Assembly: GCA_965203325.1 (NCBI GenBank)
Contig: OZ241875.1
Coordinates: 800,001 to 864,000 of the forward strand
Length of the DNA stretch: 64,000 nucleotides
Direction: 5' to 3'
Source: a bacterium
Lineage (GTDB): Bacteria; UBA8248
The notes beneath the pieces were generated by a model. The model was not told where the DNA came from. It searched no databases and was given only the letters and a program-made list of their open reading frames with translations. Both the position numbers and the translations under genes were made by a program. Numbering within the stretch: position 1 is the stretch's first letter; every line of letters starts with the position of its first letter. Shown here one piece after another: positions 1 through 64,000 of this stretch.

Positions 1-113
1 ATCTCTTCGCTCAAATCCGTCAGGACCACCGGAATCTCGTTTTGCGCGAAAAGCTGGGCGATTCCTGCGCCCATCGTGCCCGCGCCCACCACCATTGCCT
101 TTTCCATTCCCAT
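1..113 (-). CDS. 3-hydroxyacyl-CoA dehydrogenase family, N-terminal part (runs off window edge)
   Basis: Manual translation MGMEKAMVVGAGTMGAGIAQLFAQNEIPVVLTD; Rossmann GAGTMGxGIA motif; directly downstream of a thiolase. Confidence 0.85.
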   Translation of the reverse strand, partial: MGMEKAMVVGAGTMGAGIAQLFAQNEIPVVLTDLSEE

Positions 114-152
114 CTCACCCTCTTGCTTTGCCGAACCGTATAATCATTGCGC

Positions 153-1337
153 CTATGCGACGCGCTCCAGCACGACGGCCACCCCCTGGCCCCCGCCGAT
201 GCAGGCGCTCACGACGCCGAACTGCCCGCCCCTTTGCTCGAGCGCGCTCAGGCAGGTGGCGATGATCTTACCGCCCGTTGCGCCCACCGGGTGGCCGAGC
301 GCGATGGCGCCGCCGTGTACGTTCAGCTTTTTCCTGTCCCACTCGAGTTCGCGCTCACAAGCGATGACCTGGGCGGCGAACGCCTCGTTCACCTCGATCA
401 AATCCATGTCCGCAAGCGCGAGGCCCGCGCGTTCGAGCGCCTTCGGCATGGCCGTGACGGGCCCCAACCCCATGTAGCGGGGCTCCACGCCCGTCGAGGC
501 ATAGCCGCGCAGGACGGCGACGGGCTTCGCGCCCAAATCGTCGGCCTTTTCCTTCGACGCCAGCACGAGGGCGGAGGCCGCATCCGCCTGGCAGCAGGAA
601 TTGCCGGGGGTGACGGAGCCGTTCTTGTCGAAAACGGGCCGGAGGCGGCCCAGCTTTTCCATCGACATGCCGCTGCGCGGCGTCTCGTCCCTATCGAACA
701 CGTTCACCTCGCCCTTGCGCCCTTTTAGTTCGACCGGCACGATCTCATCGGCGAACTTTCCGCCCTCGACGGCCGCCACGGCCTTCTCCTGGCTTTCGAG
801 CGCGTACTCATCCTGCTCCTCTCGGCTCAGGTTGTATTTTTCCACCAGATTCTCCGCCGTCACGCCCATGAGTTGCCCCGAGAGCGGGTCCTCATAGCCG
901 TCCTTGTAGATCAGGTCCAGAAACTGCGCGTGGCCGAAGCGGTTCCCCCACCGCGCGCCCGGGTTCACGAAGGGCACGTTGGAGGTGCTCTCCACGCCGC
1001 CCGCGAGCACGACATCCGCATCGCCCGCGCGGATCGCCTGGGCGGCGAGGGCGGCGGCCTTGATGCTCGAGCCGCAGCGCTTGTTGATGGTGTAAGCGGG
1101 CGTCTCCTTGGGAAGCCCCGCGCCCACCGAGATGAGCCGCGCGGAATTGGGACCCACCCCCGCCTGCCAGCCGTGGCCGATGATGGTCTCGTCGAAATGT
1201 TCCGGCGCCACGCCCGATCTTTGAACCGCCTCACGCGCGATGTGAACACCCATCTCCGGCGCGGTCATGCCTTTGAGCGCGCCGCCGAAGGCCCCGCCCG
1301 GGGAGCGAACGCTGCTGAGAATGACGACGTCTTTCAT
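153..1337 (-). CDS. Acetyl-CoA C-acyltransferase (thiolase)
   Basis: INKRCGSS, NEAF, GGAIALGHPVGATG, CIGGGQG motifs; start taken at MKDVV. Confidence 0.95.
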   Translation of the reverse strand: MKDVVILSSVRSPGGAFGGALKGMTAPEMGVHIAREAVQRSGVAPEHFDETIIGHGWQAGVGPNSARLISVGAGLPKETPAYTINKRCGSSIKAAALAAQAIRAGDADVVLAGGVESTSNVPFVNPGARWGNRFGHAQFLDLIYKDGYEDPLSGQLMGVTAENLVEKYNLSREEQDEYALESQEKAVAAVEGGKFADEIVPVELKGRKGEVNVFDRDETPRSGMSMEKLGRLRPVFDKNGSVTPGNSCCQADAASALVLASKEKADDLGAKPVAVLRGYASTGVEPRYMGLGPVTAMPKALERAGLALADMDLIEVNEAFAAQVIACERELEWDRKKLNVHGGAIALGHPVGATGGKIIATCLSALEQRGGQFGVVSACIGGGQGVAVVLERVA

Positions 1338-1535
1338 ATAAGCCCTCAATTAACAAAAGGATGAGATATCTTTTCTCCAAATTACCAGAGCAGATAACTC
1401 AAATGCCTGAAACGATATCTCCATGTGTCAGGAGTTCTTATGGCATACCTCGAACACGGTAGGCAAGGAATGAGATGAAACGAAACCTTGGGACGCCTCG
1501 GGCGGCTTAGGCGTGAAACTCATTCAGCAAGAGAG

Positions 1536-2501
1536 CTACCCCCGTAAATCCTCCAGCAGTTTCAGGAAATCCACCGGAGGTTCGGCCAGCAGTTCCCGCT
1601 CGTCCCCTTCGATGGGATGGCGGAAAACCAGCCTGTGCGCATGGAGAGCCTGTCTCCCGATGAGGCTCTTTTGATTCGATTTGTTCTTCTTGCGGGGCCC
1701 TCTCGGCAACCTCCCCAGACCGTAGACCGGGTCGCCCAGGACGGGATGCCCGATATGGCTCATGTGCACCCTGATCTGGTGCGTTCTGCCCGTTTCGAGC
1801 GTAATGCCCAAAAGCGAAGCGCCTCCCAGCACTTCACGGACCGCGTAGTGAGTCACCGCCCGACGCCCGCTCTCCACAACCGCCATGGCCGTCCTGTGGG
1901 CCGGATGGCGTCCGATGGGAGCGTCTACCGTCCCCTCCCCTTGGGCGGGGATGCCGCGGACGATGGCCAGATAGTGGCGGTGAACCCGGCGCGCCTTGAG
2001 ATCGGCGGATAGTTTTCGGTGCGCGGCATCCGTTTTCGCCGCAATCAGCAGGCCGGACGTGTCCTTGTCGAGCCGGTGAACGATGCCGGGCCTCTCCACC
2101 CCGCCGATGCCCGAGAGCTGTCCTCTACAGTGATGCAAAAGAGCGGCGGCGAGGGTTCCCTTGCGCTGCCCGGCTCCCGGGTGAACCACCATGCCGGGCG
2201 GCTTGTTGATCACGAGAAGGTGCGCGTCCTCGTAGCGAACGTCGAGCGCAATCTCTTCGGCCTCGATGTGGGAGGGCGCGGGAGGCGGCAGCGTCACCAC
2301 GACGCGTGCGCCGCCCGGGAGGGCGTGCGCCGTTTTCGTCTCCACTCTTCCATCGACCGAGACCATGCCGTCCCGGATGAGCCCCTGCACGCGCGAGCGG
2401 GAGAGGTCTTTCAAATTGTGAGCCAGAAACGAATCGACCCGCTTGGCGCCTTCACGGCAGACAAGCGCCCAGGTTTTCTCGCCTCCCTCCGCCACACTCA
2501 T
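1536..2501 (-). CDS. rluD: RluA-family pseudouridine synthase (RluD-like, S4 domain)
   Basis: HRLDKDTSG and GRTHQIRVH motifs; ATG at 2501 overlaps the upstream stop (ATGA). Confidence 0.9.
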   Translation of the reverse strand: MSVAEGGEKTWALVCREGAKRVDSFLAHNLKDLSRSRVQGLIRDGMVSVDGRVETKTAHALPGGARVVVTLPPPAPSHIEAEEIALDVRYEDAHLLVINKPPGMVVHPGAGQRKGTLAAALLHHCRGQLSGIGGVERPGIVHRLDKDTSGLLIAAKTDAAHRKLSADLKARRVHRHYLAIVRGIPAQGEGTVDAPIGRHPAHRTAMAVVESGRRAVTHYAVREVLGGASLLGITLETGRTHQIRVHMSHIGHPVLGDPVYGLGRLPRGPRKKNKSNQKSLIGRQALHAHRLVFRHPIEGDERELLAEPPVDFLKLLEDLRG

Positions 2502-3046
2502 ACCTTGACGAGGGCGCCGATGACGCGCGTTCTGGGGTAGAGCGTTCCCCGGACATGATCGCCCGTAGCCAGGAGGTCGTGATAGCCCTGCGCGGCCAGG
2601 AACCAGCCTTCCTTGATGATTTTTCCGCTCCCGAGCGTCAGCGGGCGCATGCCTACGCCGCGAACGATTCTGAGGTGATATTTTTCTTCCAGGAAGGCCA
2701 GTTTGTTCCAGAAGATATAGGAGGCTTTGGACGCGACGCGGCCCTCGAAGTTCACCGGTTCGCCCATCAGGTCTCTGAGCGCGCGAGAGGCTCGCCAGAA
2801 TGAATAAGCGAGAAAAACGCCCAGAACAGATGCGGCGGCGTAAAAGAGCGTCTCTTCTTGAAGCGGGCGCTGCGCAAACAGGTATCCCAGGCCCGAAATG
2901 CAGGCCAGAGAAACAACGCTCCAGACAACAGACGTGTTCCACAGATAATGGCGCGCATAGCCGCGCGCCCTGGTCGCCGAGCCTACGGAGGGTTTGTTTC
3001 GACTCGCATGCGTTCCCGAGAACGGGAAGGGGCCGAGCATCTCCAT
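2498..3046 (-). CDS. Hypothetical membrane protein (two predicted TM helices)
   Basis: Fills the lspA-rluD gap on the same strand, stop coupled to rluD start; start uncertain. Confidence 0.6.
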   Translation of the reverse strand: MEMLGPFPFSGTHASRNKPSVGSATRARGYARHYLWNTSVVWSVVSLACISGLGYLFAQRPLQEETLFYAAASVLGVFLAYSFWRASRALRDLMGEPVNFEGRVASKASYIFWNKLAFLEEKYHLRIVRGVGMRPLTLGSGKIIKEGWFLAAQGYHDLLATGDHVRGTLYPRTRVIGALVKV

Positions 3047-3103
3047 CCCTCCGGAAAGAAATCCACTTCTCGTGAAAACCGGCTGCTGCCCGGTCGAACC
3101 GCT

Positions 3104-3613
3104 CTACCCGCCTTTCCCCTTCGATGCGGTCTCGGCCGGACTCCGCAAGAGATCGAGTATCATCAGACCGACACCGACCGTGATGCCTGAGTCCGCCAGG
3201 TTGAACGCGGGCCAATGGTATTGCCCATAATAGAACAGGAGATAGTCGATCACCTCGCCGTGGGCGACCCTGTCGACCAGGTTTCCCAGTCCGCCGCCGA
3301 AAACGAGAATCATGCCCGCTCTTCCCCAGAGATTTTCCGGCGGATGAGAGCGGTATAGATAGAGGACGAACGCCAACGCGGCCAGGGTGGCGCAGATAAA
3401 GAAAAGACGCCCCCACAGGGGAGGCAGGCCGTCGAGGATGCTGAACGCCCCGCCGGAATTTCTCAAATGTACGAGGTTGAAAAAACCCGGAATCACCGCT
3501 ACCGAGTCGCCCAGGGCGAAGGTTTTATCGACGATTTGCTTGACCACCTGATCGGCCAGGGCGAAAAGAGCGGCGATGAGGAAAAACGGTTTGAGCCCCG
3601 GCCTTCGGCTCAC
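3104..3613 (-). CDS. lspA: Lipoprotein signal peptidase II
   Basis: NSGGAFS, GNLVDR, VIDY, FNLADS motifs; follows ileS. Confidence 0.95.
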
Positions 3614-6465
3614 GAAAGCACCTTCGCGGCGATGCGGGCGCAGCGCGCCGAGAGGTCGGGGAAACGCGGGTCAGAACCCACGTCTTCCGAGATTTTCCAC
3701 GACATGGCGCACTTCGCCCCCCGCGCCTCGTTCACCTCGACGGCCAGACCCTCCACCTCCTCGCTGCGGTAAACATCGCCCGAGGGCGCCTCGCCTGAGT
3801 CTGCGAGCGCGGCGCCCGAGACGATGAACACGTCTTCCATCTCGGGTTCCAGAACCGCCAGCCTCTCGCGCATACTCTCCTCGGTGAACAGCCTCACGCT
3901 GAAATTGAGAGAACTGCCCTTGCCCTTTTCCTGATTCTGGCGGACGAGTTCGAGCGCCTTGAGCACCTCGGCCCGCGCGCGCATGAGCGGTTCCCATTTC
4001 TCTTCGAGCGCCTCGTCGCGCCGCGCAGCGTCGGCCTCGGGCAGGGACGCCAGGTGAATGCTCTCGCCGTGTAGTTTCGGCGTGAGTTGATAGGCTTCTT
4101 CCGCCGTGAAGGGCAGGATCGGCGCCATCATCCGGAGCAGCGCATCCAGGATTTCGTGCATGGTGCTGACGCCCGATATTCTGTCCACGTCGTCGGGCAG
4201 GGAGATGTAGAGCCTGTCCTTCAAGACGTCGAGATAGAACGAGGACAAATCGACCGCGCAGAAGTTGTTGAGCGCATGGTAGACGGCGTGAAACTCATAA
4301 TCGGCATAGGCCTGCCGCACGCGCTCGACGAGCCTGTCCAGGCGGCTGATGATGAGCCTGTCGATCTCCATGCGCTCTGCCAGCGGAACGGCGTCCTCGC
4401 CGGTGTCGAAGCTCTCATAGTCTCTCAGGTTGCCCAGCAGGAAGCGGCACGTATTCCTGATCCGGCGGTAGGCCTCCGCCATGCGGTCGAGAATCTGCGG
4501 GGAGATGCGGATGTCTTCCCTGTAGTTCTCCCCGGCGACCCAGAGCCTTAATATCTCGGCGCCGTATTTCTTGATGATCTCTTCGGGCGCGATCGTGTTG
4601 CCGAGCGATTTGCTCATCTTCTTGCCCTTGCCGTCCACCACGTAGCCGTGGGTGAGCACTTCGCGGTAGGGCGCCGCGTCCCTGACGCCGACGGCGGCGA
4701 GCAGGGAACTGTGGAACCAGCCGCGGTGCTGATCGCTGCCTTCGAGATACATGTCCGAAGGCCACGTCAACTCTTCTCTTTTCTCCAGGACGGCCGCCTG
4801 GCTCACGCCCGAGTCGAACCATACGTCGAGAATGTCGGTCTCTTTCCTGAAAGACGTGCCGCCGCATTTGGGGCAGGTGAAACCCGGCGGCAGAAGTTCC
4901 GCGGCCGGTCTCTCGAACCATACGTCCGCGCCGCCTTCTTCCATCAGGTCGGCCACGCGGTGCGCCACCTCGGCGTCCACCACGACGTGCCCGCAATCCT
5001 CGCAATGGAAGGCGACGATAGGCACGCCCCAGGAGCGCTGGCGCGAGATGCACCAGTCCGGCCTGTTCTCGATCATGCCGTAGATGCGCTCCTCGCCCCA
5101 AGGCGGCACCCAGGCGACTTTTCGAATTTCCTCCAGCGAGCGCTTTCTCAAATCGGCGTGCTCCATCGAGATGAACCACTGCGGCGTCGCGCGGAAGATG
5201 GTCGGCCTGTGGCTGCGCCAGTCGTGCGGATAGGGGTGGGTGTAATCCTCCACCGCGAACAAATGGCCCGAATCGCGCAGATGGGCAATGATGTTCGGAT
5301 CCGCATCGAAGACGAACTGGCCTGCGAAATGCGCCACGTCGTCGGTGAACTTCCCGTCATCCGCGATGGGGCTGTAGACTTCGAGGCCGTATTTGAGGCC
5401 GGTCTCGTAGTCCTCGCGCCCGTGGCCGGGAGCGGTGTGCACGACGCCCGTCCCCTGATCGAGGGTGACGTAATCGGCCTTCACGACGAGCGAGTCGCGC
5501 TCTATCCAGGGGTGTCGCGCGTGCAAGCCCTCGATCTCGCCTCCCTGGAAGCCCGCCACCTTCTGGAAGGCGCCGCTCGCACCCTCTTGTTCGGCCAACT
5601 CTTTCAACCGGGGCAGGAAATGCTCATGGAATATCAGCAACTCCTCCCCGTGGCGGAATACGCCGTATTCGAGAGTCTCGCTGAACGCCAGCGCCAGATT
5701 GGCGGGCAGCGTCCAGGGCGTCGTCGTCCAGATGAGAACGCTCACCCGCGAACCTTCCGCGGCCTCGTCCAGACCTTCGATCTTCTCCGCCCAGCCCGGC
5801 AACTGCTCGTCCGAGATGGGGAACTTCACATAGATGCTCGGCGTGGTGACCTCCTCATACTCCACTTCGGCCTCGGCCAGCGCGGTCCTCAGACCCGGCG
5901 CCCAGTGCACGGGTTTGAGACCCAGATACACGCCGCCGCGCTCGATGAAGCGCGCCAGTTCGCGCACGGTGGCGGCCTCGTAGTCGTAGCTCATGGTGAG
6001 GTAGGGCCGCTCCCAGTCGCCGAAGACGCCCAGGCGCTTGAACTCGTCCCGTTGGATGTCGATGTATTTCTCCGCGTATTCGCGGCACATCCTGCGCTTT
6101 TGCACCTCGTCTATCTCGAAGCGCTTGCGGCCGAGTTCCTTGTCCACCTGGTGTTCGATCGGCAGGCCGTGGCAGTCCCATCCCGGCACGTAGACGGCGT
6201 CGAAGCCGGCCATCTGCTTCGATTTCACCACGACGTCCTTCAATATCTTGTTCAGCACCGTGCCCAGGTGGATATGCCCGTTCGCATAGGGGGGGCCGTC
6301 GTGCAGGATGTATTTCTTGCAGCCCTGCGATGCGTCCCTGATCTTCTCGTAAATACCCTGCGCCTCCCAGGACTCGAGCATCTGCGGCTCGCGCCGGGGC
6401 AGGTTCCCCTTCATGGGAAACGAGGTTTTGGGCAGGTTCAAGAGTTCCTTGTAGTTCGTCGTCAT
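3610..6465 (-). CDS. ileS: Isoleucine--tRNA ligase
   Basis: [35 protein letters not shown] motifs. Confidence 0.98.
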
Positions 6466-6481
6466 TCTCCCATCCAGTCCT

Positions 6482-7504
6482 TTATGTCGTTTCGACAGCC
6501 GATACGGGCATCCCGGGGATTCCCGCCGCCTCCCTCACGAGGCGCATCGTCTTTTGCGCCTCCGCCCTGGCCCTGGCGCCGCCTTCGGCCAGAACGTCCT
6601 CCACATAGCCGATATCCCCTTCCAGGCGTTTCCTCTCTTCCCGGTAAGGTGCGAAATACGCATCCATCTTCTCGAAAAGAGCCTGTTTCGCATGGCCGTA
6701 GCCGAAGCCGGGCGTCCGGTATTGCTCCCTGAGCTCCTCCTGTTCCGCCTCATCGGAGAAGAGTTGATACAGGGCGAACACGTTGCAGGCGTCAGGGTCT
6801 TTGGGCTCTTCGAGCGGGGTGGAGTCGGTGACGATCGACATCACCCGCTTCCTGAGTTTTTTCCCCTCCTCGAAAATCTCGATGGTGTTGTCATAGCTCT
6901 TGCTCATCTTCTGGCCGTCCAAGCCCGGCACCTTGGCCCCCGCATCGAGCCGGACGGTGGGCAGGGGGAAGATTTCCCCATACGCGTTGTTGAACGCCAG
7001 GGCCATGTCGCGCGTCATCTCGAGATGCTGCACCTGATCCTCTCCCACGGGCACGACCGTGGAGCGGTAGATGAGGATGTCGGCGGCCATGAGCATCGGG
7101 TAATAATAAAGCCCCATCGAGGGCGTGATGCCTCGCGCCACCTTGTCCTTGAACGACGTGGCGCGATCCAGAAGCCCCTTTCCCGTGACGGCGGAGAGCA
7201 TCCAGGCGAGTTCGTTCACCTCGGGCACGTCGGACTGGCGGAAGAAAACCGCCTTTTCGGGGTCCAGACCCAATGCGAGATAGTCCATCGCCACGGCAAG
7301 CGTCTGCTCCGCCAGCAAGTCCTTGTCCTGCACCGTCGTCATGGCGTGGTAGTTCGCAATAAAATAGAAGGCCTCAGCCTCATCCTGGAGCGCGATGTGC
7401 TGTTTGAGCGCGCCGAAATAATTGCCCAGGTGCAGTTTTCCCGAGGGCTGCACTCCGGAGAGAAACCGCGTCGGCCGGTTTTTCTCGTTTTGGCTATCCG
7501 TCAT
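6482..7504 (-). CDS. trpS: Tryptophan--tRNA ligase
   Basis: [26 protein letters not shown] motifs. Confidence 0.97.
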
Positions 7505-7541
7505 CCGAGTGTCCTTTATCCGCGCGCCTGCGAGAAACCCG

Positions 7542-8213
7542 CTACGCCAAACCGAAGATTCTGAGAAGATTTAGCACAAAAACCTGCTCGGCCGTAGCCA
7601 GGGCGACGAAAATCGGCATCATGATCGTGTGCAGCGCGCCCAGCAGCAACAGGCCCAGCACGATGAAGAACCCGAACGGCTCGCTGCGCGAGTACTGCCA
7701 CGCCAGTCTTCTCGGCAAAAGCCCCATGACAATCCTCCCCCCGTCGAAGGGGAGGATGGGAATCAGGTTGAACGCCGCGAGCGCGGTGTTGATGGTGAAG
7801 CTCGCCCGCAGCATCAACATGAGCGGCTCGCCCACGAAGGTGAAGCCCAGGCCCGAGCCGCGCAGCAGAGAAAACAAAAAACCGCTGATGATCGCCAGGA
7901 TGAAGTTCGTCGCCGGCCCGGCGAGGGCCACCCACATCATTCCCCGTCTGGGATGACGGAAATTGCGCGGATCCACCGGCACCGGCTTCGCCCAGCCGAA
8001 GCCAACGCCCCCCACCATGGAGATGACGAAAGCGAGCGTCCCCATCAAATCGAGATGGACGATGGGATTCAGATTGATACGCCCCAGCATGCGCGCGGTG
8101 TTGTCGCCCAGCTTCTCGGCCATCCAGCCGTGCGCCACCTCGTGAAAGGTGAGCGCCAGCAGAATGGCCGGTATCGCGATCAGCAACTGCTGAATGAAAT
8201 CCGAGGAGAACAA
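7542..8213 (-). CDS. Site-2 protease family (M50) membrane metalloprotease
   Basis: HEVAH, AGPATN, FNLIPILPFDGG motifs. Confidence 0.93.
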   Translation of the reverse strand: MFSSDFIQQLLIAIPAILLALTFHEVAHGWMAEKLGDNTARMLGRINLNPIVHLDLMGTLAFVISMVGGVGFGWAKPVPVDPRNFRHPRRGMMWVALAGPATNFILAIISGFLFSLLRGSGLGFTFVGEPLMLMLRASFTINTALAAFNLIPILPFDGGRIVMGLLPRRLAWQYSRSEPFGFFIVLGLLLLGALHTIMMPIFVALATAEQVFVLNLLRIFGLA

Positions 8214-8370
8214 GGCAGTCCCTTACCCCGTATGAGAGGCGACAATGAACGAGCGGCATGAACCCCTGACATTCACAAACCGGGCGCTTTACCAAGCAAA
8301 CCCGCTGGATTCTAGGGGCATAGGCAGATAGGGTCAAACGCGATACGCGCCGTGAAAACCGGCCCCGCGA

Positions 8371-8925
8371 CTATCTCGCCTGGCCGAACGAATCCTGGAA
8401 GAAAATCTCGGCGGGATCCTTGCGCGCGGGCGGCTTGTTGTCCTTCGCCTGCACGTCGGGGTGCAGATCTTCGGTCTTGCCCGGATACCCCACGGCGAAG
8501 AGGGCCGCGACGCGAAACGGCTCGGGGATGCCGAAACCCTCCAGCACCTTCTGCTCGTCCCATCCCGCCATGGCGTGCACGGTCAGCCCGAAGTCACTGC
8601 CCTGGAGCAGGAGATTCTCGAGCGCCATGCCGACGTCGAGCAGGTATCGTTGCTGCCCGAAACGCTCGGGCTGTTCCTCGGGATTGCCGAGAACAACCAT
8701 CTTGAGCGGGGCCGCGGCCGCCCACTGGCGGTTCCCCTCGTTCAGGCATTCGTCGAACTTCGCCTGCGCCTCTTCAGACTCCACCACGATGACGCGCCAG
8801 GGCTGGCGGTTGTTCGATGACGGCGCCCAGCGGAACGCCTCGAGCATGGCTTCGAGCTTCTCGGGCTCGGGCGGCACGCCGTTGAAGGCGCGCCGGCTTC
8901 TTCGGTTCTTGATGAGTGGGTGCAT
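8371..8925 (-). CDS. Nitroreductase family protein
   Basis: RRSRR and APSSNNRQPW motifs; GAGGA RBS. Confidence 0.9.
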   Translation of the reverse strand: MHPLIKNRRSRRAFNGVPPEPEKLEAMLEAFRWAPSSNNRQPWRVIVVESEEAQAKFDECLNEGNRQWAAAAPLKMVVLGNPEEQPERFGQQRYLLDVGMALENLLLQGSDFGLTVHAMAGWDEQKVLEGFGIPEPFRVAALFAVGYPGKTEDLHPDVQAKDNKPPARKDPAEIFFQDSFGQAR

Positions 8926-9119
8926 CCGTTACTTCCTCCTTGGGAATAAAAAAAGACGAAACAAAGTAGCTATTTATAACGAACACGATATGCAGACAAC
9001 TACTTCATCAATTACAACCGCAAATACAGAGCAAACCCAGCAAAGATTAGCTCTTATGGACGATTCGTTATACAAATAGAGAACGAAACGAAACAACCAT
9101 GTATCTCGTTTTCTTTAGC

Positions 9120-9149
9120 TTGACATCAATACGTGTCATTACGTATATT
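9120..9149 (+). promoter_or_regulatory. Sigma70-type promoter with overlapping inverted repeat
   Basis: TTGACA (9120-9125), 18 nt, TATATT (9144-9149); TGACA-N8-TGTCA at 9121-9138. Confidence 0.65.
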
Positions 9150-9160
9150 AAATACAACAT

Positions 9161-9282
9161 AGCCACCACGCCTCTCGCATTGGTGCTTATTGATGATGCT
9201 AAACTTAAACGGGGCGACTATTTGACCCCGGAGAGTAGATCGTCAAAGGCTCCCCTTGATGATGCGGACCTTGGTGGCTTTT
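9161..9282 (+). ncRNA. Candidate structured ncRNA upstream of Abi gene (abiF-RNA-like antitoxin)
   Basis: AGCCACCA (9161-9168) pairs with TGGTGGCT (9272-9279) followed by a T run; inner stems CGCAT/ATGCG and CGGGG/CCCCG; begins just after the promoter. Confidence 0.55.
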
Positions 9283-9343
9283 GCTTTAGTTCTTCAGTGA
9301 TTTTTTGTACCTGCATCTTGGACACCCTGATCTTTGAGGTCTA

Positions 9344-10240
9344 TTGAAGATCCGCCATCTTACCTATGAACAACAGTTGGTTCACCTCAAAAAACAGGGT
9401 TTGAGCATAAAAGATAATGCTTTCGCCCTATCCAAACTCAAGACCATTGGCTACCACCGCTTAAAAGCATACTGCTCTCCATTCTGTGTTTGGGACAAAC
9501 ATTCCAAAAAAGTAACCAACCAATTCATCCGGAACGCAAACTTTAACGAAGTCATCAAGGTATATGAGTTCGACCGCCACTTGCGATTGCTGGTCATGGA
9601 CGCCATCGAAAGGGTGGAAGTCTATATTCGCACTTTAATCGCATATCACTTGGGCCATACATACGGTCCTTTCGGGCATACCGACGCATCGAATTTTCGC
9701 CCGGAATTCGACCATACGGATTGGCTTGGTAAGATAATAGAAGAAGCAAATCGCTCCAGGGATAGCTTTATCACGGACTATAAACTCAAGTATCCGCAGT
9801 CTTCTGCCTTACCAATCTGGATGAGCGCAGAAGTGATGTCGTTTGGAAGTTTGTCTTTTTGCTATAAAGGTTTGAAAGGCAATGACAAACAAGCCATTTA
9901 CCGGCAACTGGGACTTCGGGACAATCGCTTGGCGGATTGGCTACATCAGTTGACTGTTATACGCAATGTATGCGCCCATCATAATCGGCTTTGGAACAGA
10001 GAGGTTTCGATTAAGGGGAGACGCGTGCGCGATCCCGTTTGGAATCCACCGGTTACGCCCAGAAACGATCGCGTCTTCTTCATCCTCTTGATGTTGCGTT
10101 ATTTGTTGAAAACCATGGACGATAGAGATGACTGGCGCAATCAATGTACGGATTTAATTGAGCCGATAGCTCAGGAGAGGCGTTGGCGTGTGGCGATGGG
10201 AGTGCCGGAGAACTGGAAAAAACACCCGATATGGAATTAA
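9344..10240 (+). CDS. Abi family (AbiD/AbiF, Abi_2-like) HEPN protein
   Basis: LTYEQQL...IGYHRLKAY, YEFDRHLR, PIW...FGSLS, HEPN RNVCAHH; GAGGT RBS before TTG; lower GC than flanks. Confidence 0.9.
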   Translation: MKIRHLTYEQQLVHLKKQGLSIKDNAFALSKLKTIGYHRLKAYCSPFCVWDKHSKKVTNQFIRNANFNEVIKVYEFDRHLRLLVMDAIERVEVYIRTLIAYHLGHTYGPFGHTDASNFRPEFDHTDWLGKIIEEANRSRDSFITDYKLKYPQSSALPIWMSAEVMSFGSLSFCYKGLKGNDKQAIYRQLGLRDNRLADWLHQLTVIRNVCAHHNRLWNREVSIKGRRVRDPVWNPPVTPRNDRVFFILLMLRYLLKTMDDRDDWRNQCTDLIEPIAQERRWRVAMGVPENWKKHPIWN

Positions 10241-10321
10241 AAATCAAAACGTCCCACACATAATCCCTTAGTTATGCGGTGCATGGCAGCCGACCTAGGA
10301 TTTCGTCGGGAACCTTTACTC

Positions 10322-11143
10322 CTAATCCTCGAACCTCGCGTCGCGCCAGGCGACGGCGGCGCGAAGGCCCTCGCTCCGCGCAATCTCCAGAAAGCGGGCC
10401 TTGTCCTCGGTTCCCCTGCCCTCGATCATGAGGTCCAGGTCGAGCGCGGCCTCCAGCGCGCGGCCCATTCCCATGATCTCATACGTGCGGTTCATCGCCA
10501 GCTTGGTGGCGCGCAGGAGGCTCTGATCCATCGGCGTCATCTTCTCCGCCAGTGACATGGCGGTATCGAGCACTTCGGCTTCGGGAACCACCCGGTTCAC
10601 CAGCCCGATGCGGTGGGCCTCGGCCGCCGGAATCCCGTCTTCCCCCGTCAGGATGATCTCCTTCGCCAGCTTGGGGTTCGTGAGCCAGGGCAGGAGCATG
10701 ACGACAATTCCTGCACCGAACTTGAGTTCCGGCTCGCCGAAAACGGCGTCTTCTGCCGCCACGGTGATGTCGCAAGCCAAGGCCAACTCGCATCCTCCCG
10801 CCAGTGCGTGTCCCCGGACGGCGGCGATAGTGGGTTTCGAGAGATTCCAGAAGCGCATGACGGCGTCGAAATCCTGCCGGAGCGCTTGTCTCCACTCGGC
10901 GAAGCCTGTGGGCGTGTTCTCCGCCTGTTCCTTGAGATCGAAGCCTGAGGAAAACGACTTGCCCTCCCCGGTGAGAACGGCGACGAATATGGAATCTTCG
11001 GCTTCAATGAAATCGCACGCCTCGTTCAACTCGCGCAGCATGACGCGGTTCATGGCGTTCAGCCGCTCGGGGCGGTTCAGGCTCACGAGCGCGACGTTCC
11101 CGCGCACTTCGAACAATAGCGTCTCGAAAGCGGGAATGTTCAT
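10322..11143 (-). CDS. Enoyl-CoA hydratase/isomerase family
   Basis: LNRPERLNA, FSSGFDL, GGCELALACD, FGEPE motifs. Confidence 0.93.
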   Translation of the reverse strand: MNIPAFETLLFEVRGNVALVSLNRPERLNAMNRVMLRELNEACDFIEAEDSIFVAVLTGEGKSFSSGFDLKEQAENTPTGFAEWRQALRQDFDAVMRFWNLSKPTIAAVRGHALAGGCELALACDITVAAEDAVFGEPELKFGAGIVVMLLPWLTNPKLAKEIILTGEDGIPAAEAHRIGLVNRVVPEAEVLDTAMSLAEKMTPMDQSLLRATKLAMNRTYEIMGMGRALEAALDLDLMIEGRGTEDKARFLEIARSEGLRAAVAWRDARFED

Positions 11144-11964
11144 CAGGTTTTATTCCTCGACAGAAACGCCAGAATCGCCTCGGCCGAGGCTTCGGGGCGT
11201 TCGGAATAGAAATGATGGCCCGTGTTCTCGACGATGACCAGTTCCGCCCCCGGAATCCGCCCGGCCATGAGTCTCGAATTCTCCGTCGGCACGAGAACGT
11301 CCGCCGCGCCTGATATGACGAGCGTGGGGACTGGCAAGGCCTTGATCTCCTCAGAAACGTCGAACGCCGCCATGCCTTCGTTGCGCCGCTCGATCTCCTC
11401 TTTGCTGATGGGAAAGCGGCGCTTGAAGCCGTCATAGAAAGCGACCACCCCGGGCCTTTCGTCTATCGTCTCGGGATGAAAGAGCGTCTCCAAAGCCGCC
11501 CGGCGCTCCGCTTCCGTGGCGTCGGGCGCGCCGCCTCTCGCGCGCGTCTCCCGGACGCCGGGGGCGGCTGCGATTTTATCCGCTCCTCCGAAATGAGAAC
11601 ACGCGACGATGAGACTCTTGAGTCTTTGGGGGTGTTTCACCGCGAAGGAAAGCGCTATCGTCCCGCCGTAGGAGCCCCCCATCAAGTGAAACGTGTCGAG
11701 GCCCAGCCCGTCGGCCAGCCCCAGGAGGTCTTCCGCCATGCGTGAAGGCGCGCGGTCGTTGTCGTCATGATGCGCCTTCGTCCTGCCCGTCCCCCGGTTG
11801 TCCGGCATGATGAGGCGGTATTCCGCCGCGAGAAGCCCCCGCAGCTTTCCCCAGACCTCCACCGTGGCCGTCAGGCCGCCCACCATCACCAGGGGTTCGC
11901 CCGCGCCCTCTTCCTCGTAATATATATCGAGCTTTCCCCGGCTCTCGACTTCCAGCGTCGCCAC
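11143..11964 (-). CDS. Alpha/beta hydrolase
   Basis: DNRGTG, GGSYGG nucleophile elbow, catalytic D and GHH. Confidence 0.9.
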   Translation of the reverse strand: MATLEVESRGKLDIYYEEEGAGEPLVMVGGLTATVEVWGKLRGLLAAEYRLIMPDNRGTGRTKAHHDDNDRAPSRMAEDLLGLADGLGLDTFHLMGGSYGGTIALSFAVKHPQRLKSLIVACSHFGGADKIAAAPGVRETRARGGAPDATEAERRAALETLFHPETIDERPGVVAFYDGFKRRFPISKEEIERRNEGMAAFDVSEEIKALPVPTLVISGAADVLVPTENSRLMAGRIPGAELVIVENTGHHFYSERPEASAEAILAFLSRNKT

Positions 11965-12058
11965 CTATGACTCCTCAATCACGCATCAAACGCCTACATT
12001 CGTACGGATGTGCGCGGATGCTCGGCTTGGTCGCGCCAAATGAAACTCCTATTTGGCC

Positions 12059-13237
12059 CTACGCGCCCAGTTTCTCGGCCATCCAGTCCGCCATGTAGCC
12101 CACGACGGGCGCGATGTAGTCCATGTGGCAATGCTGGGAGCCGCCGTCGGTGCCCTTGTAGACGCGAAGCGTCTTGTCCTTCGAGCCCGCCGCCTTGTAG
12201 AGCGATTTCGCGTCCGCCAGCGGTATCTGCTGATCGTCTTCCCCGTGCACGAGAAGGAAGGGACACTTCATCCGCTGCACGACGCCGTCGAGCCGGAAGC
12301 CTTCGAGCTTCTCCAGGCCCTCTTCCGCCGTCTTGACGTTGAAGCTCCACGCCAGGTGGTTCCCCGGCGAGGGAAGCTGAATCTTGAACGCCGCCTCGAT
12401 GCGCCTTTTCCATATCGCGTGGTAGTCCCATATCGCGCCGTGGGCGAGACAGGCCTTGAAGCGGCGCTCCATGCTGGCGGTTCTGGGTGCGTAGTATCCC
12501 CCCAGGCTCGACGCCATGATGCCGGCGCGCTTCGCGTTCACGTCTTTTCGCTTCTCCAGCCAGTCGAGAACCGCCGAGCCCGCCACCTCGTAGTCGTGCC
12601 TGAGATATATCTTTCGGAAACGGATGGCCTCGCCCACGCCCGGGCTGTCGACCACCACCACGCTCATGCCGCGCCGGGCGAGTGCGCCGGCCGAGATGAT
12701 CATGGGCGATTCCTTGGTGCCGTCGAAACCCGAATACAGCACGACCACGGGGGGTCTTGATTTGCGCGTGTTCTCGGCGTGGACGAAGTAGCCGGGCAGC
12801 GATTTGCCCCCCTCGTAGGGAATCTCGACGATCTCCGCTTTGGGACTGTCGTTCAGGCGGACGTAGCGCTTGAAGCTGTCGATGGATTTGCGGTAGACGC
12901 CCTGCGATTCCTTATCCTTCGGGAAGCGAAACCTGTCGGCCATCTGGTGATAGGTGGCGGAGCGGCAGAAATGGCCCGCCGCCGTCAGGTTCTTGCCGCG
13001 GCGCTGCGCCACCACGCCCATCGCGCGTATGCGGTCGCCCATGCGCTTCCACTCATCGAACCAGAGTTCGTCATTGCCTACGTCTTTATCGAGATTCCTG
13101 CAGACCTCGAAAATCTCCGACGTATCCGCCCCGCCGCCCGCCACGCGCATCAGCCCCATGGAGGTAATGAACGACCAGCGATAGTTATCGGGAAAGTATG
13201 TGAACCATGGAACCTTGCGTACCGCGTTGACGACCAT
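12059..13237 (-). CDS. Alpha/beta hydrolase (FrsA / 2,6-dihydropseudooxynicotine hydrolase-like)
   Basis: GFDGTKE, SSLGGYYA, HGEDD, QHCH motifs; GAGGAG RBS before ATG 13237. Confidence 0.8.
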   Translation of the reverse strand: MVVNAVRKVPWFTYFPDNYRWSFITSMGLMRVAGGGADTSEIFEVCRNLDKDVGNDELWFDEWKRMGDRIRAMGVVAQRRGKNLTAAGHFCRSATYHQMADRFRFPKDKESQGVYRKSIDSFKRYVRLNDSPKAEIVEIPYEGGKSLPGYFVHAENTRKSRPPVVVLYSGFDGTKESPMIISAGALARRGMSVVVVDSPGVGEAIRFRKIYLRHDYEVAGSAVLDWLEKRKDVNAKRAGIMASSLGGYYAPRTASMERRFKACLAHGAIWDYHAIWKRRIEAAFKIQLPSPGNHLAWSFNVKTAEEGLEKLEGFRLDGVVQRMKCPFLLVHGEDDQQIPLADAKSLYKAAGSKDKTLRVYKGTDGGSQHCHMDYIAPVVGYMADWMAEKLGA

Positions 13238-13392
13238 GCGCGCTCTCCTCCTGATACCGGAATTTTGGACCAAACCTCTGTCTCAGATGGGTGGAGTATA
13301 CGCGAGATGATACCATTCCTGGAATCGGGTTATGATTCGCGGGTTCTTTTCAGCCATTCTCTTTCAAGCACACTACCGCAGGGGGGTATGAA

Positions 13393-13809
13393 ATGCCTTT
13401 TTACAGCACCGAGACCATCGAGAACGTACAGCTCCGCACGGGAAACCCGGGCGAGTACAAGCCCCTGGCCGGGGAGTTCATGAAGGCGGGCGTCGTCACC
13501 TACCGCAAGGGGACGGGTTCCAAGCCCCACTGGCACAACAACGAGGAGCAATACATCTACATCATCGAGGGCAAGCGTTACATGCGCCTCGGCGATGAGG
13601 AGCGAATCATCGGCCCCGGCGACATCCTCCATATCCCCCGGGGAACGCTCCACGGCGGGAGGACGCTCACCGAAAAGGCGGTGATGTTCGTGGCGAAATC
13701 ACCCGCCGAAGACCCCGACCTAGGGGCCGACCACCACTACCCGGACGATCTCCAGGACATCATCGCGCACCTCGACGCCAAGGCGGAGGAGCTTTACGGC
13801 ACGGTGTAG
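13393..13809 (+). CDS. Cupin domain protein
   Basis: PHWHNNEEQ ... IPRGTLH cupin motifs. Confidence 0.88.
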   Translation: MPFYSTETIENVQLRTGNPGEYKPLAGEFMKAGVVTYRKGTGSKPHWHNNEEQYIYIIEGKRYMRLGDEERIIGPGDILHIPRGTLHGGRTLTEKAVMFVAKSPAEDPDLGADHHYPDDLQDIIAHLDAKAEELYGTV

Positions 13810-13816
13810 AACGTCT

Positions 13817-14128
13817 GTAGTGGCAGTTCCTGCTCGGGACTGCCCCACAGGTCGCGACCTGTCCCTACGGGATCGACTCCTTCTTCCTTCTCGCATCCGT
13901 CAAAACGGACCAGAAAGCCGTCATTCCGGCATCATTTCCGACCAAGGCGGGAGGGAATGCGGAATCCAGGGAATTTGTTTTTCACCTTTGGTTTTTACCG
14001 GTATTCCCCGCGAATTATGGAGACAATGGAATGCCGCCGGATATCTATTTCATCGGTTCTGGATTCCGGCATGCGCCGGAATGACGACTAAAAACGAAAA
14101 CCGGGCGGACACGCGGGTCCGCCCCTAC
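13817..14128. repeat. Cluster of REP-like palindromes
   Basis: ACAGGTCGCGACCTGTCCCTAC (13847), GTCATTCCGGC...GCCGGAATGAC pair (13920/14085), GGGCGGAC...GTCCGCCCCTAC (14103). Confidence 0.75.
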
Positions 14129-14192
14129 GGAAGACGAATGGTTTCGCAGGGGAAAACCCGCATGTTCTCCCGCATCGAGCAATCGCTCCCCC

Positions 14193-14573
14193 CTAAAACG
14201 GATCATCAGGTGGCGGCGCGTCGGGGGCGGCCTCGCCGGCGGCCACGCCTTTCAGGCTCCAGGTGGTGTCCTTGACGTAGATGGCCTCGACCTCTTCGAT
14301 CATCTTTGCGGCGTGGACCTCGTTCGCGGGTATGTGGATGACGTCGCCCGGCCCGAGTTCGTACTCCTCGCCGCCCATCGTGAACTTCTGCCTGCCGCGC
14401 ATGATGTAGATGAACTGCTCGCAGGCGTGGTAATGCGGCTTCGCCTCGGTGCCTGCCTCCCAGATGCGGTGGCAGAAATACATCCGCTCCCCCTTGATGC
14501 TCTCCCCGTGGCCCGAGGAGAGGCCGGGGTTCTGCTGAACGTCCTTCAGATCTTCGAATCTGTAGATGGGCAT
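14193..14573 (-). CDS. Cupin domain protein
   Basis: PHYHACEQ ... IPANEVH cupin motifs. Confidence 0.88.
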   Translation of the reverse strand: MPIYRFEDLKDVQQNPGLSSGHGESIKGERMYFCHRIWEAGTEAKPHYHACEQFIYIMRGRQKFTMGGEEYELGPGDVIHIPANEVHAAKMIEEVEAIYVKDTTWSLKGVAAGEAAPDAPPPDDPF

Positions 14574-14658
14574 TTCATGCTCCTTGCGTTATGAGGCGCT
14601 CATACAGACCTCGCGCCTTGAGCAGTGGCTGGCGACGGTCGAGAAGTAAACCTGCAAT

Positions 14659-15450
14659 CTATTTTATCTTCTCTAGTATTTCTTTTGATTTACTAATGAC
14701 GAACCGAGCAGATTTATCAAAAATCTCTGAATTCAATGCCATTATCCGCTGTTCTTCCATTGGTAAAATGCCAATCCTTCTCGCAGGATCATATCTCTTC
14801 GAAAAAAGAATGTATAAATTATGTGCGATAGGGCATCCCATATCGGTTATTGAATTATCATCCCTCAAGTATTCAAACTTTGTTGGGGAGTCACCAATAA
14901 TAAACTCATTGTTCCTATTGTATGGCGTGAATAAGAAAAGATCGCTTGCTTCATCTACAAACTCCGATGACTTTGACGGACGTGGCCAATCTCGTAGCGC
15001 GAGAAACACTTGAAACACCATTTGCTGATTGTGTAACAAATCTCCCGAATGACCGGAAAGTCTCGATGCAGAAAGATACAGAAAATACATCAAAATAAAA
15101 TCAACCAAAGTGTCCACTTCCTTTTCATAAAGTCGAAATTTTTCTTCTCCTCTATGATTTTGCTTCTCACGGTTTGCGAGTTTCCTCAATTTTCTGATTA
15201 TTGGCGCTGCCTTATTTTCAAGTTTAGAGCGTTCAAATTCCAATGAATAATTCTTTGCTGGAATTTCTTCATGAGGATTTATCATTGTATGTAAATCTGG
15301 GGTTACTATATTTGAAGGTTTTGCTTCTCTTAACTTGTTTGTTTTCTTATCAAAAATCCAACATTGGCCGTTTTTGTTACAAAAACCACTCAAAATAAAC
15401 TTTGAGATAAAATGTTGTTTTACAGGCTTATTCAAAGGTTTTCCGTCCAT
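14659..15450 (-). CDS. DUF4238-like protein, AT-rich
   Basis: N-terminal KQHFISKFILSGF and FIIGDSP motifs; markedly AT-rich; start uncertain. Confidence 0.65.
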   Translation of the reverse strand: MDGKPLNKPVKQHFISKFILSGFCNKNGQCWIFDKKTNKLREAKPSNIVTPDLHTMINPHEEIPAKNYSLEFERSKLENKAAPIIRKLRKLANREKQNHRGEEKFRLYEKEVDTLVDFILMYFLYLSASRLSGHSGDLLHNQQMVFQVFLALRDWPRPSKSSEFVDEASDLFLFTPYNRNNEFIIGDSPTKFEYLRDDNSITDMGCPIAHNLYILFSKRYDPARRIGILPMEEQRIMALNSEIFDKSARFVISKSKEILEKIK

Positions 15451-15472
15451 CGCTTTGCCGTGACACCCCTCA

Positions 15473-16357
15473 TCAACCCTGCTCCTTACGAATAAACCTC
15501 GCCACGGCCTCTCCGATCTCATCGGGGCAGTCCTCCTGGCCGTAGTGGCGCGTCGGGATGGTTACCTCCTCCTGGTTCGGCCACTCGCGGCAGAACGCGC
15601 GCGCGGCCCCCGCCAGGGCGTGGCCGTGTTCGCAGTTGATGAACAGCTTTGGGAGATTCCCGCTCGTGCGCAGAAATTCGCTGTAGCGCTTCACGATCTC
15701 GTAGTTGTCCGCAGGCTCCCCCTCGAAGGGAATCTCACACGCCCACTGGTGGGTCTGTCTCCTCTTCTGAGGATCTTCGGTAGGCTTTCTGTAGGCCTCC
15801 TTTTCCGCCTCGCTCAGATCGCGCACGATCCCGCGCTCGAACAGCATGGTCTCGACGAAAAAATTATCCTCCATCACCATATCGAGACCCGCCTCGCCGC
15901 GCAGCGTCTGGAACTGCGCGACCCTGTCCTCGGGCATGTCCGTCCAAAGGCGCGGGCGCACCATGGATTCCATATAGGCGAGACCTATCACCTGCTCCGG
16001 GAAGCGGGAGACGCGGTTGAAGCCCAGCGCGGCCCCCCAGTCGTGGAGCACGAAAAAGGCGTTTTCCGTCGCGCCCACCGCCTCGAACCAGGCGTCCATG
16101 TAGGGGATGTGATCCCGGTAGCGCAAACCGCCGCCGGGAATGCCCTCCGACGCTCCGCTGTTCATGAGGTCGGGCGCGAGGCACCGGCCTAAACCCTCCA
16201 GATGGGGAATCACGTTCCGCCACAGATAAGAAGTGGCCGGGTTGCCGTGCAGGAGCACGATGGGCGCGCCCTCCCCTGCTTCGATATACGCCATCTCCGC
16301 GTCGAGCACGCGGACGCGCTTTCTCTCATAAGGATCATCGGGGGATACGGGACTCAT
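15473..16357 (-). CDS. Haloalkane dehalogenase (LinB/DhaA-like)
   Basis: LHGNPATSYLWRN, HDWG (Asp), YMES (Glu), HYGQED (His). Confidence 0.9.
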   Translation of the reverse strand: MSPVSPDDPYERKRVRVLDAEMAYIEAGEGAPIVLLHGNPATSYLWRNVIPHLEGLGRCLAPDLMNSGASEGIPGGGLRYRDHIPYMDAWFEAVGATENAFFVLHDWGAALGFNRVSRFPEQVIGLAYMESMVRPRLWTDMPEDRVAQFQTLRGEAGLDMVMEDNFFVETMLFERGIVRDLSEAEKEAYRKPTEDPQKRRQTHQWACEIPFEGEPADNYEIVKRYSEFLRTSGNLPKLFINCEHGHALAGAARAFCREWPNQEEVTIPTRHYGQEDCPDEIGEAVARFIRKEQG

Positions 16358-16375
16358 GGATGACTCCTGTCTTCC

Positions 16376-16747
16376 TCAGTTGGTCGTTCCCTCTTCCTGC
16401 CTCGGTTCGATGAGTTCGAGCCGCGCGTCGCCCTCCAGCATCCCCACTCTATATAGCGTGTGCGCCAGAGACTGCGGAGATTTTAATACTTCGACTCGGC
16501 TGGAGACACTCAAAAGGAGCCTTATTAAATCCACCATTCGGGCGACGGCGGTGCCGTCTACGAGATCCAGTTCCTCCAGATCGAGGCTCGTGAGGTCTGC
16601 GCTCAAGACCTCGCTTTCCATCGTCTCCAGGACGCGGGCGGCTCCCTCCGCATCGAGGTCGCCTGTGAGGATGAAACACTCTCCCGAGGCGGATTCCCTG
16701 AGTTCGTACTGAGGATGCGAAAGGAGAATTCTCTGGTCGGAATTCAA
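16376..16747 (-). CDS. STAS-like domain small protein
   Basis: LTGDLD...LDLEELDLVDGTAV...LYRVGML pattern; sits inside a same-strand gene run. Confidence 0.6.
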   Translation of the reverse strand: MNSDQRILLSHPQYELRESASGECFILTGDLDAEGAARVLETMESEVLSADLTSLDLEELDLVDGTAVARMVDLIRLLLSVSSRVEVLKSPQSLAHTLYRVGMLEGDARLELIEPRQEEGTTN

Positions 16748-16759
16748 TGCAAGAGGAGC

Positions 16760-17842
16760 TCAGTGGGAGTTCGTGAGCGGGAAGTCGATCGGCCGGTTTT
16801 CCTTTGCGCTGTGCTCGATCGCCAGCGTCACCTCAAGCACGGTGCGGGCGTGATGGGGCAGCGCCAGCGAGACGCTGCGGCCCATCGTCACCCGCTCCAG
16901 AAACAGCCTCGTTTCATCGCGCATCGGCCCCCAGAAATCGCCCACCAGCCAGTCGCCCGCCATCATGGATTCCAGGAACACCACGTCCGACGACATGCCG
17001 TCCACATACGGCGAGGGAACGCCCTTGTTCGTCGCCATGACGGCGTTTTTGTGCGAATCGTCAATCGCGATGGCCCCTTCGGTGCCCATGACTTCGAGGT
17101 CGATGGAGGTGATGTTCGCCGGCCAGTTGTCGGGCAGTATCCACGAACACCCGAAGTTCACGGTGCCGCCGTCCTCGAAGGTGAGGATCGCCCAAGCCCA
17201 ATCGCCGCAGCCCATGGGGTGATGCGGAAACACCTTGCTGCCCCCCTGGGCGTAGACGCGCCTGGGTTTTCTGCCCTCGAAATACCAGAGGCAGATGTCC
17301 ACCATGTAGGTGAGCGTGTCGGTGACGGGGCCGGCGTGCGCGGCGCGCTTGTATATCTCCGCCCCGTTTGTGGTGACGTTATAGAGCGTGGCGCGCGCGG
17401 TCTGGAGATGCCCGAGGCGGCCCCGCTGAATCTGCTCCTTGGCGTTCAGGAAACGGCGCCTCTGCCGCTGCGTGTAGCCGATGAAGAGCTCGGTATTCGA
17501 TTTCTCATACGCCGCGAGAATCCTGTCCGCATCCTCCAGGGACAGGGATATGGGCTTCTCGCACAGCACGGGCTTTCCGAGCTCCAGCGCGCGGCAGACG
17601 GCGTCCGCGTGATCGAACTCGGGCGTGGAGACGATCACCGCGTCCACGTCGGGATGCGCGAGCACCTCTTCATTATCGCCCGAGTGGAAATCGGCCTGCG
17701 TCTCGGTGGCGATGAGTTTCGCCCGCGCGGGGTCCCTGTCCGAGAGCGCCAGAAATTTCACCTCCGGCGAACCCGACGCCAGGTGCGCGCGCAGCCTGCC
17801 CATGCGTCCTGAACCAATGATGCCCAATCCGATCTGCTTCAC
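16760..17842 (-). CDS. Gfo/Idh/MocA oxidoreductase
   Basis: GSGRMG, VSTPEFDH, LCEKP motifs. Confidence 0.92.
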   Translation of the reverse strand: MKQIGLGIIGSGRMGRLRAHLASGSPEVKFLALSDRDPARAKLIATETQADFHSGDNEEVLAHPDVDAVIVSTPEFDHADAVCRALELGKPVLCEKPISLSLEDADRILAAYEKSNTELFIGYTQRQRRRFLNAKEQIQRGRLGHLQTARATLYNVTTNGAEIYKRAAHAGPVTDTLTYMVDICLWYFEGRKPRRVYAQGGSKVFPHHPMGCGDWAWAILTFEDGGTVNFGCSWILPDNWPANITSIDLEVMGTEGAIAIDDSHKNAVMATNKGVPSPYVDGMSSDVVFLESMMAGDWLVGDFWGPMRDETRLFLERVTMGRSVSLALPHHARTVLEVTLAIEHSAKENRPIDFPLTNSH

Positions 17843-17944
17843 TTTGTCATCCTTCTAGATATACAGAACTGGTTTCACTTGCTCCTGCGGCGTCCGTTCT
17901 CGCGCCTTCTCCGGGCCGCTCATGAAGCTGCGCAACGAACCGCC

Positions 17945-18274
17945 TCAAATTGTGCTCGAACGGCTCGCCTCCTGCCTGCTGTACCACTCGACCCCCTGCT
18001 CTCTGATATGCCGGCGCAGCGCCGGGTTGTCTATCGAGTCGTAGAGTACCAGATCGACCGACTGCGCCATGGGAATTTCTTCAATGGCGGCACCGAGGCG
18101 GGCCTGATCAGTCAGGGTGAGGCGGCTGCCGAACAGCGCGATGTCCACGTCCGAGGTCGCGGTGTTGGTTCCGGTGGCCCTAGAACCGAACAGAACGGCC
18201 CGCTCCACGTTGTCGTTGGCGGCGATGGCGGCGGTGATCGCCGCGCGGTGTTTGTCTTTGAGAGCATCGGTCAT
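17945..18274 (-). CDS. Minimal nucleotidyltransferase (MNT antitoxin)
   Basis: FGSRATG...SDVD (GSx10DxD); overlaps the HEPN gene stop. Confidence 0.9.
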   Translation of the reverse strand: MTDALKDKHRAAITAAIAANDNVERAVLFGSRATGTNTATSDVDIALFGSRLTLTDQARLGAAIEEIPMAQSVDLVLYDSIDNPALRRHIREQGVEWYSRQEASRSSTI

Positions 18275-18684
18275 TGCCGCCGTCTCTCGTTCAGGGTTGC
18301 GCGAAGCTGTAGCAGGGCCGGGTGATAGCTGTTCCTGATCAGCACTTCCGCTTCGAGCGCAAGCTCCTTTCGATAGGTATGGCTCAGCAGATTCCTCTTG
18401 TCCAAGGCGTCGAGCAAGGCTTCGCTATCGTCCTCTCCGAGATACCCGGCCTCAAAACTCTTTCGGATAATCGAACGGGGCACCTTTTCGTCGTAACCCT
18501 CGAAGAACAGCAAATCCTTGAGGGTGTTCCAGGCGAGTTCGAAACTGAACTCGAACGTCTGGACCAGGCCGGCACGCTCCAGATCGCTATACTCCGTAAT
18601 TGCGCAGGCATCCGTCAGTTGTGAGAGCGCGCTTTCGAAACTCTCCAGCCTCTGCATCCACCGGGCTTCATCGAGATTACTCAT
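18271..18684 (-). CDS. HEPN toxin, HI0074 / nucleotidyltransferase substrate-binding family
   Basis: GLVQTFEFSFELAW and RNLLSHTY (Rx4H) motifs. Confidence 0.9.
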   Translation of the reverse strand: MSNLDEARWMQRLESFESALSQLTDACAITEYSDLERAGLVQTFEFSFELAWNTLKDLLFFEGYDEKVPRSIIRKSFEAGYLGEDDSEALLDALDKRNLLSHTYRKELALEAEVLIRNSYHPALLQLRATLNERRRQ

Positions 18685-18787
18685 CCTCCGCCCTCCAGAA
18701 CCCCGGCGCTTTCAAGTTCCCGGCGATGACGGCGCTTCGGCGGGAGATGGAGCCGTTCATCGCCCCGATTTGCCTTGCTTCACCGTT

Positions 18788-19879
18788 TCATCCCTTAAAC
18801 GGCAGTTCGACCACCTCGCCGCCCCGGCGGGCGCTCTCTTCCATCGCGAGGGTGAGTTCGAGCACGGCGCGGCCCGTCTCCGCGTCGCAAAGCGGCACGT
18901 CCTTGCCGGTGGTGACGCGCTCCAGGAAGAGCCTCGTCTCATCGCGCATCGGCCCCACGAAATCGCCCACCGCCCAGTCCCCCGGCATGGCGGAGCCCAG
19001 GAAGGCGACCTCCACCGAGGAGTCGGGCGCATAGGGCGAGGGAACGCGCTCGTTGCCCACCATCATCACGTCCTTGTGGCCGTCGTCGATGCGGATGGCG
19101 CCCTCGCTCCCGAAGATGTCCATGCTGATGGTCGCCACCGTGGCGGGCCAGTACTCGGGCAGCGCCCAGTTGCCGCCCAGGCACGCCGCCGCCCCGTCCT
19201 CGAAGGTGACGACCGCCCAGCCGTAGTCGCCCATTTGGTCTGGATGATCGTGAAACACCTCGCTGCCCGCCTGCGCGTAGACGCGCACCGGCTTTCTGGG
19301 CTGGAAGAACCAGAGCGCCATGTCGGCCATGTAGGTGATCTCGTCCGTGAAGGGATTCGCATGCGGGGCGCGCAGGTAGACCTGCCGCGCCGTGGGCCGC
19401 GTGTTGTAGATCGTCATGCGCGCGGTCATCACCTCGCCCAGGCGGCCCGCGTCGATGTGCTCCTTGATCGCCAGGAATTTCCGCCTGATCCGCTGCGTAT
19501 AGCCGATGTAGAGCTCGGCGCCTCCCTTGTCCTTCGACTCCATGATCCTGTCCGCATCGGGCAGCGTGAGCGCGATGGGCTTTTCGACGAGAACAGGTTT
19601 TCCAGCCTCTAACGCCATGCAGATGGCTTCTGTGTGCTCGCCCTCGGGCGTCGACACGATTAACGCATCCACCTGGGGGTGTTCGATGACCTCACGGTTG
19701 TCCGAGGTGTGAAAGGCCGCCTCGTTCTGCTGGGCCACGGCCTCTGCGCGCTGGGGGTCGATGTCGGATATGGCGAAAAAATTCACCACCGGCGAGGTCG
19801 CCGCCAGATGCGCGCGGAGCGAGCCGATCTTTCCCGCGCCGATCAGGCCGACGCCGACTTCTTTCTTTTGAATCACCAT
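18788..19879 (-). CDS. Gfo/Idh/MocA oxidoreductase (paralog of 16760-17842)
   Basis: GAGKIG, VEKP; shares GPMRDETRLFLERVT with the paralog; GGAGA RBS. Confidence 0.92.
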   Translation of the reverse strand: MVIQKKEVGVGLIGAGKIGSLRAHLAATSPVVNFFAISDIDPQRAEAVAQQNEAAFHTSDNREVIEHPQVDALIVSTPEGEHTEAICMALEAGKPVLVEKPIALTLPDADRIMESKDKGGAELYIGYTQRIRRKFLAIKEHIDAGRLGEVMTARMTIYNTRPTARQVYLRAPHANPFTDEITYMADMALWFFQPRKPVRVYAQAGSEVFHDHPDQMGDYGWAVVTFEDGAAACLGGNWALPEYWPATVATISMDIFGSEGAIRIDDGHKDVMMVGNERVPSPYAPDSSVEVAFLGSAMPGDWAVGDFVGPMRDETRLFLERVTTGKDVPLCDAETGRAVLELTLAMEESARRGGEVVELPFKG

Positions 19880-19957
19880 TTGGCTTTCTCCTTGAAGACG
19901 CGCGAATCCTACAATCCCGACCCGCGCTCCGCAAGGCGCGCAGGGCTGGTTGGAGAG

Positions 19958-20133
19958 GTTGTTGAAAAAGTCCCTCAAAAAGAGAACCAACGCCCCCTTC
20001 GAGGGGATCGGGACAGGCCCTTCGATACAAACGCTCCTTTCTCAGTCGTGTTTGACCTTCGGCGGCTACTCAGGGTGAGGAAGACTAAAAACACCCTCAT
20101 CCCGAGTAGGCCCGCAAGGGCCGTATCGAGGGA
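19958..20133. repeat. REP-like repeat (CTTCGATAC / CTACTCAGG family)
   Basis: ~60-nt unit nearly identical to 29310-29372; related units at 50931-51056. Confidence 0.8.
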
Positions 20134-20178
20134 CGCGGGAAAACAGCCTTCCCATCCCTCCTTGCCGTGCCTCGCCTC

Positions 20179-20430
20179 TCAGATCATCCCGCCGACGAAA
20201 CCTTGCCTGCGGGTTCTGGCGACCGGCTCGAGATCCACCTTCTTCGAGCGGCATTCCCGGCAACGCAGGAGCGCCTCCAGCTCTTCCACGCGCATTCCGC
20301 GGTGCACTTTTCCCGTCCCCGGCCGGGCCAGGAGTTCGGCGGGCTCCAGGGCCGTCTCACGGCCGCAGGCCCCGCATGATGCGATGAAATACCAGTCCCC
20401 CCCGGCGTAATCGCCCAGACAGAGCGCCAT
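20179..20430 (-). CDS. Small putative zinc-binding protein (CxxC...CxxC)
   Basis: CGAC and CREC pairs; TAATG overlap with the polymerase stop. Confidence 0.6.
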   Translation of the reverse strand: MALCLGDYAGGDWYFIASCGACGRETALEPAELLARPGTGKVHRGMRVEELEALLRCRECRSKKVDLEPVARTRRQGFVGGMI

Positions 20431-21668
20431 TACCGGAAATCCTCATGCCCGGGAATGCGGCCGTACCCGATCTTGGCCCCCACGTAGCCGCCCGGAGGAG
20501 CGCAGCCGCCGTAGCCGACGACGGTGCGCGCATAGCGGCCGTTGATCGCATCGACGGCGGCGGTAAGCCTCGCCAGCCGATGCTCTTCGCCCGGCTCGCC
20601 GAGAGGCAGTTCGAGTTGCGCTTCATCCGACGGGGTGAGCCGGTCGAATGAGACGGCGATCCGGAACACCGCGTCCCGGCTCCGCGCCGAGGCAAGCGCG
20701 GGCCAGAGCGCCGAGAGGGCGCCCAGGCAGGTCAGATCGTCGTTCGCTCCGGCGACGGCCGCCGAGGCCGTCCAAGAGGGTGCATCGAGACAGTCGGCCG
20801 ACAGGGTGAGCCTCCGGGCGAAGACCCCCTCCCGGCGCAGGCGCCGGGCCGCCTTCACCACCAGTTGCCTGGCCATCGGTCGGGCCGCCTGCGCGCTGCG
20901 CTCCCCCGGAGGCAGGACCCGCCCGTGGCCGATCGAGCCGCGCCTCGTCACCGGCGGCTCCACGGCGTAGCCGTGCAGCGCGTACCAGAAGCGCGCGCCG
21001 TTCACGCCGCCCCAGATCGAACGCAGCCGTCCGGGATCCGTTTTCCAGATGTCCTCGACCGTCGATATCCCGCCTTGTCTCAAGCGCGCGCGCATGCGCT
21101 TGCCTACTCCGGGCAACGCCTCCAGGCCGAGGCCGAGCAGAGGACCCGGCAGGTCGGCGGGAAGCAGCACCGTCAGGCCGTCGGGCTTGTCCAGTTCCGC
21201 GGCGATCTTGGCGAGCCACCTGTTGGGCGCACAGCCGATGGAGCAGGTGATGCGCTCTCCGACGGCGGCCCGCACCCGGGCCTTGATCCGCCCCGCGACC
21301 TCTTCGGGGCGGTCCCGCTCCCCCAGAACGGCGGCGAGCTCGTCTATCGAGCAAACGACGTCGATCGGCAACACGGAGAGCACCGCAGCGATGATCCGCC
21401 GGTGGATGCGGACGTAGTGGTCCGGCCGCTGCGGCGCGAGCGTTATCCGGGGGCACAACCGGCGGGCCTCGGCGATGGCTGTCCCGGTCTTGACGCCGAA
21501 CCTCTTGGCCGCAGGGTTTGCGGCGAGCACGCAACTGTTGCGCGCCCCCGCGAACGGTATGACCCCGACGGGGCGGCCATGCAGGCCGGGGTCCGCCTGT
21601 TCCTGGCAGGACGCGAAAAAACCGTCGAAATCGATATAGAGCCGCTTCGGCTTGGTCGGTCGGCGCAT
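20430..21668 (-). CDS. Y-family DNA polymerase (DinB/UmuC-like)
   Basis: YIDFDGFFAS, AKRFGVKTG, SIDE, AKIAAELDKPDG, LPGVG motifs. Confidence 0.92.
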   Translation of the reverse strand: MRRPTKPKRLYIDFDGFFASCQEQADPGLHGRPVGVIPFAGARNSCVLAANPAAKRFGVKTGTAIAEARRLCPRITLAPQRPDHYVRIHRRIIAAVLSVLPIDVVCSIDELAAVLGERDRPEEVAGRIKARVRAAVGERITCSIGCAPNRWLAKIAAELDKPDGLTVLLPADLPGPLLGLGLEALPGVGKRMRARLRQGGISTVEDIWKTDPGRLRSIWGGVNGARFWYALHGYAVEPPVTRRGSIGHGRVLPPGERSAQAARPMARQLVVKAARRLRREGVFARRLTLSADCLDAPSWTASAAVAGANDDLTCLGALSALWPALASARSRDAVFRIAVSFDRLTPSDEAQLELPLGEPGEEHRLARLTAAVDAINGRYARTVVGYGGCAPPGGYVGAKIGYGRIPGHEDFR

Positions 21669-21822
21669 GGCTCACCCAAGAGAATAAAAAGCGAAAATAA
21701 CACATTCCCGGCGGCTCGCGCAAGATGAAAATCGACGCCGCGCGCGGTTTGATCCCGGCCGGGGTTGTTGAAAAAGACCCCTTTTCAGGGAGTAGAGAAG
21801 ACGCCCCTCTCGAATAGAAAAG

Positions 21823-21934
21823 CACCCCCCCCTACCCCCCCTTGTCAGGGGGGTAAAAAAAGGCGACGCCCACCGCCGGTTGAGGGGCTTTTGTTTTTTC
21901 TTGCCCCCCTGACAAGGGGGGGTAGGGGAGGGTG
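21823..21934. repeat. MITE-like element with long terminal inverted repeats, copy 1
   Basis: CCCCCCCTACCCCCCCTTGTCAGGGGGG ... CCCCCTGACAAGGGGGGGTAGGGG; inverted copy at 63167-63277. Confidence 0.8.
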
Positions 21935-22052
21935 TCCGAAGCTGCGAGAAGGAAGAGAAACACGACCCCCTCCTCTGGCGAAGCGGACGATAAAACCTTA
22001 TAGTGCGTCGCCGAATCGCCGAAAACCGAAAATCACCACCGGAGGATTTCTC

Positions 22053-23099
22053 GTGACCGACCGAAATTCACTCGCCGCCCTCTTGCATGAACCGGGGAGG
22101 CTCGAACTCGTGGAGCGTCCCGCGCCCGAGCCGGGGCCGGGCGAGGTGCTCGTCGAAGTCGGCGCCTGCGCGATATGCGGCAGCGATTTCCACCTGATCG
22201 ACGGCCACGTTCGGCGCGCGAAATACCCCGTCGTGCCGGGCCACGAGCTCATGGGCGTGGTGAGCGCGCTGGGTCCCGGCGTAGAGGGCGTGGAAGTCGG
22301 CGCGCGCGCCTGCATCGAGAACCACGTGCACTGCGGGGAGTGCTACTTCTGCAAAATGGGCCGGGTGAACCTGTGCAACAACTCGCGCTCCATCGGGATG
22401 AACGCCGACGGCGGCTACAGCCAACATGTGATTGCGCCCGCCAAGTGCGTCCTCCCCCTGCCGGATGCGCTGGACGACGCCACCGCTTCGGTGATGCAGA
22501 CGCTGGGCACGGGCTATCACGTCGTGATGAACCGCGCGCGGATGGAAGCGGGCGAGACCGTCGCCATCATCGGGATGGGGCCGGTGGGGCTGTGCGCGCT
22601 GGCCTGTGCGAAATACGCCGGATGCCGCGTGGTCGCGATCGACGCGGTGGCGGAGCGGCTCGAAGTCGCCCGGGAGATGGGGGCGGATGAGACGATAGAC
22701 GTACGCGAGCATGATTCCGTCTCCGCCGTGCATGACCTGACCGGCGGGCACGGGGCGGACGCCGTCCTGGAAGTCGTGGGAGGCGCGCAGAACAAGACGA
22801 TGGCCCAGGCCTTCGAGATGGCACGCAAGGGCGGGCGCATCGTGGTCGTGGGCGCGTTCTCGGTGGATGCGCCCATCGCGCTCGAACACTTACAACACCT
22901 CGAAAAAGAGATCATCGGCTCGCGTGGACACCCCGACACCTTCGAGGTCTGCATCGACCTGGCCGCACGCGGGGAGCTGAACGTGAAGCCCATGATCACG
23001 CACCGGATACCGCTCTCGATGGTGCACCGGGGGATCGAGATGATGCGCGAGCGAAAGGACGGGGCCATCAAGGTGGTGCTCATCCCGAAAGAAGGCTGA
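22053..23099 (+). CDS. Zinc-dependent alcohol dehydrogenase (MDR family)
   Basis: CGSD, GHE, CGECYFC...C, GMGPVG; GGAGGA RBS before GTG. Confidence 0.93.
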   Translation: MTDRNSLAALLHEPGRLELVERPAPEPGPGEVLVEVGACAICGSDFHLIDGHVRRAKYPVVPGHELMGVVSALGPGVEGVEVGARACIENHVHCGECYFCKMGRVNLCNNSRSIGMNADGGYSQHVIAPAKCVLPLPDALDDATASVMQTLGTGYHVVMNRARMEAGETVAIIGMGPVGLCALACAKYAGCRVVAIDAVAERLEVAREMGADETIDVREHDSVSAVHDLTGGHGADAVLEVVGGAQNKTMAQAFEMARKGGRIVVVGAFSVDAPIALEHLQHLEKEIIGSRGHPDTFEVCIDLAARGELNVKPMITHRIPLSMVHRGIEMMRERKDGAIKVVLIPKEG

Positions 23100-23184
23100 G
23101 TTTCGGGCGCGCCGCGCCGAATCCGCTCTACCTCTTCTGACAAGACAACCAACGTGACACCCAAGCAGGGAGATAAAAGCGATC

Positions 23185-24075
23185 ATGCAAAGAGAAGAAA
23201 CCATCGGCTTCATCGGTCTGGGCCTCATGGGCCGGGCGTTTTCCAGGAATCTGATTGAGGACGGCTACCGGCTCGTCGGCGCAGACCCGGTTCCGGCGGC
23301 GCAGGAAGCGTTCGAGAGTTTGGGCGGCCAGGTTCTCGCCTCCCCGAAAGAGGTGGCCGAGGCGGCGGATTTCGTCTTCATCTCGGTGCCGAACTCGAAA
23401 ATATCCCTCGAATGCGCGCGGGGCGAGGAAGGTTATCTCACAGCCGATCCGGACAAGAAACCGAAGGCCGTGGTCGACACCACTACGTCGGATCCGGACG
23501 ACACGCGCGAGATGGCGCGCCTGTGCGCGGAGCGCGGCTTCGACTTCATGGAGGCGTGCGTGAGCGGCAACAGCGAGAACGTGAAGAACAGGTCGGGCCT
23601 CTTTCTCGTGGGCGGAGAGGAGCGGACACACACGCTTGTGAAGGACATGCTCGGCCGTCTGCTTTCGGATCAGATCCACTGCGGTGCTGCGGGCGACGGC
23701 GCGACGATGAAGGTGCTCATCAATTACTTGACCTGCCTGCAGCGGTGCGCCATCGCCGAGACGCTGCGCATGGGTCTGAGAGCGGGCGTGAAAGGGGAAC
23801 TCCTGCTCGACGCCTTCATGCGGAGCGCCGCCGACAGCAGGCAGCTCAGAAACCGGGGTCCCCGGATGGTGAGCGGAGATTTCTCGAACCCCGTGAGCAC
23901 GCTCGACGTGCTGACCAAGGACATCAAGCTCGGCCTCGCCCTGGGCCAGAGCGTGAACGCCAACATGCCGCTGGGCGATCTCTGCCTGCCATTTTTCACC
24001 GAGGGACAGGAACTGGGCTTCGGCTCCCTCGACAGCGCAGCGGTGTACAAGGTGTTCGAGCAGAGGGAGGGATAG
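23185..24075 (+). CDS. NAD(P)-dependent oxidoreductase, 3-hydroxyisobutyrate dehydrogenase family
   Basis: GFIGLGLMG, ACVSG, MKVLIN, KDIKL motifs. Confidence 0.9.
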   Translation: MQREETIGFIGLGLMGRAFSRNLIEDGYRLVGADPVPAAQEAFESLGGQVLASPKEVAEAADFVFISVPNSKISLECARGEEGYLTADPDKKPKAVVDTTTSDPDDTREMARLCAERGFDFMEACVSGNSENVKNRSGLFLVGGEERTHTLVKDMLGRLLSDQIHCGAAGDGATMKVLINYLTCLQRCAIAETLRMGLRAGVKGELLLDAFMRSAADSRQLRNRGPRMVSGDFSNPVSTLDVLTKDIKLGLALGQSVNANMPLGDLCLPFFTEGQELGFGSLDSAAVYKVFEQREG

Positions 24076-24151
24076 CAGGGGAAACGCAAGTTGCCCTTGC
24101 TTTGGAGCTATACCCTCTTCCGCTTTGGTCAAGAATTACGCAAAAAAGAAA

Positions 24152-24179
24152 GCAGGGACAGGTCGCGACCTGTCCTTAC
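24152..24179. repeat. REP-like palindrome
   Basis: GGACAGGTCGCGACCTGTCC, same core as 13847 and 30084. Confidence 0.8.
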
Positions 24180-24263
24180 ACAAGGCATATTTCCCGCATC
24201 GCTCGTGATTGAACTCAAGGGGATAGTGTGCTTCGCCTCTGCCCATCATTCCGGCGGATGCCC

Positions 24264-26915
24264 CTAGAAGCTCAAGGAGATGTCGCGGTGGTGGGACATG
24301 CAGGCCGCCACGGGTTTCGCGAACCGGGTCGGCAGGCGTTCCAGTTGCCGGACCCCGATGGTTCCGCGTATGGCGGCCTCATAAGTAGCCAGGCCGGGGT
24401 CGAGCTCCCGGGCGGCGCGGGAGCGCCACGCCACCTCGCGCTCGAACAGGGCGATAACATCATCCAGGCGCTTCTCGGCGCGCTTCAGGCCTGACTTGCC
24501 TCGTCTGGAGTCCGAGCGCGCCCTGGAGAGACCCGAGCGCAGATCGTAGGTTCCGGGCACTTTTCGAAACGCCCGCTCGGCTTCGCGGATGGCGGACCCC
24601 GCCTTTTGGGCCGTCTGCGTCTGGAGGATTTCCGGCAACCCCTTGAGCTTCGCGCCTGCTTGCTCAAGAGCCGCTACCTTCGCCAGCATCTCGCGCATCG
24701 AACGCACGGAGGCGTAGGCGTCGTCGACGTTACGCCGGTAGGCGCGGCGGGCGCGTGTCTCCTTGCGCTCCAGGTTCAGGTAACGTCGGCGCATCTTCTT
24801 CCCGCCTTCGGGGCGTCTCGCCTCGGCGCGGGCCCTTCGCTTCGTGAGCTCCTCGATCTCGTGGCGCAGCGCCGCCGCGGCGTCCGTATCGCGCCCCATG
24901 CGCCGGATGGTGGTGCGGATCTCGCGGATTTCGCGGTCGATCCGCCTCTCCTGCGCGTTGACGCGCCTGATGACGGTGTGTACGGGCTTATAAGTTTCCC
25001 CGAACTTCTTCCGCTCCGCACTTGTGCGGCGCACTTGCGCGACCAGATCGAAGGTCCGGGCCGCCTTCTCCATGCCGCCGGTCAGCTTTTTGCGGACTTT
25101 CTCGGGCAGATAGCCGGTATCGAGTTTTTGCGCGGTTCGTATGCTCGCGCGTATCGTCTCGCCGTCGCGGTCGTACTGCTCGAACAGGTATTCCTCCAGG
25201 CAGTTCTGGAGGCGCGGGTTCCGCGGAGGCGGCGCCGTCTCGCCGGTGAGCGAGGTGCGCATCGGCAGGTAGTTCACCAGGGGCGGATAGAAACCCACTA
25301 TGCCCAGGGCCACGAGCTGGAGCACGATGAACGCGACCACGCCCTTGTAGATGTCCGTCGTCAGCACGTTGGACGGCGCCACGCCGCGCAGGTAGAACAG
25401 CGCGAAACCGAACGGCGGCGTCAGGAAAGAAGTCTGCATGTTGACGCCGATCATCACCCCGAGCCAGACGGCGGTGACGTTGGCCGAGGGATCCGAGAGC
25501 AGGATGGGGGCCACGATGGGCACCACGACCACCGCTATCTCGATGAAGTCGAGGAAAAAACCCAAGATGAAGATGACCGCCATGACGACGATGAACTGGC
25601 TCCAGAAACCGCCCGGCAGCGTGGTGAGAAACTCCTTCACCAACTCCTCGCCGCCGAAGCCCCGGAAGGCGGAGGTGAGCATGGCCGCGCCAAGGAGGAT
25701 GATGAAGACCATGGCCGTGGTCTTGGCGGTCTCGACCATGACGCCCGCGAGCATATTCTCGGTGCGGTAGGCGCGCCAGCCGCTCCAGGCCACGGCGACC
25801 AGCAGACCGAAAACAGCGATGGCCGCGAACGTCACGCCGATGGCCTCGTAGGCGCCGTGAATGGTGCGTATGTTGAGGTCGAAGGTGGCCAGGAGGATGA
25901 AGAGCGCCAGCAGGGAAAGGCCCGCGATGATGGCCGGCGTGTAGCACCCGCGCTGCCCCTCATTCAAGCGGTACCCCGCCATGATGGTGGCGCCGACGGC
26001 GCCGATGGCACCGGCCTGATTGACCGTGGCGACCCCCATGATGATGGAGCCGAGCACGGCCAGGATGAGCGCCAGGGGCGGAATGAGCGCCAACAGCACG
26101 CGGAAGGCGAACTGGCGGTCGAAGCTGCCTACCATCGGGATGGCCGGCGCGCTGCCGGGCCGTATGAGCGCGACCGCGAGAATGTAGATGACGTAGAGGC
26201 CCACCAGCACCAGGCCGGGCAAGATGGCGCCCAGGAACATGTCGCCCGCGCTGGCCGAGGTGATGCCGAACTCCGTGGGCATGATGAACTGGCCGGTGGA
26301 GGCCTTGAAGTCCACCAGCCGCAGCGTGCCCGCCTGGTCGGTGGCGTTCGAGAGCTGGTCGGCCAGGATGATGAGCACCACGGAGGGCGGGATGATCTGT
26401 CCCAGCGTGCCCGCCGCGCAGATGGTGCCGGTGGCGAGCCGGCGCGAGTAGCCGTTGCTCAGCATGGCCGGCAGCGAGATGAGGCCCATGGCGACCACGG
26501 TGGCGCCGAGAATGCCGGTGGTGGCGGCGAGCAGCGCGCCCACCAGCACGACCGAGATGCCGAGACCGCCCGGAACCGGCCCGAACAGGCGCGCCATGGT
26601 CACCAGCAGGTCCTCGGCGATCTTCGAGCGCTGCAGCATGATGCCCATGAACACGAACAGGGGCACGGCGATGATGGTGTCGCGCTCGACCTCCCAGTAG
26701 ACGCCCCGGAAATTGGTGACGCCGGCTGTGAGCCACTGAACGGGGCCGTCCTGCGCGAAGAAGGCGCTGGCGTCCCCGGCAAAGATGTAGCCGGTGATCG
26801 ACGCGAGACCGATGGTCAGGATGGCCGAGCCGGGCAGCGCGAACGCCACCGGGTAACCCGACGCCAGCGCTCCGGCCATGGCCAGGATTAAGAGTGCGAG
26901 AAAGAAGAGTTCCAC
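24264..26915 (-). CDS. TRAP transporter large permease (DctM) with long C-terminal extension
   Basis: AVPLFVFMG, GTLGQIIPPS, SFLTPPFG motifs; GTG start just after the small-permease stop. Confidence 0.9.
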   Translation of the reverse strand: MELFFLALLILAMAGALASGYPVAFALPGSAILTIGLASITGYIFAGDASAFFAQDGPVQWLTAGVTNFRGVYWEVERDTIIAVPLFVFMGIMLQRSKIAEDLLVTMARLFGPVPGGLGISVVLVGALLAATTGILGATVVAMGLISLPAMLSNGYSRRLATGTICAAGTLGQIIPPSVVLIILADQLSNATDQAGTLRLVDFKASTGQFIMPTEFGITSASAGDMFLGAILPGLVLVGLYVIYILAVALIRPGSAPAIPMVGSFDRQFAFRVLLALIPPLALILAVLGSIIMGVATVNQAGAIGAVGATIMAGYRLNEGQRGCYTPAIIAGLSLLALFILLATFDLNIRTIHGAYEAIGVTFAAIAVFGLLVAVAWSGWRAYRTENMLAGVMVETAKTTAMVFIILLGAAMLTSAFRGFGGEELVKEFLTTLPGGFWSQFIVVMAVIFILGFFLDFIEIAVVVVPIVAPILLSDPSANVTAVWLGVMIGVNMQTSFLTPPFGFALFYLRGVAPSNVLTTDIYKGVVAFIVLQLVALGIVGFYPPLVNYLPMRTSLTGETAPPPRNPRLQNCLEEYLFEQYDRDGETIRASIRTAQKLDTGYLPEKVRKKLTGGMEKAARTFDLVAQVRRTSAERKKFGETYKPVHTVIRRVNAQERRIDREIREIRTTIRRMGRDTDAAAALRHEIEELTKRRARAEARRPEGGKKMRRRYLNLERKETRARRAYRRNVDDAYASVRSMREMLAKVAALEQAGAKLKGLPEILQTQTAQKAGSAIREAERAFRKVPGTYDLRSGLSRARSDSRRGKSGLKRAEKRLDDVIALFEREVAWRSRAARELDPGLATYEAAIRGTIGVRQLERLPTRFAKPVAACMSHHRDISLSF

Positions 26916-26917
26916 GG

Positions 26918-27910
26918 TCAGGCCGGCTCGTGCGTGGGCTGGCTTGGCGACTGTCCGCGAAGAACCGCCATGGCGTTGAGATAGTACGCCAGAAACTGCG
27001 TCATCATGGAGACGGCGTAGACGGCGAGGAAACCCGCCATCAGGTACTTGACGTAGAGACCGTACCCGCTCTGGGACGTTTCGAAATAAAGCAGCGGGCT
27101 GTTGATGACGGACGCCTTGCCCGACATGCCGACGGCGAGGATGGTCCAGCACAGCGGCACGCCCAGCAATATGGAGCCCCACGCGTTGACCAGCGCCTTG
27201 CGCCGTTCCGTGAAATGCGTGTAGAGCACGTCCACGCGCACATGGCCCCCGGCGACCAGGGTATGGGCGCTGGCGAACAGGAAAAGCGCTGCGTACCAGA
27301 AACGAACGAGGTCGCCCATGAAGGCCTGCTCATAGGAGAAGATGAAGCGCGCGATGACGATCTGGAACTCGGCGACGACCACGAGAAGCGCGAGCCAGAT
27401 GAAATCGAGCCCCCGCCGGAAACAGGCCACCACGACGGCCGCGAGCATCAACGGCAAATGCACGTAGATGCCGCGGAAGCTCGAGACGCCGAGTTGCTGG
27501 GCGAGCGTCTTGCCGAACACCGCGGGCAGCAACCCTTCCACGCGCAGAAACGATATGACGCCGTCGACGATGCCGACGAAAAAAGTCGACCAAAAGGCCG
27601 CGGAGATGATATAGGCGGTGACGGAACTGAGAAGCGCCGCATCAGACGCGAACGGCCGCTCCTGGTTCCTGAGCGTGATGATGATGATGGCGACGACCGG
27701 AAGGACGTAACCTACCAACTGCAGCCATGCCAGGAAGGCCGCTCCTCCGGAGAAGATGCGTGCGACGCCCGGCCAGCCATGCCAGAAGACCAGATAGTTG
27801 TTGAAAAGGAAGGCGAACATGGTTGCGGCCAGCGACAGCGCGAACGCGCGGTAGAGCGCGTCCGCGATGCCGGGCCGTCTTTCGTCCTCGTTTAACCGAT
27901 CCTCAGTCAC
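26918..27910 (-). CDS. TRAP transporter small permease (DctQ), enlarged
   Basis: GHVRVDVLY motif; lies between the binding protein and DctM. Confidence 0.85.
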   Translation of the reverse strand: MTEDRLNEDERRPGIADALYRAFALSLAATMFAFLFNNYLVFWHGWPGVARIFSGGAAFLAWLQLVGYVLPVVAIIIITLRNQERPFASDAALLSSVTAYIISAAFWSTFFVGIVDGVISFLRVEGLLPAVFGKTLAQQLGVSSFRGIYVHLPLMLAAVVVACFRRGLDFIWLALLVVVAEFQIVIARFIFSYEQAFMGDLVRFWYAALFLFASAHTLVAGGHVRVDVLYTHFTERRKALVNAWGSILLGVPLCWTILAVGMSGKASVINSPLLYFETSQSGYGLYVKYLMAGFLAVYAVSMMTQFLAYYLNAMAVLRGQSPSQPTHEPA

Positions 27911-27951
27911 CGTGGAAAACCATAGCGATCCGTCACGCTATTGCCGGACGT

Positions 27952-29067
27952 CTAGCTCGATACGCCCAGCACGCGGTTGCGCTGCGCTATGAATGCCTGG
28001 TCAGCGAGGCTCATCCAACCGCCGACCTCGAGGCGCGCCTTGGCGAAACTGTCATGGATGCGCTTGGCGAGCGGGCTGTGGGTCACCACCCCCGCGAAGA
28101 CTTCATCGGCCGCTTTTCCGAACGCGTCGTAGATGTCGTCGTTGAACTTGCGCACCTGGACGCCCTGGTCGCGCGTCAGCCGCGCCAGCGCCGCGCCGTT
28201 CTTGGCGTTGTACTCGGCCATCATCACGTCGTTCTCCATGGAGGCCGCGGCCTCGATGAGCGTCTGATCGGCCTTCGAGAGCGAATCCCAGAACTTCTTG
28301 TTGAAACCAGCGGACAGCATCGAGCCGGGCTCGTGCATGCCCGGATAGTAGTAGTACTTGGCGGCTTCATAGAACTTCATGAACTCGTCGTTCCACGGCC
28401 CCACCCATTCGGTGGCGTCGATGGCGCCCGAAACGAGGTTCTCGTAGATCTGCCCGCCCGGCAGGGATACCGGCGAGGCGCCGAGCTTCGCCATGACGTC
28501 GCCGCCGAGACCCGGGATGCGCATCTTGAGGCCCTTGAGGTCGTCGGGGCTGTTGATCTCCTTGCGGAACCAGCCGCCCATCTGGACACCCGTGTTGCCG
28601 CACATGAGGCCCTTGAGCCCGAACCCTGCGGCCAGTTCGTCCCAGAGCTGCTGCCCGCCGCCGAAACGGATCCAGGCGTTCAACTCGGTGTAGGTGAGGC
28701 CGAAAGGCACGGCGGTGAAATAGGCCCAGCCCGGATGCTTGCCTTTCCAGTAGTAGTCGGCCGCGTGGTAGGCCTGCGCGTTGCCCGAGGCCACCTCGTC
28801 GAACGAGTCGAAGGCGCCGACGCGCTCCCCGGCGGCGAAGTAGCTCACCTTGATGCGGCCGTCGCTCATATCCTGGAGCCGTTTGGCGAAGCGCTGCGCC
28901 CCGGTGCCGAGTCCGGGGAAATCGCGCGGCCAGGTGGTGACGATGGCGATCTCGATGCGCTTCTTCATCATGGCGGGCGCCTTCTGCGCCTGGGCCAACC
29001 CGCTGCCCGTCACGACCGCCGCGGCGGTTCCGGCCGCGGCGCCGGTCATAAAGTCACGACGTTTCAT
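27952..29067 (-). CDS. TRAP substrate-binding protein (DctP/TakP-like), Tat signal
   Basis: KRRDFM twin-arginine; GNTGVQMGGWF, GLKMRIPG, EWVGP motifs. Confidence 0.93.
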   Translation of the reverse strand: MKRRDFMTGAAAGTAAAVVTGSGLAQAQKAPAMMKKRIEIAIVTTWPRDFPGLGTGAQRFAKRLQDMSDGRIKVSYFAAGERVGAFDSFDEVASGNAQAYHAADYYWKGKHPGWAYFTAVPFGLTYTELNAWIRFGGGQQLWDELAAGFGLKGLMCGNTGVQMGGWFRKEINSPDDLKGLKMRIPGLGGDVMAKLGASPVSLPGGQIYENLVSGAIDATEWVGPWNDEFMKFYEAAKYYYYPGMHEPGSMLSAGFNKKFWDSLSKADQTLIEAAASMENDVMMAEYNAKNGAALARLTRDQGVQVRKFNDDIYDAFGKAADEVFAGVVTHSPLAKRIHDSFAKARLEVGGWMSLADQAFIAQRNRVLGVSS

Positions 29068-29267
29068 TTGGTTCTCCTTTTGATGAGAGTAGTTTTATAC
29101 CCACAATATGCTCGGCCGGCGCGCCGGCCGGAAACCAACAGCCAAACTTCCCATAAGACTCATTCTTCATGCGTTGTGACGCCAGAAAATATACTATGAC
29201 AAGCGCAATTGCGGCGCAACCACGAACTTGGCGACTGTCGGTCCGGCGGGGTGGGGAACGCCGAAGG

Positions 29268-29372
29268 GCCTCATCCCGAGTAGGCTCGAAGGGCCGTATC
29301 GAGAGAGCGCCCTTCGATACAAACGCTCCTTTCTCAGTCGCGTTTTACCTTCGGCGGCTACTCAGGGGGAGG
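29268..29372. repeat. REP-like repeat (CTTCGATAC / CTACTCAGG family)
   Basis: Both sub-units match 20018-20133, in swapped order. Confidence 0.8.
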
Positions 29373-29424
29373 CGGAGACATTGCCTGCAACCCCGATCCG
29401 CCTTGCGGCGTTATCGTTGCCGGC

Positions 29425-29460
29425 CTGTCAGTTGACAGATGACACCTGACACACTACTCT
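29425..29460 (+). promoter_or_regulatory. higBA promoter with operator-like palindrome
   Basis: TTGACA (29432-29437), 17 nt, TACTCT (29455-29460); CTGTCA-GT-TGACAG at 29425-29438. Confidence 0.7.
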
Positions 29461-29466
29461 TGGGTA

Positions 29467-29745
29467 ATGATCGTGTCTTTCAAACATCGGGGTCTGAAAG
29501 CACTCTACGATGGCCGAACGGCGCGACGGGTTGCGCCGACACATGTCCAGAAGCTGAGGGATATCCTGGCCGTTCTCGACAGAAGCCGACGGCCGCAGGA
29601 TGTCAATATTCCCGGTTTCCGGCTTCATCCACTAAAGGGTGAACTGAGGGGCCATTACGCCGTGACGGTTTCAGGCAACTGGCGGGTGACCTTTCAGTTC
29701 GAAGAAGGGGACGTAGTCGACGTGGATTACCTCGACTACCACTGA
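29467..29745 (+). CDS. higB: HigB-like toxin (RelE/ParE superfamily)
   Basis: SFKHRGL, PGFRLHPLKG, VSGNWRVTF, C-terminal DYH. Confidence 0.93.
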   Translation: MIVSFKHRGLKALYDGRTARRVAPTHVQKLRDILAVLDRSRRPQDVNIPGFRLHPLKGELRGHYAVTVSGNWRVTFQFEEGDVVDVDYLDYH

Positions 29746-29755
29746 TGAGGGCCAA

Positions 29756-30046
29756 ATGATGGCGATGAAAAATCCGCCGCATCCGGGCGGGATCGTGAGG
29801 CGGCAATGTCTCGAACCGCTCGGATTGTCCGTGACGAAGGCCGCTGAGGGCATCGGCGTCGCGCGCCAGACCTTATCGGAACTGGTCAACGAGCGCACCG
29901 GCGTCTCCGTGGAGATGGCGATCCGCCTCTCCAAGGCGTTCGGCTCGACGCCGGAGACCTGGCTCGGCCTGCAGATGGCCCACGACCTCTGGCGGGCGCG
30001 CGCCCAGGCAGACGAAATCAAGGTTGAGAAGCTCGGGGCGGCGTGA
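29756..30046 (+). CDS. higA: HigA antitoxin (HTH-XRE)
   Basis: PPHPG, EMAIRLSKAFG, WLGLQ motifs. Confidence 0.93.
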   Translation: MMAMKNPPHPGGIVRRQCLEPLGLSVTKAAEGIGVARQTLSELVNERTGVSVEMAIRLSKAFGSTPETWLGLQMAHDLWRARAQADEIKVEKLGAA

Positions 30047-30083
30047 TTTTGACTCCCTTCAGCAACGCCACACTCGGGAACTC

Positions 30084-30264
30084 GTAGGGACAGGTCGCGA
30101 CCTGTCCCTACACAAGGCAAAATTCCCCACGCATCGATCACGATTGAACCCTATTGAAATAATTTTCGCCTTTGTTCGTCATTTCGGCGAATGCCGGAAT
30201 AACAATTACTTGATTGGAAGTAGGCCATTTGAAAAAGCACGGGCGGCTCGCGAGCCGCCCCTAC
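30084..30264. repeat. GTAG-type REP palindromes
   Basis: Perfect 28-bp GTAGGGACAGGTCGCGACCTGTCCCTAC (30084-30111); GGGCGGCTCGCGAGCCGCCCCTAC (30241-30264). Confidence 0.85.
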
Positions 30265-30302
30265 GGAACCAACGCGTTCGTCCACTTCAAAGTGATGGAC
30301 GG

Positions 30303-30770
30303 CTAGGGACGAATCTGCAGGGTGAGGATGGTCTCGACCGGCGCGTCGTAGGTGAGTTCGTTGATGTTCAGGGCCGCGCGCGCGTGCTTTCCCCGCTCCT
30401 CGCCGAGCACTTCGACGAGAAGGTCGCTCTCCCCGTTCACGACCCAGGGCGCCTCCTGGAAGCCGGGCGCGCTGTTCACGTAGCCTTCGAGGCGCACGGC
30501 CCGGACGATACGGTCCAGGTCGCCCCCGAGGCACTCTTTCGCCATGGCGAAGTGGTTCAAGCCGCACAGGCGCGCCGACTGGTAGCCCTCCTCGACGCTG
30601 ACCCCGCCGCCGAGCTTCCCTCGGATGGGGATCTCTCCGTTGTACTGGCCGATGGTGCCCGCGAGGAAAAGCACCTCGCCCACCGCCACGCCGGGGATGT
30701 AGTTCGCCACGGCGGGCGGGACTTCGGGAAGCTCGACCCCGAGCTCTTCCAGCCTCTTTTCGATGCTCAT
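30303..30770 (-). CDS. RidA/YjgF family protein
   Basis: MSIEKRLEELG, ANYIP, NGESDLL, GKHARAA, PVE motifs. Confidence 0.9.
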   Translation of the reverse strand: MSIEKRLEELGVELPEVPPAVANYIPGVAVGEVLFLAGTIGQYNGEIPIRGKLGGGVSVEEGYQSARLCGLNHFAMAKECLGGDLDRIVRAVRLEGYVNSAPGFQEAPWVVNGESDLLVEVLGEERGKHARAALNINELTYDAPVETILTLQIRP

Positions 30771-30772
30771 TT

Positions 30773-31309
30773 TTATGCTCCATGCCTGATGAGGATACGA
30801 TCGCAGAAGGCGGGCGCGTTCGCCCGCGCCGGGACGATGGTAGCACGACTTCGCTTCCCTTGCGCCTGAGTTTTTTCGACGACGGGCGTTTGCGCGAGGG
30901 GAGGGACAGGCCGCGACCCCGGACAACGGGGGCAGGACAACCACGGAGGGTTGTCCCTACAAAACCCCGACGAAACGAAGCGCAGGGGGGTTGGTTTTCG
31001 AGGCGATTCCGAACCGGCCCTGAAGGGCCTGTAATCAAGCCGAAAGCGGATTGATTCAAACTCACGCGCGCCCCGCTGGCGTATCGGCGTGTCCTGGAAG
31101 TTCCGGGAATGGCCCAAGTCCTCGGAGAGTCCCGGCGAGCGGATGTGACCGGGAAAATCCTCAAGCCTCAGCGCCGCCTCCTGATCGCGCAGATATTCGA
31201 ACAGCCTCAGCCCGTCGGGCCGGCAACTCTTCAGGCGATGCACTTCTTCTGCGCTCAGCCCCGAGGAGACGAACTCCCGCGGCCCTCCCACCTCGTCGCA
31301 TCCGTTCAT
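30773..31309 (-). CDS. Hypothetical protein or degenerate gene overlapping REP units
   Basis: GGGAGG RBS before ATG 31309; stop lies 2 nt before the RidA start; no recognisable domain. Confidence 0.3.
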   Translation of the reverse strand: MNGCDEVGGPREFVSSGLSAEEVHRLKSCRPDGLRLFEYLRDQEAALRLEDFPGHIRSPGLSEDLGHSRNFQDTPIRQRGAREFESIRFRLDYRPFRAGSESPRKPTPLRFVSSGFCRDNPPWLSCPRCPGSRPVPPLAQTPVVEKTQAQGKRSRATIVPARANAPAFCDRILIRHGA

Positions 31310-31595
31310 CGTCAGCGCCTCCCGTGAGCGAGAAATACGGCAAAAAATGCTAATATACACGATAATAATATGAAAATAAATAATTCAGATACGAAGAAGA
31401 TATAAAGTTTCTGTAAAATGAAAGCTGAATCCGGTGACCACATCCGGACGGCGAGTCGTCCCCGCCGCGACTCCTTGGAATGGAGAACAATACAACTTCT
31501 TGCGGCGGGGGCGGCGACAAAGGCGACAAACAGGAGCGAATCATGACGGACGGCATGATTCACGGCCTGCCCGTGATGAGGATGCGATAATACTC

Positions 31596-33881
31596 GTGCA
31601 ACTGGACCGATACATCGACGCCGTTTTGCGCCACCGGTGGCTGATCATAGCGCTGGCCGTTTTGCTGATGATCATCGCGGGAGCGGGCGGGCGATTCATC
31701 ACCGTTGCGAGCGATTACCGCATTCTGTTCAAAAAGGACAACCCTTACCTCCTTGCTTTCGATGCGCTGGAACACACCTTCTCCTCATCCGACAACGCGC
31801 TGATCGCCGTTGAACCCCGCAGGGGATCGGTGTTCACCAAAGAGGCGCTCGTCGCGCTCGAGGAGTTGACCGAAGCCGCGTGGAAAACACCGCATTCGAG
31901 CCGGGTCGACTCCTTGACGAACTACAACCACAGCCGGGCGGAGGGGGATGATCTGATCGTCGAGCCGCTCGTTGACGACGCGGGCGCGCTCACCGACGCC
32001 GACCTTGCGCGAATCCGGAAAATCGCGCTGAACGAGAGGGAAATCGTCGATCGCCTCGTCTCCCGTGACGGTCGCGTGGGCGGAGTGGCGATTACCTTCA
32101 TTCTGCCGAAAAACCAGGACGCAGGCGTAGTCGCGATAACCGACTACCTGAACGCCGTTTTGAAGAAGGCCCGCGCGAGCCACCCGGACATGAACTATTA
32201 CATGACCGGCACTGTCGTCATTAACCGGGCTTTCCAGGATGCCCCGAAGGATGACTTGAGCATCCTGTTGCCGCTCGTGTTTCTCGTCATCGCGATTTTC
32301 ACGATTATTCTCTTGCGCTCGATACTGGGCACGCTGGCAATCATTATCTTTCTCCTGTTCCCCATCATCACCACCATGGGAATAGCCGGCTGGCTCGGGA
32401 CGGTGTTCAGCCCCACCAACTCCGGCGTGCCGATCATCATCATGGTCATAGCCATCGCGGATGCGGTTCATATCGTATCGAGCACGCTCCTGGAAATGAG
32501 GCGCGGCCTCGAGAAAAATGCGGCGGTCGCGGAGTCGCTTCGCCACAACGCCTGGCCGGTGTTTCTGACCTCTCTCACGACGGCCATCGGATTCCTGAGC
32601 CTGAACACCTCGGACTCTCCGCCTTTCCAGGTTCTGGGGAACTACGTGGCGCTCGGCGTGGTGTGGGCCTACGTCTATTCCATGACGCTGCTTCCGGCGC
32701 TGCTCTCGGTTCTGCCGCTGCGAGCACCTCGTGTCCGCTCTCAAGGGACCGCCTTTTTCGAGCGATTCGCCGAGTTCGTCATCGCGCGGCGCAAGCCCCT
32801 GCTCGTGGTCCTCTCCGTGGGTGTAGTTTTCCTGCTCACCGGAATCCCCCGCATCGAGCTGGGTGACAACCTGACGAAATTCTTCGACGAAAGCTACCGG
32901 GTCCGGCGCGATGCGGATTACATCTCCAAGAACCTGACCGGCTTCGACAAGCTGGAATATTCCCTGAAAGCGGGGCGCGAGGGGGGCATCACCGATCCCG
33001 CATATCTGAAAAAGGTGGAAGCCTTCGCCGGATGGTACGGGGAGCAACCGAAAGTGAGCCACGTCCAGGCGTTTCCGGACGTCATGAAGCGCCTGAACAA
33101 GAACATGCACGGCGACGACCCGGCGTTCTACCGGATTCCCGATGACCCCAGGCTCGCCGCGCAATATCTGCTGCTCTACGAGTTTTCGCTCCCCTTCGGC
33201 ATGGACCTCAACAACCGCATCGACGTCGCCAAATCCAGGACACGCATGAGCGTCACTATCAAGGATGCGACGTCGCGGGACCTGCGTGAGCTCGGCAATC
33301 GCGCCCAGGTCTGGCTGCGCGCCAATGCGCCCGAATTCGCGCAGGAGGCATCCGGCCTGAGCGTCATCGTTGCGCATATGACGCAGCGCAATCTCGAGAG
33401 CATGCTGGGCGGCACGATCATCGCCATGGCGCTCATCTCGTTGATTCTGGCCCTGGTTTTCAAAAGCGTGCGTTTCGGTCTCATCAGCCTCGTGCCCAAC
33501 TTCCTCCCCGCGTTGATGACCTTCGGTCTGTGGGGCCATCTCGTGGGCCAGTTGGGCGTCGTCTCCTCGGTGGTTCTCGCCGTCACCTTCGGAATCATCG
33601 TGGACGATACGATTCACTTTTTGAGCAAATACTTGAAGGCGCGGCGCGAAGAGGGCCTCCCGCCGTTCGAGGCGGTGCGCTACGCCTTCCGCACCGTGGG
33701 CCACGCGCTGTGGACGACGACCGTGGTCCTGTCGGCGGGCTTCATGGTTTTCACCGCATCGGGGTTCGAACTCAGTTGGGTTCTCGGGCTTCTGGTGACG
33801 ATAACGATCATTTTCGCGTTGCTTGGCGATTTCCTGCTCCTGCCCATTCTGCTGATCGCCATCGACAGGAATCATTCATGA
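31596..33881 (+). CDS. MMPL/RND family exporter
   Basis: Two TM repeats with IAIADAVH and GIIVDDTIHF; TSLTTAIGF; start uncertain. Confidence 0.9.
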   Translation: MQLDRYIDAVLRHRWLIIALAVLLMIIAGAGGRFITVASDYRILFKKDNPYLLAFDALEHTFSSSDNALIAVEPRRGSVFTKEALVALEELTEAAWKTPHSSRVDSLTNYNHSRAEGDDLIVEPLVDDAGALTDADLARIRKIALNEREIVDRLVSRDGRVGGVAITFILPKNQDAGVVAITDYLNAVLKKARASHPDMNYYMTGTVVINRAFQDAPKDDLSILLPLVFLVIAIFTIILLRSILGTLAIIIFLLFPIITTMGIAGWLGTVFSPTNSGVPIIIMVIAIADAVHIVSSTLLEMRRGLEKNAAVAESLRHNAWPVFLTSLTTAIGFLSLNTSDSPPFQVLGNYVALGVVWAYVYSMTLLPALLSVLPLRAPRVRSQGTAFFERFAEFVIARRKPLLVVLSVGVVFLLTGIPRIELGDNLTKFFDESYRVRRDADYISKNLTGFDKLEYSLKAGREGGITDPAYLKKVEAFAGWYGEQPKVSHVQAFPDVMKRLNKNMHGDDPAFYRIPDDPRLAAQYLLLYEFSLPFGMDLNNRIDVAKSRTRMSVTIKDATSRDLRELGNRAQVWLRANAPEFAQEASGLSVIVAHMTQRNLESMLGGTIIAMALISLILALVFKSVRFGLISLVPNFLPALMTFGLWGHLVGQLGVVSSVVLAVTFGIIVDDTIHFLSKYLKARREEGLPPFEAVRYAFRTVGHALWTTTVVLSAGFMVFTASGFELSWVLGLLVTITIIFALLGDFLLLPILLIAIDRNHS

Positions 33882-33932
33882 TGCCTAACCATAAGTATGT
33901 TGCGACAATTTTACATCCATGAGGAAAGCTAC

Positions 33933-35297
33933 ATGAGAAAGAGTACCGTTGTAATTTTAGGAGGGGGAGCGGCCGGGCTGTGCGCCGCCTACACCCTGAA
34001 GAAACATGGCATAAAAGCCATCTTGTTAGAAGCCGGCGATCGTCTGGGCGGACGGCTGGGCGGTGACAGAGTGGACGATTTTTCGCTGGATGCGGGCGCG
34101 GATTTCTTCTGTTCTTCCTACGATGTCACTTTTCGCATATGCGAGGAACTGGGATTGCCCCTGCTTCGCTCGAAGATGAGCCTGGGCTGGTACAGAAACG
34201 GCCGGTGGACCGTGACGTGTCCGGTCGATTCCTTGAGCACACTCATCCAGAACCTGGTGGCGTTCTGGAAGCTGAAGGTCTTGTCGCCCCGGGAAATCTG
34301 GCCGACGCTCAAAATGATCAAAGGGATCAAACAACAGTCTGATTTCCTGAACTTCGCCAGTGACTCCAGGATCATCGAACTCGACGGGGGGGAGAACGCC
34401 GGCGAATACATGGACAGCCTCGGCATGCCCGAGTCTTTGAAGACGACGCTGCGGGGATTCATGGAGATGACGATGGGCGAAATCGAGCAGATGGGCTCCG
34501 CCTACTTGCGAACGTATCTGGCCGAGATGCTCTTGAAGCCCGAACAGATATATGTGCCTGAGCAAGGAGCCAGCTCCCTGATCCACGCCCTGGCAAGCGC
34601 CTGCGGGGCCGATATCCGCGTCTCCACGCCCGCAAGAAGCGTGGTCATCCGAGACGGGGCTGTGAAGAACGTGATCGTGGACGACGGACCCATCGAGGCT
34701 GACGCCGTCATCTGCGCCGTCCCCGCCACGAAGGTGTCTGAAATCATTCCGGATCTGCCGAGCGGAATTCGCAGCGCACTGGGCAAGGTAACGTATTCGC
34801 GCGGATGCAGAGTGGTGATCGGCCTCGACCATCGCCCGCTTCCTCCCGGCTGGCACGGAGCGTTGTATCCCGAGGACGAGACGCCGCTGCTTCTGGATCG
34901 ATCCATCAACCTGCCGGTCTGCGTACCACCGGGAAAGAGCACGCTTGATTTGCTCGTCGGCCGCGAGCGCGCCGAGGAGTTGTTCCCTCTTGACGATGAA
35001 GAAATCAAGCGCCGAATGCTCGCCGACGCGCGCCGGAACCCTCCTCCCGGCTCCAACCTTCCCGGTGACGACGAGGGGCTGTTCACCCGCGTGTACCGCT
35101 GGCGGGAGGCCGTGTGCATGGGGCCTCCCGGCATGTTCAAGGCGATAGCGGATATGCGCCTTGAAATCAAACGCGACGTCAAGAATCTCTTCCTGGCGGG
35201 CGACTACATGCGGGTTCCCTGTGTGAACGGCGCCCTGGCAAGCGGCGTCGACGCAGCCGAAGAAGTTGCGGAGTTGCTGGCGACCCGTTCCTCATGA
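33933..35297 (+). CDS. FAD-dependent oxidoreductase (amine oxidase / HemY-like)
   Basis: GGGAAGL, LEAGDRLGGR, DAGA, LAGDY...GALASG motifs. Confidence 0.85.
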   Translation: MRKSTVVILGGGAAGLCAAYTLKKHGIKAILLEAGDRLGGRLGGDRVDDFSLDAGADFFCSSYDVTFRICEELGLPLLRSKMSLGWYRNGRWTVTCPVDSLSTLIQNLVAFWKLKVLSPREIWPTLKMIKGIKQQSDFLNFASDSRIIELDGGENAGEYMDSLGMPESLKTTLRGFMEMTMGEIEQMGSAYLRTYLAEMLLKPEQIYVPEQGASSLIHALASACGADIRVSTPARSVVIRDGAVKNVIVDDGPIEADAVICAVPATKVSEIIPDLPSGIRSALGKVTYSRGCRVVIGLDHRPLPPGWHGALYPEDETPLLLDRSINLPVCVPPGKSTLDLLVGRERAEELFPLDDEEIKRRMLADARRNPPPGSNLPGDDEGLFTRVYRWREAVCMGPPGMFKAIADMRLEIKRDVKNLFLAGDYMRVPCVNGALASGVDAAEEVAELLATRSS

Positions 35298-35582
35298 AAA
35301 GCTGGCGCGTGGTTCTTCGATAAGTTTCTGGAAATTGTTTCCCGTTTAACCGGTTGTAATACAAAGGGTCACCATTCAAATCTGAGCGCCGGACACTCAA
35401 ATAAAGCGACAAAAAAAGTTTCCTGATTCCCCCGCATTCGCGCGCCGACCCGCCGATGGACCTCACCGCCGCACGCCCCCCGGAGCGCCCCGCCCCATGA
35501 ATCGGGGCGTTTCCGTTCACCGGCCGGACGTGATATATTCAGTCCATATCGATGCTGCCTTGAGTGAGGAGATGCGCTATCC

Positions 35583-38384
35583 ATGGAGACGAATCCTCAG
35601 GATATCGGGGAAGTACCGGTAAGGGAGGATGGATCGTCCATCTCGACGAACGGGGCGCAGCAGGACGGCTCCGGCGATTCGAGGTATCTGCCCGACTCGG
35701 CGGGCGCGCCCCTTCCCGACGCTGAAACCGAACTCGACGAGGTAGAAACCGACGAGTGGCTCGAATCGCTCGACTACGTCCTTCAAACCCGGGGTCCCGA
35801 GCGTACGAAGATCCTCCTTCGCCATTTGCAGGTCCATGCGGTGCGCGCGGGCGTCGTCCGCCCGTTTTCGGCGAACACGCCGTATATCAACACCATCCCG
35901 CTGGAAAAGCAGCCCCCCTTCCCCGGGGACCGGACGATCGAGCGGCGGATCAAGAGCCTCGTCCGCTGGAACGCGATGGCCATGGTCGTGCGCGCCAACC
36001 GGGAAGACGCCTCCATCGGCGGGCACATCTCCACCTACGCATCGGCCGCCACGCTGCTCGAAATCGGGTTCAACCACTTCTTCCGGGGCAAGAAGCATCC
36101 CTCGGGCGGCGACATCATCTACTTCCAGGGCCACAGCGCGCCCGGCATCTACGCCAGAGCGTTCCTCGAAGGACGCCTGACAGAGAGGAATCTCGAAAAC
36201 TTCCGGCGCGAGCTCAAAGAGGGGGGCGGCCTCTCCTCCTACCCGCATCCCTGGCTGATGCCCGATTTCTGGGAGTTCCCCACCGTCTCGATGGGACTCT
36301 CTCCCCTGATGGCGATATACCAGGCGCGCTATCTGCACTATCTGGAAGACCGAGGCCTCAAGCCCGCGACGGGCCAGAAAGTCTGGGCGTACCTGGGCGA
36401 CGGCGAGATGGACGAACCCGAATCGCTGGGCGCCATCACCCTGGCCGCGCGGGAAAAACTCGACAACCTGATCTTCGTCATCAACTGCAACCTGCAGCGC
36501 CTCGACGGCCCCGTCAGGGGCAACGGGAAAATCATCCAGGAACTCGAAGCCGCCTTCCGGGGCGCGAAGTGGAACGTCATCAAGGTCATCTGGGGAGACG
36601 ACTGGGACCCCCTCGTGGCGATGGATGATGAGGGCGCGCTCCTCCAGCGGATGAACGAGACAGTCGACGGCCAATACCAGAAATACAGCGTCGAGAAGGT
36701 CAAGGAGGGCGATTACCTGCGCGAGCATTTCTTCGGTGGCGACGAGCGGTTGAAGGCGATGGCCGACACCGTGCCCGATGAGAAACTCAACAGGATGCGG
36801 CGCGGGGGACATGACCCCGAAAAAGTGTTCGCCGCCTACCAGGCCGCCATGGAATGCAGGGGTCTCCCCACGGTCATCCTCGCGAAAACAGTGAAGGGGT
36901 ATGGCTTGGGCGAGGGCGGCGAGGGCCGGAACGTCACCCACCAGCAGAAAAAGCTCAATGAGGATGAACTCAAGGAGTTCCGCACGCGCTTCGAGATTCC
37001 CATGTCCGATGAGGAAGTGACAGAGGCGCCGTTCTACCGGCCGTCGGAGGACAGCCCCGAAATTCAATACCTGAAAGAAAAGCGGAAAAAACTCGGCGGA
37101 TACGTTCCCACGAGGCGGAGCATCTCCACGCCGCTCAAAGCGCCGCCTGATGAGTTGTTCGAGGAATTCCTGGAAGGCACGGATGGGCGCGAAGTCTCCA
37201 CGACCATGGTGTTCGTCAGAATCCTGAGCAAGCTGCTCCGCGACGAGGGATTGGGCAAACTCATCGTTCCCATCGTGCCCGATGAAGCGAGGACGTTCGG
37301 CATGGAAGCGCTGTTCCGGCAAATCGGAATCTACTCCCACGCCGGACAGTTGTATGAGCCCGTCGACCGCGACAGCCTCCTGTACTACAAAGAAGCGCAA
37401 GACGGACAGATCCTTGAAGAGGGAATCACCGAGGCGGGTTCGATGGCGTCGTTCATCGCCGCCGGGACCGCCTACGCCACCCACGGTGTGAACACCATCC
37501 CGTTCTACATCTACTATTCGATGTTCGGCTTCCAGCGCATCGGCGATCTGATATGGGCGGCGGCGGACATGTGCGCGCGGGGTTTCCTGATCGGAGGGAC
37601 GGCCGGCAGAACCACCCTGAACGGGGAAGGACTCCAGCACCAGGACGGCAACAGCCACCATCTCGCCTATCCCGTTCCCAACCTTCTCACTTACGACCCG
37701 GCTTTCGCCTTCGAGATGGCGCTGATCATTCAGGACGGGATTCGCAGAATGTACCAGGAACAGGAAAAAATCTTCTACTACCTCACCGCCTACAACGAGA
37801 ACTACGCCATGCCTCCGATGCCCGAAGGGGCGCAGGAGGGCATATTGAAGGGCATGTATCTCTTCAAGCGCTCGGAGGCGGACTCGGGTATCAAAGCGCA
37901 ATTATTGGGCAGCGGCACCATCATGAACGAGGTGCTCCGGGCGCAGGAAATGCTGGAGAAACGATATTCGATTGCAGCGGACGTCTGGAGCGTCACGAGC
38001 TACAAGGAACTCAGGCGAGACGCCCTGGAAGTCGAGCGATGGAACATGCTGCACTCGGACAGCGCACCGAAAACTCCATACGTGACGCAATGCCTCGCGC
38101 GCGCACCCGGCGTTTGCGTGGCGGCCTCGGACTATGTGAAGGCCACGCCCGATTCGATTTCGAAATGGGTGCCCAAACCCATGATTTCGCTGGGAACCGA
38201 GGGGTTCGGGCGAAGCGAATCGAGGGAATCCTTGAGAGATTTCTTTGAAATCGATGCGCGCTACATCGTGCTCGCCACTTTGTACAGCCTTGCGCGAGAC
38301 AAGAAGATATACCCCGAACTCGTGAACAAAGCGATGAAAGACCTGGATATCGACCCCGAAAAAACCAACCCGATGATGTCCTGA
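35583..38384 (+). CDS. aceE: Pyruvate dehydrogenase E1 (homodimeric type)
   Basis: GGHIST, SYPHPWLMP, GDGEMDEPES, GEGLQHQDG motifs. Confidence 0.97.
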   Translation: METNPQDIGEVPVREDGSSISTNGAQQDGSGDSRYLPDSAGAPLPDAETELDEVETDEWLESLDYVLQTRGPERTKILLRHLQVHAVRAGVVRPFSANTPYINTIPLEKQPPFPGDRTIERRIKSLVRWNAMAMVVRANREDASIGGHISTYASAATLLEIGFNHFFRGKKHPSGGDIIYFQGHSAPGIYARAFLEGRLTERNLENFRRELKEGGGLSSYPHPWLMPDFWEFPTVSMGLSPLMAIYQARYLHYLEDRGLKPATGQKVWAYLGDGEMDEPESLGAITLAAREKLDNLIFVINCNLQRLDGPVRGNGKIIQELEAAFRGAKWNVIKVIWGDDWDPLVAMDDEGALLQRMNETVDGQYQKYSVEKVKEGDYLREHFFGGDERLKAMADTVPDEKLNRMRRGGHDPEKVFAAYQAAMECRGLPTVILAKTVKGYGLGEGGEGRNVTHQQKKLNEDELKEFRTRFEIPMSDEEVTEAPFYRPSEDSPEIQYLKEKRKKLGGYVPTRRSISTPLKAPPDELFEEFLEGTDGREVSTTMVFVRILSKLLRDEGLGKLIVPIVPDEARTFGMEALFRQIGIYSHAGQLYEPVDRDSLLYYKEAQDGQILEEGITEAGSMASFIAAGTAYATHGVNTIPFYIYYSMFGFQRIGDLIWAAADMCARGFLIGGTAGRTTLNGEGLQHQDGNSHHLAYPVPNLLTYDPAFAFEMALIIQDGIRRMYQEQEKIFYYLTAYNENYAMPPMPEGAQEGILKGMYLFKRSEADSGIKAQLLGSGTIMNEVLRAQEMLEKRYSIAADVWSVTSYKELRRDALEVERWNMLHSDSAPKTPYVTQCLARAPGVCVAASDYVKATPDSISKWVPKPMISLGTEGFGRSESRESLRDFFEIDARYIVLATLYSLARDKKIYPELVNKAMKDLDIDPEKTNPMMS

Positions 38385-38405
38385 TACAAATCCCGAGGGA
38401 GTTCC

Positions 38406-39800
38406 ATGACCATCGAACTCAAACTCCCCGAACTCGGGGAGAACATCACATCCGGAAAAGTAATTGCCGTTTTAGTCAACGTGGGAGACACCGTGGCAGT
38501 GGATCAGTCGGTCATCGAAGTCGAGACCGACAAGGCGCTCATCGAAGTCCCCTCATCGGTCGAGGGCAAGATAACGGAAATCCATCTCAAACCCGGCGAC
38601 GACGCCGAAGTCGGGGGAACGATTCTCGTCATCGAAGAGAGCAGCGAGATTGCGGCGCCCACTCTGGGCAAAGAGAATTTTGAGGAAATTACCTCAGGCT
38701 CCAAAGAACGGGTGGACTCGGAAGAAACCCGGCCCATACCGGCGGACGAACCCGCGTCGCTTTTCGAGACGACGGGCGAAGATGCCGCCGCGACGGAACC
38801 CGCGCCTGCCGGATTTTCTCTGCAACCCACCGGGACCCCTGCACCGGAGACTTCTGAAACGCCTGCGCCAAAGAGCAAAAAAGAGCCCGCGCCCGCGGCG
38901 CCCTCGGTACGCAGAATCGCTCGTGAGGCGGGCATCGACATAAGCGATGTGCCGGGCAGCGGAATTGGAGGCAGAATATCCGCGCAAGACGTCAGGCAAT
39001 TCGTGGCGGCGCAAGGGGGCGCCGCTTTACCGGATGCGCCTGCCCCGGCGCAGATGAGCGCCCCCGTTCAACTGCCCGACCTCGCCCGCTGGGGGGAGAT
39101 CAAGCGCGAACCGATGACGGGAATCCGGCGCGCGACGTCCGTGAATCTCACGCGCGCATGGACGAGCGTCCCCCATGTGACCCAGTGCGAAAAAGCCGAC
39201 ATTTCCGAACTCGATGACTTGAGAAGAAAATTCACTCCAAAAGCGGAGACCGCCGGCGGCAAACTCACCATCACCGCCATCCTCATTAAAGTCATCGCTT
39301 CGGCTCTCAAAGTCTTCCCGCAATTCAACGCGAGCGTAGACACGGCGGCCGAAGAGATCGTCTACAAGAACTACATACATGTAGGTGTTGCCGTAGATAC
39401 CGAAAACGGTTTGCTCGTACCGGTAATTCGCGATGCGGACAAGAAGAATATCATCGAACTATCGGTGGAACTGGGCGAAGTTGCAGAACGCGCCCGCTCC
39501 CGAAGACTCGCACCCGACGACATGCAGGGCGGCTCCATGACCATCACGAACCTCGGCGGCTTCGGCGGCACGTATTTCACCCCGATAGTGAACTGGCCCG
39601 AAGTCGCCATCCTCGGCGTCTCCCGCGCGCGCATGGAGCCGGTTTGGGCGAAAGACGCAGAAGAATTCGAACCGCGCCTGATGCTCCCGCTCATGGTTTC
39701 CTACGACCACCGCATCATCGACGGGGCGGATGGCGTCAAGTTTTTGAGATGGGTGGCCGACGCGCTGGAAGAACCCATGCTCATGAGCCTCGAAGGTTGA
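38406..39800 (+). CDS. aceF: Dihydrolipoamide acetyltransferase E2 (one lipoyl domain)
   Basis: ETDKA lipoyl site, PSVRRIARE binding domain, DHRIIDG. Confidence 0.95.
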   Translation: MTIELKLPELGENITSGKVIAVLVNVGDTVAVDQSVIEVETDKALIEVPSSVEGKITEIHLKPGDDAEVGGTILVIEESSEIAAPTLGKENFEEITSGSKERVDSEETRPIPADEPASLFETTGEDAAATEPAPAGFSLQPTGTPAPETSETPAPKSKKEPAPAAPSVRRIAREAGIDISDVPGSGIGGRISAQDVRQFVAAQGGAALPDAPAPAQMSAPVQLPDLARWGEIKREPMTGIRRATSVNLTRAWTSVPHVTQCEKADISELDDLRRKFTPKAETAGGKLTITAILIKVIASALKVFPQFNASVDTAAEEIVYKNYIHVGVAVDTENGLLVPVIRDADKKNIIELSVELGEVAERARSRRLAPDDMQGGSMTITNLGGFGGTYFTPIVNWPEVAILGVSRARMEPVWAKDAEEFEPRLMLPLMVSYDHRIIDGADGVKFLRWVADALEEPMLMSLEG

Positions 39801-39938
39801 GCGACTCTCTCGAAGACGGGGAAATCCATCCCCATGAACCTCCCGGGTTGAGCGGCCCCAGCATTATCCAGCGAAACCTCCTGGGTCACTACGAGAGGCA
39901 CGCGGTTCTCCCCGATTCATCTTTGGGATGTCTTTTCA

Positions 39939-40517
39939 ATGGCGAATCTCCTGGGTGATTGGAATTTTCTGCAATACTGGTGGTGGAAACCCTACATCAA
40001 ACCCCTCATCGGTTTGGCCTGGTTTGCGGGCGTCATCGCGCTGGGAGCGATCATCTTCTTCGCCGTCATGGGAAGCGCCAAGCTATCTGAATACAGAAAC
40101 GCTCTCTTCCCTCCCAAAGAACCCGATATCCCCGAGGATGAAGCGGCGCTCGTCGAATTCATGGAGTCTTTCTTTCCGGAAGTATCGGAAGAAGAGGTTC
40201 TCCTGATGGAACATATCCTTGACGACGTGATCAAGGAAGATATTCATCCGCAAATGGCGCGGGAAATCGAAGCCCGGGGCATACCCGTCCGGCTGCTGGC
40301 GCTCCCGCCGCCGGAAATCGTACGCGCAGTAGGATGCTATCCCGTGGCCGTGTGGATTCCCCGTCTGAACGCGATAGAACTGTACGCATCGGTCGTCAAA
40401 AGCGAATGCAAGCGAGACCCGAAGCGTTACAGAGCGAAGATAGGCGATCTGCTGCTGCATGAAATCGGCCACGCCCTGGGCCTGGATGAACCAAAAATCA
40501 AGGATTTCGGCGTATAA
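39939..40517 (+). CDS. Zincin-like metallopeptidase with N-terminal TM helix
   Basis: IELY...LLHEIGHALG (HExxH). Confidence 0.7.
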   Translation: MANLLGDWNFLQYWWWKPYIKPLIGLAWFAGVIALGAIIFFAVMGSAKLSEYRNALFPPKEPDIPEDEAALVEFMESFFPEVSEEEVLLMEHILDDVIKEDIHPQMAREIEARGIPVRLLALPPPEIVRAVGCYPVAVWIPRLNAIELYASVVKSECKRDPKRYRAKIGDLLLHEIGHALGLDEPKIKDFGV

Positions 40518-40522
40518 CCGCC

Positions 40523-42043
40523 CTATTCCTCCGCGCCGTGACCGTTCAGGTCGGCGGGGTCGGTCACCTCGATGCTCCCCGTGAGCCCGAAAAGGCGCTG
40601 CATCTTCTTCCTGAAGGCCGGGGTGAAGAGTTTTTTGGCATAAAACCGGCCCGCCACCCTTTTGTTCACCTGCGCCAGGGTGGGATAGACATGAACCGTA
40701 TCCACCACCTCTTTGACGTGCATCTTTTTGCGGACGGCCAACACGAACTCGTGCAATATCTCTCCCGCCGCAGGCCCGACCAAATCGGCCCCCACGAGCC
40801 TGCCCTTCTCGTCGCACACCACCTTGCAAATGCCCTCCGTCTCTCCATCCAAAACGGCGCGGTCCACGCGGCTCATCGGGAAGCGGAGCACCTGGATGCG
40901 ATTCGCCCCCAAAGCCGCTTCGGCGTCGGCTTCGCTCAAGCCGACGTGCGCCGCCTCGGGCGTGGTGTAGATCGTCCACGGCACGGCGTCATAGTTCGTT
41001 TTCTTCTTGAGAAACGGGAGCGGAATCCCGAAAGGCGCGCTGAAGAGCATGTTCCTGAGCGCAACGCCCGCCTCATATTCCGCCATGTGGGTGAAGAGAT
41101 ACTGCCCCCGGATGTCGCCGGCGGCGAAGATGCGCGGATTCGCGGTCTGGAGATACTCGTCCGTCTCCACGCCGCGCGGCGTGTGCTTCACGCCCGCCTT
41201 TTCGAGGTCCATCCCGCCCACGTTGGGCGAGCGGCCGGTAGCGATGAGGAGCTGATCGCAAGCCCATTCCCTCTTTCCCGACGGCGTATCGGCCTCCAGG
41301 AAAATCTCCTCGCCGCGTTTCTCGACCTTTTGCGTGTTCACGTTGAAGTGTAGCTTGAGGCCGGATTCCGCCAGGGAATCGGCAAGAATCCCGGCCATCT
41401 CCTTATCGAGCCTCGGCAGGAGCTTCGGCGCGCTTTGCAGCACTTCCACCTCGGCGCCGAGTTGCTGAAACGCCTGGGATAGTTCCAGGCCGATAGGTCC
41501 CGCTCCCAGCACCACCAGGCGTCTCGGCAATTCCTCCAAATCGAATACGGTTTCGTTCGTGAGATAGGGCACGCTATCGAGACCGGCGATGGGCGGCACG
41601 AAGGGAGAACTCCCCATGGACAGCAAAAACCGCTTGGCCCGCAGCGTCCTGTCCCCTACCTGAAACGTATCGGGGCCGGTAAAGGCGCCATCGCCGAATA
41701 TCACCTCGATGCCCATGCCCTCGAAGCGCTCGGGCGCATCGTGCTCGCCGATGTGGGCCTGGGCCGCCTTCATCCGCTTCATGACGCGGGGAAAATCGAC
41801 CCGCACGCCGCTTACGTCAATCCCGAACTCGGGCATCGAGCGCGCCTGCGCGGCCAGCCTCGCCGAGCGGATCAGGCCCTTGGAGGGCACGCATCCATAG
41901 TTCAGGCAATCGCCGCCGAGTTTCGCCTTCTCCACGAGTGCCGCCTTGGCGCCCAGTTGCGCAGCGCCCACTGAGGCCACCAAGCCACCGACCCCTCCCC
42001 CGATGGATACCAAATCAAACACCGATTCTTTTTGCATCTTCAT
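40523..42043 (-). CDS. Pyridine nucleotide-disulfide oxidoreductase (Lpd/MerA-like class I)
   Basis: GGDCLNYGCVPSK, GAGPIGLE, ATGRSPN, AAGD, C-terminal HVYPT. Confidence 0.9.
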   Translation of the reverse strand: MKMQKESVFDLVSIGGGVGGLVASVGAAQLGAKAALVEKAKLGGDCLNYGCVPSKGLIRSARLAAQARSMPEFGIDVSGVRVDFPRVMKRMKAAQAHIGEHDAPERFEGMGIEVIFGDGAFTGPDTFQVGDRTLRAKRFLLSMGSSPFVPPIAGLDSVPYLTNETVFDLEELPRRLVVLGAGPIGLELSQAFQQLGAEVEVLQSAPKLLPRLDKEMAGILADSLAESGLKLHFNVNTQKVEKRGEEIFLEADTPSGKREWACDQLLIATGRSPNVGGMDLEKAGVKHTPRGVETDEYLQTANPRIFAAGDIRGQYLFTHMAEYEAGVALRNMLFSAPFGIPLPFLKKKTNYDAVPWTIYTTPEAAHVGLSEADAEAALGANRIQVLRFPMSRVDRAVLDGETEGICKVVCDEKGRLVGADLVGPAAGEILHEFVLAVRKKMHVKEVVDTVHVYPTLAQVNKRVAGRFYAKKLFTPAFRKKMQRLFGLTGSIEVTDPADLNGHGAEE

Positions 42044-42098
42044 ATCCTCTCCAGACGGCGAAATGCGTCTCTTCCGCAACGAACGCGGAGCAGTCCGC

Positions 42099-43625
42099 TC
42101 AAGATGTTTCCTTTTCCAGGGGTTTCAGCCCGAACGAGAAGAACAGGAGCGCCATGAGCAAATAGCCGATAGCTATGCCGGGCGCCGCCCCCCAGCCGAA
42201 GAAGCTGACGACGCCGCCGGGCGTGATTCGCCAGGCGTGGATGACCCCGAACCAGCTCAATACCGCGCCGGCCAGCGCCCATCCTCCCGCCTGTTTCGGC
42301 TCCTTGTCCACAAGTTTGGCCACGATGGCGGTCATGATGATGGACGTGAAAAGAAAACCGCGCTCCAAAGTGACCATCCCGACGAGGTGGAATCCCGCCT
42401 TGGCGAACGCATCCTGCCCCACTTTCCACAAGTTCGTGCCCGCTCCCCTTAAGGAGGATTCCACCATCAGCAGACCCCACGCGGCGATGGCGGGTATCAA
42501 GCCGATGGCCACGGCCGGCCCGTGATTCTTCGGTACGGCCTGGAATGCCTGGGTGAGCATCATCACCCCGATCCATAGCATGAGGGCGAAGAGCGCCTCG
42601 CCCGGAATGATCTTGGAAAGCGCCGCTATCGAGCCGGTGAGGCAAAGGATCGTCATCACGACCCCGTTCATGGCGCTATAGCCGGAGCGCGCCCCGACTG
42701 CCTTCCAGGCAGGGTGTCCGATATATATGGTCGTGGGAAAACAACTGCCCAGACACGCCGCGAGAAGCGATCCTGCGCCGTTCACCGCCAGGGAACTGCC
42801 CGTATCGAAATTGTCTCCGCCCGCAGACGCGCTTTCGAGGCACATCAGGCTGCCGACAAGCGTCATCAGGCCCATGGGGATGGAAACCGCGAGGTAATCC
42901 CAGGCCAGCGGGCCGAAGAGAGCGTCTGACAAAGGACCGAAGGCGAAGGATGGAAGCGCAAGACCCACAGGCGCGGGGATGCCGCCCGGAAATCCTCTGA
43001 TGACGGCGGAGAGCACCACTCCCACAGCCACCGCCACGAGGCCGCCGGGCACACCGAAGGGGAACCGGAATCCGCCGAAATAATGGATCAGGATGATTCC
43101 CAGCGGGATCATGGAGAGGAGCGGATTCTCCCAGATTCTGAACGCGAAATCCATGGCGATGAACGTGAGCGCGATGCCTCCCAGTGCGGAGAGCAGGGCG
43201 GCCCTCGGCGCGACCCGCCTGATCCACCCGCCCGCCAGCGCACCGACGGTCTCGATCACCCCGCTCACGAAACAGGCCGCCATACCCGCCTTCCAGGCAG
43301 CCTCGGCGCTTCCGGTCTTGAGTTTCACCGGCAGCATGACGAAGAAGATAAATGCGAAAAGCGTCACCGTGTTCAGGCCGTAGGGCATGGCGGTCACGTC
43401 GTCGCGGCCCTCGCGCGCGGCCAGTCGCCGCGCCTGCCAGGTGTAGAAAAGATTTCCGCCGAGGAGGCTCAGCGCCGCTGCGGGCAACACGCGCCCGAAG
43501 ATGAGCGAATCGGGAAAACCCAGCAGCCCTTTCAAGAAGCTCACGATGAGAAGAAGGTTGATGAGGTTGTCCATCCACAGGCCGAAGAAGCCGTCCACAT
43601 CGCCCTTCACGAACCATTTGGACAT
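42099..43625 (-). CDS. NCS2-like (xanthine/uracil) permease
   Basis: GDVDGFFGL, TAMPYGLN, PTTIYIGHPAWK; highly hydrophobic. Confidence 0.8.
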   Translation of the reverse strand: MSKWFVKGDVDGFFGLWMDNLINLLLIVSFLKGLLGFPDSLIFGRVLPAAALSLLGGNLFYTWQARRLAAREGRDDVTAMPYGLNTVTLFAFIFFVMLPVKLKTGSAEAAWKAGMAACFVSGVIETVGALAGGWIRRVAPRAALLSALGGIALTFIAMDFAFRIWENPLLSMIPLGIILIHYFGGFRFPFGVPGGLVAVAVGVVLSAVIRGFPGGIPAPVGLALPSFAFGPLSDALFGPLAWDYLAVSIPMGLMTLVGSLMCLESASAGGDNFDTGSSLAVNGAGSLLAACLGSCFPTTIYIGHPAWKAVGARSGYSAMNGVVMTILCLTGSIAALSKIIPGEALFALMLWIGVMMLTQAFQAVPKNHGPAVAIGLIPAIAAWGLLMVESSLRGAGTNLWKVGQDAFAKAGFHLVGMVTLERGFLFTSIIMTAIVAKLVDKEPKQAGGWALAGAVLSWFGVIHAWRITPGGVVSFFGWGAAPGIAIGYLLMALLFFSFGLKPLEKETS

Positions 43626-43801
43626 CGGGGTCTCCCCGTTCAGGGTTAAAAACGTCAATCCAGGCGCGCCGCGCCCTCGGGATAGTAAAACACGCGGGCT
43701 TTTTCGCCAAAGCGCGCGGGGCAGTTTTTCTCATCGAGATCGTTTTGATATGCTCCATCCATATACAAAAATCACTTTCGCGTTCACTCGGGAGAAAAGC
43801 G

Positions 43802-44554
43802 ATGGAAGCTGTCAAGGTCTACACGCGGCACGGGTGATACACCTGCGCCCTTACGAGAGAGTTTCTCTCGTCCAGCGGTTTGGAAGTCGTCAACCGGGAC
43901 TGTACGAACGACGCCGAGGCGCAGGCGGAATTGAAAGCACTCGGCATCAAGTCCCTGCCCGTCGCCGTACGCGGAGAGAACGTGGTGGTGGGCTATGACG
44001 TGGATGCGCTTCGCGAGGCCTTCGGCATCGAAGGGGAAGGCGCAGGCCCCCTCTCGTCCGAAAAGATGCTCCACTACTTCGAGATGGTATTCGACGCCCT
44101 GCGCCGCGTAGTCCGCCAGATTCCGCACGAAACCCTCGACTGGATATCTCCCGGCAGACCCCGCTCGCTTCGCCAGCTCACCTGGCACAGCTTCGAGCGT
44201 CCGGACCTGGTGATGCAGGCCCACGCATCGGGCGAATACACCGAGGAGATGGTGCGCCGGTATGAAACGATGGCGGACGATTACGATACCACCGAGGACA
44301 TTTGCGCCTATGGAGATGAAATTCAGGCCAGACTCACCGAATTCCTCACGGACGGCGGCGAGGCGCTCGCCAAGAAAGTATCGAGCTATATGGGGCCCAT
44401 CACCGTCCATGAACTGATGATCCTCTCCCTGGGACACGCCTTTCAGCATTTGCGGCAAACCTATCACTATTTCGGGATGCTGGAGATGGAGCCGGAAAAC
44501 CCGCTCAGGCCCGAGGATTACGAGGAAGTGCCCGTGCCCAAGGATCTGTTCTAG
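43802..44554 (+). CDS. Probable selenoprotein: glutaredoxin-like (UxxC) domain fused to DinB-like domain
   Basis: GGAGA RBS, ATG 43802, MEAVKVYTRHG-TGA(43835-43837)-YTC in frame with ORF 43880-44554; SLPV cis-Pro motif; WH...HAFQH. Confidence 0.8.
43853..43871 (+). promoter_or_regulatory. Candidate bacterial SECIS hairpin
   Basis: ACGAGAGA-GTT-TCTCTCGT perfect 8-bp stem starting 15 nt after the TGA, G in the apical loop. Confidence 0.65.
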
Positions 44555-44585
44555 ACCATACCTGAACCCACAAGGAGGCTGTCTG

Positions 44586-45863
44586 ATGCCCTCGAAAGAC
44601 ACGTTCCCCTTCCGCGCGAACCGCGACCGCATGAGGCGTGAGTTCAACGCCCAGGCGAAGATCGGCAAATACGGAAAAACGGGCCTGGATCGCGTGGCCT
44701 TCACACCGGTCTACAATGAGGTGCGCGACCTCGCCGAGGGCTGGATGAAGGCGGCGGGCCTCAAGACGCGCGTCGACGCCGTGGGCAACCTCTACGGAAG
44801 AAAAGAGGGCCGCGTGCGCGGGCTTCCCGCCGTGATGGCGGGCTCCCACCTCGATTCCCAAAGCCCGGGCGGACGATTCGACGGCCCCGCCGGCGTTCTC
44901 ACCGCTTTGGAAGCGTTCCGCCGCATCAATGAGACGGGAATCTCCCACGATCACCCCATCGAGATAGTGGCCTTCGTGGGGGAGGAATCCGCGTGCGGGA
45001 TGACGGTGTTCGGGAGCAGCGTCGCCACGGGCGTCGTGGGCGTGAAGGACTTGAAGAACACGGTGCATCCGCCCAGCGGAAAATCGCTCTATGAGGCCAT
45101 CGAGGCGGTGGGCGGGAGTCCTGCGCGCGTCCGCTCGTGCCGTATCAAGGAGGGCTCGCTCAAGGCATTTCTGGAGCTTCATATCGAGCAGGGCCCCGTG
45201 CTCGAATCGGCCGAAGTCCCCATCGGCATCGTGGACAGGGTGGTGGGATACACGAGAGGGGAGGTGCATTTCACGGGCGTCACGGCGCACTCGGGCGGAC
45301 AGCCCATGCCCTACCGCAAGGACGCGGGCATCGCTGCGGCGGACTTCATGGTGCGCATGGAAAACCTCGTGAACCGCGCGCCCGACTCCCAGCGCGTCAC
45401 GATCACTTTTGGGGAGATGGAGGCGCATCCAGGGTGGGTGTCCATCGTGCCCGGAGGCGCGAGGCTATCCTTTGATCTCAGAAGCAGAAGCCAGGCGGTA
45501 ATGGAGCGCATCCTCGGGCGGATGGAAAAGACCCTCTCCGCCATCGAGAAGGAACGCGGCGTAAAGGGCCGTCTGGCCGACGTGAAGAAGCTGGCCGTCT
45601 GCCCCGCTTCGAACAACATTCAAAAGGCGCTCCGGCGCGCATCCAAAGAAACGGGCCACGCTTCGCTTACGCTGTCGAGCGGCGGGGTGCACGACGCCTG
45701 CCGCATGGCGGAGATTTGCCCGATGGGCATGGTGTTCATCCCCTCGGTGGGCGGTCTCTCGCACACGCCCGAGGAGTTCACGCACTTCGACGACATGGTG
45801 AAGGGTGCGGAAATCCTCGCCTCCGCCATCACGCATCTGTCCAACGAGAAGGTGAAGGCGTAA
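44586..45863 (+). CDS. Zn-dependent amidohydrolase (allantoate amidohydrolase / N-carbamoylase, M20)
   Basis: GSHLDS, GRFDG, EES, ELHIEQGP, GGVHDA, SHTPEE motifs. Confidence 0.92.
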   Translation: MPSKDTFPFRANRDRMRREFNAQAKIGKYGKTGLDRVAFTPVYNEVRDLAEGWMKAAGLKTRVDAVGNLYGRKEGRVRGLPAVMAGSHLDSQSPGGRFDGPAGVLTALEAFRRINETGISHDHPIEIVAFVGEESACGMTVFGSSVATGVVGVKDLKNTVHPPSGKSLYEAIEAVGGSPARVRSCRIKEGSLKAFLELHIEQGPVLESAEVPIGIVDRVVGYTRGEVHFTGVTAHSGGQPMPYRKDAGIAAADFMVRMENLVNRAPDSQRVTITFGEMEAHPGWVSIVPGGARLSFDLRSRSQAVMERILGRMEKTLSAIEKERGVKGRLADVKKLAVCPASNNIQKALRRASKETGHASLTLSSGGVHDACRMAEICPMGMVFIPSVGGLSHTPEEFTHFDDMVKGAEILASAITHLSNEKVKA

Positions 45864-46150
45864 GGCGACAAGTCAACATTACACGTACTTTCCCAGGCAT
45901 TTCACCGTTCAGTGATGCGCTGGTCCTCCCAGGTTGATCCGTCGCACCTGCTCGAAAGAGATGCGACCCTTCACCGTACTTTCCCTCTGAAATCCTTTAT
46001 TTATTATGGAGTTATTGTGAAGCGGGTTGTTTTGTGGTAAATTTCGCCGCCGAATCAATGAAATGGAAGTGTGAATTTGTTGCCGCACCTCGTGCGGCGT
46101 GGCGTCTCGAAACGACAAACTCTACAGTTGAAATCGAGAGGGAGAAAAAA

Positions 46151-47410
46151 ATGGGCAGGATAATCAGGCACGTTATTTTCGGGTTTGCGCTGCTCCTCGC
46201 AGTGAGCATCGCCTTCACGCCTGCGGCGCAGGCGGCCAAGGAAGTGAAGATAGGCTTCAGCATGGCGCTGACCGGACCGCTCGGCCCCGCGGGCAAAGCG
46301 GCGCTTCTGGCCATGCAGATCTGGCGCGACGACGTGAACGCCAAGGGCGGACTGCTCGGCCGCAAGGTCAAGCTGGTCTATTACGATGATCAGACCAAGC
46401 CGGCCAACGTACCGGGCATCTACGCCAAGCTGCTCGACGTGGACAAGGTGGACTTCATCGTATCGGGCTACGGGACGAACCTCATCGTTCCCGCGCTGCC
46501 CATCGCGATGGAGCGCGGCATGGTGTTCATGGGCCTGTTCGGCCTCGACGCGAACGCGAAGTTCAAATACAACAACTACTTCCAGATCATGCCGGCCGGC
46601 CCCGACCCCATCGTGGACTGGTCGCGCGGCTTCTTCGAACTCGCCGCGAAGCAAAAGCCCCGTCCCAAGACGATAGCGCTGCTCTCGGCGGATGCGGAAT
46701 TCGCGCGCAACGCCGTGGCCGGCGCCCGCCGGAACGCGAAGAAATTCGGCTTCAAGATCGTCTACGACAAGCGCTACCCCTTCCCCGGCACGACCGACTT
46801 CACGCCGATTCTTCGCGCGGTCAAGGCCGCGAACCCGGATCTCTTCTACGTTGGCTCCTATCCGGGCGGTTCGGTGGGCATCGTGAAGGCCGCACATGAG
46901 ATCAAACTGGAACCCAAGCTCTTCGGCGGCGGCATGGTGGGACTTCAGTACACCGCCATCCAGATGAACCTCGGCAAACTGCTGAACGGCATCACGGACT
47001 ACTGGTTCTGGGCGCCGGAGAAGACCCTGAAGTTCCCCGGCATCGAGGCATTCCTGGCGAAATACCAGAAAGAAGCGCCCAAGCAGAAACTCGACCCGCT
47101 GGGCTACTACCTGCCGCCGTTCGCCTACGCCTACGTGCAGTTGCTCGGAAATGCGATCGAGGCCACCAAGAGCTTCGATCAGGCGAAGATCGGCGCCTAC
47201 ATCCGCAACAACACCCATTCGACCGTGGTCGGAGACGTGAAGTTCGGAAAGAACGGCGAATGGGCGACTTCCCGGACGTTCCAGGTTCAACTGCAGAACA
47301 TCCAGAGCAACAAGATGAGCGAGTTCAGCAAAGCAGGAAAGATGGTGGTGGTGTATCCCGAGGAGTTCAAGTCCGGAAACTTCATCTACCCATACGCGAA
47401 GGGCAAGTAA
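46151..47410 (+). CDS. LIV-type ABC substrate-binding protein
   Basis: Signal peptide; KIGFSMALTG, NAKGGLLGR, YDDQ motifs. Confidence 0.9.
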   Translation: MGRIIRHVIFGFALLLAVSIAFTPAAQAAKEVKIGFSMALTGPLGPAGKAALLAMQIWRDDVNAKGGLLGRKVKLVYYDDQTKPANVPGIYAKLLDVDKVDFIVSGYGTNLIVPALPIAMERGMVFMGLFGLDANAKFKYNNYFQIMPAGPDPIVDWSRGFFELAAKQKPRPKTIALLSADAEFARNAVAGARRNAKKFGFKIVYDKRYPFPGTTDFTPILRAVKAANPDLFYVGSYPGGSVGIVKAAHEIKLEPKLFGGGMVGLQYTAIQMNLGKLLNGITDYWFWAPEKTLKFPGIEAFLAKYQKEAPKQKLDPLGYYLPPFAYAYVQLLGNAIEATKSFDQAKIGAYIRNNTHSTVVGDVKFGKNGEWATSRTFQVQLQNIQSNKMSEFSKAGKMVVVYPEEFKSGNFIYPYAKGK

Positions 47411-47430
47411 CGAACCGGACATAATACCGC

Positions 47431-47455
47431 GACCGGGGGGCGACGCCCCCCGGTC
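47431..47455 (+). other. GC-rich hairpin between binding protein and permease genes
   Basis: GACCGGGGGGCGACGCCCCCCGGTC; no T tail. Confidence 0.55.
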
Positions 47456-47484
47456 CGCGTCCGGCTCGCGGGAGGAGAGCATCC

Positions 47485-48357
47485 ATGCTCAGCATCGAAT
47501 TCTTGTTGAACGCGCTCGTCGCGGGCCTCCTGCTGGGAGGCTTCTACGCCGCGATGAGCGCCGGGCTTTCGCTCTCCTTCGGTTTGCTGGACGTCGTGAA
47601 CATCGCTCATCCGGCCTTCATCATTTTCGGCTCCTATCTGACCTTCTATGTGAACGAGCACTTCGGGTTCGACCCGATACTCGCGGGCCTCGTCTTCGCG
47701 GTTCCCTCCTATTTTCTGGGCGTCGCGGTATATCGAATCTACTACAACTGCTTTGAAAAAACGGGAGCGGAATCCCTGCGCGGACTGGTGTTCTTCTTCG
47801 GACTCTTTTTCCTCATCGAGGTCATTCTCATCATCACCTTCGGGGTGGATTACCGCCTCGTCCGCGCGTTCTACATCGGCAAGTCCACCTCCATCGGCTC
47901 GGTGGGAATCGCCTACCGGCTGTTCGTACCCTTCCTCGTGGGGGGAATACTCGCCGCCGTCCTGTACCTGTTTCTCACAAAAACCTTTTTCGGGCGCGCC
48001 ATCATGGGCGTGGCGCAGGACAGCCTCGCCGTCCAGTTGATGGGGGTCGACCCCATCCGCATCAAGACGGTCGCCTTCGGCATCGGCATCGCCACCGCCG
48101 TGATCGCAGGCTCCCTGCTCATCATCATCGGTCCGGTCGAGCCGACCATCGGGCGCGAATACATCGGCCGCGTGTTCGCGGTCACCGTGCTCGGCGGGCT
48201 CGGCAGCATGACGGGCACGCTCGTGGGCGGGCTCATCCTGGGCGTCGCGGAGAGCTTCACCTCTTCATTCTTCGGCCCCTCGTGGGCGCTGGCCGTCTCG
48301 TTCGGCATTCTGCTCATCTGCCTGGCGGTACGGCCGTCCGGCCTGTTCGGGAGGTAG
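47485..48357 (+). CDS. LIV-type ABC permease (LivH-like)
   Basis: GLSLSFG..VVNIAH, VLGGLGS motifs. Confidence 0.92.
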   Translation: MLSIEFLLNALVAGLLLGGFYAAMSAGLSLSFGLLDVVNIAHPAFIIFGSYLTFYVNEHFGFDPILAGLVFAVPSYFLGVAVYRIYYNCFEKTGAESLRGLVFFFGLFFLIEVILIITFGVDYRLVRAFYIGKSTSIGSVGIAYRLFVPFLVGGILAAVLYLFLTKTFFGRAIMGVAQDSLAVQLMGVDPIRIKTVAFGIGIATAVIAGSLLIIIGPVEPTIGREYIGRVFAVTVLGGLGSMTGTLVGGLILGVAESFTSSFFGPSWALAVSFGILLICLAVRPSGLFGR

Positions 48358-48361
48358 CTCC

Positions 48362-49321
48362 TTGAGTAAGGAAAGGAAGCTCTTCCTGATCGTGGCCGCC
48401 GTACTGATCGTCGGTTCTTTCCTCATCACGACCCAGATGGAAAACCGCTTCTATTACAAGGCGGCCTACGTCGTGTTGCAGTACGTCGTCCTGGCCACCG
48501 CGTGGAACATCCTGGGCGGCTACACCGGCTACGTGAACTTCGGCACGGCGGCGTTTTTCGCCATGGGCGCCTATACCGCCGTCGCGCTCATCAAGACCTG
48601 GAAGCCGCCCCTCTACGTGCTGCTCGTCATGGGCGGCCTCGTCTCGGGCCTTCTGGGACTCGGCATCGGCTACCTGACCTTGAGGCTCAAGGGCGTGTTC
48701 TTCTCCATCGCCACGCTGGCGCTGGCCGTCGTGCTCCAGATGATCATCTCGAACTGGAGCTATGTGGGCGGGGGCGCCGGCACGGCCATCCTGAAGCCCA
48801 GGAGCGTGCCGATGTTCTCGAACTACGACGAGTTCCTCTTCTTCGTCATGGCGGCGCTCGCCGTGGTCTCCGTGGCCGTCGCCTGGCTCATCGAGAAATC
48901 CTGGGTCGGGCGGGGAATGGCCGCCATCCGCGACAACGAGGAGGCGGCCGAGTGCATGGGCGTGCCCATCCTCAAGCTCAAGCTGTTCGCCACCACGGTG
49001 AGCGGCGCGCTGATGGGAATCGCGGGCGCGCCGTTTTCCTATTTCGTCGTCTATATCGAACCCACCTCGGCCTTTCACCTCGACTACGCCGTGAACAGCC
49101 TCGCCATGCCCATGATCGGCGGCACCACCACCTGGCTGGGCCCGCTGGTCGGCGCGGTTCTCGTCGGCACGGCCCAGCAGATTGCCACCGTCACCCTCTC
49201 TTCGGAAATGAACCTGCTCATCGTGGGCAGCCTGCTCGTGGGCTTCGTGGTGTTCGCGCCCGACGGCCTCGTGGGCCTGTTCGGCAAGATTCGCGCGCGC
49301 CTGGCGGGGAGGGAGGCGTAA
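48362..49321 (+). CDS. LIV-type ABC permease (LivM-like)
   Basis: WNILGGYTGYVNFG, AIRDNEEAA motifs. Confidence 0.92.
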   Translation: MSKERKLFLIVAAVLIVGSFLITTQMENRFYYKAAYVVLQYVVLATAWNILGGYTGYVNFGTAAFFAMGAYTAVALIKTWKPPLYVLLVMGGLVSGLLGLGIGYLTLRLKGVFFSIATLALAVVLQMIISNWSYVGGGAGTAILKPRSVPMFSNYDEFLFFVMAALAVVSVAVAWLIEKSWVGRGMAAIRDNEEAAECMGVPILKLKLFATTVSGALMGIAGAPFSYFVVYIEPTSAFHLDYAVNSLAMPMIGGTTTWLGPLVGAVLVGTAQQIATVTLSSEMNLLIVGSLLVGFVVFAPDGLVGLFGKIRARLAGREA

Positions 49322-50046
49322 TGAGCGAAAACCTCCTCGACGTGCACGGCGTCACGAAGCGCTTCGGCGGATTCAGCGCGCTCACCCGCGTGGATCTGCA
49401 CGTGAAGGAAAACGAGCGTTTCGGCCTCATCGGCCCCAACGGCTCGGGCAAGACGACGATGATCAACTGCATCTCGGGCGCTCTGGCCAACGACGAGGGA
49501 AACATCGTCTTCGCAGGACAGGACATCACCAGGATTCCCGCCTACCAGCGAACGCGCCTTGGCATCGCTCGCAGCTTCCAGATTCCCAAGCCCTTCGTCA
49601 GCATGACGGTGCTCGAGAACCTCTGCATCCCGCTCGAATACGCCGCCCACCAGCACTCCCACGGGGTGGAGCTTCGCGGCGAGGCCATGGAGATACTCGA
49701 ACTCATGAGCATGACGGACAAGGCCGACGTGCGCACCGGGGGGCTCACCCAGATCGAACTGCGAAAGCTCGAACTCGCCCGCGCCATGGCGGCCAAGCCG
49801 AAGCTCCTCATTTCGGACGAGGCCATGGCAGGTCTCTCCAACACCGAGGTGGACGACATTCTCGAAATTCTCGTGCGCCTGAACGAAGAGGGCCTCACCG
49901 TCATCATGATCGAGCACATCATGCGGGCGGTCATGAACTTCTCGGAGCGCATCGTCGTCCTCGACGCCGGCGAGAAGATCGCCGAGGGGACGCCCGATGA
50001 GATCGTCAACAACAAGGACGTGGAAAGGGCCTACCTTGGCGCATAG
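49321..50046 (+). CDS. LIV-type ABC ATPase (LivG-like)
   Basis: GPNGSGKTT, DEAMAG, IEH, AYLG. Confidence 0.93.
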   Translation: MSENLLDVHGVTKRFGGFSALTRVDLHVKENERFGLIGPNGSGKTTMINCISGALANDEGNIVFAGQDITRIPAYQRTRLGIARSFQIPKPFVSMTVLENLCIPLEYAAHQHSHGVELRGEAMEILELMSMTDKADVRTGGLTQIELRKLELARAMAAKPKLLISDEAMAGLSNTEVDDILEILVRLNEEGLTVIMIEHIMRAVMNFSERIVVLDAGEKIAEGTPDEIVNNKDVERAYLGA

Positions 50047-50767
50047 CATCATCGTCGACAACGTATCCGCTGGCTACGGGGCCGTGCGCGTGCTGCACGG
50101 GGTCTCCATCGAGGTGAACGACGGGGAAACCGTGGTGCTCCTGGGCACCAACGGCAACGGCAAGAGCACGCTCATCAAGTGCATCATGGGCATCATCCAG
50201 CCCGATGAGGGAGAGATTTATCTCGAAGCCGACGGCGAGCGAATCAACCTGGCAGGCCGGAATCCCGAGGAAATCGTTAACCTGGGCGTGGCGCTCGTGC
50301 CGGAGGGCAGGCGCCTGTTCCCGCGCCTGACGGTGGAGGAGAACCTCCTCCTGGGCGCCTACCGCGAAGAAGCCCGCCGCGGCATCGACAGAAACCTCGC
50401 CTTCTCCTTCGAGGCCTTCCCGGTTCTCGCCGAGCGTAAGAACCAGCTCGCGGGCAGCATGAGCGGGGGCGAGCAGCAGATGCTGGCCGTGGCCCGCGCG
50501 CTCATGTCCGCGCCCAAGGTGCTCCTGGTGGACGAGCCCTCCGTCGGCCTAGCGCCCATCCTCGTGAGCCGGGTGATCGCCAAGATCCGAGAGCTCAAAG
50601 AGGAATACCAGCTCACCGTCCTCATGGCCGAGCAGAACTTCAACCAGGCGGTCAAGATAGCGGACAGGGGCTACATCATCGTCCACGGGGAGATCGCCTT
50701 CGCGGGCGAGGACACCGAAGCCCTCGCCGGCCACGAACTCGTGAAGAAATACTACCTCGGCGCGTGA
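50036..50767 (+). CDS. LIV-type ABC ATPase (LivF-like)
   Basis: GTNGNGKST, MSGGEQQM, DEPS; TTG start inferred. Confidence 0.93.
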   Translation: MAHSIIVDNVSAGYGAVRVLHGVSIEVNDGETVVLLGTNGNGKSTLIKCIMGIIQPDEGEIYLEADGERINLAGRNPEEIVNLGVALVPEGRRLFPRLTVEENLLLGAYREEARRGIDRNLAFSFEAFPVLAERKNQLAGSMSGGEQQMLAVARALMSAPKVLLVDEPSVGLAPILVSRVIAKIRELKEEYQLTVLMAEQNFNQAVKIADRGYIIVHGEIAFAGEDTEALAGHELVKKYYLGA

Positions 50768-50829
50768 GGGAGAAGCATCAACCTTCCTTAGTCACGCACC
50801 TTCCCCGATAAGCCTATCCTTCCCCGAAA

Positions 50830-51292
50830 GGGGCTGTTGAAAAAGACCCCAAGGGAATAGCGCTTGCGCCGCATTCCCCGCCCCGGCGCGTAATGCCTCT
50901 CTCATCCCGAGCAACCCGCCGCTCCCCGATACCCCTCACCCTGAGTAGCCGCCGGAGGCGGCGTATCGAAGGGGCCTGTCCCGAGCCTGTCGAAGGGCGA
51001 AGTTTGCGCCTCCCATCCTTCGATACGGCGCTTTCGCGCCTACTCAGGATGAGGGTTTGGGGCGACCGATGAGGAAGCAAGAATCACTCCCCCCTTGAGG
51101 GGGAGTCGGTGAGCAAGGGCGCAGCCCACAAGCGAACCGGTGGGGGGAGTTTTTGTTTTAGAATCATGTCCCCCCACCGATTCAGCCTTCGCACAAACCG
51201 CTCGGCTTCATCGACTCCCCCTCAAGGGGGGAGTGAACTTCAAAAGCGCGCGTCCAACCAAAATCGCTCCGCGGGGCTTTTTCAACGGCCCC
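50830..51292. mobile_element. Composite non-autonomous element (nested inverted repeats)
   Basis: Outer IR GGGGCTGTTGAAAAAG / CTTTTTCAACGGCCCC; inner perfect 25-bp IR at 51084-51236; REP pair at 50931-51056. Confidence 0.6.
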
Positions 51293-51386
51293 GGCAAGGG
51301 GGGTTGCTCCTTTGACAAAGGCTTTCCCAACGGCCCCCTAAAGCAGAGAAGCGTGAGAAGCGCCCGTTCATTCTCGCCGTATAGTC

Positions 51387-51818
51387 TCAATACCCCAAAT
51401 CCTTGGCGGGGACGTCGGAGGCCACCTGGATGACGATGCCCTCGGTCTCATCGGGGTGTAAGAAGAGGATTTCATACCCTCTGGGGGTGTAGGTGCCCGG
51501 GCCGAAGCCGTCCAGGAATTTCACGCCGCTATCCGTGAAATGCCTGCCCGCCGCTCCCGTATCGGGCGTCGAAAGCGCGATGTGCGAGAGGCAGGGGCCG
51601 CCGTTTCGCTCGAGCATCTTCGTGTAGAGGTTCTCCGGGTCGTAGGGCTGCATGATCTCGATTTCCACGTCGCCCATCCTCAGGAACGTGGCGTGCGCCC
51701 AGCCGATGTCGGCCACCTGCACGCGGTTCGGCTCGCAGCCGAGTTTTTCCTGGAACATCCTCACAGTGCGCTCCATGTCGTCCGTGATGAGGCCCACGTG
51801 ATGAATCTTCTTGAACAT
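51387..51818 (-). CDS. VOC family protein (methylmalonyl-CoA epimerase-like)
   Basis: IHHVGL, IEIMQP, LSHIAL, FLHP motifs. Confidence 0.85.
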   Translation of the reverse strand: MFKKIHHVGLITDDMERTVRMFQEKLGCEPNRVQVADIGWAHATFLRMGDVEIEIMQPYDPENLYTKMLERNGGPCLSHIALSTPDTGAAGRHFTDSGVKFLDGFGPGTYTPRGYEILFLHPDETEGIVIQVASDVPAKDLGY

Positions 51819-52000
51819 TTTCATACCCCTCGAATGATGATTGCTCGTGAAAGCCGAACCACAGGGAAACAACCTTCCGAAAGATTCGGGCATAAGAGAC
51901 ACACGCGCCCTTGAATGTCAAAAAGGATGCGTCCCGACGCACCGGTTCACCCATGAAATTGTCGAAACAGTAAACGAGGAAATCCCCCGTTTTTCAGTTG

Positions 52001-52029
52001 TTGACATCGCCATAGCGAGATTCTATGAT
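52001..52029 (+). promoter_or_regulatory. Sigma70-type promoter of the second ABC operon
   Basis: TTGACA, 17 nt, TATGAT. Confidence 0.7.
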
Positions 52030-52116
52030 TTTTCCATCGAAACCATTTCAAAGGGGCACTGGCAGCATGATTCGCAACGTCCTCATGTCATTCATCACCA
52101 CAAGGAGGAGAAATCC

Positions 52117-53403
52117 ATGAGTCGTTTGGACAGAAGAAAATTCCTGAAAGGCGCAGGCCTCATCGGCGGCATCGTGGCCGCGCAGGCGGCGCCCCCCTTC
52201 CTGAGAGAGGGACTCGGCGCCCGGCCGATCAAATGGGGTTCCATCCACCCGACGACGGGCCCCTACTCCACCGAGGCGTTCGACCAGGTGGAAGGCGTCA
52301 AGATCGCCATCGAGGACGTCAACAAGGAAGGCGGCGTGGACGGACGCGAAGTCAAACTGCTCTTCCGCGACGACCAGTTCAAATGGGATCAGACCACCAC
52401 GCACGCGCTCGACCTGATCGACAACCACAGGATCGACTTCCTCGCGGGCTCCATGGTCGGCCCCGAAGAAGTGCGCCTGAACGAGTTCTCCCGCAAGCGC
52501 AAGATCATCTATGCGAACTATCCCCAGCACATCATGTCCACCCCGGGGAACGCGAAGAAGATGTCGCCCCTGTTCTTCACGGCGAACACCACGCCGTATC
52601 AGCTTTGCGCCAGTTCGCTCACCTATATCGCCAAGAACAACCTGGGCAAGAAAATCCACTGCGTGTTCGACGACTACATCTGGCCCAAGATGTTCATCCC
52701 CGCCTTCGAGAAGCTGACGAAGGACTTCAACCTCACGTGGAACGCGAACAGCTCCGTATCGTGGGTGCCCTTCCCGACCTCGATGGACTATTCGGCGACG
52801 TTCCCGAGAATCCTGAAGGAGAAGCCCGACGTCGTCTACGCACTCAACTGGGGACAGCGCCAGGTCGCCTTCGTCAAGCAGGCTCGCGAAGCCGGTCTCG
52901 ACAAAAAGGTGAAGATCGTTCTCGGCGCCACCGAGATCACCATGCCCGAGGCCGCCGGACTCGGCTCCTATGAGGGCTTCAACGCGGCGATGATGTGGCA
53001 CCCCTCTCTCGCGAGCAAGTATCCGGCCGCCAAAACGCTGAACGACAAGTTCCTGGCGCGCCGCAAACGGCCGTGCTCGAGCTACGGAATGCTCGCCCAC
53101 GACCTCACGCGGCTGATCCTGGACACGGCGAAAGAGACCAAGCTCTACAAGCGCCGCGACCACTTCAAGCTCGCGAAGGTGCTCGAAGGCAAGAAGTTCC
53201 AGTACAGCAAGGGCGTGTGCGAGATTCGCCCCTGCGACCACGTCTGCATCTCGGAAGTGTTCGTGATGCGCGGAAAATCCAAGGCCGAGATGAAGGATAA
53301 ATTCGATCACATCGAGGTCATCGGCTCTTCGAGCGGCGAGGGCAACACCGTCTCCTGCGAGGCGAAAGGCCTGAAGGAACCCGCCAGCGAGAGAAGGGCC
53401 TAA
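52117..53403 (+). CDS. LIV-type ABC substrate-binding protein, Tat signal
   Basis: AGGAGG RBS; DRRKFLK; NKEGGVDGR, RDD motifs. Confidence 0.9.
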   Translation: MSRLDRRKFLKGAGLIGGIVAAQAAPPFLREGLGARPIKWGSIHPTTGPYSTEAFDQVEGVKIAIEDVNKEGGVDGREVKLLFRDDQFKWDQTTTHALDLIDNHRIDFLAGSMVGPEEVRLNEFSRKRKIIYANYPQHIMSTPGNAKKMSPLFFTANTTPYQLCASSLTYIAKNNLGKKIHCVFDDYIWPKMFIPAFEKLTKDFNLTWNANSSVSWVPFPTSMDYSATFPRILKEKPDVVYALNWGQRQVAFVKQAREAGLDKKVKIVLGATEITMPEAAGLGSYEGFNAAMMWHPSLASKYPAAKTLNDKFLARRKRPCSSYGMLAHDLTRLILDTAKETKLYKRRDHFKLAKVLEGKKFQYSKGVCEIRPCDHVCISEVFVMRGKSKAEMKDKFDHIEVIGSSSGEGNTVSCEAKGLKEPASERRA

Positions 53404-53436
53404 GAAACGGCGCATCGAAACACCATCGGACGCTGA

Positions 53437-53470
53437 CCGGGGCGGCTGGATTTCAGCCGCCCCGGCTTTT
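53437..53470 (+). terminator. Intrinsic terminator-like hairpin after the binding protein gene
   Basis: CCGGGGCGGCTG-GATTT-CAGCCGCCCCGG then CTTTT. Confidence 0.7.
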
Positions 53471-53549
53471 CCTCACGGCGTTTGACAAAGGCGGCGTTTC
53501 ATCCTAGACATTGCACTCTTGCGACTTCCCCGTTCTCAAGGAGCGTGTT

Positions 53550-54530
53550 TTGGCAACTGGTGGTGTTGAATTCTCGGAGTTCGTCCAGCACCTGTTCCTG
53601 GGACTGGTACAGGGCTCCTTCTGGGTTCTGCTTGCTCTGGGGCTTTCGATCATATTCGGTCTTATGGGCATCATCAATTTCGGGCACGGCGCCTTCTACA
53701 TGCTGGGCGCGTACGTGGGCTTCACGGTCTCGGACCTCGTATTCTCTCCCTTTCTCGGGCCGAACGCGGGCTTCATCGTGGCCCTCGCCATGGTGCCCGT
53801 CGTCATGTTCGCCCTCGGGATGGTTTTTGAGAGATACGTCATCAGCAGAATATACAATACGGAGAACGAGCGCTTCTCGGGCGTGCTGATCATGTTCGGC
53901 ATGTCCATCTTCCTGCCGGACTTCGTGCGCCTCATCTGGGGCAGGCCGGGAAAGCCCTTCAACATCCCGCCGATGTTCCAGTTCTCGCTCTTCAAGACGG
54001 GTACGCTCGACATCACGGCCTACAGGAGCTTCACCATCATCACCGCGGCGATTCTCGTCGCCCTCCTCTGGGTACTCATCTACAAGACGAACCTGGGCAT
54101 GATGATCCGTGCGGGCACGAACAACAACACGATGGTGAAGGTGCTGGGCATCAACGTGTCGCGCATCTGGCGCCTCACGTTCGGACTGGGCATCGCACTG
54201 GCCGGATTCTCCGGCGTCATGATAGCCCCCCTGTTCGCGGTGGACGCCACGATGGGTGAACTCATACTGGTGCAGACCTTCATCGTGGTCGTCGTCGGCG
54301 GCATGGGGAGTTTCATCGGCCCCGTGATAGGCGGGCTGATCCTCGGCCAGCTATGGGCGCTCACGCCCCTGGTGGGCAGAACGCAATACGTGGTTCAGAA
54401 CTGGACGGGCACCGTGATCGGCCCCGATTTCTGGGAAAAAGCGTCCGACATCCTGCTCTTCATCGTGATGGCGGTGATCCTGCTCTTGAGACCAAGAGGG
54501 TTGTTCGGCCAGGAAGGCGCTTTTGATTAA
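53550..54530 (+). CDS. LIV-type ABC permease (LivH-like)
   Basis: AAGGAG RBS and TTG start; GLSIIFG..INFGHG, VVGGMGS. Confidence 0.92.
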   Translation: MATGGVEFSEFVQHLFLGLVQGSFWVLLALGLSIIFGLMGIINFGHGAFYMLGAYVGFTVSDLVFSPFLGPNAGFIVALAMVPVVMFALGMVFERYVISRIYNTENERFSGVLIMFGMSIFLPDFVRLIWGRPGKPFNIPPMFQFSLFKTGTLDITAYRSFTIITAAILVALLWVLIYKTNLGMMIRAGTNNNTMVKVLGINVSRIWRLTFGLGIALAGFSGVMIAPLFAVDATMGELILVQTFIVVVVGGMGSFIGPVIGGLILGQLWALTPLVGRTQYVVQNWTGTVIGPDFWEKASDILLFIVMAVILLLRPRGLFGQEGAFD

Positions 54531-54562
54531 GGTACCTTTGCGTCTCGGGAGAGATTTCTAAA

Positions 54563-55792
54563 GTGGACTCAGCTGCTCCAAAAAACCGATTCACCCCCAG
54601 GGAATTCTGGGCGTGGCTCTCGGAAGTCTTCGACAACTACGGCATCCTGATACTCGCGGCCATACTGGTGGTATACCCGTTCCTGTTCGACGCCCTGAAC
54701 GAATCCATCATCTGGCTCGAGGACAACGACTGGGAGGAGACCGCCGAGATCGTCGCGGAGTTCCGCGGCTTCGTGCCGAGCACGCCGCTGATGATCCAGA
54801 TTCTCATCTACACGCTCTTCGGCATCGCCTTCAACATCCTGCTCGGCAACACCGGGATGCTCAGCCTGGGCCACTGCGCCTTCTTCGGCGTGGGCGGCTA
54901 CACCGTGGGCATCATGCACGCCTGGATCAAGCCGGGCACTTACGCACCCGACTGGATGGTCAGCGCCTTCAAGGTGCTGCCCCTGGAAATCTCGCTCATC
55001 ACCTGCATCATCGTCTCGACTTTCGTCGCCTGGCTCATCGGCACCATCTGCAGCACGAAGCGCGGCGTGTACTTCGCGATGGTCACGCTCTCCATCAGCA
55101 TGATCTTCTACTACTCCGCGCAGACGTTCGACGACCTCACGGGCGGAACGGACGGGCTGGGCGGTCTCGAGAACATGCGGCTGGGCTCCATCAACCTTCG
55201 CGTGGGCATCATGGACGCGAACATCACCTATTACTTCGTCTTCATAGTGAGCGTCGTCTTCATCGCCGCCATCTGGCAGGTGCTGCGCTCGCCGTTCGGC
55301 CACGTGCTGAGAGCCGTCCGCGAGAACGAGAACCGCGCGCGCATCTGCGGCTACAACGTGGCAAAAGTGCGGCTCATGGCGTTCACGATGAGCGGGGCCA
55401 TCTCGGGGGTCGCGGGCGCGCTGGCGATCATCTACGGCGAGACGGTGCCGATCGAGAACATCCACTTCATCACCTCGGGGCAGATCGTCATCATCACCCT
55501 CTTCGGAGGGGCGGGCACCTTCCTGGGGCCGGCGGTGGGATCATTCATCTACTGGTATCTCCGGCAGTTGATGAGCGTGGAGTTCGTGAAGTATCTCGCC
55601 ATCTTCCAGTACTGGGAAGCGTGGGTGGGCGGCATCTTCGTGCTGATCGTGCTCTTCGTGCCCTCGGGCATCCTGGGCACAATCCGCAACATGACGCTCG
55701 AATACCGCGAGAAGAAATTGTTGAATCGAAAAGCCGTGGAAGAAGTTCTGGCGAAACATGCCGAGGACGAGGCGGCAACCGACACGGAATAA
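54563..55792 (+). CDS. LIV-type ABC permease (LivM-like)
   Basis: GNTGMLSLGH, YFAMVTL, AVRENENRA motifs. Confidence 0.92.
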   Translation: MDSAAPKNRFTPREFWAWLSEVFDNYGILILAAILVVYPFLFDALNESIIWLEDNDWEETAEIVAEFRGFVPSTPLMIQILIYTLFGIAFNILLGNTGMLSLGHCAFFGVGGYTVGIMHAWIKPGTYAPDWMVSAFKVLPLEISLITCIIVSTFVAWLIGTICSTKRGVYFAMVTLSISMIFYYSAQTFDDLTGGTDGLGGLENMRLGSINLRVGIMDANITYYFVFIVSVVFIAAIWQVLRSPFGHVLRAVRENENRARICGYNVAKVRLMAFTMSGAISGVAGALAIIYGETVPIENIHFITSGQIVIITLFGGAGTFLGPAVGSFIYWYLRQLMSVEFVKYLAIFQYWEAWVGGIFVLIVLFVPSGILGTIRNMTLEYREKKLLNRKAVEEVLAKHAEDEAATDTE

Positions 55793-55804
55793 CGGAAAGA
55801 CAAA

Positions 55805-56539
55805 ATGCCTATCCTGGAAACGAAAAACCTGAGCAAGCACTTCGGCGCCCTCGTCGCCGTGGACGGCGTGGACTACGAGGTCGATTCGGGCGAGCTACGC
55901 TCCATCATCGGCCCTAACGGCGCGGGCAAGACGACGTTCTTCAACATGATCGCGGGCGATCTGATCCCCACCTCGGGCCAGGTCATCTTCGACGGGGCGG
56001 ACGTATCGGAAGTGCCCGCCCATGAGCGCTCCCACATGGGGATTGGCCGCACCTACCAGATAACGAACATCTTCCCCAAGCTGAGCGTGCTGGAGAACAT
56101 CCGCATCGCCGCGCAGTCGCGCAAGATGACGTTCAACCTGTGGTCGACCGTCCCCAGCCACAAGGAACTGGTCGAAAAATCGGACGGGATACTGGAGCGC
56201 ATCAACCTGACGGAAAAGCGCGACGAACTCGCCGGCACGCTCGCGCACGGCGAGCAGCGCTATCTCGAAATCGGGATCGCGCTCGCCACCGACCCCAAGC
56301 TGCTCCTGCTCGACGAGCCCACTGCGGGCATGAGCCCCGAGGAGACGATTCAGACGGGCGAGTTCATCAAGAGCCTGGCCGATCCGCTCACCATCGTGCT
56401 CGTCGAGCACGACATGGAGGTGGTGCTCGGCATTTCGGACAAGATCACCGTGCTGCACAACGGCGCCTTTCTCGCCGAGGGCACGGTGGAGGAAGTCCGC
56501 GCGAACGCAGAAGTCCAGCGCGTATACCTGAGGGAATAA
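55805..56539 (+). CDS. LIV-type ABC ATPase (LivG-like)
   Basis: GPNGAGKTT, LLDEPTAG, VEHD. Confidence 0.94.
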   Translation: MPILETKNLSKHFGALVAVDGVDYEVDSGELRSIIGPNGAGKTTFFNMIAGDLIPTSGQVIFDGADVSEVPAHERSHMGIGRTYQITNIFPKLSVLENIRIAAQSRKMTFNLWSTVPSHKELVEKSDGILERINLTEKRDELAGTLAHGEQRYLEIGIALATDPKLLLLDEPTAGMSPEETIQTGEFIKSLADPLTIVLVEHDMEVVLGISDKITVLHNGAFLAEGTVEEVRANAEVQRVYLRE

Positions 56540-57243
56540 TGCTGGAAGTCGATTCCATCAACACGTTTTACGGCTTAAGCCATGTGCTCCACGACCTGAG
56601 CCTGAAAGTCGGCGAAGGCGAGGCCGTGGCCTTCCTCGGCAGGAACGGGGCGGGCAAATCCACCACCATGAAGACGATCATGGGGCTGCTCACGCCCAGC
56701 AGCGGCAATATCACCATGGAGGGAGCCGACATCACCGAGGCCGAGGCGCACACCGTCTCGCTCGCGGGTATTTCATGGATTCCCGAGGACCGCCAGGTCT
56801 TCACCAACCTCACCGTCTACGAGAACCTCAAGATCAGCCGCATCCCCATCGACGGCGCCAAGGACCTGGACTCCCATCTCGATTGGATTTTCTCCCTCTT
56901 CCCGCGTCTCAAGGAGCGCATCAACAACAAGGGCAACCAGTTGAGCGGCGGCGAGCAGCAGATGCTCACCATGGCGCGCGGCCTGGGCACCGAACCCAAG
57001 CTCATCATGGTGGACGAACCCACCGAGGGCTTGATGCCTGCCTACGTCGAGACCATCGAGAACGTGCTGGTGGAGATCCAGAAAAAAGGCATCGCCATCC
57101 TGCTCGTGGAGCAGAACTTCCGCATGGCGCTCAGCATCACCAGGCGCGCCTACCTCATTGAAAAGGGCATCATCCAGTGGGAAGGCGCCTCCGCCGACCT
57201 CCTCGAAGACCAGGAAACCCGCATGCGGTATCTCGGCGTCTAG
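56539..57243 (+). CDS. LIV-type ABC ATPase (LivF-like)
   Basis: GRNGAGKST, LSGGEQQM, DEPTEG; TAATG coupling. Confidence 0.94.
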   Translation: MLEVDSINTFYGLSHVLHDLSLKVGEGEAVAFLGRNGAGKSTTMKTIMGLLTPSSGNITMEGADITEAEAHTVSLAGISWIPEDRQVFTNLTVYENLKISRIPIDGAKDLDSHLDWIFSLFPRLKERINNKGNQLSGGEQQMLTMARGLGTEPKLIMVDEPTEGLMPAYVETIENVLVEIQKKGIAILLVEQNFRMALSITRRAYLIEKGIIQWEGASADLLEDQETRMRYLGV

Positions 57244-57284
57244 GCGAGCGCAGGGCGGAACAAACCCACCGGGAAAGTATGACG

Positions 57285-57356
57285 CAGGGACAGGCCTCCG
57301 TGCCTGTCCTTATCGCGTCCACCTCAAGGGAGGACAACCACGGGGGTTGTCCCTAC
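57285..57356. repeat. REP-like doublet
   Basis: GGACAGGC...GCCTGTCC and GGACAACC...GGTTGTCCCTAC; the second unit also occurs at 30936-30960. Confidence 0.75.
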
Positions 57357-57400
57357 GGCCTGCTCAGAACGAAATCGCCTGAAGACCGATACGGCGCGCC

Positions 57401-58741
57401 TCACCGCTCATCGACGAGGCGGCGGGCCTTCACGTCGCGCATCGGGTCGTGGATCACGCCGGGCGCCACGAATTCGAGTGCCGGCCGTATCATCACCGCT
57501 CCGCGCACCCGCTCCGGCAAGGAGACGCCGAGCCGCTCGCGTTCGGTTTCCTCGGCTTCGAGGCGGATGATCATCTCGTCCATCGAATCTGAATCCCCGG
57601 GCGCTGACTTGCGAATCGTGATCTGAAACTCCCTTATCGCGCGTTCTTTCGCGAGAAGGTCGATGATGATATCGGGGTTCATGAGCATGCCGCGCACCTT
57701 GAGCAGGTCGCCCGTCCGCCTCGGCAGTCGTACAATGCGCTCCCCAAGCCGCCCGCAGTGCGGACACGGCTCCCACCTGAGTGCGATGAGGTCCCCGATG
57801 AGATAGCGCAGGAACACCGTGCCCCGGCGGTGTAAGTGCGTGAGGGCGATGGCCCCCTCCTCGCCTTCGGGCATGCGCTCGCCTGTTTCGGGATTCACCA
57901 CTTCGAGCAGGTAGAGTTCGGGCACCACGTTGTGCGGCATGGCATCGTTCGCGCACTGAACGAGGCCCCCCTGCATCTCCGTCGCCGCGTAGCGCACGCG
58001 CACCTGGGGGTCATCCGCGCCGAACCAGCGCAGGTGGTCCATATACTCCTCGCGCAGGGCGTCGCTCACCGCCTCGCCCGTGGTGAGCACCATGCGCGCG
58101 CGGGGGAGCTTCGCGCCGCGCTCGCGCGCCCGCCTCAGAAAGCGGCGGACGAAACTCGGCACCCCCCAGATGACGGTGGCGCCCGAATCGGCCACCACGT
58201 CGACGGCCTCGTCGAGCGAGCGCCGCACGGGGTATTCGGGATGCGGGCTGCCCGTGAGCGCACTCACCACGGGAAGCCCCATGATTTCCGCTGAGCGCAC
58301 GCAGCAGAGGAACCCGCCCAGCGGCATGGGCGAGAGCGGGTAGAGGTTCGCGATGACGTCGCCGGCCCTTAAGCCCTCGACCTCGTTGCACACCTTCGCC
58401 TGGAGCATGATGTGGTACTGGTCGTGCGTGGTGTTGAAAAAAGGAGACGGCCGCCCGCTCGTGGTGCCCGTGGTGTAGGCCACGTTCCACATCGTGCGCT
58501 CCTCGAAGGGAAGCTCGGGCAGCCAGGCGGGGTCGAGGCTGAAATCCTCGGGCGCCGCCATGAAGTCCTCTTTTTTCGTGAGGGGGATTTTCTGGAGGTC
58601 GTCCAGTTCCTTGACCGCATCGGGGATGATGTTCGCCTCGGCGAAGCGGCGCTTGTAGAACGGGTGCGCGCGTCCGCACAGGGCGACCATGCGTCTCAGG
58701 CGTTTTCTCCTTAATTCGTGCAGCGCGTCCTGTTCGTTCAT
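57401..58741 (-). CDS. Phenylacetate-CoA ligase family AMP-binding protein
   Basis: TTGTTSGRP P-loop, TGE, YAATE, RYLIGD, RTGDLLKVRG. Confidence 0.88.
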   Translation of the reverse strand: MNEQDALHELRRKRLRRMVALCGRAHPFYKRRFAEANIIPDAVKELDDLQKIPLTKKEDFMAAPEDFSLDPAWLPELPFEERTMWNVAYTTGTTSGRPSPFFNTTHDQYHIMLQAKVCNEVEGLRAGDVIANLYPLSPMPLGGFLCCVRSAEIMGLPVVSALTGSPHPEYPVRRSLDEAVDVVADSGATVIWGVPSFVRRFLRRARERGAKLPRARMVLTTGEAVSDALREEYMDHLRWFGADDPQVRVRYAATEMQGGLVQCANDAMPHNVVPELYLLEVVNPETGERMPEGEEGAIALTHLHRRGTVFLRYLIGDLIALRWEPCPHCGRLGERIVRLPRRTGDLLKVRGMLMNPDIIIDLLAKERAIREFQITIRKSAPGDSDSMDEMIIRLEAEETERERLGVSLPERVRGAVMIRPALEFVAPGVIHDPMRDVKARRLVDER

Positions 58742-58762
58742 CGAATTTCGTCTCCCGCTCCC

Positions 58763-59158
58763 CTAAAAGATACCGGCCTTTCTCTGCAGCCAGCGCACGT
58801 ACCCGACGATCAGGGCCACTTCTTCGGGTTTCACGCCCGGCACGGGCGCCATGTCGCCGAACTTCCAGTGGTGGCTCTTCACTCCGCGCGAGACGGCCAT
58901 GAAGAAAGCGGCGTCCCCATGATGGGAGGGCTCGTAAATCTTGTGCACGAGCGGCGGACCGATTCGAGAACCCTTCGCTTCGGGCCCATGGCAGCGCAGG
59001 CAGTTGCGCGCGAACAGCTTCTTCCCCTGGTTGATCCGGGCCATATCCTCGGTCACGGGCACCTGCGGATGCCTCGGGGGCTCGGGTCTTTTCGTCAAAG
59101 TCACGAGCAATCCGAATCCCGCCAGGAGAAAAAGCCCCGCCGCCAACGCCCTGTTCAT
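58763..59158 (-). CDS. Monoheme cytochrome c
   Basis: N-terminal signal/anchor; CLRCH; GPPL; GDMAP. Confidence 0.88.
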   Translation of the reverse strand: MNRALAAGLFLLAGFGLLVTLTKRPEPPRHPQVPVTEDMARINQGKKLFARNCLRCHGPEAKGSRIGPPLVHKIYEPSHHGDAAFFMAVSRGVKSHHWKFGDMAPVPGVKPEEVALIVGYVRWLQRKAGIF

Positions 59159-59267
59159 TCCCGAAAACCTCCTTAGGCGGAGACTCCTCGCGCAGAGGCG
59201 CGCGCTCCGCAGGTCACACCGCCTCTCGTAAAATATTCAAGAGAGCACCCAAAGCGGCGCAGACAGA

Positions 59268-60719
59268 TTATGTGGATTCGCGCGCCGATTTCAAACCCCG
59301 GGCGCCTATGAACCCCAGAATGTCTCCGCTCCGCGACCAGTGCAAGAACCACGCGAACAGGAGCGCGCCGCTCAGTATCTGGCCCCCGCTCACCGCCCAC
59401 CAGACGCCGCCCGCGCCCACCGCAAGCCAGAACGAGAGCAGCCAGGCGGCGGGGATCTGCACACCCCAGCGGACGACACCTTCCACCAACATGGGCGGCT
59501 TCGAGCGCGATGCGCCCTGGAACGCGCCCGCCATCACCCGGCGGACGGACTCCATCAGCAGGCCCGCGCACAGGATACGGAGCGCCATGACGGCCGTGGC
59601 GTTCCCCTCCATGCCGAAAAACGAGACGATCTCCCCCGCCCAGGCGAACAAACATACGCTCGCCGCCGTCATCAGAACGATGAGAGCGGCGACGGCGAGC
59701 CATACCGTGCGCGCCACGCGCTCCGGTTTCTCCGCGCCCAGGTTCTGGCCCACCAGCGTGCGCACCGAGCTTTGCAGTCCGAAGCTCGGCATCCGGGCGA
59801 TCATCGTCACGCGGTTGCCGATGCTCCATGCCGCCAGGGCGCTCGCGCCGAATGGGGAGAGCATCCGCACCATGAGCAAAAGGGCGCTTCGCTCGAGCAG
59901 GTTCTGCGCCATGGCGGGCCAGGCGAGGCGCGTCACGCGGGATATTTCCGCGCCACGCGGTCGCAAGTCGGCCCACCGGAGCGTGAGCCTCGATTTTCCT
60001 TTCACGATAAAGGCCAGCATCGTCAGGAAACCGCCCAGCCTCCCCACGCCGATGCCCAAGAAACTGCCCGCGAGACCCAAAGCGGGAACCGGCCCCCAGC
60101 CGAACATGAGGAGCGGGATGAAGATGAGCGTCAAGACGGTGGAGGAGACGACGCCCGCGATGGTAATGGCGGGCTCGCCGGTTCCCCTTAAAATCTGTCC
60201 GACGACGAACATGGCTTCTGCGGCGAGCAGCACGGTGAAGCCGGCGCGGATGTAGACGACGCCCAGAGCGGCGAGTTTCGGGTCGCGCGTCATGAGGTTC
60301 ATCAGCTGGGGAGCGAACCAGAGGCCCAGGAACGTGGCGATGAGGCTGAAGACGCCGACCAGGAAGATGGTCTGTCCGGCCATGACCGAGGCGCCTTGCG
60401 CGTCGCCCGCCCCCACGCGCTGGGCCACGAGCGCCTGGCCTGCGATTCTCAGCCCGAAAGGTCCCGAGCGGATGAACAACAAGGTGATGAATCCCAAGGA
60501 CGCCGCCGCCAGCGCGTCCGCCCCCAATTGACCGAGCCAGTAGATCTCGAAGATGCCGTCCAGATTGCGCAGGATGCGCTCGCCGCAAATCGGCACCGAG
60601 AGGCGCGTGATGGCCCAGCCGACCGAGCCACGGGTATAATCGTATCCGCGCGTGCTTTTTTCTTGTTTCAGGGGGCGTACCTCGACTCTAATAGAGATAC
60701 AGGAAAGCAACTCGTCCAT
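59268..60719 (-). CDS. MATE family efflux transporter
   Basis: YTRGSV, LGADALAA, ILRGTG, LVGQNLGA motifs; start uncertain. Confidence 0.9.
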   Translation of the reverse strand: MDELLSCISIRVEVRPLKQEKSTRGYDYTRGSVGWAITRLSVPICGERILRNLDGIFEIYWLGQLGADALAAASLGFITLLFIRSGPFGLRIAGQALVAQRVGAGDAQGASVMAGQTIFLVGVFSLIATFLGLWFAPQLMNLMTRDPKLAALGVVYIRAGFTVLLAAEAMFVVGQILRGTGEPAITIAGVVSSTVLTLIFIPLLMFGWGPVPALGLAGSFLGIGVGRLGGFLTMLAFIVKGKSRLTLRWADLRPRGAEISRVTRLAWPAMAQNLLERSALLLMVRMLSPFGASALAAWSIGNRVTMIARMPSFGLQSSVRTLVGQNLGAEKPERVARTVWLAVAALIVLMTAASVCLFAWAGEIVSFFGMEGNATAVMALRILCAGLLMESVRRVMAGAFQGASRSKPPMLVEGVVRWGVQIPAAWLLSFWLAVGAGGVWWAVSGGQILSGALLFAWFLHWSRSGDILGFIGARGLKSAREST

Positions 60720-60794
60720 GATACGCTAGAGCACGCAACACGTTAAGTGAGGGAAGGATTCCATGCCGCATCCAGATTACGAGCGGTCGAAAGA

Positions 60795-62990
60795 GTGAAA
60801 CTCCTTTCCCGGGATACAGCTTCCGAGCTTCGCGCGGACATCCTTTCCGACAAGGCCGTTCCGGCGCTTTTCGCCGGATTCACCTCGGGCCTGGGTCTGC
60901 TCGTCGCCCAGATTGCCTTCGGCAGTTTCATTTTTTCGGGCGCATTGGCCCCATATTCCTCCCAGGGCGTGGGGCTGGTGTTGTTCGGAAACTTCGCCGC
61001 CTGTCTGGTCATCGCCCTCGCCAGCGGCTACCGCGGGGCGATTTCGGGGCTTTCTCCCGCACTCGTGCTCGTGATGGCGCTGATCGGCTCCACGATGGAC
61101 GCCGGGGGCGATGCGCTGTTCGTCACCACGGCGGGGGCGCTCATTCTCAGCGCGATGGCCACCGGCGTCTGCTGTCTCGTCATCGGGCATTTCCGGCTCG
61201 CCAACCTGGTGCGCTTCATCCCGTATCCGGTGGCGGGCGGATTCGTGGCCGGAATCGGAGGGGCCGTATGCCTGGCGGCCATGTCGATGATGGGAGCGGA
61301 GCCGGACTGGCGCACGATTCCGGCGCTTCTGGAGCCGGCGGCGTTATGGAAGTGGAGTCCGGGCGCAGCATTCGGGATTTCCCTGTACCTCTCGATGAAG
61401 CGCTGGGGCAACGCCTTGATCCTGCCCGTGAGCGTGGCGATTGCCGTTGGCGCATACCACCTCACCCTGACCGCTCTCGATATTTCCGGTGAGGAGGCGA
61501 GAGCGGCCGGTCTGCTGTTCAAGAGCACCGCAGACGGGAACCTGTGGCCCGTCCTGGGGGTCGCCGATCTGGCTCACCTGGATTGGGCTGCGATGACCTC
61601 GCAGGTTCCCAACATGCTGACGCTTCTGCTGATCGCCCTGATCTGCGTGATCATGAATTTCGCCGGCCTCGAGTTGGCCGCGAATCACGAACTGGACTGG
61701 GACCGGGAGTTCAGGGCGGCAGGAGTCGCAAGCCTGGTCGCCGGCCTGGGCGGCGGCACTGTGGCATGCACTATCGTGCCCGCCTCGCTGCGCAGCAAGC
61801 TGCTCGGGGCCACCACCCGCCTGACAGGCATCGTCGCCGCCCTCGTCATCGGTGGCGCATTGCTCCTTGGCGACGGGATGCTGGAACTGGTTCCGATACC
61901 GCTCATCGGAGGAATTCTGTTTTTTGCGGGCTCCGGTATGCTGGACGAAGGTCTCTTGAGAAGCTTCAAGCGGCTCCCCTGGTCAGAATACGGCATAATC
62001 GTTTTGATCTTTTTCACCATCATCTCTTTCGGACTGTTCGAGGGCGTGGGCGCCGGCATGCTGGCCACACTCTTGTTCTTCGTCGTGCGCCTCAGCCGGG
62101 TGGACCTGATCGAATCCCGCTTCACGGCGCGCGAGCATCGAAGCAACAAGACCCGACCCGTCCCCGATCGGGCCATCCTCCTGGCCGAAGGAGAGGGCGT
62201 TCATGCCTACCGGCTGCGCGGCTACATCTTCTTCGGCAGCGTCTGTCCCCTGGCCGATCACCTCAAGAAATCCCTGGGCGGCGCTTCGCGTCCCGCCTGC
62301 CTGATGCTGGACTTCGCCGCCGTCTCCGGCTTCGACTACTCGGCGGTGAGCGTCCTTTGCAGGTTCCTGCAGACGGCGCAAGCCGCAGGCGTTCCCGTGG
62401 TTCTGAGCGCGCCCGGCGAACAGTTAAAATCCGAATTGGAGCACAACCTTCCGCCTTCAGTATTCGCGGAATTGCTGATTGAGCCGAATGCGGACCGCGC
62501 CGTCGAACGCTGCGAGGAAATCGTCATCGAGGCATGGAAGGCGGACGTGAGCACTTCGGACAAGCGGCGCGCTTTGCTGCTGGCGCACACCGCGGATGAA
62601 CTCGAGCGCTATCTGGAGCGGCAGATTCATTTCGAGGACCTGATAAAGGAACTCCGTGGCTGGCTGGAGTCTCGTCAATACGACGCCGGAGAGGCCCTCG
62701 CGGGACCCGATGCGCCAGGTGAAGACCTGCAACTGTTGCTGTCAGGCCGGGCTTGCGCTTACGACTCCGGGGGTGCGCGTCTCCATGAGTACGGTCCCGG
62801 CGACGCGATCTGGCCGACCGCTCCCCTGGACGAAAAGGAGGCTTCGGTGGTTGCGGACGAACCCTGCCGGACGATAGTGCTGACGCCGGCCGCCCGGCAC
62901 TGGCTGGACGAGCACGAAGAGAGTCTTGCCATCAAGCTGTATCGTTATCTGCTCACCTCGCGGCACCGAACCGGGTCAGAAGCCGGCTAG
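60795..62990 (+). CDS. SulP family anion transporter with STAS and degenerate cNMP-binding domains
   Basis: LVRFIPYPVAGGF, LRGYIFFGS, LDFAAVSGFD; start uncertain (60747-60795). Confidence 0.88.
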   Translation: MKLLSRDTASELRADILSDKAVPALFAGFTSGLGLLVAQIAFGSFIFSGALAPYSSQGVGLVLFGNFAACLVIALASGYRGAISGLSPALVLVMALIGSTMDAGGDALFVTTAGALILSAMATGVCCLVIGHFRLANLVRFIPYPVAGGFVAGIGGAVCLAAMSMMGAEPDWRTIPALLEPAALWKWSPGAAFGISLYLSMKRWGNALILPVSVAIAVGAYHLTLTALDISGEEARAAGLLFKSTADGNLWPVLGVADLAHLDWAAMTSQVPNMLTLLLIALICVIMNFAGLELAANHELDWDREFRAAGVASLVAGLGGGTVACTIVPASLRSKLLGATTRLTGIVAALVIGGALLLGDGMLELVPIPLIGGILFFAGSGMLDEGLLRSFKRLPWSEYGIIVLIFFTIISFGLFEGVGAGMLATLLFFVVRLSRVDLIESRFTAREHRSNKTRPVPDRAILLAEGEGVHAYRLRGYIFFGSVCPLADHLKKSLGGASRPACLMLDFAAVSGFDYSAVSVLCRFLQTAQAAGVPVVLSAPGEQLKSELEHNLPPSVFAELLIEPNADRAVERCEEIVIEAWKADVSTSDKRRALLLAHTADELERYLERQIHFEDLIKELRGWLESRQYDAGEALAGPDAPGEDLQLLLSGRACAYDSGGARLHEYGPGDAIWPTAPLDEKEASVVADEPCRTIVLTPAARHWLDEHEESLAIKLYRYLLTSRHRTGSEAG

Positions 62991-63166
62991 TCGAAGAAGT
63001 TCCCTGCAGACGAACAATCAACTCGCTTCCCCGGAAACAACGCAACGACGATGAAGACTATCCTGTTTTCCTGCTGACCTTTTCCCCCTCCTCGGTCGGC
63101 ATTGATTGCCGGAATGACGGTCAAAACCCGAAACCGGGCGGAGCCGCAGGCTCTCGCCTTGAAAAC

Positions 63167-63277
63167 CAACCCCCCCTACCCCCCCTTGTCAGGGGGGCAA
63201 AAAAAACAAAAGCCCCTCTACCGGCGGCGGGCGTCGCCTTTTCATACCCCCCTGACAAGGGGGGGTAGGGGGGGTTG
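63167..63277. repeat. MITE-like element with long terminal inverted repeats, copy 2
   Basis: Inverted near-copy of 21823-21934 including the internal spacer. Confidence 0.8.
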
Positions 63278-63459
63278 CCTTTATCCCCTGACGAGAGGGG
63301 CAACACTTCCGCAAGTGTTGTCTCCAGCCGTTCGAGAGGGAAAACCCGGCTGAATGCCGCCGAAAGACAAGCGCACCCGGATGTGAGCGGAGATACCGGA
63401 AATCGGCTCTCCCATGATACGCTGGAGTACCCAACACGTTAATGGAGCAAGAGAAACCG

Positions 63460-64000
63460 ATGCCGCACCCCGATTTCGCACGCTGCGCGCGCCACGTCAC
63501 CGAAGACGCCGTGCGCGAGTTGCTCGCCGACATGGTGAACATCCCCAGTCCCACGGGCGGGGAGTCCGGGATGGCGCGCTATCTCATCAAGCGCATGTCG
63601 GGCGCGGGGCTGAACACGCAACTTCAGGAAGTCGACCCCGGCAGGCCGAACGCGGTCGGCGTGCGCGAGGGCGCGGGCGACGGGATGAACCTCCTGTTCA
63701 CCGGCCACATGGACACCTCCTATGACGGGAATGAGGATTACCTGACCGGCGAGGGCTTCAAGCCCAGGGCCGTTCACCGGGACGGCTGGCTGTGGGGTCT
63801 GGGCGCGAACAACATGAAAAGCGGGCTTGCGGGTGCGCTGGCGGCCGTCGAGGCCATCTGCCGCGAAAATATCCCCCTGCGCGGGGACCTCTCGCTCGCC
63901 GGCGTGGTGGGCGAGATAGAAAAAGCGCCCGTGGATGAATTTTCGGGTCAATCCTACTCGGGCTACGGGACGGGCACGCGGCACCTCATCCTGCACGGCG
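63460..64000 (+). CDS. M20 (ArgE/DapE-like) metallopeptidase, truncated by window end
   Basis: Manual translation: IPSPTGGE, RPNAVG, FTGHMDT, GLGANNMKSG, VGEIE. Confidence 0.85.
   Translation, partial: MPHPDFARCARHVTEDAVRELLADMVNIPSPTGGESGMARYLIKRMSGAGLNTQLQEVDPGRPNAVGVREGAGDGMNLLFTGHMDTSYDGNEDYLTGEGFKPRAVHRDGWLWGLGANNMKSGLAGALAAVEAICRENIPLRGDLSLAGVVGEIEKAPVDEFSGQSYSGYGTGTRHLILHG

Follow-up and report, generated by a model that had tools for sequence, protein, structure and literature searches.

The locus found at positions 9120-10240 of the window (the whole stretch of 64,000 nucleotides of bacterial DNA analysed here) is an ordinary AbiF anti-phage module, the only unusual feature of which is an additional piece of 66 nt in the tip of its RNA. 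The association of AbiF with a hairpin RNA has already been described, including a proposed ancestry of Cas13, and the locus opens no new category: the system is known, and the window copy is a structural variant of AbiF-AbiFr. Read by analogy with studied members, the segment is very probably a self-contained AbiF/AbiFr-type module, that is, a toxin-antitoxin or abortive-infection system with an RNA antitoxin (type III-like). What the sequences show is the anatomy of the locus, the homology of its protein and of its RNA, covariation within the RNA family, orthology with a second locus, an insertion in the RNA and a gene kept by purifying selection. In the proposed mechanism, one promoter would drive a small hairpin RNA, the closing stem and U run of which would form a leaky terminator, while read-through transcripts would carry the abiF mRNA. 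The AbiF HEPN ribonuclease would dimerise and be held inactive by the hairpin, by analogy with members of the family that have been solved and tested, through contacts that would involve helices P1 and P2, the 3' bulge and the CUCU loop. Once the RNA is lost or displaced, for example upon phage infection, the RNase would be freed and the cell would arrest. The RNase activity, toxicity, binding of RNA to protein, termination with read-through and role in defence supposed in this scheme would be those of the members described in the literature.

The abiF-like gene (9344-10240, + strand) starts with TTG, stops with TAA and codes for a predicted toxin of 298 residues, an Abi_2/AbiD/F HEPN ribonuclease. 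As read from the sequence, GAGG at 9336-9339 (+ strand), 4 nt before the start codon, possibly serves as Shine-Dalgarno. A preliminary description of this DNA had announced an intact AbiF-family HEPN gene with the motif RNVCAH, and profile searches agree with it. The Pfam family Abi_2 (PF07751) is matched with an E-value of 1.2e-53 and 182.6 bits, for a cut-off of 25.6, over profile positions 2-184 of 184; the PADLOC AbiD model follows with 7.7e-72, and the PDB entry 8VZ6_A ('Abi family protein') with 6.5e-39 over residues 12-297. Homologues of the protein at E<=1e-3 number 1501. The HEPN motif, R207-N-V-C-A-H212 (residues 207-212), is encoded at 9962-9979 of the + strand. Residues R207, N208, C210, H212 and H213 are invariant in an alignment of 36 sequences, every invariant residue of which is kept in the window protein, and R207 and H212 align with the RNSCCH of 8VZ6_A. 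The catalytic residues are numbered R210 and H215 in PMC12373285, where the double mutant is reported to be inactive. The N-terminus of the window protein departs from a consensus of 301 residues; the closest protein (P0001, 88% identity) also has 298 residues and the same N-terminus, MKIRHLT, so that the shorter form is common to a lineage rather than a private lesion.

Promoter, RNA and gene lie in a low-GC cassette (8930-10270, unstranded), with a GC content of 0.39-0.53 against 0.58-0.69 in the flanks. Its neighbours are a nitroreductase gene (8371-8925) and an enoyl-CoA hydratase gene (10322-11143), both on the - strand. No tRNA gene, sought as a mark of integration, was found in the window, and no mobility gene or integrase beside the cassette. 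A metagenome-assembled genome (MAG) of Nitrospinota, L001, has the cassette at the same site, with both flanking genes in common with the window and a nucleotide identity of 90-91%. An ORF of 29 codons upstream of the promoter (8990-9079) was dropped, its ATG not being kept in the aligned orthologous sequence of L001. At synonymous sites, AbiF has diverged two to four times as fast as the neighbouring genes, and at non-synonymous sites by a larger factor. The dN/dS of abiF against its L001 ortholog is 0.22, which indicates purifying selection; as an average taken over the entire divergence from L001, the figure is also compatible with recent decay.

A TTGACA/TATATT promoter had been proposed ahead of the RNA, and scoring upheld it: a sigma-70-type promoter lies at 9120-9149 (+ strand), with the -35 box TTGACA at 9120-9125, a spacer of 18 nt and the -10 box TATATT at 9144-9149. 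With 11 out of 12, it comes top of the three promoter-like sites of 8800-10500 (mean of shuffles, 2.0). From the end of the -10 box to the first paired base of the RNA, the distance is 11 nt; among the 79 related RNA copies, 61 have their best -10 box ending 11-12 nt ahead of that base. Transcription is predicted to start around 9156 (+ strand), inside a conserved AACAUA, which would yield a non-coding RNA of about 125 nt (9156-9283, + strand, both ends being inferred), a hairpin of the abiF/AbiFr type whose apical arm is enlarged. Its structured part, 9161-9279, ends 65 nt ahead of the abiF start codon, for 16-63 nt in correctly located elements of relatives. Such an arrangement invites a rival reading, in which the element works in cis only, as a leader of abiF (terminator or attenuator), and has no antitoxin function in trans: a stem followed by a U run sits directly between promoter and gene, a search of 9283-9344 for a second promoter found none and, in Clostridioides difficile, most transcription is reported to stop at the terminator, ahead of the abiF coding sequence (PMC12373285). 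This is very unlikely. Unpaired letters that are invariant across phyla, and a bulge rich in C/A-A, would be unexpected in a plain terminator, and the RNAs of published members are reported to bind their protein and to work in trans (PMC12373285; PMC12737573). It is from these same two accounts that we infer that the window RNA acts as the antitoxin of AbiF.

The RNA belongs to a well-marked family. R1, a covariance model of the upstream hairpin constructed for this analysis and specific to the clade (56 positions), gives 79 matches at E<=0.01 in 77 of the 80 related loci, directly upstream of the gene and on the same strand. Compensatory changes affect 13 of the 14 modelled pairs, and all eight pairs of P1 covary in relatives; covariation upstream of homologs was one of the checks that the preliminary description had suggested. 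Pairing holds in 95% of the alignment cells, compared with 32-41% after sliding the partners, and none of 500 shuffles reaches the observed values. Among the 79 related copies, some letters hardly ever change: column 18 is C and column 66 is G in every copy, while 78 copies have U (written as T in the DNA alignment) in column 20 and 77 have G in column 17. The comparison of sequences supports the window RNA as a homologue of the abiF RNA (RF03085 in Rfam, AbiFr in the literature). The guess that it might be a divergent abiF-type RNA was a good one, the divergence consisting of the 66-nt insertion and an altered bulge. These observations also bear on an ORF of the + strand, opened by ATG and spanning 9099-9347, which could in principle encode a protein of 82 residues, for example a protein antitoxin, in place of an RNA. 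This was rejected, its likelihood being practically nil: the product has no match in Pfam, PADLOC or NCBIfam; the frame runs mostly through the lineage-specific insertion, and the homologous stretch of relatives, about 50 nt, is too short for such an ORF; in L001, the stretch from the nitroreductase gene to abiF contains no separate + strand ORF of at least 50 residues; and the compensatory changes of base pairs imply selection at the level of the RNA.

Finding the element with the standard model is another matter. The preliminary description had looked to an Infernal search with the Rfam abiF model for confirmation, and this did not come: a scan of 8000-11500 gave no abiF match even at E<=10, and the gathering threshold of 37 bits was not reached. 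Weak matches to bxd_5, mir-23c and mir-3661, far under their thresholds and inside coding sequence, were taken as chance. In relatives, the homologous element passes the RF03085 gathering score in 3 of the 20 loci scanned (L009 with 46.5, L002 with 41.8 and L004 with 41.2 bits), while R1 finds it in all 20, which suggests that the 37-nt Rfam model under-detects the family. On the whole window, R1 itself yields 16.7 bits (E 0.09) for a shortened alignment, 9154-9194; it fails to span 9161-9279, presumably because the insertion is large relative to a model of 56 positions. Because of this failure the two halves were scored separately, as truncated matches, with 23.3 bits for 9154-9179 (including the promoter side) and 10.7 bits for 9256-9286.

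In the window, the + strand of 9155-9295 folds with -49.6 kcal/mol (z = -3.9), and none of 200 shuffles folds as well; the z-score of the reverse strand of the same region is -2.0. The structured RNA of about 120 nt initially described is indeed closed by the G+C-rich helix P1, AGCCACCA/TGGTGGCT (9161-9168 with 9272-9279, + strand), 8 nt with 100% complementarity and pair probabilities of 0.91-1.0 in the ensemble. Its 3' strand, UGGUGGCU (9272-9279), leads into UUUU (9279-9282), making 9272-9282 terminator-like and corresponding to the T run noticed at the outset; three further T follow the stem, as in 9 of the 79 related copies, and 15 copies have fewer. Next to the 5' strand of P1 comes the conserved core CGCCUCU (9169-9175, + strand), identical in the window, L001 and L003, where CGC (9169-9171) is the 5' strand of the family P2 and CUCU the start of the loop; on the other side, GCG (9264-9266), the 3' strand of P2, is followed by the 3' bulge GACCU (9267-9271; together 9264-9271, + strand). 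The letters of P2 and of the loop start are all in place. The free fold, however, prefers to pair CGCAT (9176-9180) with ATGCG (9262-9266), with a probability of about 0.93. This helix had been singled out in the preliminary description, correctly as to letters, coordinates and free fold; homology over 79 RNAs, by contrast, makes CGC at 9169-9171, not this downstream CGC, the family partner of GCG at 9264-9266. In full, the shifted register pairs CGCAUU (9176-9181) with 9261-9266 and adds C9174-G9267, cutting the bulge to 3 nt. The second CGC, at 9176-9178, competes with the first, and the family P2 (9169-9171:9264-9266) is left with some 4% probability in the free fold, although its register is just 1.8 kcal/mol less stable. 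The bulge is altered as well. In the family it is single-stranded, counts 4-6 nt as aligned, and begins with C or, less often, A or U: of the 79 related copies, 67 have C as its first base, 9 have A and 3 have T. None has the G that the window shows at 9267, in departure from the family pattern. The nearest relatives have CAACCU where the window has GACCU, one base shorter than the bulge of L001 and L003.

The main novelty lies at the tip. L001 has an ordinary hairpin with a loop of 27 nt, scoring 58.3 bits with R1, and the window RNA is colinear with it and with that of L003, save for one large gap. With this alignment and the synteny on both sides, it is the ortholog of the L001 hairpin and descends from a bona fide member of the family, the insertion having been gained in the variable apical arm. 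Alignment to L001 and L003 places the lineage-specific insertion, with its flanking direct repeat, at 9190-9265 (+ strand). The 10-nt repeat TTGATGATGC occurs at 9190-9199 and 9256-9265, separated by 56 unique nt (9200-9255), for a net gain of 66 nt relative to both relatives, and it extends to 17 nt at 82%. The apical "loop" reaches 92 nt, whereas those of the 79 related copies measure 11-29 nt (11 nt in the Rfam form). It is predicted to fold into a long imperfect hairpin arm of about 26 bp, 9182-9253 (+ strand), with the same helices in the free and the family-constrained folds: 9182-83:9252-53, 9185-88:9247-50, 9190-97:9239-46 and 9199-9200:9237-38 in the outer part, 9203-06:9233-36 further in and, at the apex, 9210-14:9226-30 with 9215-17:9222-24. 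The apical CGGGG (9210-9214) and CCCCG (9226-9230) had also been pointed out as a helix, and their pair probability is about 1.0. Searches for the source of the inserted bases gave little. With up to 3 mismatches allowed, the window yielded no second copy, and the 80 loci contain none either; blastn-short of 9176-9266 against the window and the loci returned chance matches of 11-14 nt only; 9120-9345 has no match among the plasmid and phage sequences compared. A miniature transposable element would fit the 10-nt flanking repeat, its terminal inverted repeats and other copies having been sought and not found. A local duplication or template switch is another conceivable origin, in view of the 17-nt repeat at 82%; 9239-9246 is nearly complementary to 9190-9197.

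What the extra arm does to the RNA may be weighed against a member of the family with a solved structure. The entry 8VZ6 is the complex of PbAbiF with its ncRNA, from a Prevotellaceae bacterium (PMC12737573), work of Zilberzwige-Tal et al. (Cell 2025) as given in PMC12737573 and PMC12373285. According to these accounts, AbiFr binds PbAbiF 1:1 and bulge nucleotides inhibit the RNase (PMC12737573), the inhibitory bases of PbAbiFr being C32 and U38 (PMC12737573; PMC12373285). The window protein resembles PbAbiF as an Abi_2 HEPN protein of about 300 residues with the R and H of RNxCxH aligned, and it too is preceded, on the same strand, by a hairpin RNA that has a closing stem, the letters of an inner 3-bp helix and, on the 3' side, a single-stranded bulge. 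The window RNA differs from PbAbiFr by its apical region of 92 nt and its GACCU bulge. If the published inhibitory contacts of the bulge are needed, the window RNA might be weakened or inactive. The module would then be decaying, the insertion and the bulge change having crippled the RNA while the locus survives through a poorly expressed or weakened abiF. The failure of Rfam to match the RNA, a loop three times the longest of relatives, a first bulge base without precedent among them, and a predicted fold that hides P2 and most of the bulge would all be understandable on this account, as would the TTG start codon and an N-terminus unlike the 301-residue consensus. Decay is nevertheless unlikely. 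The ORF is full-length and lacks none of the residues that are invariant among the 36 aligned sequences; its dN/dS is low; P0001 shares its length and N-terminus; and the RNA has kept P1, the CGCCUCU core, the GCG strand and the U run intact. Moreover, the apical part is the most length-variable region among relatives, where it evidently tolerates loops of 11 to 29 nt, with or without the short helix P3. The predicted RNA is, on balance, probably still a working antitoxin, with the extra arm as a tolerated appendage.

A more adventurous view takes the enlarged RNA as a functional remodelling, either within an orthogonal AbiF-AbiFr pair, or with the arm as a sensor or switch between inhibitory and non-inhibitory folds. 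The orthogonal pair would result from the combination of an arm gained, the otherwise universal C/A/U lost at the first position of the bulge, a register that can hide the bulge, and a fast-diverging protein. Remodelling of this kind strikes us as quite improbable. Were the pair orthogonal, the ancestral RNA would no longer cross-neutralise the window AbiF; more generally, remodelling would provide a natural case of an AbiF antitoxin RNA gaining a new domain, the type of step that has been proposed on the path from AbiFr to the guide RNAs of Cas13. Whichever reading is retained, the window and L001 constitute an orthologous natural pair, the same chromosomal cassette differing by the insertion and by a change in the bulge, which is reported to inhibit the RNase, and this pair allows a clean test of the parts of AbiFr that the protein needs.

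Other known systems help to place the enlarged RNA in perspective. In C. difficile, the RCd22-AbiFCd system of the phi027 prophage shows the same succession of promoter, RNA of about 100-130 nt, terminator and abiF (PMC12373285). According to that account, RCd22 contains two abiF motifs, co-purifies with AbiFCd and neutralises it both in cis, by way of termination, and in trans, by binding the protein; a terminator closes the RNA, and read-through from it continues into abiF (PMC12373285). Its length thus comes from two tandem motifs, whereas the window RNA consists of one motif with an internal insertion, and its module sits in the lysis module of a prophage, whereas that of the window lies between housekeeping genes. 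A tandem design of the RCd22 type was considered for the window RNA and discarded, a single 5' strand of P1 being present; tandem copies of the hairpin do occur in two relatives, L017 and L061. The module also resembles the type III systems ToxIN and AbiQ, with an RNA antitoxin encoded in cis, a terminator separating it from the toxin gene, and a toxin that is an RNase and is bound by the RNA of its own system. The antitoxins of ToxN and AbiQ are tandem repeats processed into units, while the sole direct repeat found in the window RNA is the 10-17-nt repeat that flanks the insertion. To our knowledge, neither ToxN nor AbiQ is a HEPN protein.

As for the Rfam family itself, the window RNA shares with RF03085 (a 37-nt model) its location upstream of an Abi_2 gene, P1, the P2 letters CGC/GCG, a loop that begins with CUCU and the position of the bulge. 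It differs from a consensus with an 11-nt loop and no P3 helix, and this copy scores no match. Such differences are not confined to the window: many copies of the clade carry the short extra helix P3, and most have loops longer than the 11 nt of Rfam. Taking these longer loops, P3, an extra pair and the under-detection by the present model into account could improve the annotation of AbiF modules in environmental genomes. The extra pair concerns a base located between P1 and P2, which is single in the Rfam model and appears to be paired in this clade. It covaries with the last base of the bulge, the combinations in 75 distinct rows being A-U in 44, G-C in 9 and C-G in 6, with 16 rows unpaired.

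The gene at 9344-10240 on the forward strand codes for a member of the Abi_2/AbiD/F family. Starting with TTG, its reading frame of 298 codons matches Pfam Abi_2 (E 1.2e-53) and PADLOC AbiD (E 7.7e-72), as expected from the preliminary description, which had called it AbiF-like; NCBIfam gives no match for this frame. The closest database protein, P0001, is 88% identical and has the same 298-residue length and the same MKIRHLT N-terminus, which supports the TTG start at 9344. The RNVCAH motif, noticed at first reading, is found at residues 207-212. In an alignment with the solved PbAbiF structure (8VZ6_A) that covers residues 12-297 (E 6.5e-39), it lies opposite RNSCCH, and section 13 of PMC12373285 describes inactivation of that solved protein by double mutation of its R210 and H215. 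Homologues are numerous (1501 at E<=1e-3, mostly of about 301 residues); 36 were aligned, and the window protein, itself among the sequences of this alignment, has the shared residue at every invariant column.

This gene lies in a cassette (8930-10270) with a GC content of 0.39-0.53 against about 0.58-0.69 for the surrounding stretch. The cassette has a nitroreductase gene on one side and an enoyl-CoA hydratase gene on the other, with class I tRNA synthetases, an M50 peptidase, hydrolases and a cupin further out, and neither a tRNA gene nor a mobility gene was found near it. Upstream of the gene, reading the sequence again bears out the promoter proposed at the outset (TTGACA at 9120-9125, an 18-nt spacer, TATATT at 9144-9149), which scores 11/12 and ranks first of three promoter-like sites in 8800-10500. 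The same holds for the closing stem that follows, where AGCCACCA (9161-9168) is fully complementary to TGGTGGCT (9272-9279), and for the final TTTT (9279-9282), a U run that is short yet inside the range of 79 related copies. The forward strand folds at -49.6 kcal/mol (z = -3.9), a value equalled by none of 200 shuffles, while the opposite strand reaches z = -2.0; in the ensemble, pair probabilities are close to 1 for the closing stem and for an apical CGGGG/CCCCG helix.

A search with the Rfam abiF model, the check first suggested for this RNA, found no abiF match in 8000-11500, even at E<=10. The relatives were then read at 80 loci from one-genome-per-species contigs, the best 80 of 593 confirmed relatives. 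Directly 5' of nearly every related abi gene stands a conserved element, on the gene's strand: a -10 box, AACAyA about 11 nt on, a G+C-rich closing stem of 6-8 bp (P1), CGC-CUCU, a variable middle, GCG, a bulge of about 4-6 nt such as CAACCU, the second P1 strand and a run of U. Among 20 loci scanned, the Rfam model (RF03085, 37 positions) exceeds its gathering score on this element in 3. A clade-specific covariance model, R1, built from 37 short-loop copies, finds it in all 20; at E<=0.01 it recovers 79 copies spread over 77 of the 80 loci, each a short way 5' of the gene and in its orientation. Its three misses are a locus without upstream sequence (L052), one cut by the contig end (L063) and one where the motif is visible by eye and scores under the cut-off (L077). 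Covariation upstream of homologues, also proposed as a check, is strong: 13 of the 14 modelled pairs show compensatory changes, and 95% of cells are paired, a share that falls to 32-41% when the partners are slid; none of 500 shuffles matched what was observed. The loop of most related copies exceeds the 11 nt of the Rfam form, and a short extra helix, P3, is present in many. A base between P1 and the inner helix P2 (CGC/GCG), unpaired in Rfam, covaries in these copies with the last base of the bulge (A-U 44, G-C 9, C-G 6, unpaired 16, in 75 distinct rows).

The link between this family and the window RNA comes from L001, a Nitrospinota bacterium MAG (WTGD01000335.1) with the cassette in the corresponding chromosomal position. 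Nucleotide identity is 90-91% in the flanking nitroreductase and enoyl-CoA hydratase genes and about 80% in intergenic DNA, and the RNA of L001 is typical of the family (58.3 bits with R1, 27-nt loop). The window is near-identical to L001 and to a non-syntenic relative, L003, from the -35 box through CGCCUCUC, and again from UUGAUGAUGCG to the U run, with one large gap between both blocks. The extra material amounts to 66 nt, namely 56 unique bases (9200-9255) and a second copy of TTGATGATGC, which forms a direct repeat (9190-9199 and 9256-9265) extending to 17 nt at 82% identity; some 12 further bases (GCATTGGTGCTT) also lack a counterpart in the alignment. As a result, the loop measures 92 nt; those of the 79 related copies all fall within 11-29 nt. 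Both sides keep a truncated R1 match, 5' at 9154-9179 (23.3 bits, E 9e-7) and 3' at 9256-9286 (10.7 bits, E 0.003). A source for the inserted bases was not found in the window, the 80 loci, plasmids or phages. By orthology, the window RNA descends from an abiF/AbiFr hairpin. In the predicted fold, inserted bases pair with pre-existing loop sequence (9190-9197 with 9239-9246, plus several shorter helices), which gives an extended, imperfect arm (9182-9253) capped by the CGGGG/CCCCG hairpin. Inside the insertion and antisense to the RNA, a weak promoter-like site (TTGACG, 18-nt spacer, AATAGT; 9246-9217, minus strand; 9/12) is probably due to chance.

The comparison with L001 also bears on the protein, where a dN/dS of 0.22 implies purifying selection. 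Between 9344-10240 and L001 2986-3876, dS is 0.85 and dN 0.19; four flanking genes are far less diverged (dS 0.21-0.44, dN 0.03-0.065). Yet identity reaches 84% over the promoter and RNA 5' half, and only 3 differences occur in the final 61 nt of the coding sequence. This pattern looks like the outcome of recombination within the cassette that replaced the allele, or else of accelerated evolution of the defence gene. Just 5' of the -35 box, a block with a short tandem GAAAC repeat (AGAACGAAACGAAACAACC, 9079-9099) is identical in the L001 intergenic region, otherwise about 81% identical, and is missing from L003; it may be a regulator-binding site, an UP-like element or a chance identity.

A second change affects the bulge, which reads GACCU in the window and CAACCU in L001 and L003; its first base is never G in the 79 related copies, which have C (67), A (9) or T (3) there. 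Together with a second CGC (9176-9178), this bulge makes an alternative register possible, pairing 9176-9181 with 9261-9266 and C9174 with G9267, which is the predicted thermodynamic optimum. The inner CGCAT:ATGCG helix of the preliminary description belongs to this register and not to P2 of the family (9169-9171 with 9264-9266), which has about 4% probability in the ensemble, the family register costing only 1.8 kcal/mol more. The window RNA therefore departs from its family in three usual features: Rfam score, loop size and first bulge base.

Characterised members suggest how such a cassette would work. RCd22 of C. difficile, as described in PMC12373285, has two abiF motifs and a SigA promoter; most transcription stops at its terminator, and a fraction continues into abiF. 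In cis this RNA reduces abiF expression, and in trans it counteracts the toxicity of the protein, with which it co-purifies; it needs stem pairing, not stem sequence. PbAbiF, as a review relates (Zilberzwige-Tal et al. 2025, via PMC12737573), is a HEPN dimer with one AbiFr per monomer, a non-specific RNase inhibited by bulge nucleotides, with AbiF at the root of Cas13; Yoon et al. (2024, PMC12165695) likewise tie AbiD/F and RF03085 to Cas13 ancestry. On the model of these published members, one promoter in the window would serve both an antitoxin hairpin, which would also act as a leaky terminator, and the toxin gene behind it. The system is already known, and the window RNA is a structural variant of it. 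The balance tips towards a retained antitoxin function, since no part of the RNA varies more among relatives than the one that received the insertion; the changed bulge and the rival register give genuine grounds for doubt. That the new arm and bulge co-evolved with a fast-diverging protein to give an orthogonal or switchable antitoxin seems quite improbable.

Two relatives carry tandem abiF-type hairpins upstream of the gene (L017, 2641-2696 and 2884-2951; L061, 2789-2848 and 2905-2962), recalling the two motifs of RCd22. In several relatives (L002, L020 and L021), the abiF promoter closely follows the end of a same-strand gene, whose translated C-terminus (e.g. ...LLTGKRRV...) presumably resembles type I restriction-modification subunits. 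Such neighbours, if truly of this kind, would fit AbiF cassettes in defence islands, in contrast to the solitary cassette of the window.

Follow-up and report, generated by a model that had tools for sequence, protein, structure and literature searches.

In the 64-kb window, by which we mean the whole stretch of DNA analysed (64,000 nt), positions 43802–44554 on the forward strand very likely constitute a single gene for a 250-residue selenoprotein in which the UGA at codon 12 is decoded as selenocysteine (Sec), as judged from the sequence. The frame comprises 250 codons between ATG 43802 and the TAG at 44552–44554 and contains one in-frame TGA at 43835–43837 (Table 1). Codons 1–11 read MEAVKVYTRHG and are followed by the TGA and then by YTC ALTREFL, after which the frame stays open into a 224-aa ORF that ordinary gene calling starts at TTG 43880. 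A GGAG-type motif at the identical distance from the start codon was found in all 35 homologous loci. The first-pass annotation had described this arrangement as a hidden selenoprotein with a glutaredoxin domain and a DinB-like domain. Its ribosome-binding site, start codon, upstream peptide, TGA and open continuation were all recovered where it had placed them.

Table 1. Features of the selenoprotein gene and its neighbourhood (positions refer to the window)
Feature	Position	Strand	Basis
Class-I flavoprotein (pyridine nucleotide) disulfide reductase	40523..42079	-	Pyr_redox_2 + Pyr_redox_dim
519-aa membrane protein, possible permease, divergent	42099..43658	-	no curated family
Ribosome-binding site GGGAGA	43790..43795	+	sequence; 6 nt 5' of ATG 43802
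Predicted full selenoprotein CDS, 250 codons + TAG, one TGA	43802..44554	+	translation; homologues; AlphaFold model
Glutaredoxin/NrdH-like thioredoxin-fold domain, residues 1-75	43802..44026	+	Pfam PF00462, PDB profile, Foldseek
TGA, predicted Sec codon (U12), position 1 of U-Y-T-C motif	43835..43837	+	homologue Cys alignment; 35/35 invariance
TGC, Cys15, resolving Cys of U-x-x-C motif	43844..43846	+	invariant in 24-row orthologue alignment A1
bSECIS-type hairpin, 8-bp stem, loop GUU 43861-43863	43853..43871	+	folding, pairing, synonymous constraint, bSECIS model
DinB_2 four-helix bundle, residues 93-219; H129 44186-88, H212 44435-37, H216 44447-49	44078..44458	+	Pfam PF12867, Foldseek
Hydantoinase/carbamoylase-family M20 amidase	44586..45863	+	TIGR01879 349.7 bits vs 204; Pfam Peptidase_M20

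The N-terminal part of the protein is a glutaredoxin (Grx) domain. Pfam Glutaredoxin (PF00462) matches residues 4–56 with 34.3 bits against a gathering threshold of 22.9, and this match spans the TGA. Among PDB profiles 7c10_A was matched over residues 3–80 (E 5.1e-15; 39–40% identity over 72 residues), and Foldseek aligned the N-terminal domain with 7c10/7c12 (TMt 0.89–0.90) and also with the NrdH structures 4hs1, 1h75 and 4fiw. The AlphaFold model of the full-length protein has a pLDDT of 90.1 and a pTM of 0.84; it predicts a strand at residues 4–8 and a helix at residues 13–24, with U12 and C15 at their junction. P53 lies at the cis-Pro position and is invariant in an alignment of the wider family (A3, 23 rows). 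The PF00462 score, the thioredoxin fold and the CxxC-type motif where helix 1 begins place the domain among the glutaredoxins. The TGA had been proposed to occupy the first Cys position of the glutaredoxin CxxC motif, and in the alignments it does fall on the leading Cys of the 7c10 motif C-P-H-C and on that of CxxC in distant homologues. Full-length representatives of the latter read ...WQPGC(S/T)SCLRTKEFL, and 36 of 40 distant representatives examined carry CxxC. Cys is the standard partner of Sec in homologous proteins.

The C-terminal part is a DinB-like domain, for which both Pfam and the fold search speak. DinB_2 (PF12867) matches residues 93–219 with 31.0 bits (gathering threshold 24.8) over profile positions 2–127 of 128. 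By Foldseek the domain resembles 6iz2 (TMt 0.83), 2p1a (0.74–0.78), YfiT 1rxq (0.62–0.70) and mycothiol S-transferase 8f5v (0.69). When sequence profiles were compared with solved structures, matches to the DinB part were marginal only (3dka, E 0.36). Membership in the DinB/YfiT (STL) group thus follows from the profile match and the four-helix-bundle fold. The His pattern WH...HAFQH noted in the first pass is present as W128-H129 and H212-A-F-Q-H216, and its three His residues are invariant in both the 24-row orthologue alignment (A1) and A3. Three His are the usual metal ligands of the DinB/YfiT superfamily. H129, H212 and H216, with their H...HxxxH spacing, are candidate metal ligands. According to PMC10950700, most DinB/STL members have three conserved His, with two His and one Asp in MST, and little is known of the substrates they act on in the cell or of the thiols they use. 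The same source describes the enzymes as metal-dependent thiol transferases, the resulting conjugates being cleaved by an amidase and exported. As a description of the fold, the first-pass label "thiol-transferase-like" is correct, and the corresponding activity is a prediction of the model.

We found full-length homologues with exactly one TGA at 35 of 35 loci in 34 of the 61 genomes searched, with identities ranging from 100% down to 48%. All of them retain the motif M-(E/G)-x-V-K-(V/I)-Y-T-R-(H/Y)-G-TGA-(Y/F)-(T/S)-C, and the hairpin described below is kept as well. The 11 codons preceding the TGA vary synonymously (GCT/GCC, AAA/AAG, CGG/CGC/AGG and four Gly codons), so that the peptide is kept while its codons change, and protein-level conservation extends, again in 35 of 35, over the 26 codons that separate the TGA from TTG 43880. 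Two more Cys residues, C34 and C168, are conserved solely within this lineage (alignment A1). The 4.39-Mb genome contains the complete machinery for Sec incorporation: selA (571 bits), selB (393 bits), selD (333 bits) and the tRNA-Sec gene selC (75.9 bits) all scored above curated cut-offs. selD itself carries an in-frame TGA at its GG-U-GSK site. The lineage is already known for very large selenoproteomes, according to BSepDB.

Downstream of the TGA, within the coding sequence, lies the perfect 8-bp hairpin that had been noticed earlier about 23 nt past the codon. It reads ACGAGAGA-GUU-UCUCUCGU (43853–43871), with the loop G at 43861 and a spacing of 23 nt between UGA and loop. Folded alone it has a free energy of -9.6 kcal/mol, and none of 200 dinucleotide shuffles was as stable; in its 61-nt context the value is -18.3 kcal/mol (z -2.15). 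Bacterial SECIS (bSECIS) elements have been described by a loop of 3–9 nt, a stem of 4–16 bp, a G in the first two loop positions, a location 16–37 nt past the UGA and an MFE of at most -7.5 kcal/mol (PMC13188914). The hairpin agrees with this description in every respect, having a 3-nt loop beginning with GU in addition to the stem, spacing and energy given above. Across 28 sequences the stem positions pair in 94.2% of cells, which 0 of 500 shuffles reached, and a G-C pair is replaced by A-U in four sequences. Covariation is modest: both sides change in 2 of 8 pairs, probably reflecting few independent events. Synonymous entropy is 0.43 in the hairpin codons 18–24 compared with 0.97 in the rest of the gene, and the lowest six of 143 seven-codon synonymous windows all overlap codons 12–25. 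Since the stem region overlaps the conserved peptide (R/K)EFLS, its conservation lies partly at the protein level. Rfam at gathering thresholds gave no match in the whole 64-kb window, the hairpin thus standing outside any curated RNA family. In this genome, the RNA that follows the UGA of selD folds differently and contains no look-alike hairpin. As selD is the single comparator, we drew no organism-specific SECIS consensus.

The Grx-DinB fusion extends well beyond this lineage. At least 580 genome loci were found, mostly in Proteobacteria, and the fusion is maintained across two deep clades. In the best 80 of these loci, which are those closest to P0105 and not a random sample, in a scan seeded with the tight alignment A4, the target codon is TGC or TGT in 61 and TGA in 19. 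The hidden TGA form thus occurs in at least 19 proteobacterial species, and in two Sec-type loci (L125 and L127) selB lies directly 5' of the gene. We compared TGA and Cys loci by stem length in register, because overall MFE does not separate them: for the 54 nt past the codon the mean is -11.9 kcal/mol in Sec loci and -14.0 kcal/mol in the more G+C-rich Cys loci. An uninterrupted stem of 7 bp or more, with G first in the loop (second in three loci), was present in 19 of 19 TGA loci, but in only 1 of 61 Cys loci. The identical hairpin type to that of the window was seen in 10 of the 19 proteobacterial Sec loci and in none of the 61 Cys loci. Furthermore, the residue after KEFL is Ser in all 19 TGA loci, compared with 1 of 61 Cys loci; here the choice of an amino acid is visibly set by the RNA structure. 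With loops at +26 versus +39/40, one protein family contains two hairpin solutions and constitutes a compact natural experiment. That the Grx-DinB family as a whole began with Sec and gave rise to Cys forms on two or more occasions is compatible with the tree.

In order to approach the function of the protein we considered the neighboring genes. The amidase gene lies on the same strand, 31 nt 3' of the selenoprotein gene, and the two are probably co-transcribed. Of 15 orthologous loci, 11, representing 5 of 7 genera, have it adjoining on the same strand; two genera belonging to the same family lack it at the downstream position. The divergent 519-aa membrane protein is adjacent in 9 of 15 orthologous loci. 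It had no Pfam or NCBIfam match, and lowering the Pfam threshold to E 10 gave only a chance match to Pox_A14; a sub-threshold lead points to Xan_ur_permease clusters (0.89). The flavoprotein scores 494.7 bits on NF004991 (cut-off 620) and 361 on MerA (cut-off 454), and 6 of the 15 orthologous loci contain it, contig ends cutting several of the loci short. Next to the best 80 proteobacterial homologues, whose neighborhoods vary, amidase, permease and reductase were found in 0 of 80 cases, and Pfam analysis of 68 flanking ORFs from 34 proteobacterial loci yielded no common partner. Some neighbors of the proteobacterial homologues are redox genes (MsrA, DsbA-like, OYE). Concerning low-molecular-weight thiols, the genome, which is 95.5% complete, yielded no gshB, gshA (TIGR01434), bshC or mshC above cut-off; the GshA search used this one model, while several unrelated forms of the enzyme occur. 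The lack of a glutathione synthetase above cut-off fits a reduction of the Grx domain by a reductase and not by glutathione.

From these observations we propose the following model. SelB and Sec-tRNA(Sec) very likely decode the UGA at codon 12 under the direction of the hairpin inside the coding sequence. The product combines an N-terminal Grx/NrdH-like fold, with the active site Sec12-Tyr-Thr-Cys15, and a C-terminal DinB/YfiT bundle with His 129, 212 and 216. The Sec12 selenolate may act as nucleophile or reductant toward a substrate held at the DinB metal site, in a thiol-transferase or reductase reaction in which the tethered redox domain would replace or assist a free low-molecular-weight thiol. 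Cys15 would resolve the intermediate, giving a Sec12-Cys15 selenosulfide, and the adjoining flavoprotein disulfide reductase is a candidate for re-reducing it with NAD(P)H. The carbamoylase-type amidase encoded downstream and the divergent permease would, in this lineage, belong to the pathway in which the enzyme works. We put forward the functional part of this model, from the role of Sec12 onward, tentatively. It builds on the amidase adjoining in most orthologous loci, on the recurrence of permease and reductase, on four thiol-synthesis models scoring below cut-off and on the thiol-transferase chemistry with amidase-cleaved conjugates outlined in PMC10950700; it is weakened by the absence of all three partners beside the 80 proteobacterial homologues. 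Going further, the fusion might work as a DinB-type enzyme on its own, independent of any low-molecular-weight thiol: Sec12 would attack the metal-bound substrate, the flavoprotein would regenerate the enzyme, and a ureide-, hydantoin- or thio/seleno-imidazole-type substrate would be imported by the NCS2-like permease, the amidase finishing the pathway. We consider this extended version unlikely. If true, however, it would represent a new selenium-dependent route for making or breaking C-S or C-Se bonds without glutathione, bacillithiol or mycothiol.

A different role for a genuine selenoprotein has to be weighed against this model. The Grx domain could be an ordinary electron-transfer module instead of the catalytic nucleophile, which keeps the DinB metal site or a partner (e.g. 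the amidase or a peroxidase-like acceptor) reduced, or which handles a soft metal or metalloid together with the MerA-like flavoprotein. Such a role would fit the best family scores of the N-terminal domain, which are those of NrdH and YruB-type redoxins, the redox genes near proteobacterial homologues and the lineage-specific conservation of C34 and C168. The MerA score of the adjoining flavoprotein points in the same direction, but it stays below the cut-off, and no metal-transport genes were seen adjoining the gene. In addition, the persistence of the fusion over at least 580 loci in two deep clades argues that both domains serve one reaction. We regard a pure electron-transfer role as possible, if somewhat doubtful, and slightly prefer a Sec12 that takes part directly in the reaction at the DinB site.

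As to the decoding itself, the TGA could be a true stop that ends an 11-residue leader peptide, with a separate DinB-only protein starting downstream, for example at TTG 43880. This is how ordinary gene calling treats the locus, giving the 224-aa ORF, and stops of this kind are frequent in the window, TGA terminating 16 of 39 long ORFs. The public databases read the gene in the same way: among 37 close database homologues, 35 lack N-terminal sequence and are labelled "DinB family" or hypothetical, while 2 contain a false Trp, in line with the earlier expectation that ordinary annotation would truncate the protein. However, the annotated starts are scattered among orthologues, with lengths from 154 to 229 aa, and a conserved internal start is absent. 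A stop at this position would separate strand 1 of the glutaredoxin fold from the helix of the active site, interrupting the Pfam match to residues 4–56. It would also leave the protein-level conservation of the upstream peptide and of the 26 codons up to TTG 43880 (35/35) to be accounted for, as well as the existence of intact CxxC forms and the restriction of the hairpin to TGA forms (a stem of at least 7 bp in 19/19 versus 1/61 Cys loci). We consider a true stop very improbable. The "DinB family protein" of the public databases is most likely a shortened version of the 250-residue Grx-DinB selenoprotein, and the gene is mis-annotated almost everywhere it is found.

Equally improbable is a TGA that stands for Trp, Cys or Gly, whether by near-cognate suppression or by a variant code, or that results from an assembly or sequencing error for TGC or TGT. 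Two public gene calls (P0014 and P0022) do show W at the site; a gene caller using table 4 gives precisely this residue for TGA, and the DNA of the matching group (L055–L057) has TGA. Both the use of TGA as a stop in 16 of 39 long ORFs and the full Sec machinery of the genome speak against another decoding, as does the fact that the aligned residue in homologues is Cys. An error is contradicted by the presence of TGA at the site in 35 genome loci and 19 proteobacterial loci, and by two DNA data sets that hold the stretch. In particular, a metagenome contig from an independent data set spans the whole stretch, and no TGC or TGT at the site appears among the 40 differences listed for it, with 85 more. 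Sponge metatranscriptome runs contributed two further contigs, which belong to a relative with about 90% identity; they begin at 43773 and 43790 and cover ATG, TGA and hairpin. RNA-library contigs may contain DNA, and the TGA in them was judged from the differences listed (40 listed, 85 more). All four runs were compared as contigs. Separately, we note that X1 may be the source sample. A pseudogene was rejected together with stop and re-initiation, sequencing error and a variant genetic code.

Sec insertion at codon 12 hence remains our preferred reading. The interpretation of the first-pass annotation, a Sec-dependent redox domain fused to a thiol-transferase-like fold, is supported. It had named a missing selABCD, homologues with neither Cys nor TGA at the site, a lack of conservation in the 11 upstream codons and reads with TGC or TGT as grounds for abandoning it, and none of these checks that were run refuted it: selA, selB, selD and tRNA-Sec are present, TGA is found in 35/35 close homologues and Cys (61) or TGA (19) in the best 80 distant loci, the peptide is kept, and the differences listed for the independent metagenome contig include no TGC or TGT at the site. 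With this family the bacterial selenoproteome gains a two-domain protein that exists in a Sec and a Cys form. The selenoprotein catalogues searched do not list a Grx-DinB selenoprotein family: the terms "DinB" and "YfiT" are absent from the text of deep-Sep, BSepDB and a 2026 review and from the deep-Sep supplements. A literature search on glutaredoxin-DinB fusions returned no such fusion among the titles retrieved, and one on DinB-type selenoproteins gave nothing relevant. The fused redox partner, the neighborhood with amidase, permease and reductase, and the natural Sec/Cys pairs offer handles for DinB/STL biochemistry.

Several known systems share single traits with the protein. Glutathione S-transferases have a similar layout, in which an N-terminal thioredoxin fold with the catalytic residue is followed by an all-helical domain. 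Foldseek matches to them over about 250 columns reach a TM of 0.27–0.38 with an rmsd of 10–16 Å, only the first domain truly matching, and their helical domain stands in place of the DinB bundle found here, so that the likeness is at most an analogy of design and not homology. UXX-star and HUGP/GUXX-star proteins (NF041212, NF045501 and related models) are Grx-like selenoprotein modules, some of them fused; matches to them are weak (37.9 and 22 bits, cut-offs 66 and 325), and their Sec lies near the C-terminus, whereas here it is residue 12 and followed by 238 residues. NrdH and YruB redoxins gave the best NCBIfam scores of the N-terminal domain, far under their curated cut-offs (NrdH TIGR02194 38.2 versus 85.75 bits, YruB TIGR02196 46.4 versus 88.55 bits); the protein differs from them by its Sec and its fusion, and no ribonucleotide reductase context was seen. 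Filing it under NrdH, YruB or Uxx-star was rejected, all scores being below the curated cut-offs. To the DinB/YfiT enzymes, comprising the BstA/YfiT bacillithiol transferases and mycothiol S-transferase, it is linked by the DinB_2 score, the four-helix bundle and the three conserved His, but known members have neither a fused redox domain nor Sec, and sequence similarity to the solved ones is marginal. The selenoprotein glutaredoxins are represented by clostridial Grx1 (7c10/7c12), which we take to be natively a selenoprotein. They share the thioredoxin fold, a Sec or Cys as first residue of the motif at helix 1 and the KEFLS stretch that follows, and the 2026 review counts "Glutaredoxin (Grx) PF00462 UxxC" among the experimentally supported selenoprotein families. 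Their motif is U/C-P-x-C in contrast to the U-Y-T-C found here, and while the known ones are stand-alone proteins of about 80–120 residues, the protein described here carries an additional DinB domain of 170 residues.

The gene was found as the first-pass annotation had described it: ribosome-binding site, ATG, eleven-codon peptide, TGA, Y-T-C and open frame all agree with the sequence. Standard ORF calling recovers just a 224-aa ORF starting at TTG 43880 in the same frame. On the read-through protein Pfam Glutaredoxin matches residues 4–56 (34.3 bits, cut-off 22.9), spanning both sides of the TGA, and DinB_2 residues 93–219 (31.0 bits, cut-off 24.8). Two antisense ORFs, 43784–44704 (−, 306 aa) and 46055–47482 (−, 475 aa), lie over real + strand genes and are probably spurious, a product of the 61% G+C content.

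Features of the fusion gene and its neighbours (positions in the window)
Feature	Position	Strand	Remarks
GGGAGA	43790–43795	+	
ATG start	43802	+	
MEAVKVYTRHG			11 codons, ATG included, directly before the TGA
In-frame TGA	43835–43837	+	followed by TAC ACC TGC (Y-T-C)
Hairpin ACGAGAGA-GUU-UCUCUCGU	43853–43871	+	UGA to loop G 23 nt
TAG stop	44552–44554	+	frame open until here, 250 codons
Amidase, hydantoinase/carbamoylase-family M20	44586–45863	+	31 nt downstream, same strand; TIGR01879 349.7 bits, cut-off 204
519-aa membrane protein	42099–43658	−	upstream, divergent; multi-pass, conserved
Class-I flavoprotein disulfide reductase	40523–42079	−	upstream, divergent; NF004991 494.7 vs 620 bits, MerA 361 vs 454 bits, both below cut-off

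An AlphaFold2 model computed from a 24-row orthologue alignment (pLDDT 90.1, pTM 0.84) has a thioredoxin fold at residues 1–75, with U12 and C15 where helix 13–24 begins; the remainder is helical. Foldseek matched the N-terminal domain to glutaredoxins and NrdH (7c10/7c12, TMt 0.89–0.90, 39–40% identity; 3zit, 4hs1, 1h75) and the C-terminal domain to DinB/YfiT proteins (6iz2, TMt 0.83; 2p1a; 1rxq, YfiT; 8f5v, mycothiol S-transferase; 2nsf). The TGA had been assigned to the first Cys position of a glutaredoxin motif, and in a profile search of PDB sequences it indeed pairs with the first Cys of C-P-H-C in the top match, 7c10_A (E 5.1e-15). Invariant across a 23-row wide-family alignment are P53, G48, G198 and H129, H212 and H216. 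The three His are candidate metal ligands, since DinB/STL enzymes usually bind their metal through three His (PMC10950700). C34 (43901–43903) is present in at least 90% and C168 (44303–44305) in all rows of the orthologue alignment. Conservation of both Cys is confined to the window's lineage, the proteobacterial forms having neither, and they may give that lineage additional redox or metal chemistry.

When 61 genomes (that of the window plus 60 relatives) were searched in six frames, 35 full-length matches came up in 34 of them, including all 23 of the genus and members of six more genera of the family; two genera (3 genomes) gave no match. Identity falls from 100% to 52% (48% for one paralogue). 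Each match holds exactly one TGA, preceded in all 35 by M-(E/G)-x-V-K-(V/I)-Y-T-R-(H/Y)-G and followed by (Y/F)-(T/S)-C. The codons of the upstream peptide vary synonymously (GCT/GCC/GCG, AAA/AAG, TAT/TAC, CGG/CGC/AGG, four Gly codons), a pattern that marks the stretch as translated. The paralogue (L058/L071, G023:C20:672–1436), a second fusion gene in one relative, has kept TGA and hairpin and stands without amidase, permease or reductase neighbours.

That ordinary annotation would truncate the gene is borne out by public records: 35 of 37 close homologues in protein databases are cut at the N-terminus (154–229 aa, many different starts) and, where named, are called 'DinB family protein' or hypothetical. 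The remaining two have 250 aa and W at the TGA site, the output expected of a table-4 gene caller. The metagenome gene calls P0014, P0022 and P0063 render the TGA as W in this style, recording a selenoprotein as a Trp protein. Such full-length entries with W may point to other hidden selenoproteins.

Folded in isolation the hairpin reaches −9.6 kcal/mol, equalled by none of 200 shuffles, and the SECIS proposed at this position fits each of the four constraints that PMC13188914 quotes for the bSECIS model. Synonymous codon entropy was calculated for 30 of 34 orthologues aligned in one register of 250 codons (four 249-codon rows were excluded); it averages 0.43 at hairpin codons 18–24 vs 0.97 at 153 other conserved, degenerate codons, and among 143 seven-codon windows the six with the smallest values all overlap codons 12–25. 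Across 28 sequences 94.2% of the stem cells are paired, a value reached by none of 500 shuffles, with slid controls at 33–73%. One stem pair reads A-U instead of G-C in 4 sequences, and a second reads G-U instead of A-U in 5; since both sides change in just two of the eight pairs, covariation by itself is modest. We infer that the hairpin is under selection at the RNA level. Relatives also carry Grx-like genes that stand alone and contain one or two TGAs in frame; examples are L059 (G038:C5, ~123049–123267), which reads ...STPT-TGA-PHC, and the weak six-frame matches at G010:C1:3482564–3482812 and G016:C6:50333–50563. Because L059 carries the same GAAAGA-GUU-UCUUUC hairpin, Grx-type selenoproteins seem to use this (K/R)EFLS hairpin repeatedly as their SECIS.

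The single-contig genome (4.39 Mb) holds the decoding genes whose presence had been left to be checked: selA (571 bits), selB (393 bits) and tRNA-Sec (75.9 bits) each score above the curated cut-off, and selD scores 333 bits. The latter (G000:C1:1726679–1727641, − strand, L011) has an in-frame TGA of its own (...VKAGG-TGA-GSKLGPE), and the RNA 3' of it folds differently from the fusion-gene hairpin. Otherwise TGA is a normal stop in the window, terminating 16 of the 39 ORFs that reach 250 aa or more without overlapping one another; some of these ORFs are probably antisense artefacts of the G+C content.

The decisive comparison is that of Sec and Cys forms across the wider family. An exhaustive HMMER search over 1.84 billion representatives gave 528 relatives at E ≤1e-3, including 146 at E ≤1e-10. 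Among 40 representatives examined, 36 had been chosen for aligning from query residues 2–7 (22–30% identical), and all of these have C-x-x-C at the site (...WQPGC(S/T)SCLRTKEFL, rarely CSNC or CGNC); of the other four, shorter fragments, one has W there. In many other relatives the sequence begins right at M(T)KEFLS, with the first Met past the motif. A tighter subfamily alignment, scanned against species-representative genomes, gave at least 580 loci, of which the best 80 (Burkholderiales, Alphaproteobacteria and others) were examined. All 80 have an intact upstream peptide (e.g. ...VFWQPG-TGA-TSCLR), and the site codon is Cys in 61 (TGC 35, TGT 26) and TGA in 19; together with TGA in all 35 close matches, this answers whether homologues carry Cys or TGA at this site. 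At 12–45 nt past the codon, an uninterrupted stem of 7 bp or more is present in 19/19 TGA loci vs 1/61 Cys loci. The Ser directly after KEFL, whose UCG codon closes the stem in TGA loci, is likewise found in 19/19 and 1/61. In ten TGA loci the hairpin is essentially that of the window and keeps its register (GCGAAAGA-GUU-UCUUUCGU, loop at +26); nine have another one further downstream (CUCGGUCC-GUG-GGAUCGAG, loop at +39/40).

This second type (L115, L124–L127, L133, L137, L142, L155; 7–8 bp stem, loop GUG or CGUGA) represents a second SECIS solution within one protein family; its loop, 39–40 nt past the U of UGA, is at the outer edge compared with the published 16–37 nt. Two TGA loci from alphaproteobacterial MAGs have selB immediately upstream (L125:2764–4803, L127:2912–4861) and look like a small selenium gene cluster. 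Downstream of the Sec-form gene, L127 also encodes a class-V aminotransferase of the cysteine desulfurase/selenocysteine lyase type (6017–7168). A quick maximum-likelihood tree (104 rows, LG+G4, SH-aLRT support only, Sec/Cys column masked as X), whose root is arbitrary, requires just two Sec/Cys changes; the window's family forms a long-branched clade of Sec forms only, and proteobacterial Sec forms fall in a deep, poorly resolved part of their group.

Near-identical DNA occurs in metagenome runs from several studies, labelled as sponge metagenomes. The best-matching run is identical and may be the source sample; an independent run contains the entire stretch of 1001 bases on a single contig that shows 23 differences. 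Two RNA-library contigs from one study, derived from a relative ~90% identical, cover 43773–44595 (822 nt) and 43790–44218 (444 nt) and by these coordinates include ATG, TGA and hairpin; RNA libraries can contain DNA. TGA and hairpin are free of differences among the 40 listed (85 further ones exist).

The interpretation as a hidden UxxC selenoprotein joining glutaredoxin and DinB-like domains holds, the finding is real, and the gene is very probably a genuine selenoprotein gene. All NCBIfam models score below their cut-offs, generic Grx-like families scoring highest, and full-text literature on selenoproteins and selenocysteine yielded nothing relevant on a DinB-type selenoprotein. DinB, YfiT, PF12867 and PF05163 are unmentioned in the 2026 review on prokaryotic selenoproteomes (PMC13188914), also in the table of families there, as are DinB and YfiT in the deep-Sep and BSepDB papers and the deep-Sep supplements. 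On these grounds we regard the fusion as a selenoprotein of the UxxC thioredoxin-fold type that belongs to a new two-domain family; automatic pipelines may already have recorded it as plain 'Grx'.

Among 15 orthologous loci from 7 genera, the amidase is adjacent on the same strand in 11 (5 genera), absent in three with enough DNA, and one locus is uninformative. The membrane protein is adjacent and divergent in nine and the reductase present in six, several loci ending at contig edges. None of the three accompanies any of the 80 best proteobacterial homologues, whose neighbourhoods vary (LysR and GntR regulators, AidB-like, DsbA-like, MsrA, OYE and GGT genes). On the amidase, the models for ErtE and allantoate amidohydrolase give high scores that stay below their cut-offs. 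The membrane protein has no curated family in Pfam or NCBIfam, the sole lead being sub-threshold matches to xanthine/uracil permease clusters. Glutathione synthetase, E. coli-type GshA, BshC and MshC all lack a hit above cut-off in the 95.5%-complete genome. From the neighbouring genes and these four thiol-synthesis models we tentatively propose that the Sec/Cys redox domain would serve the metal site of a DinB-type thiol-transferase-like enzyme and be recycled by the neighbouring flavoprotein, and that in the window's lineage the enzyme would be coupled to the amidase and a transporter. Such a scheme would resemble what PMC10950700 describes for the bacillithiol and mycothiol systems, with a transferase, a conjugate amidase and efflux.
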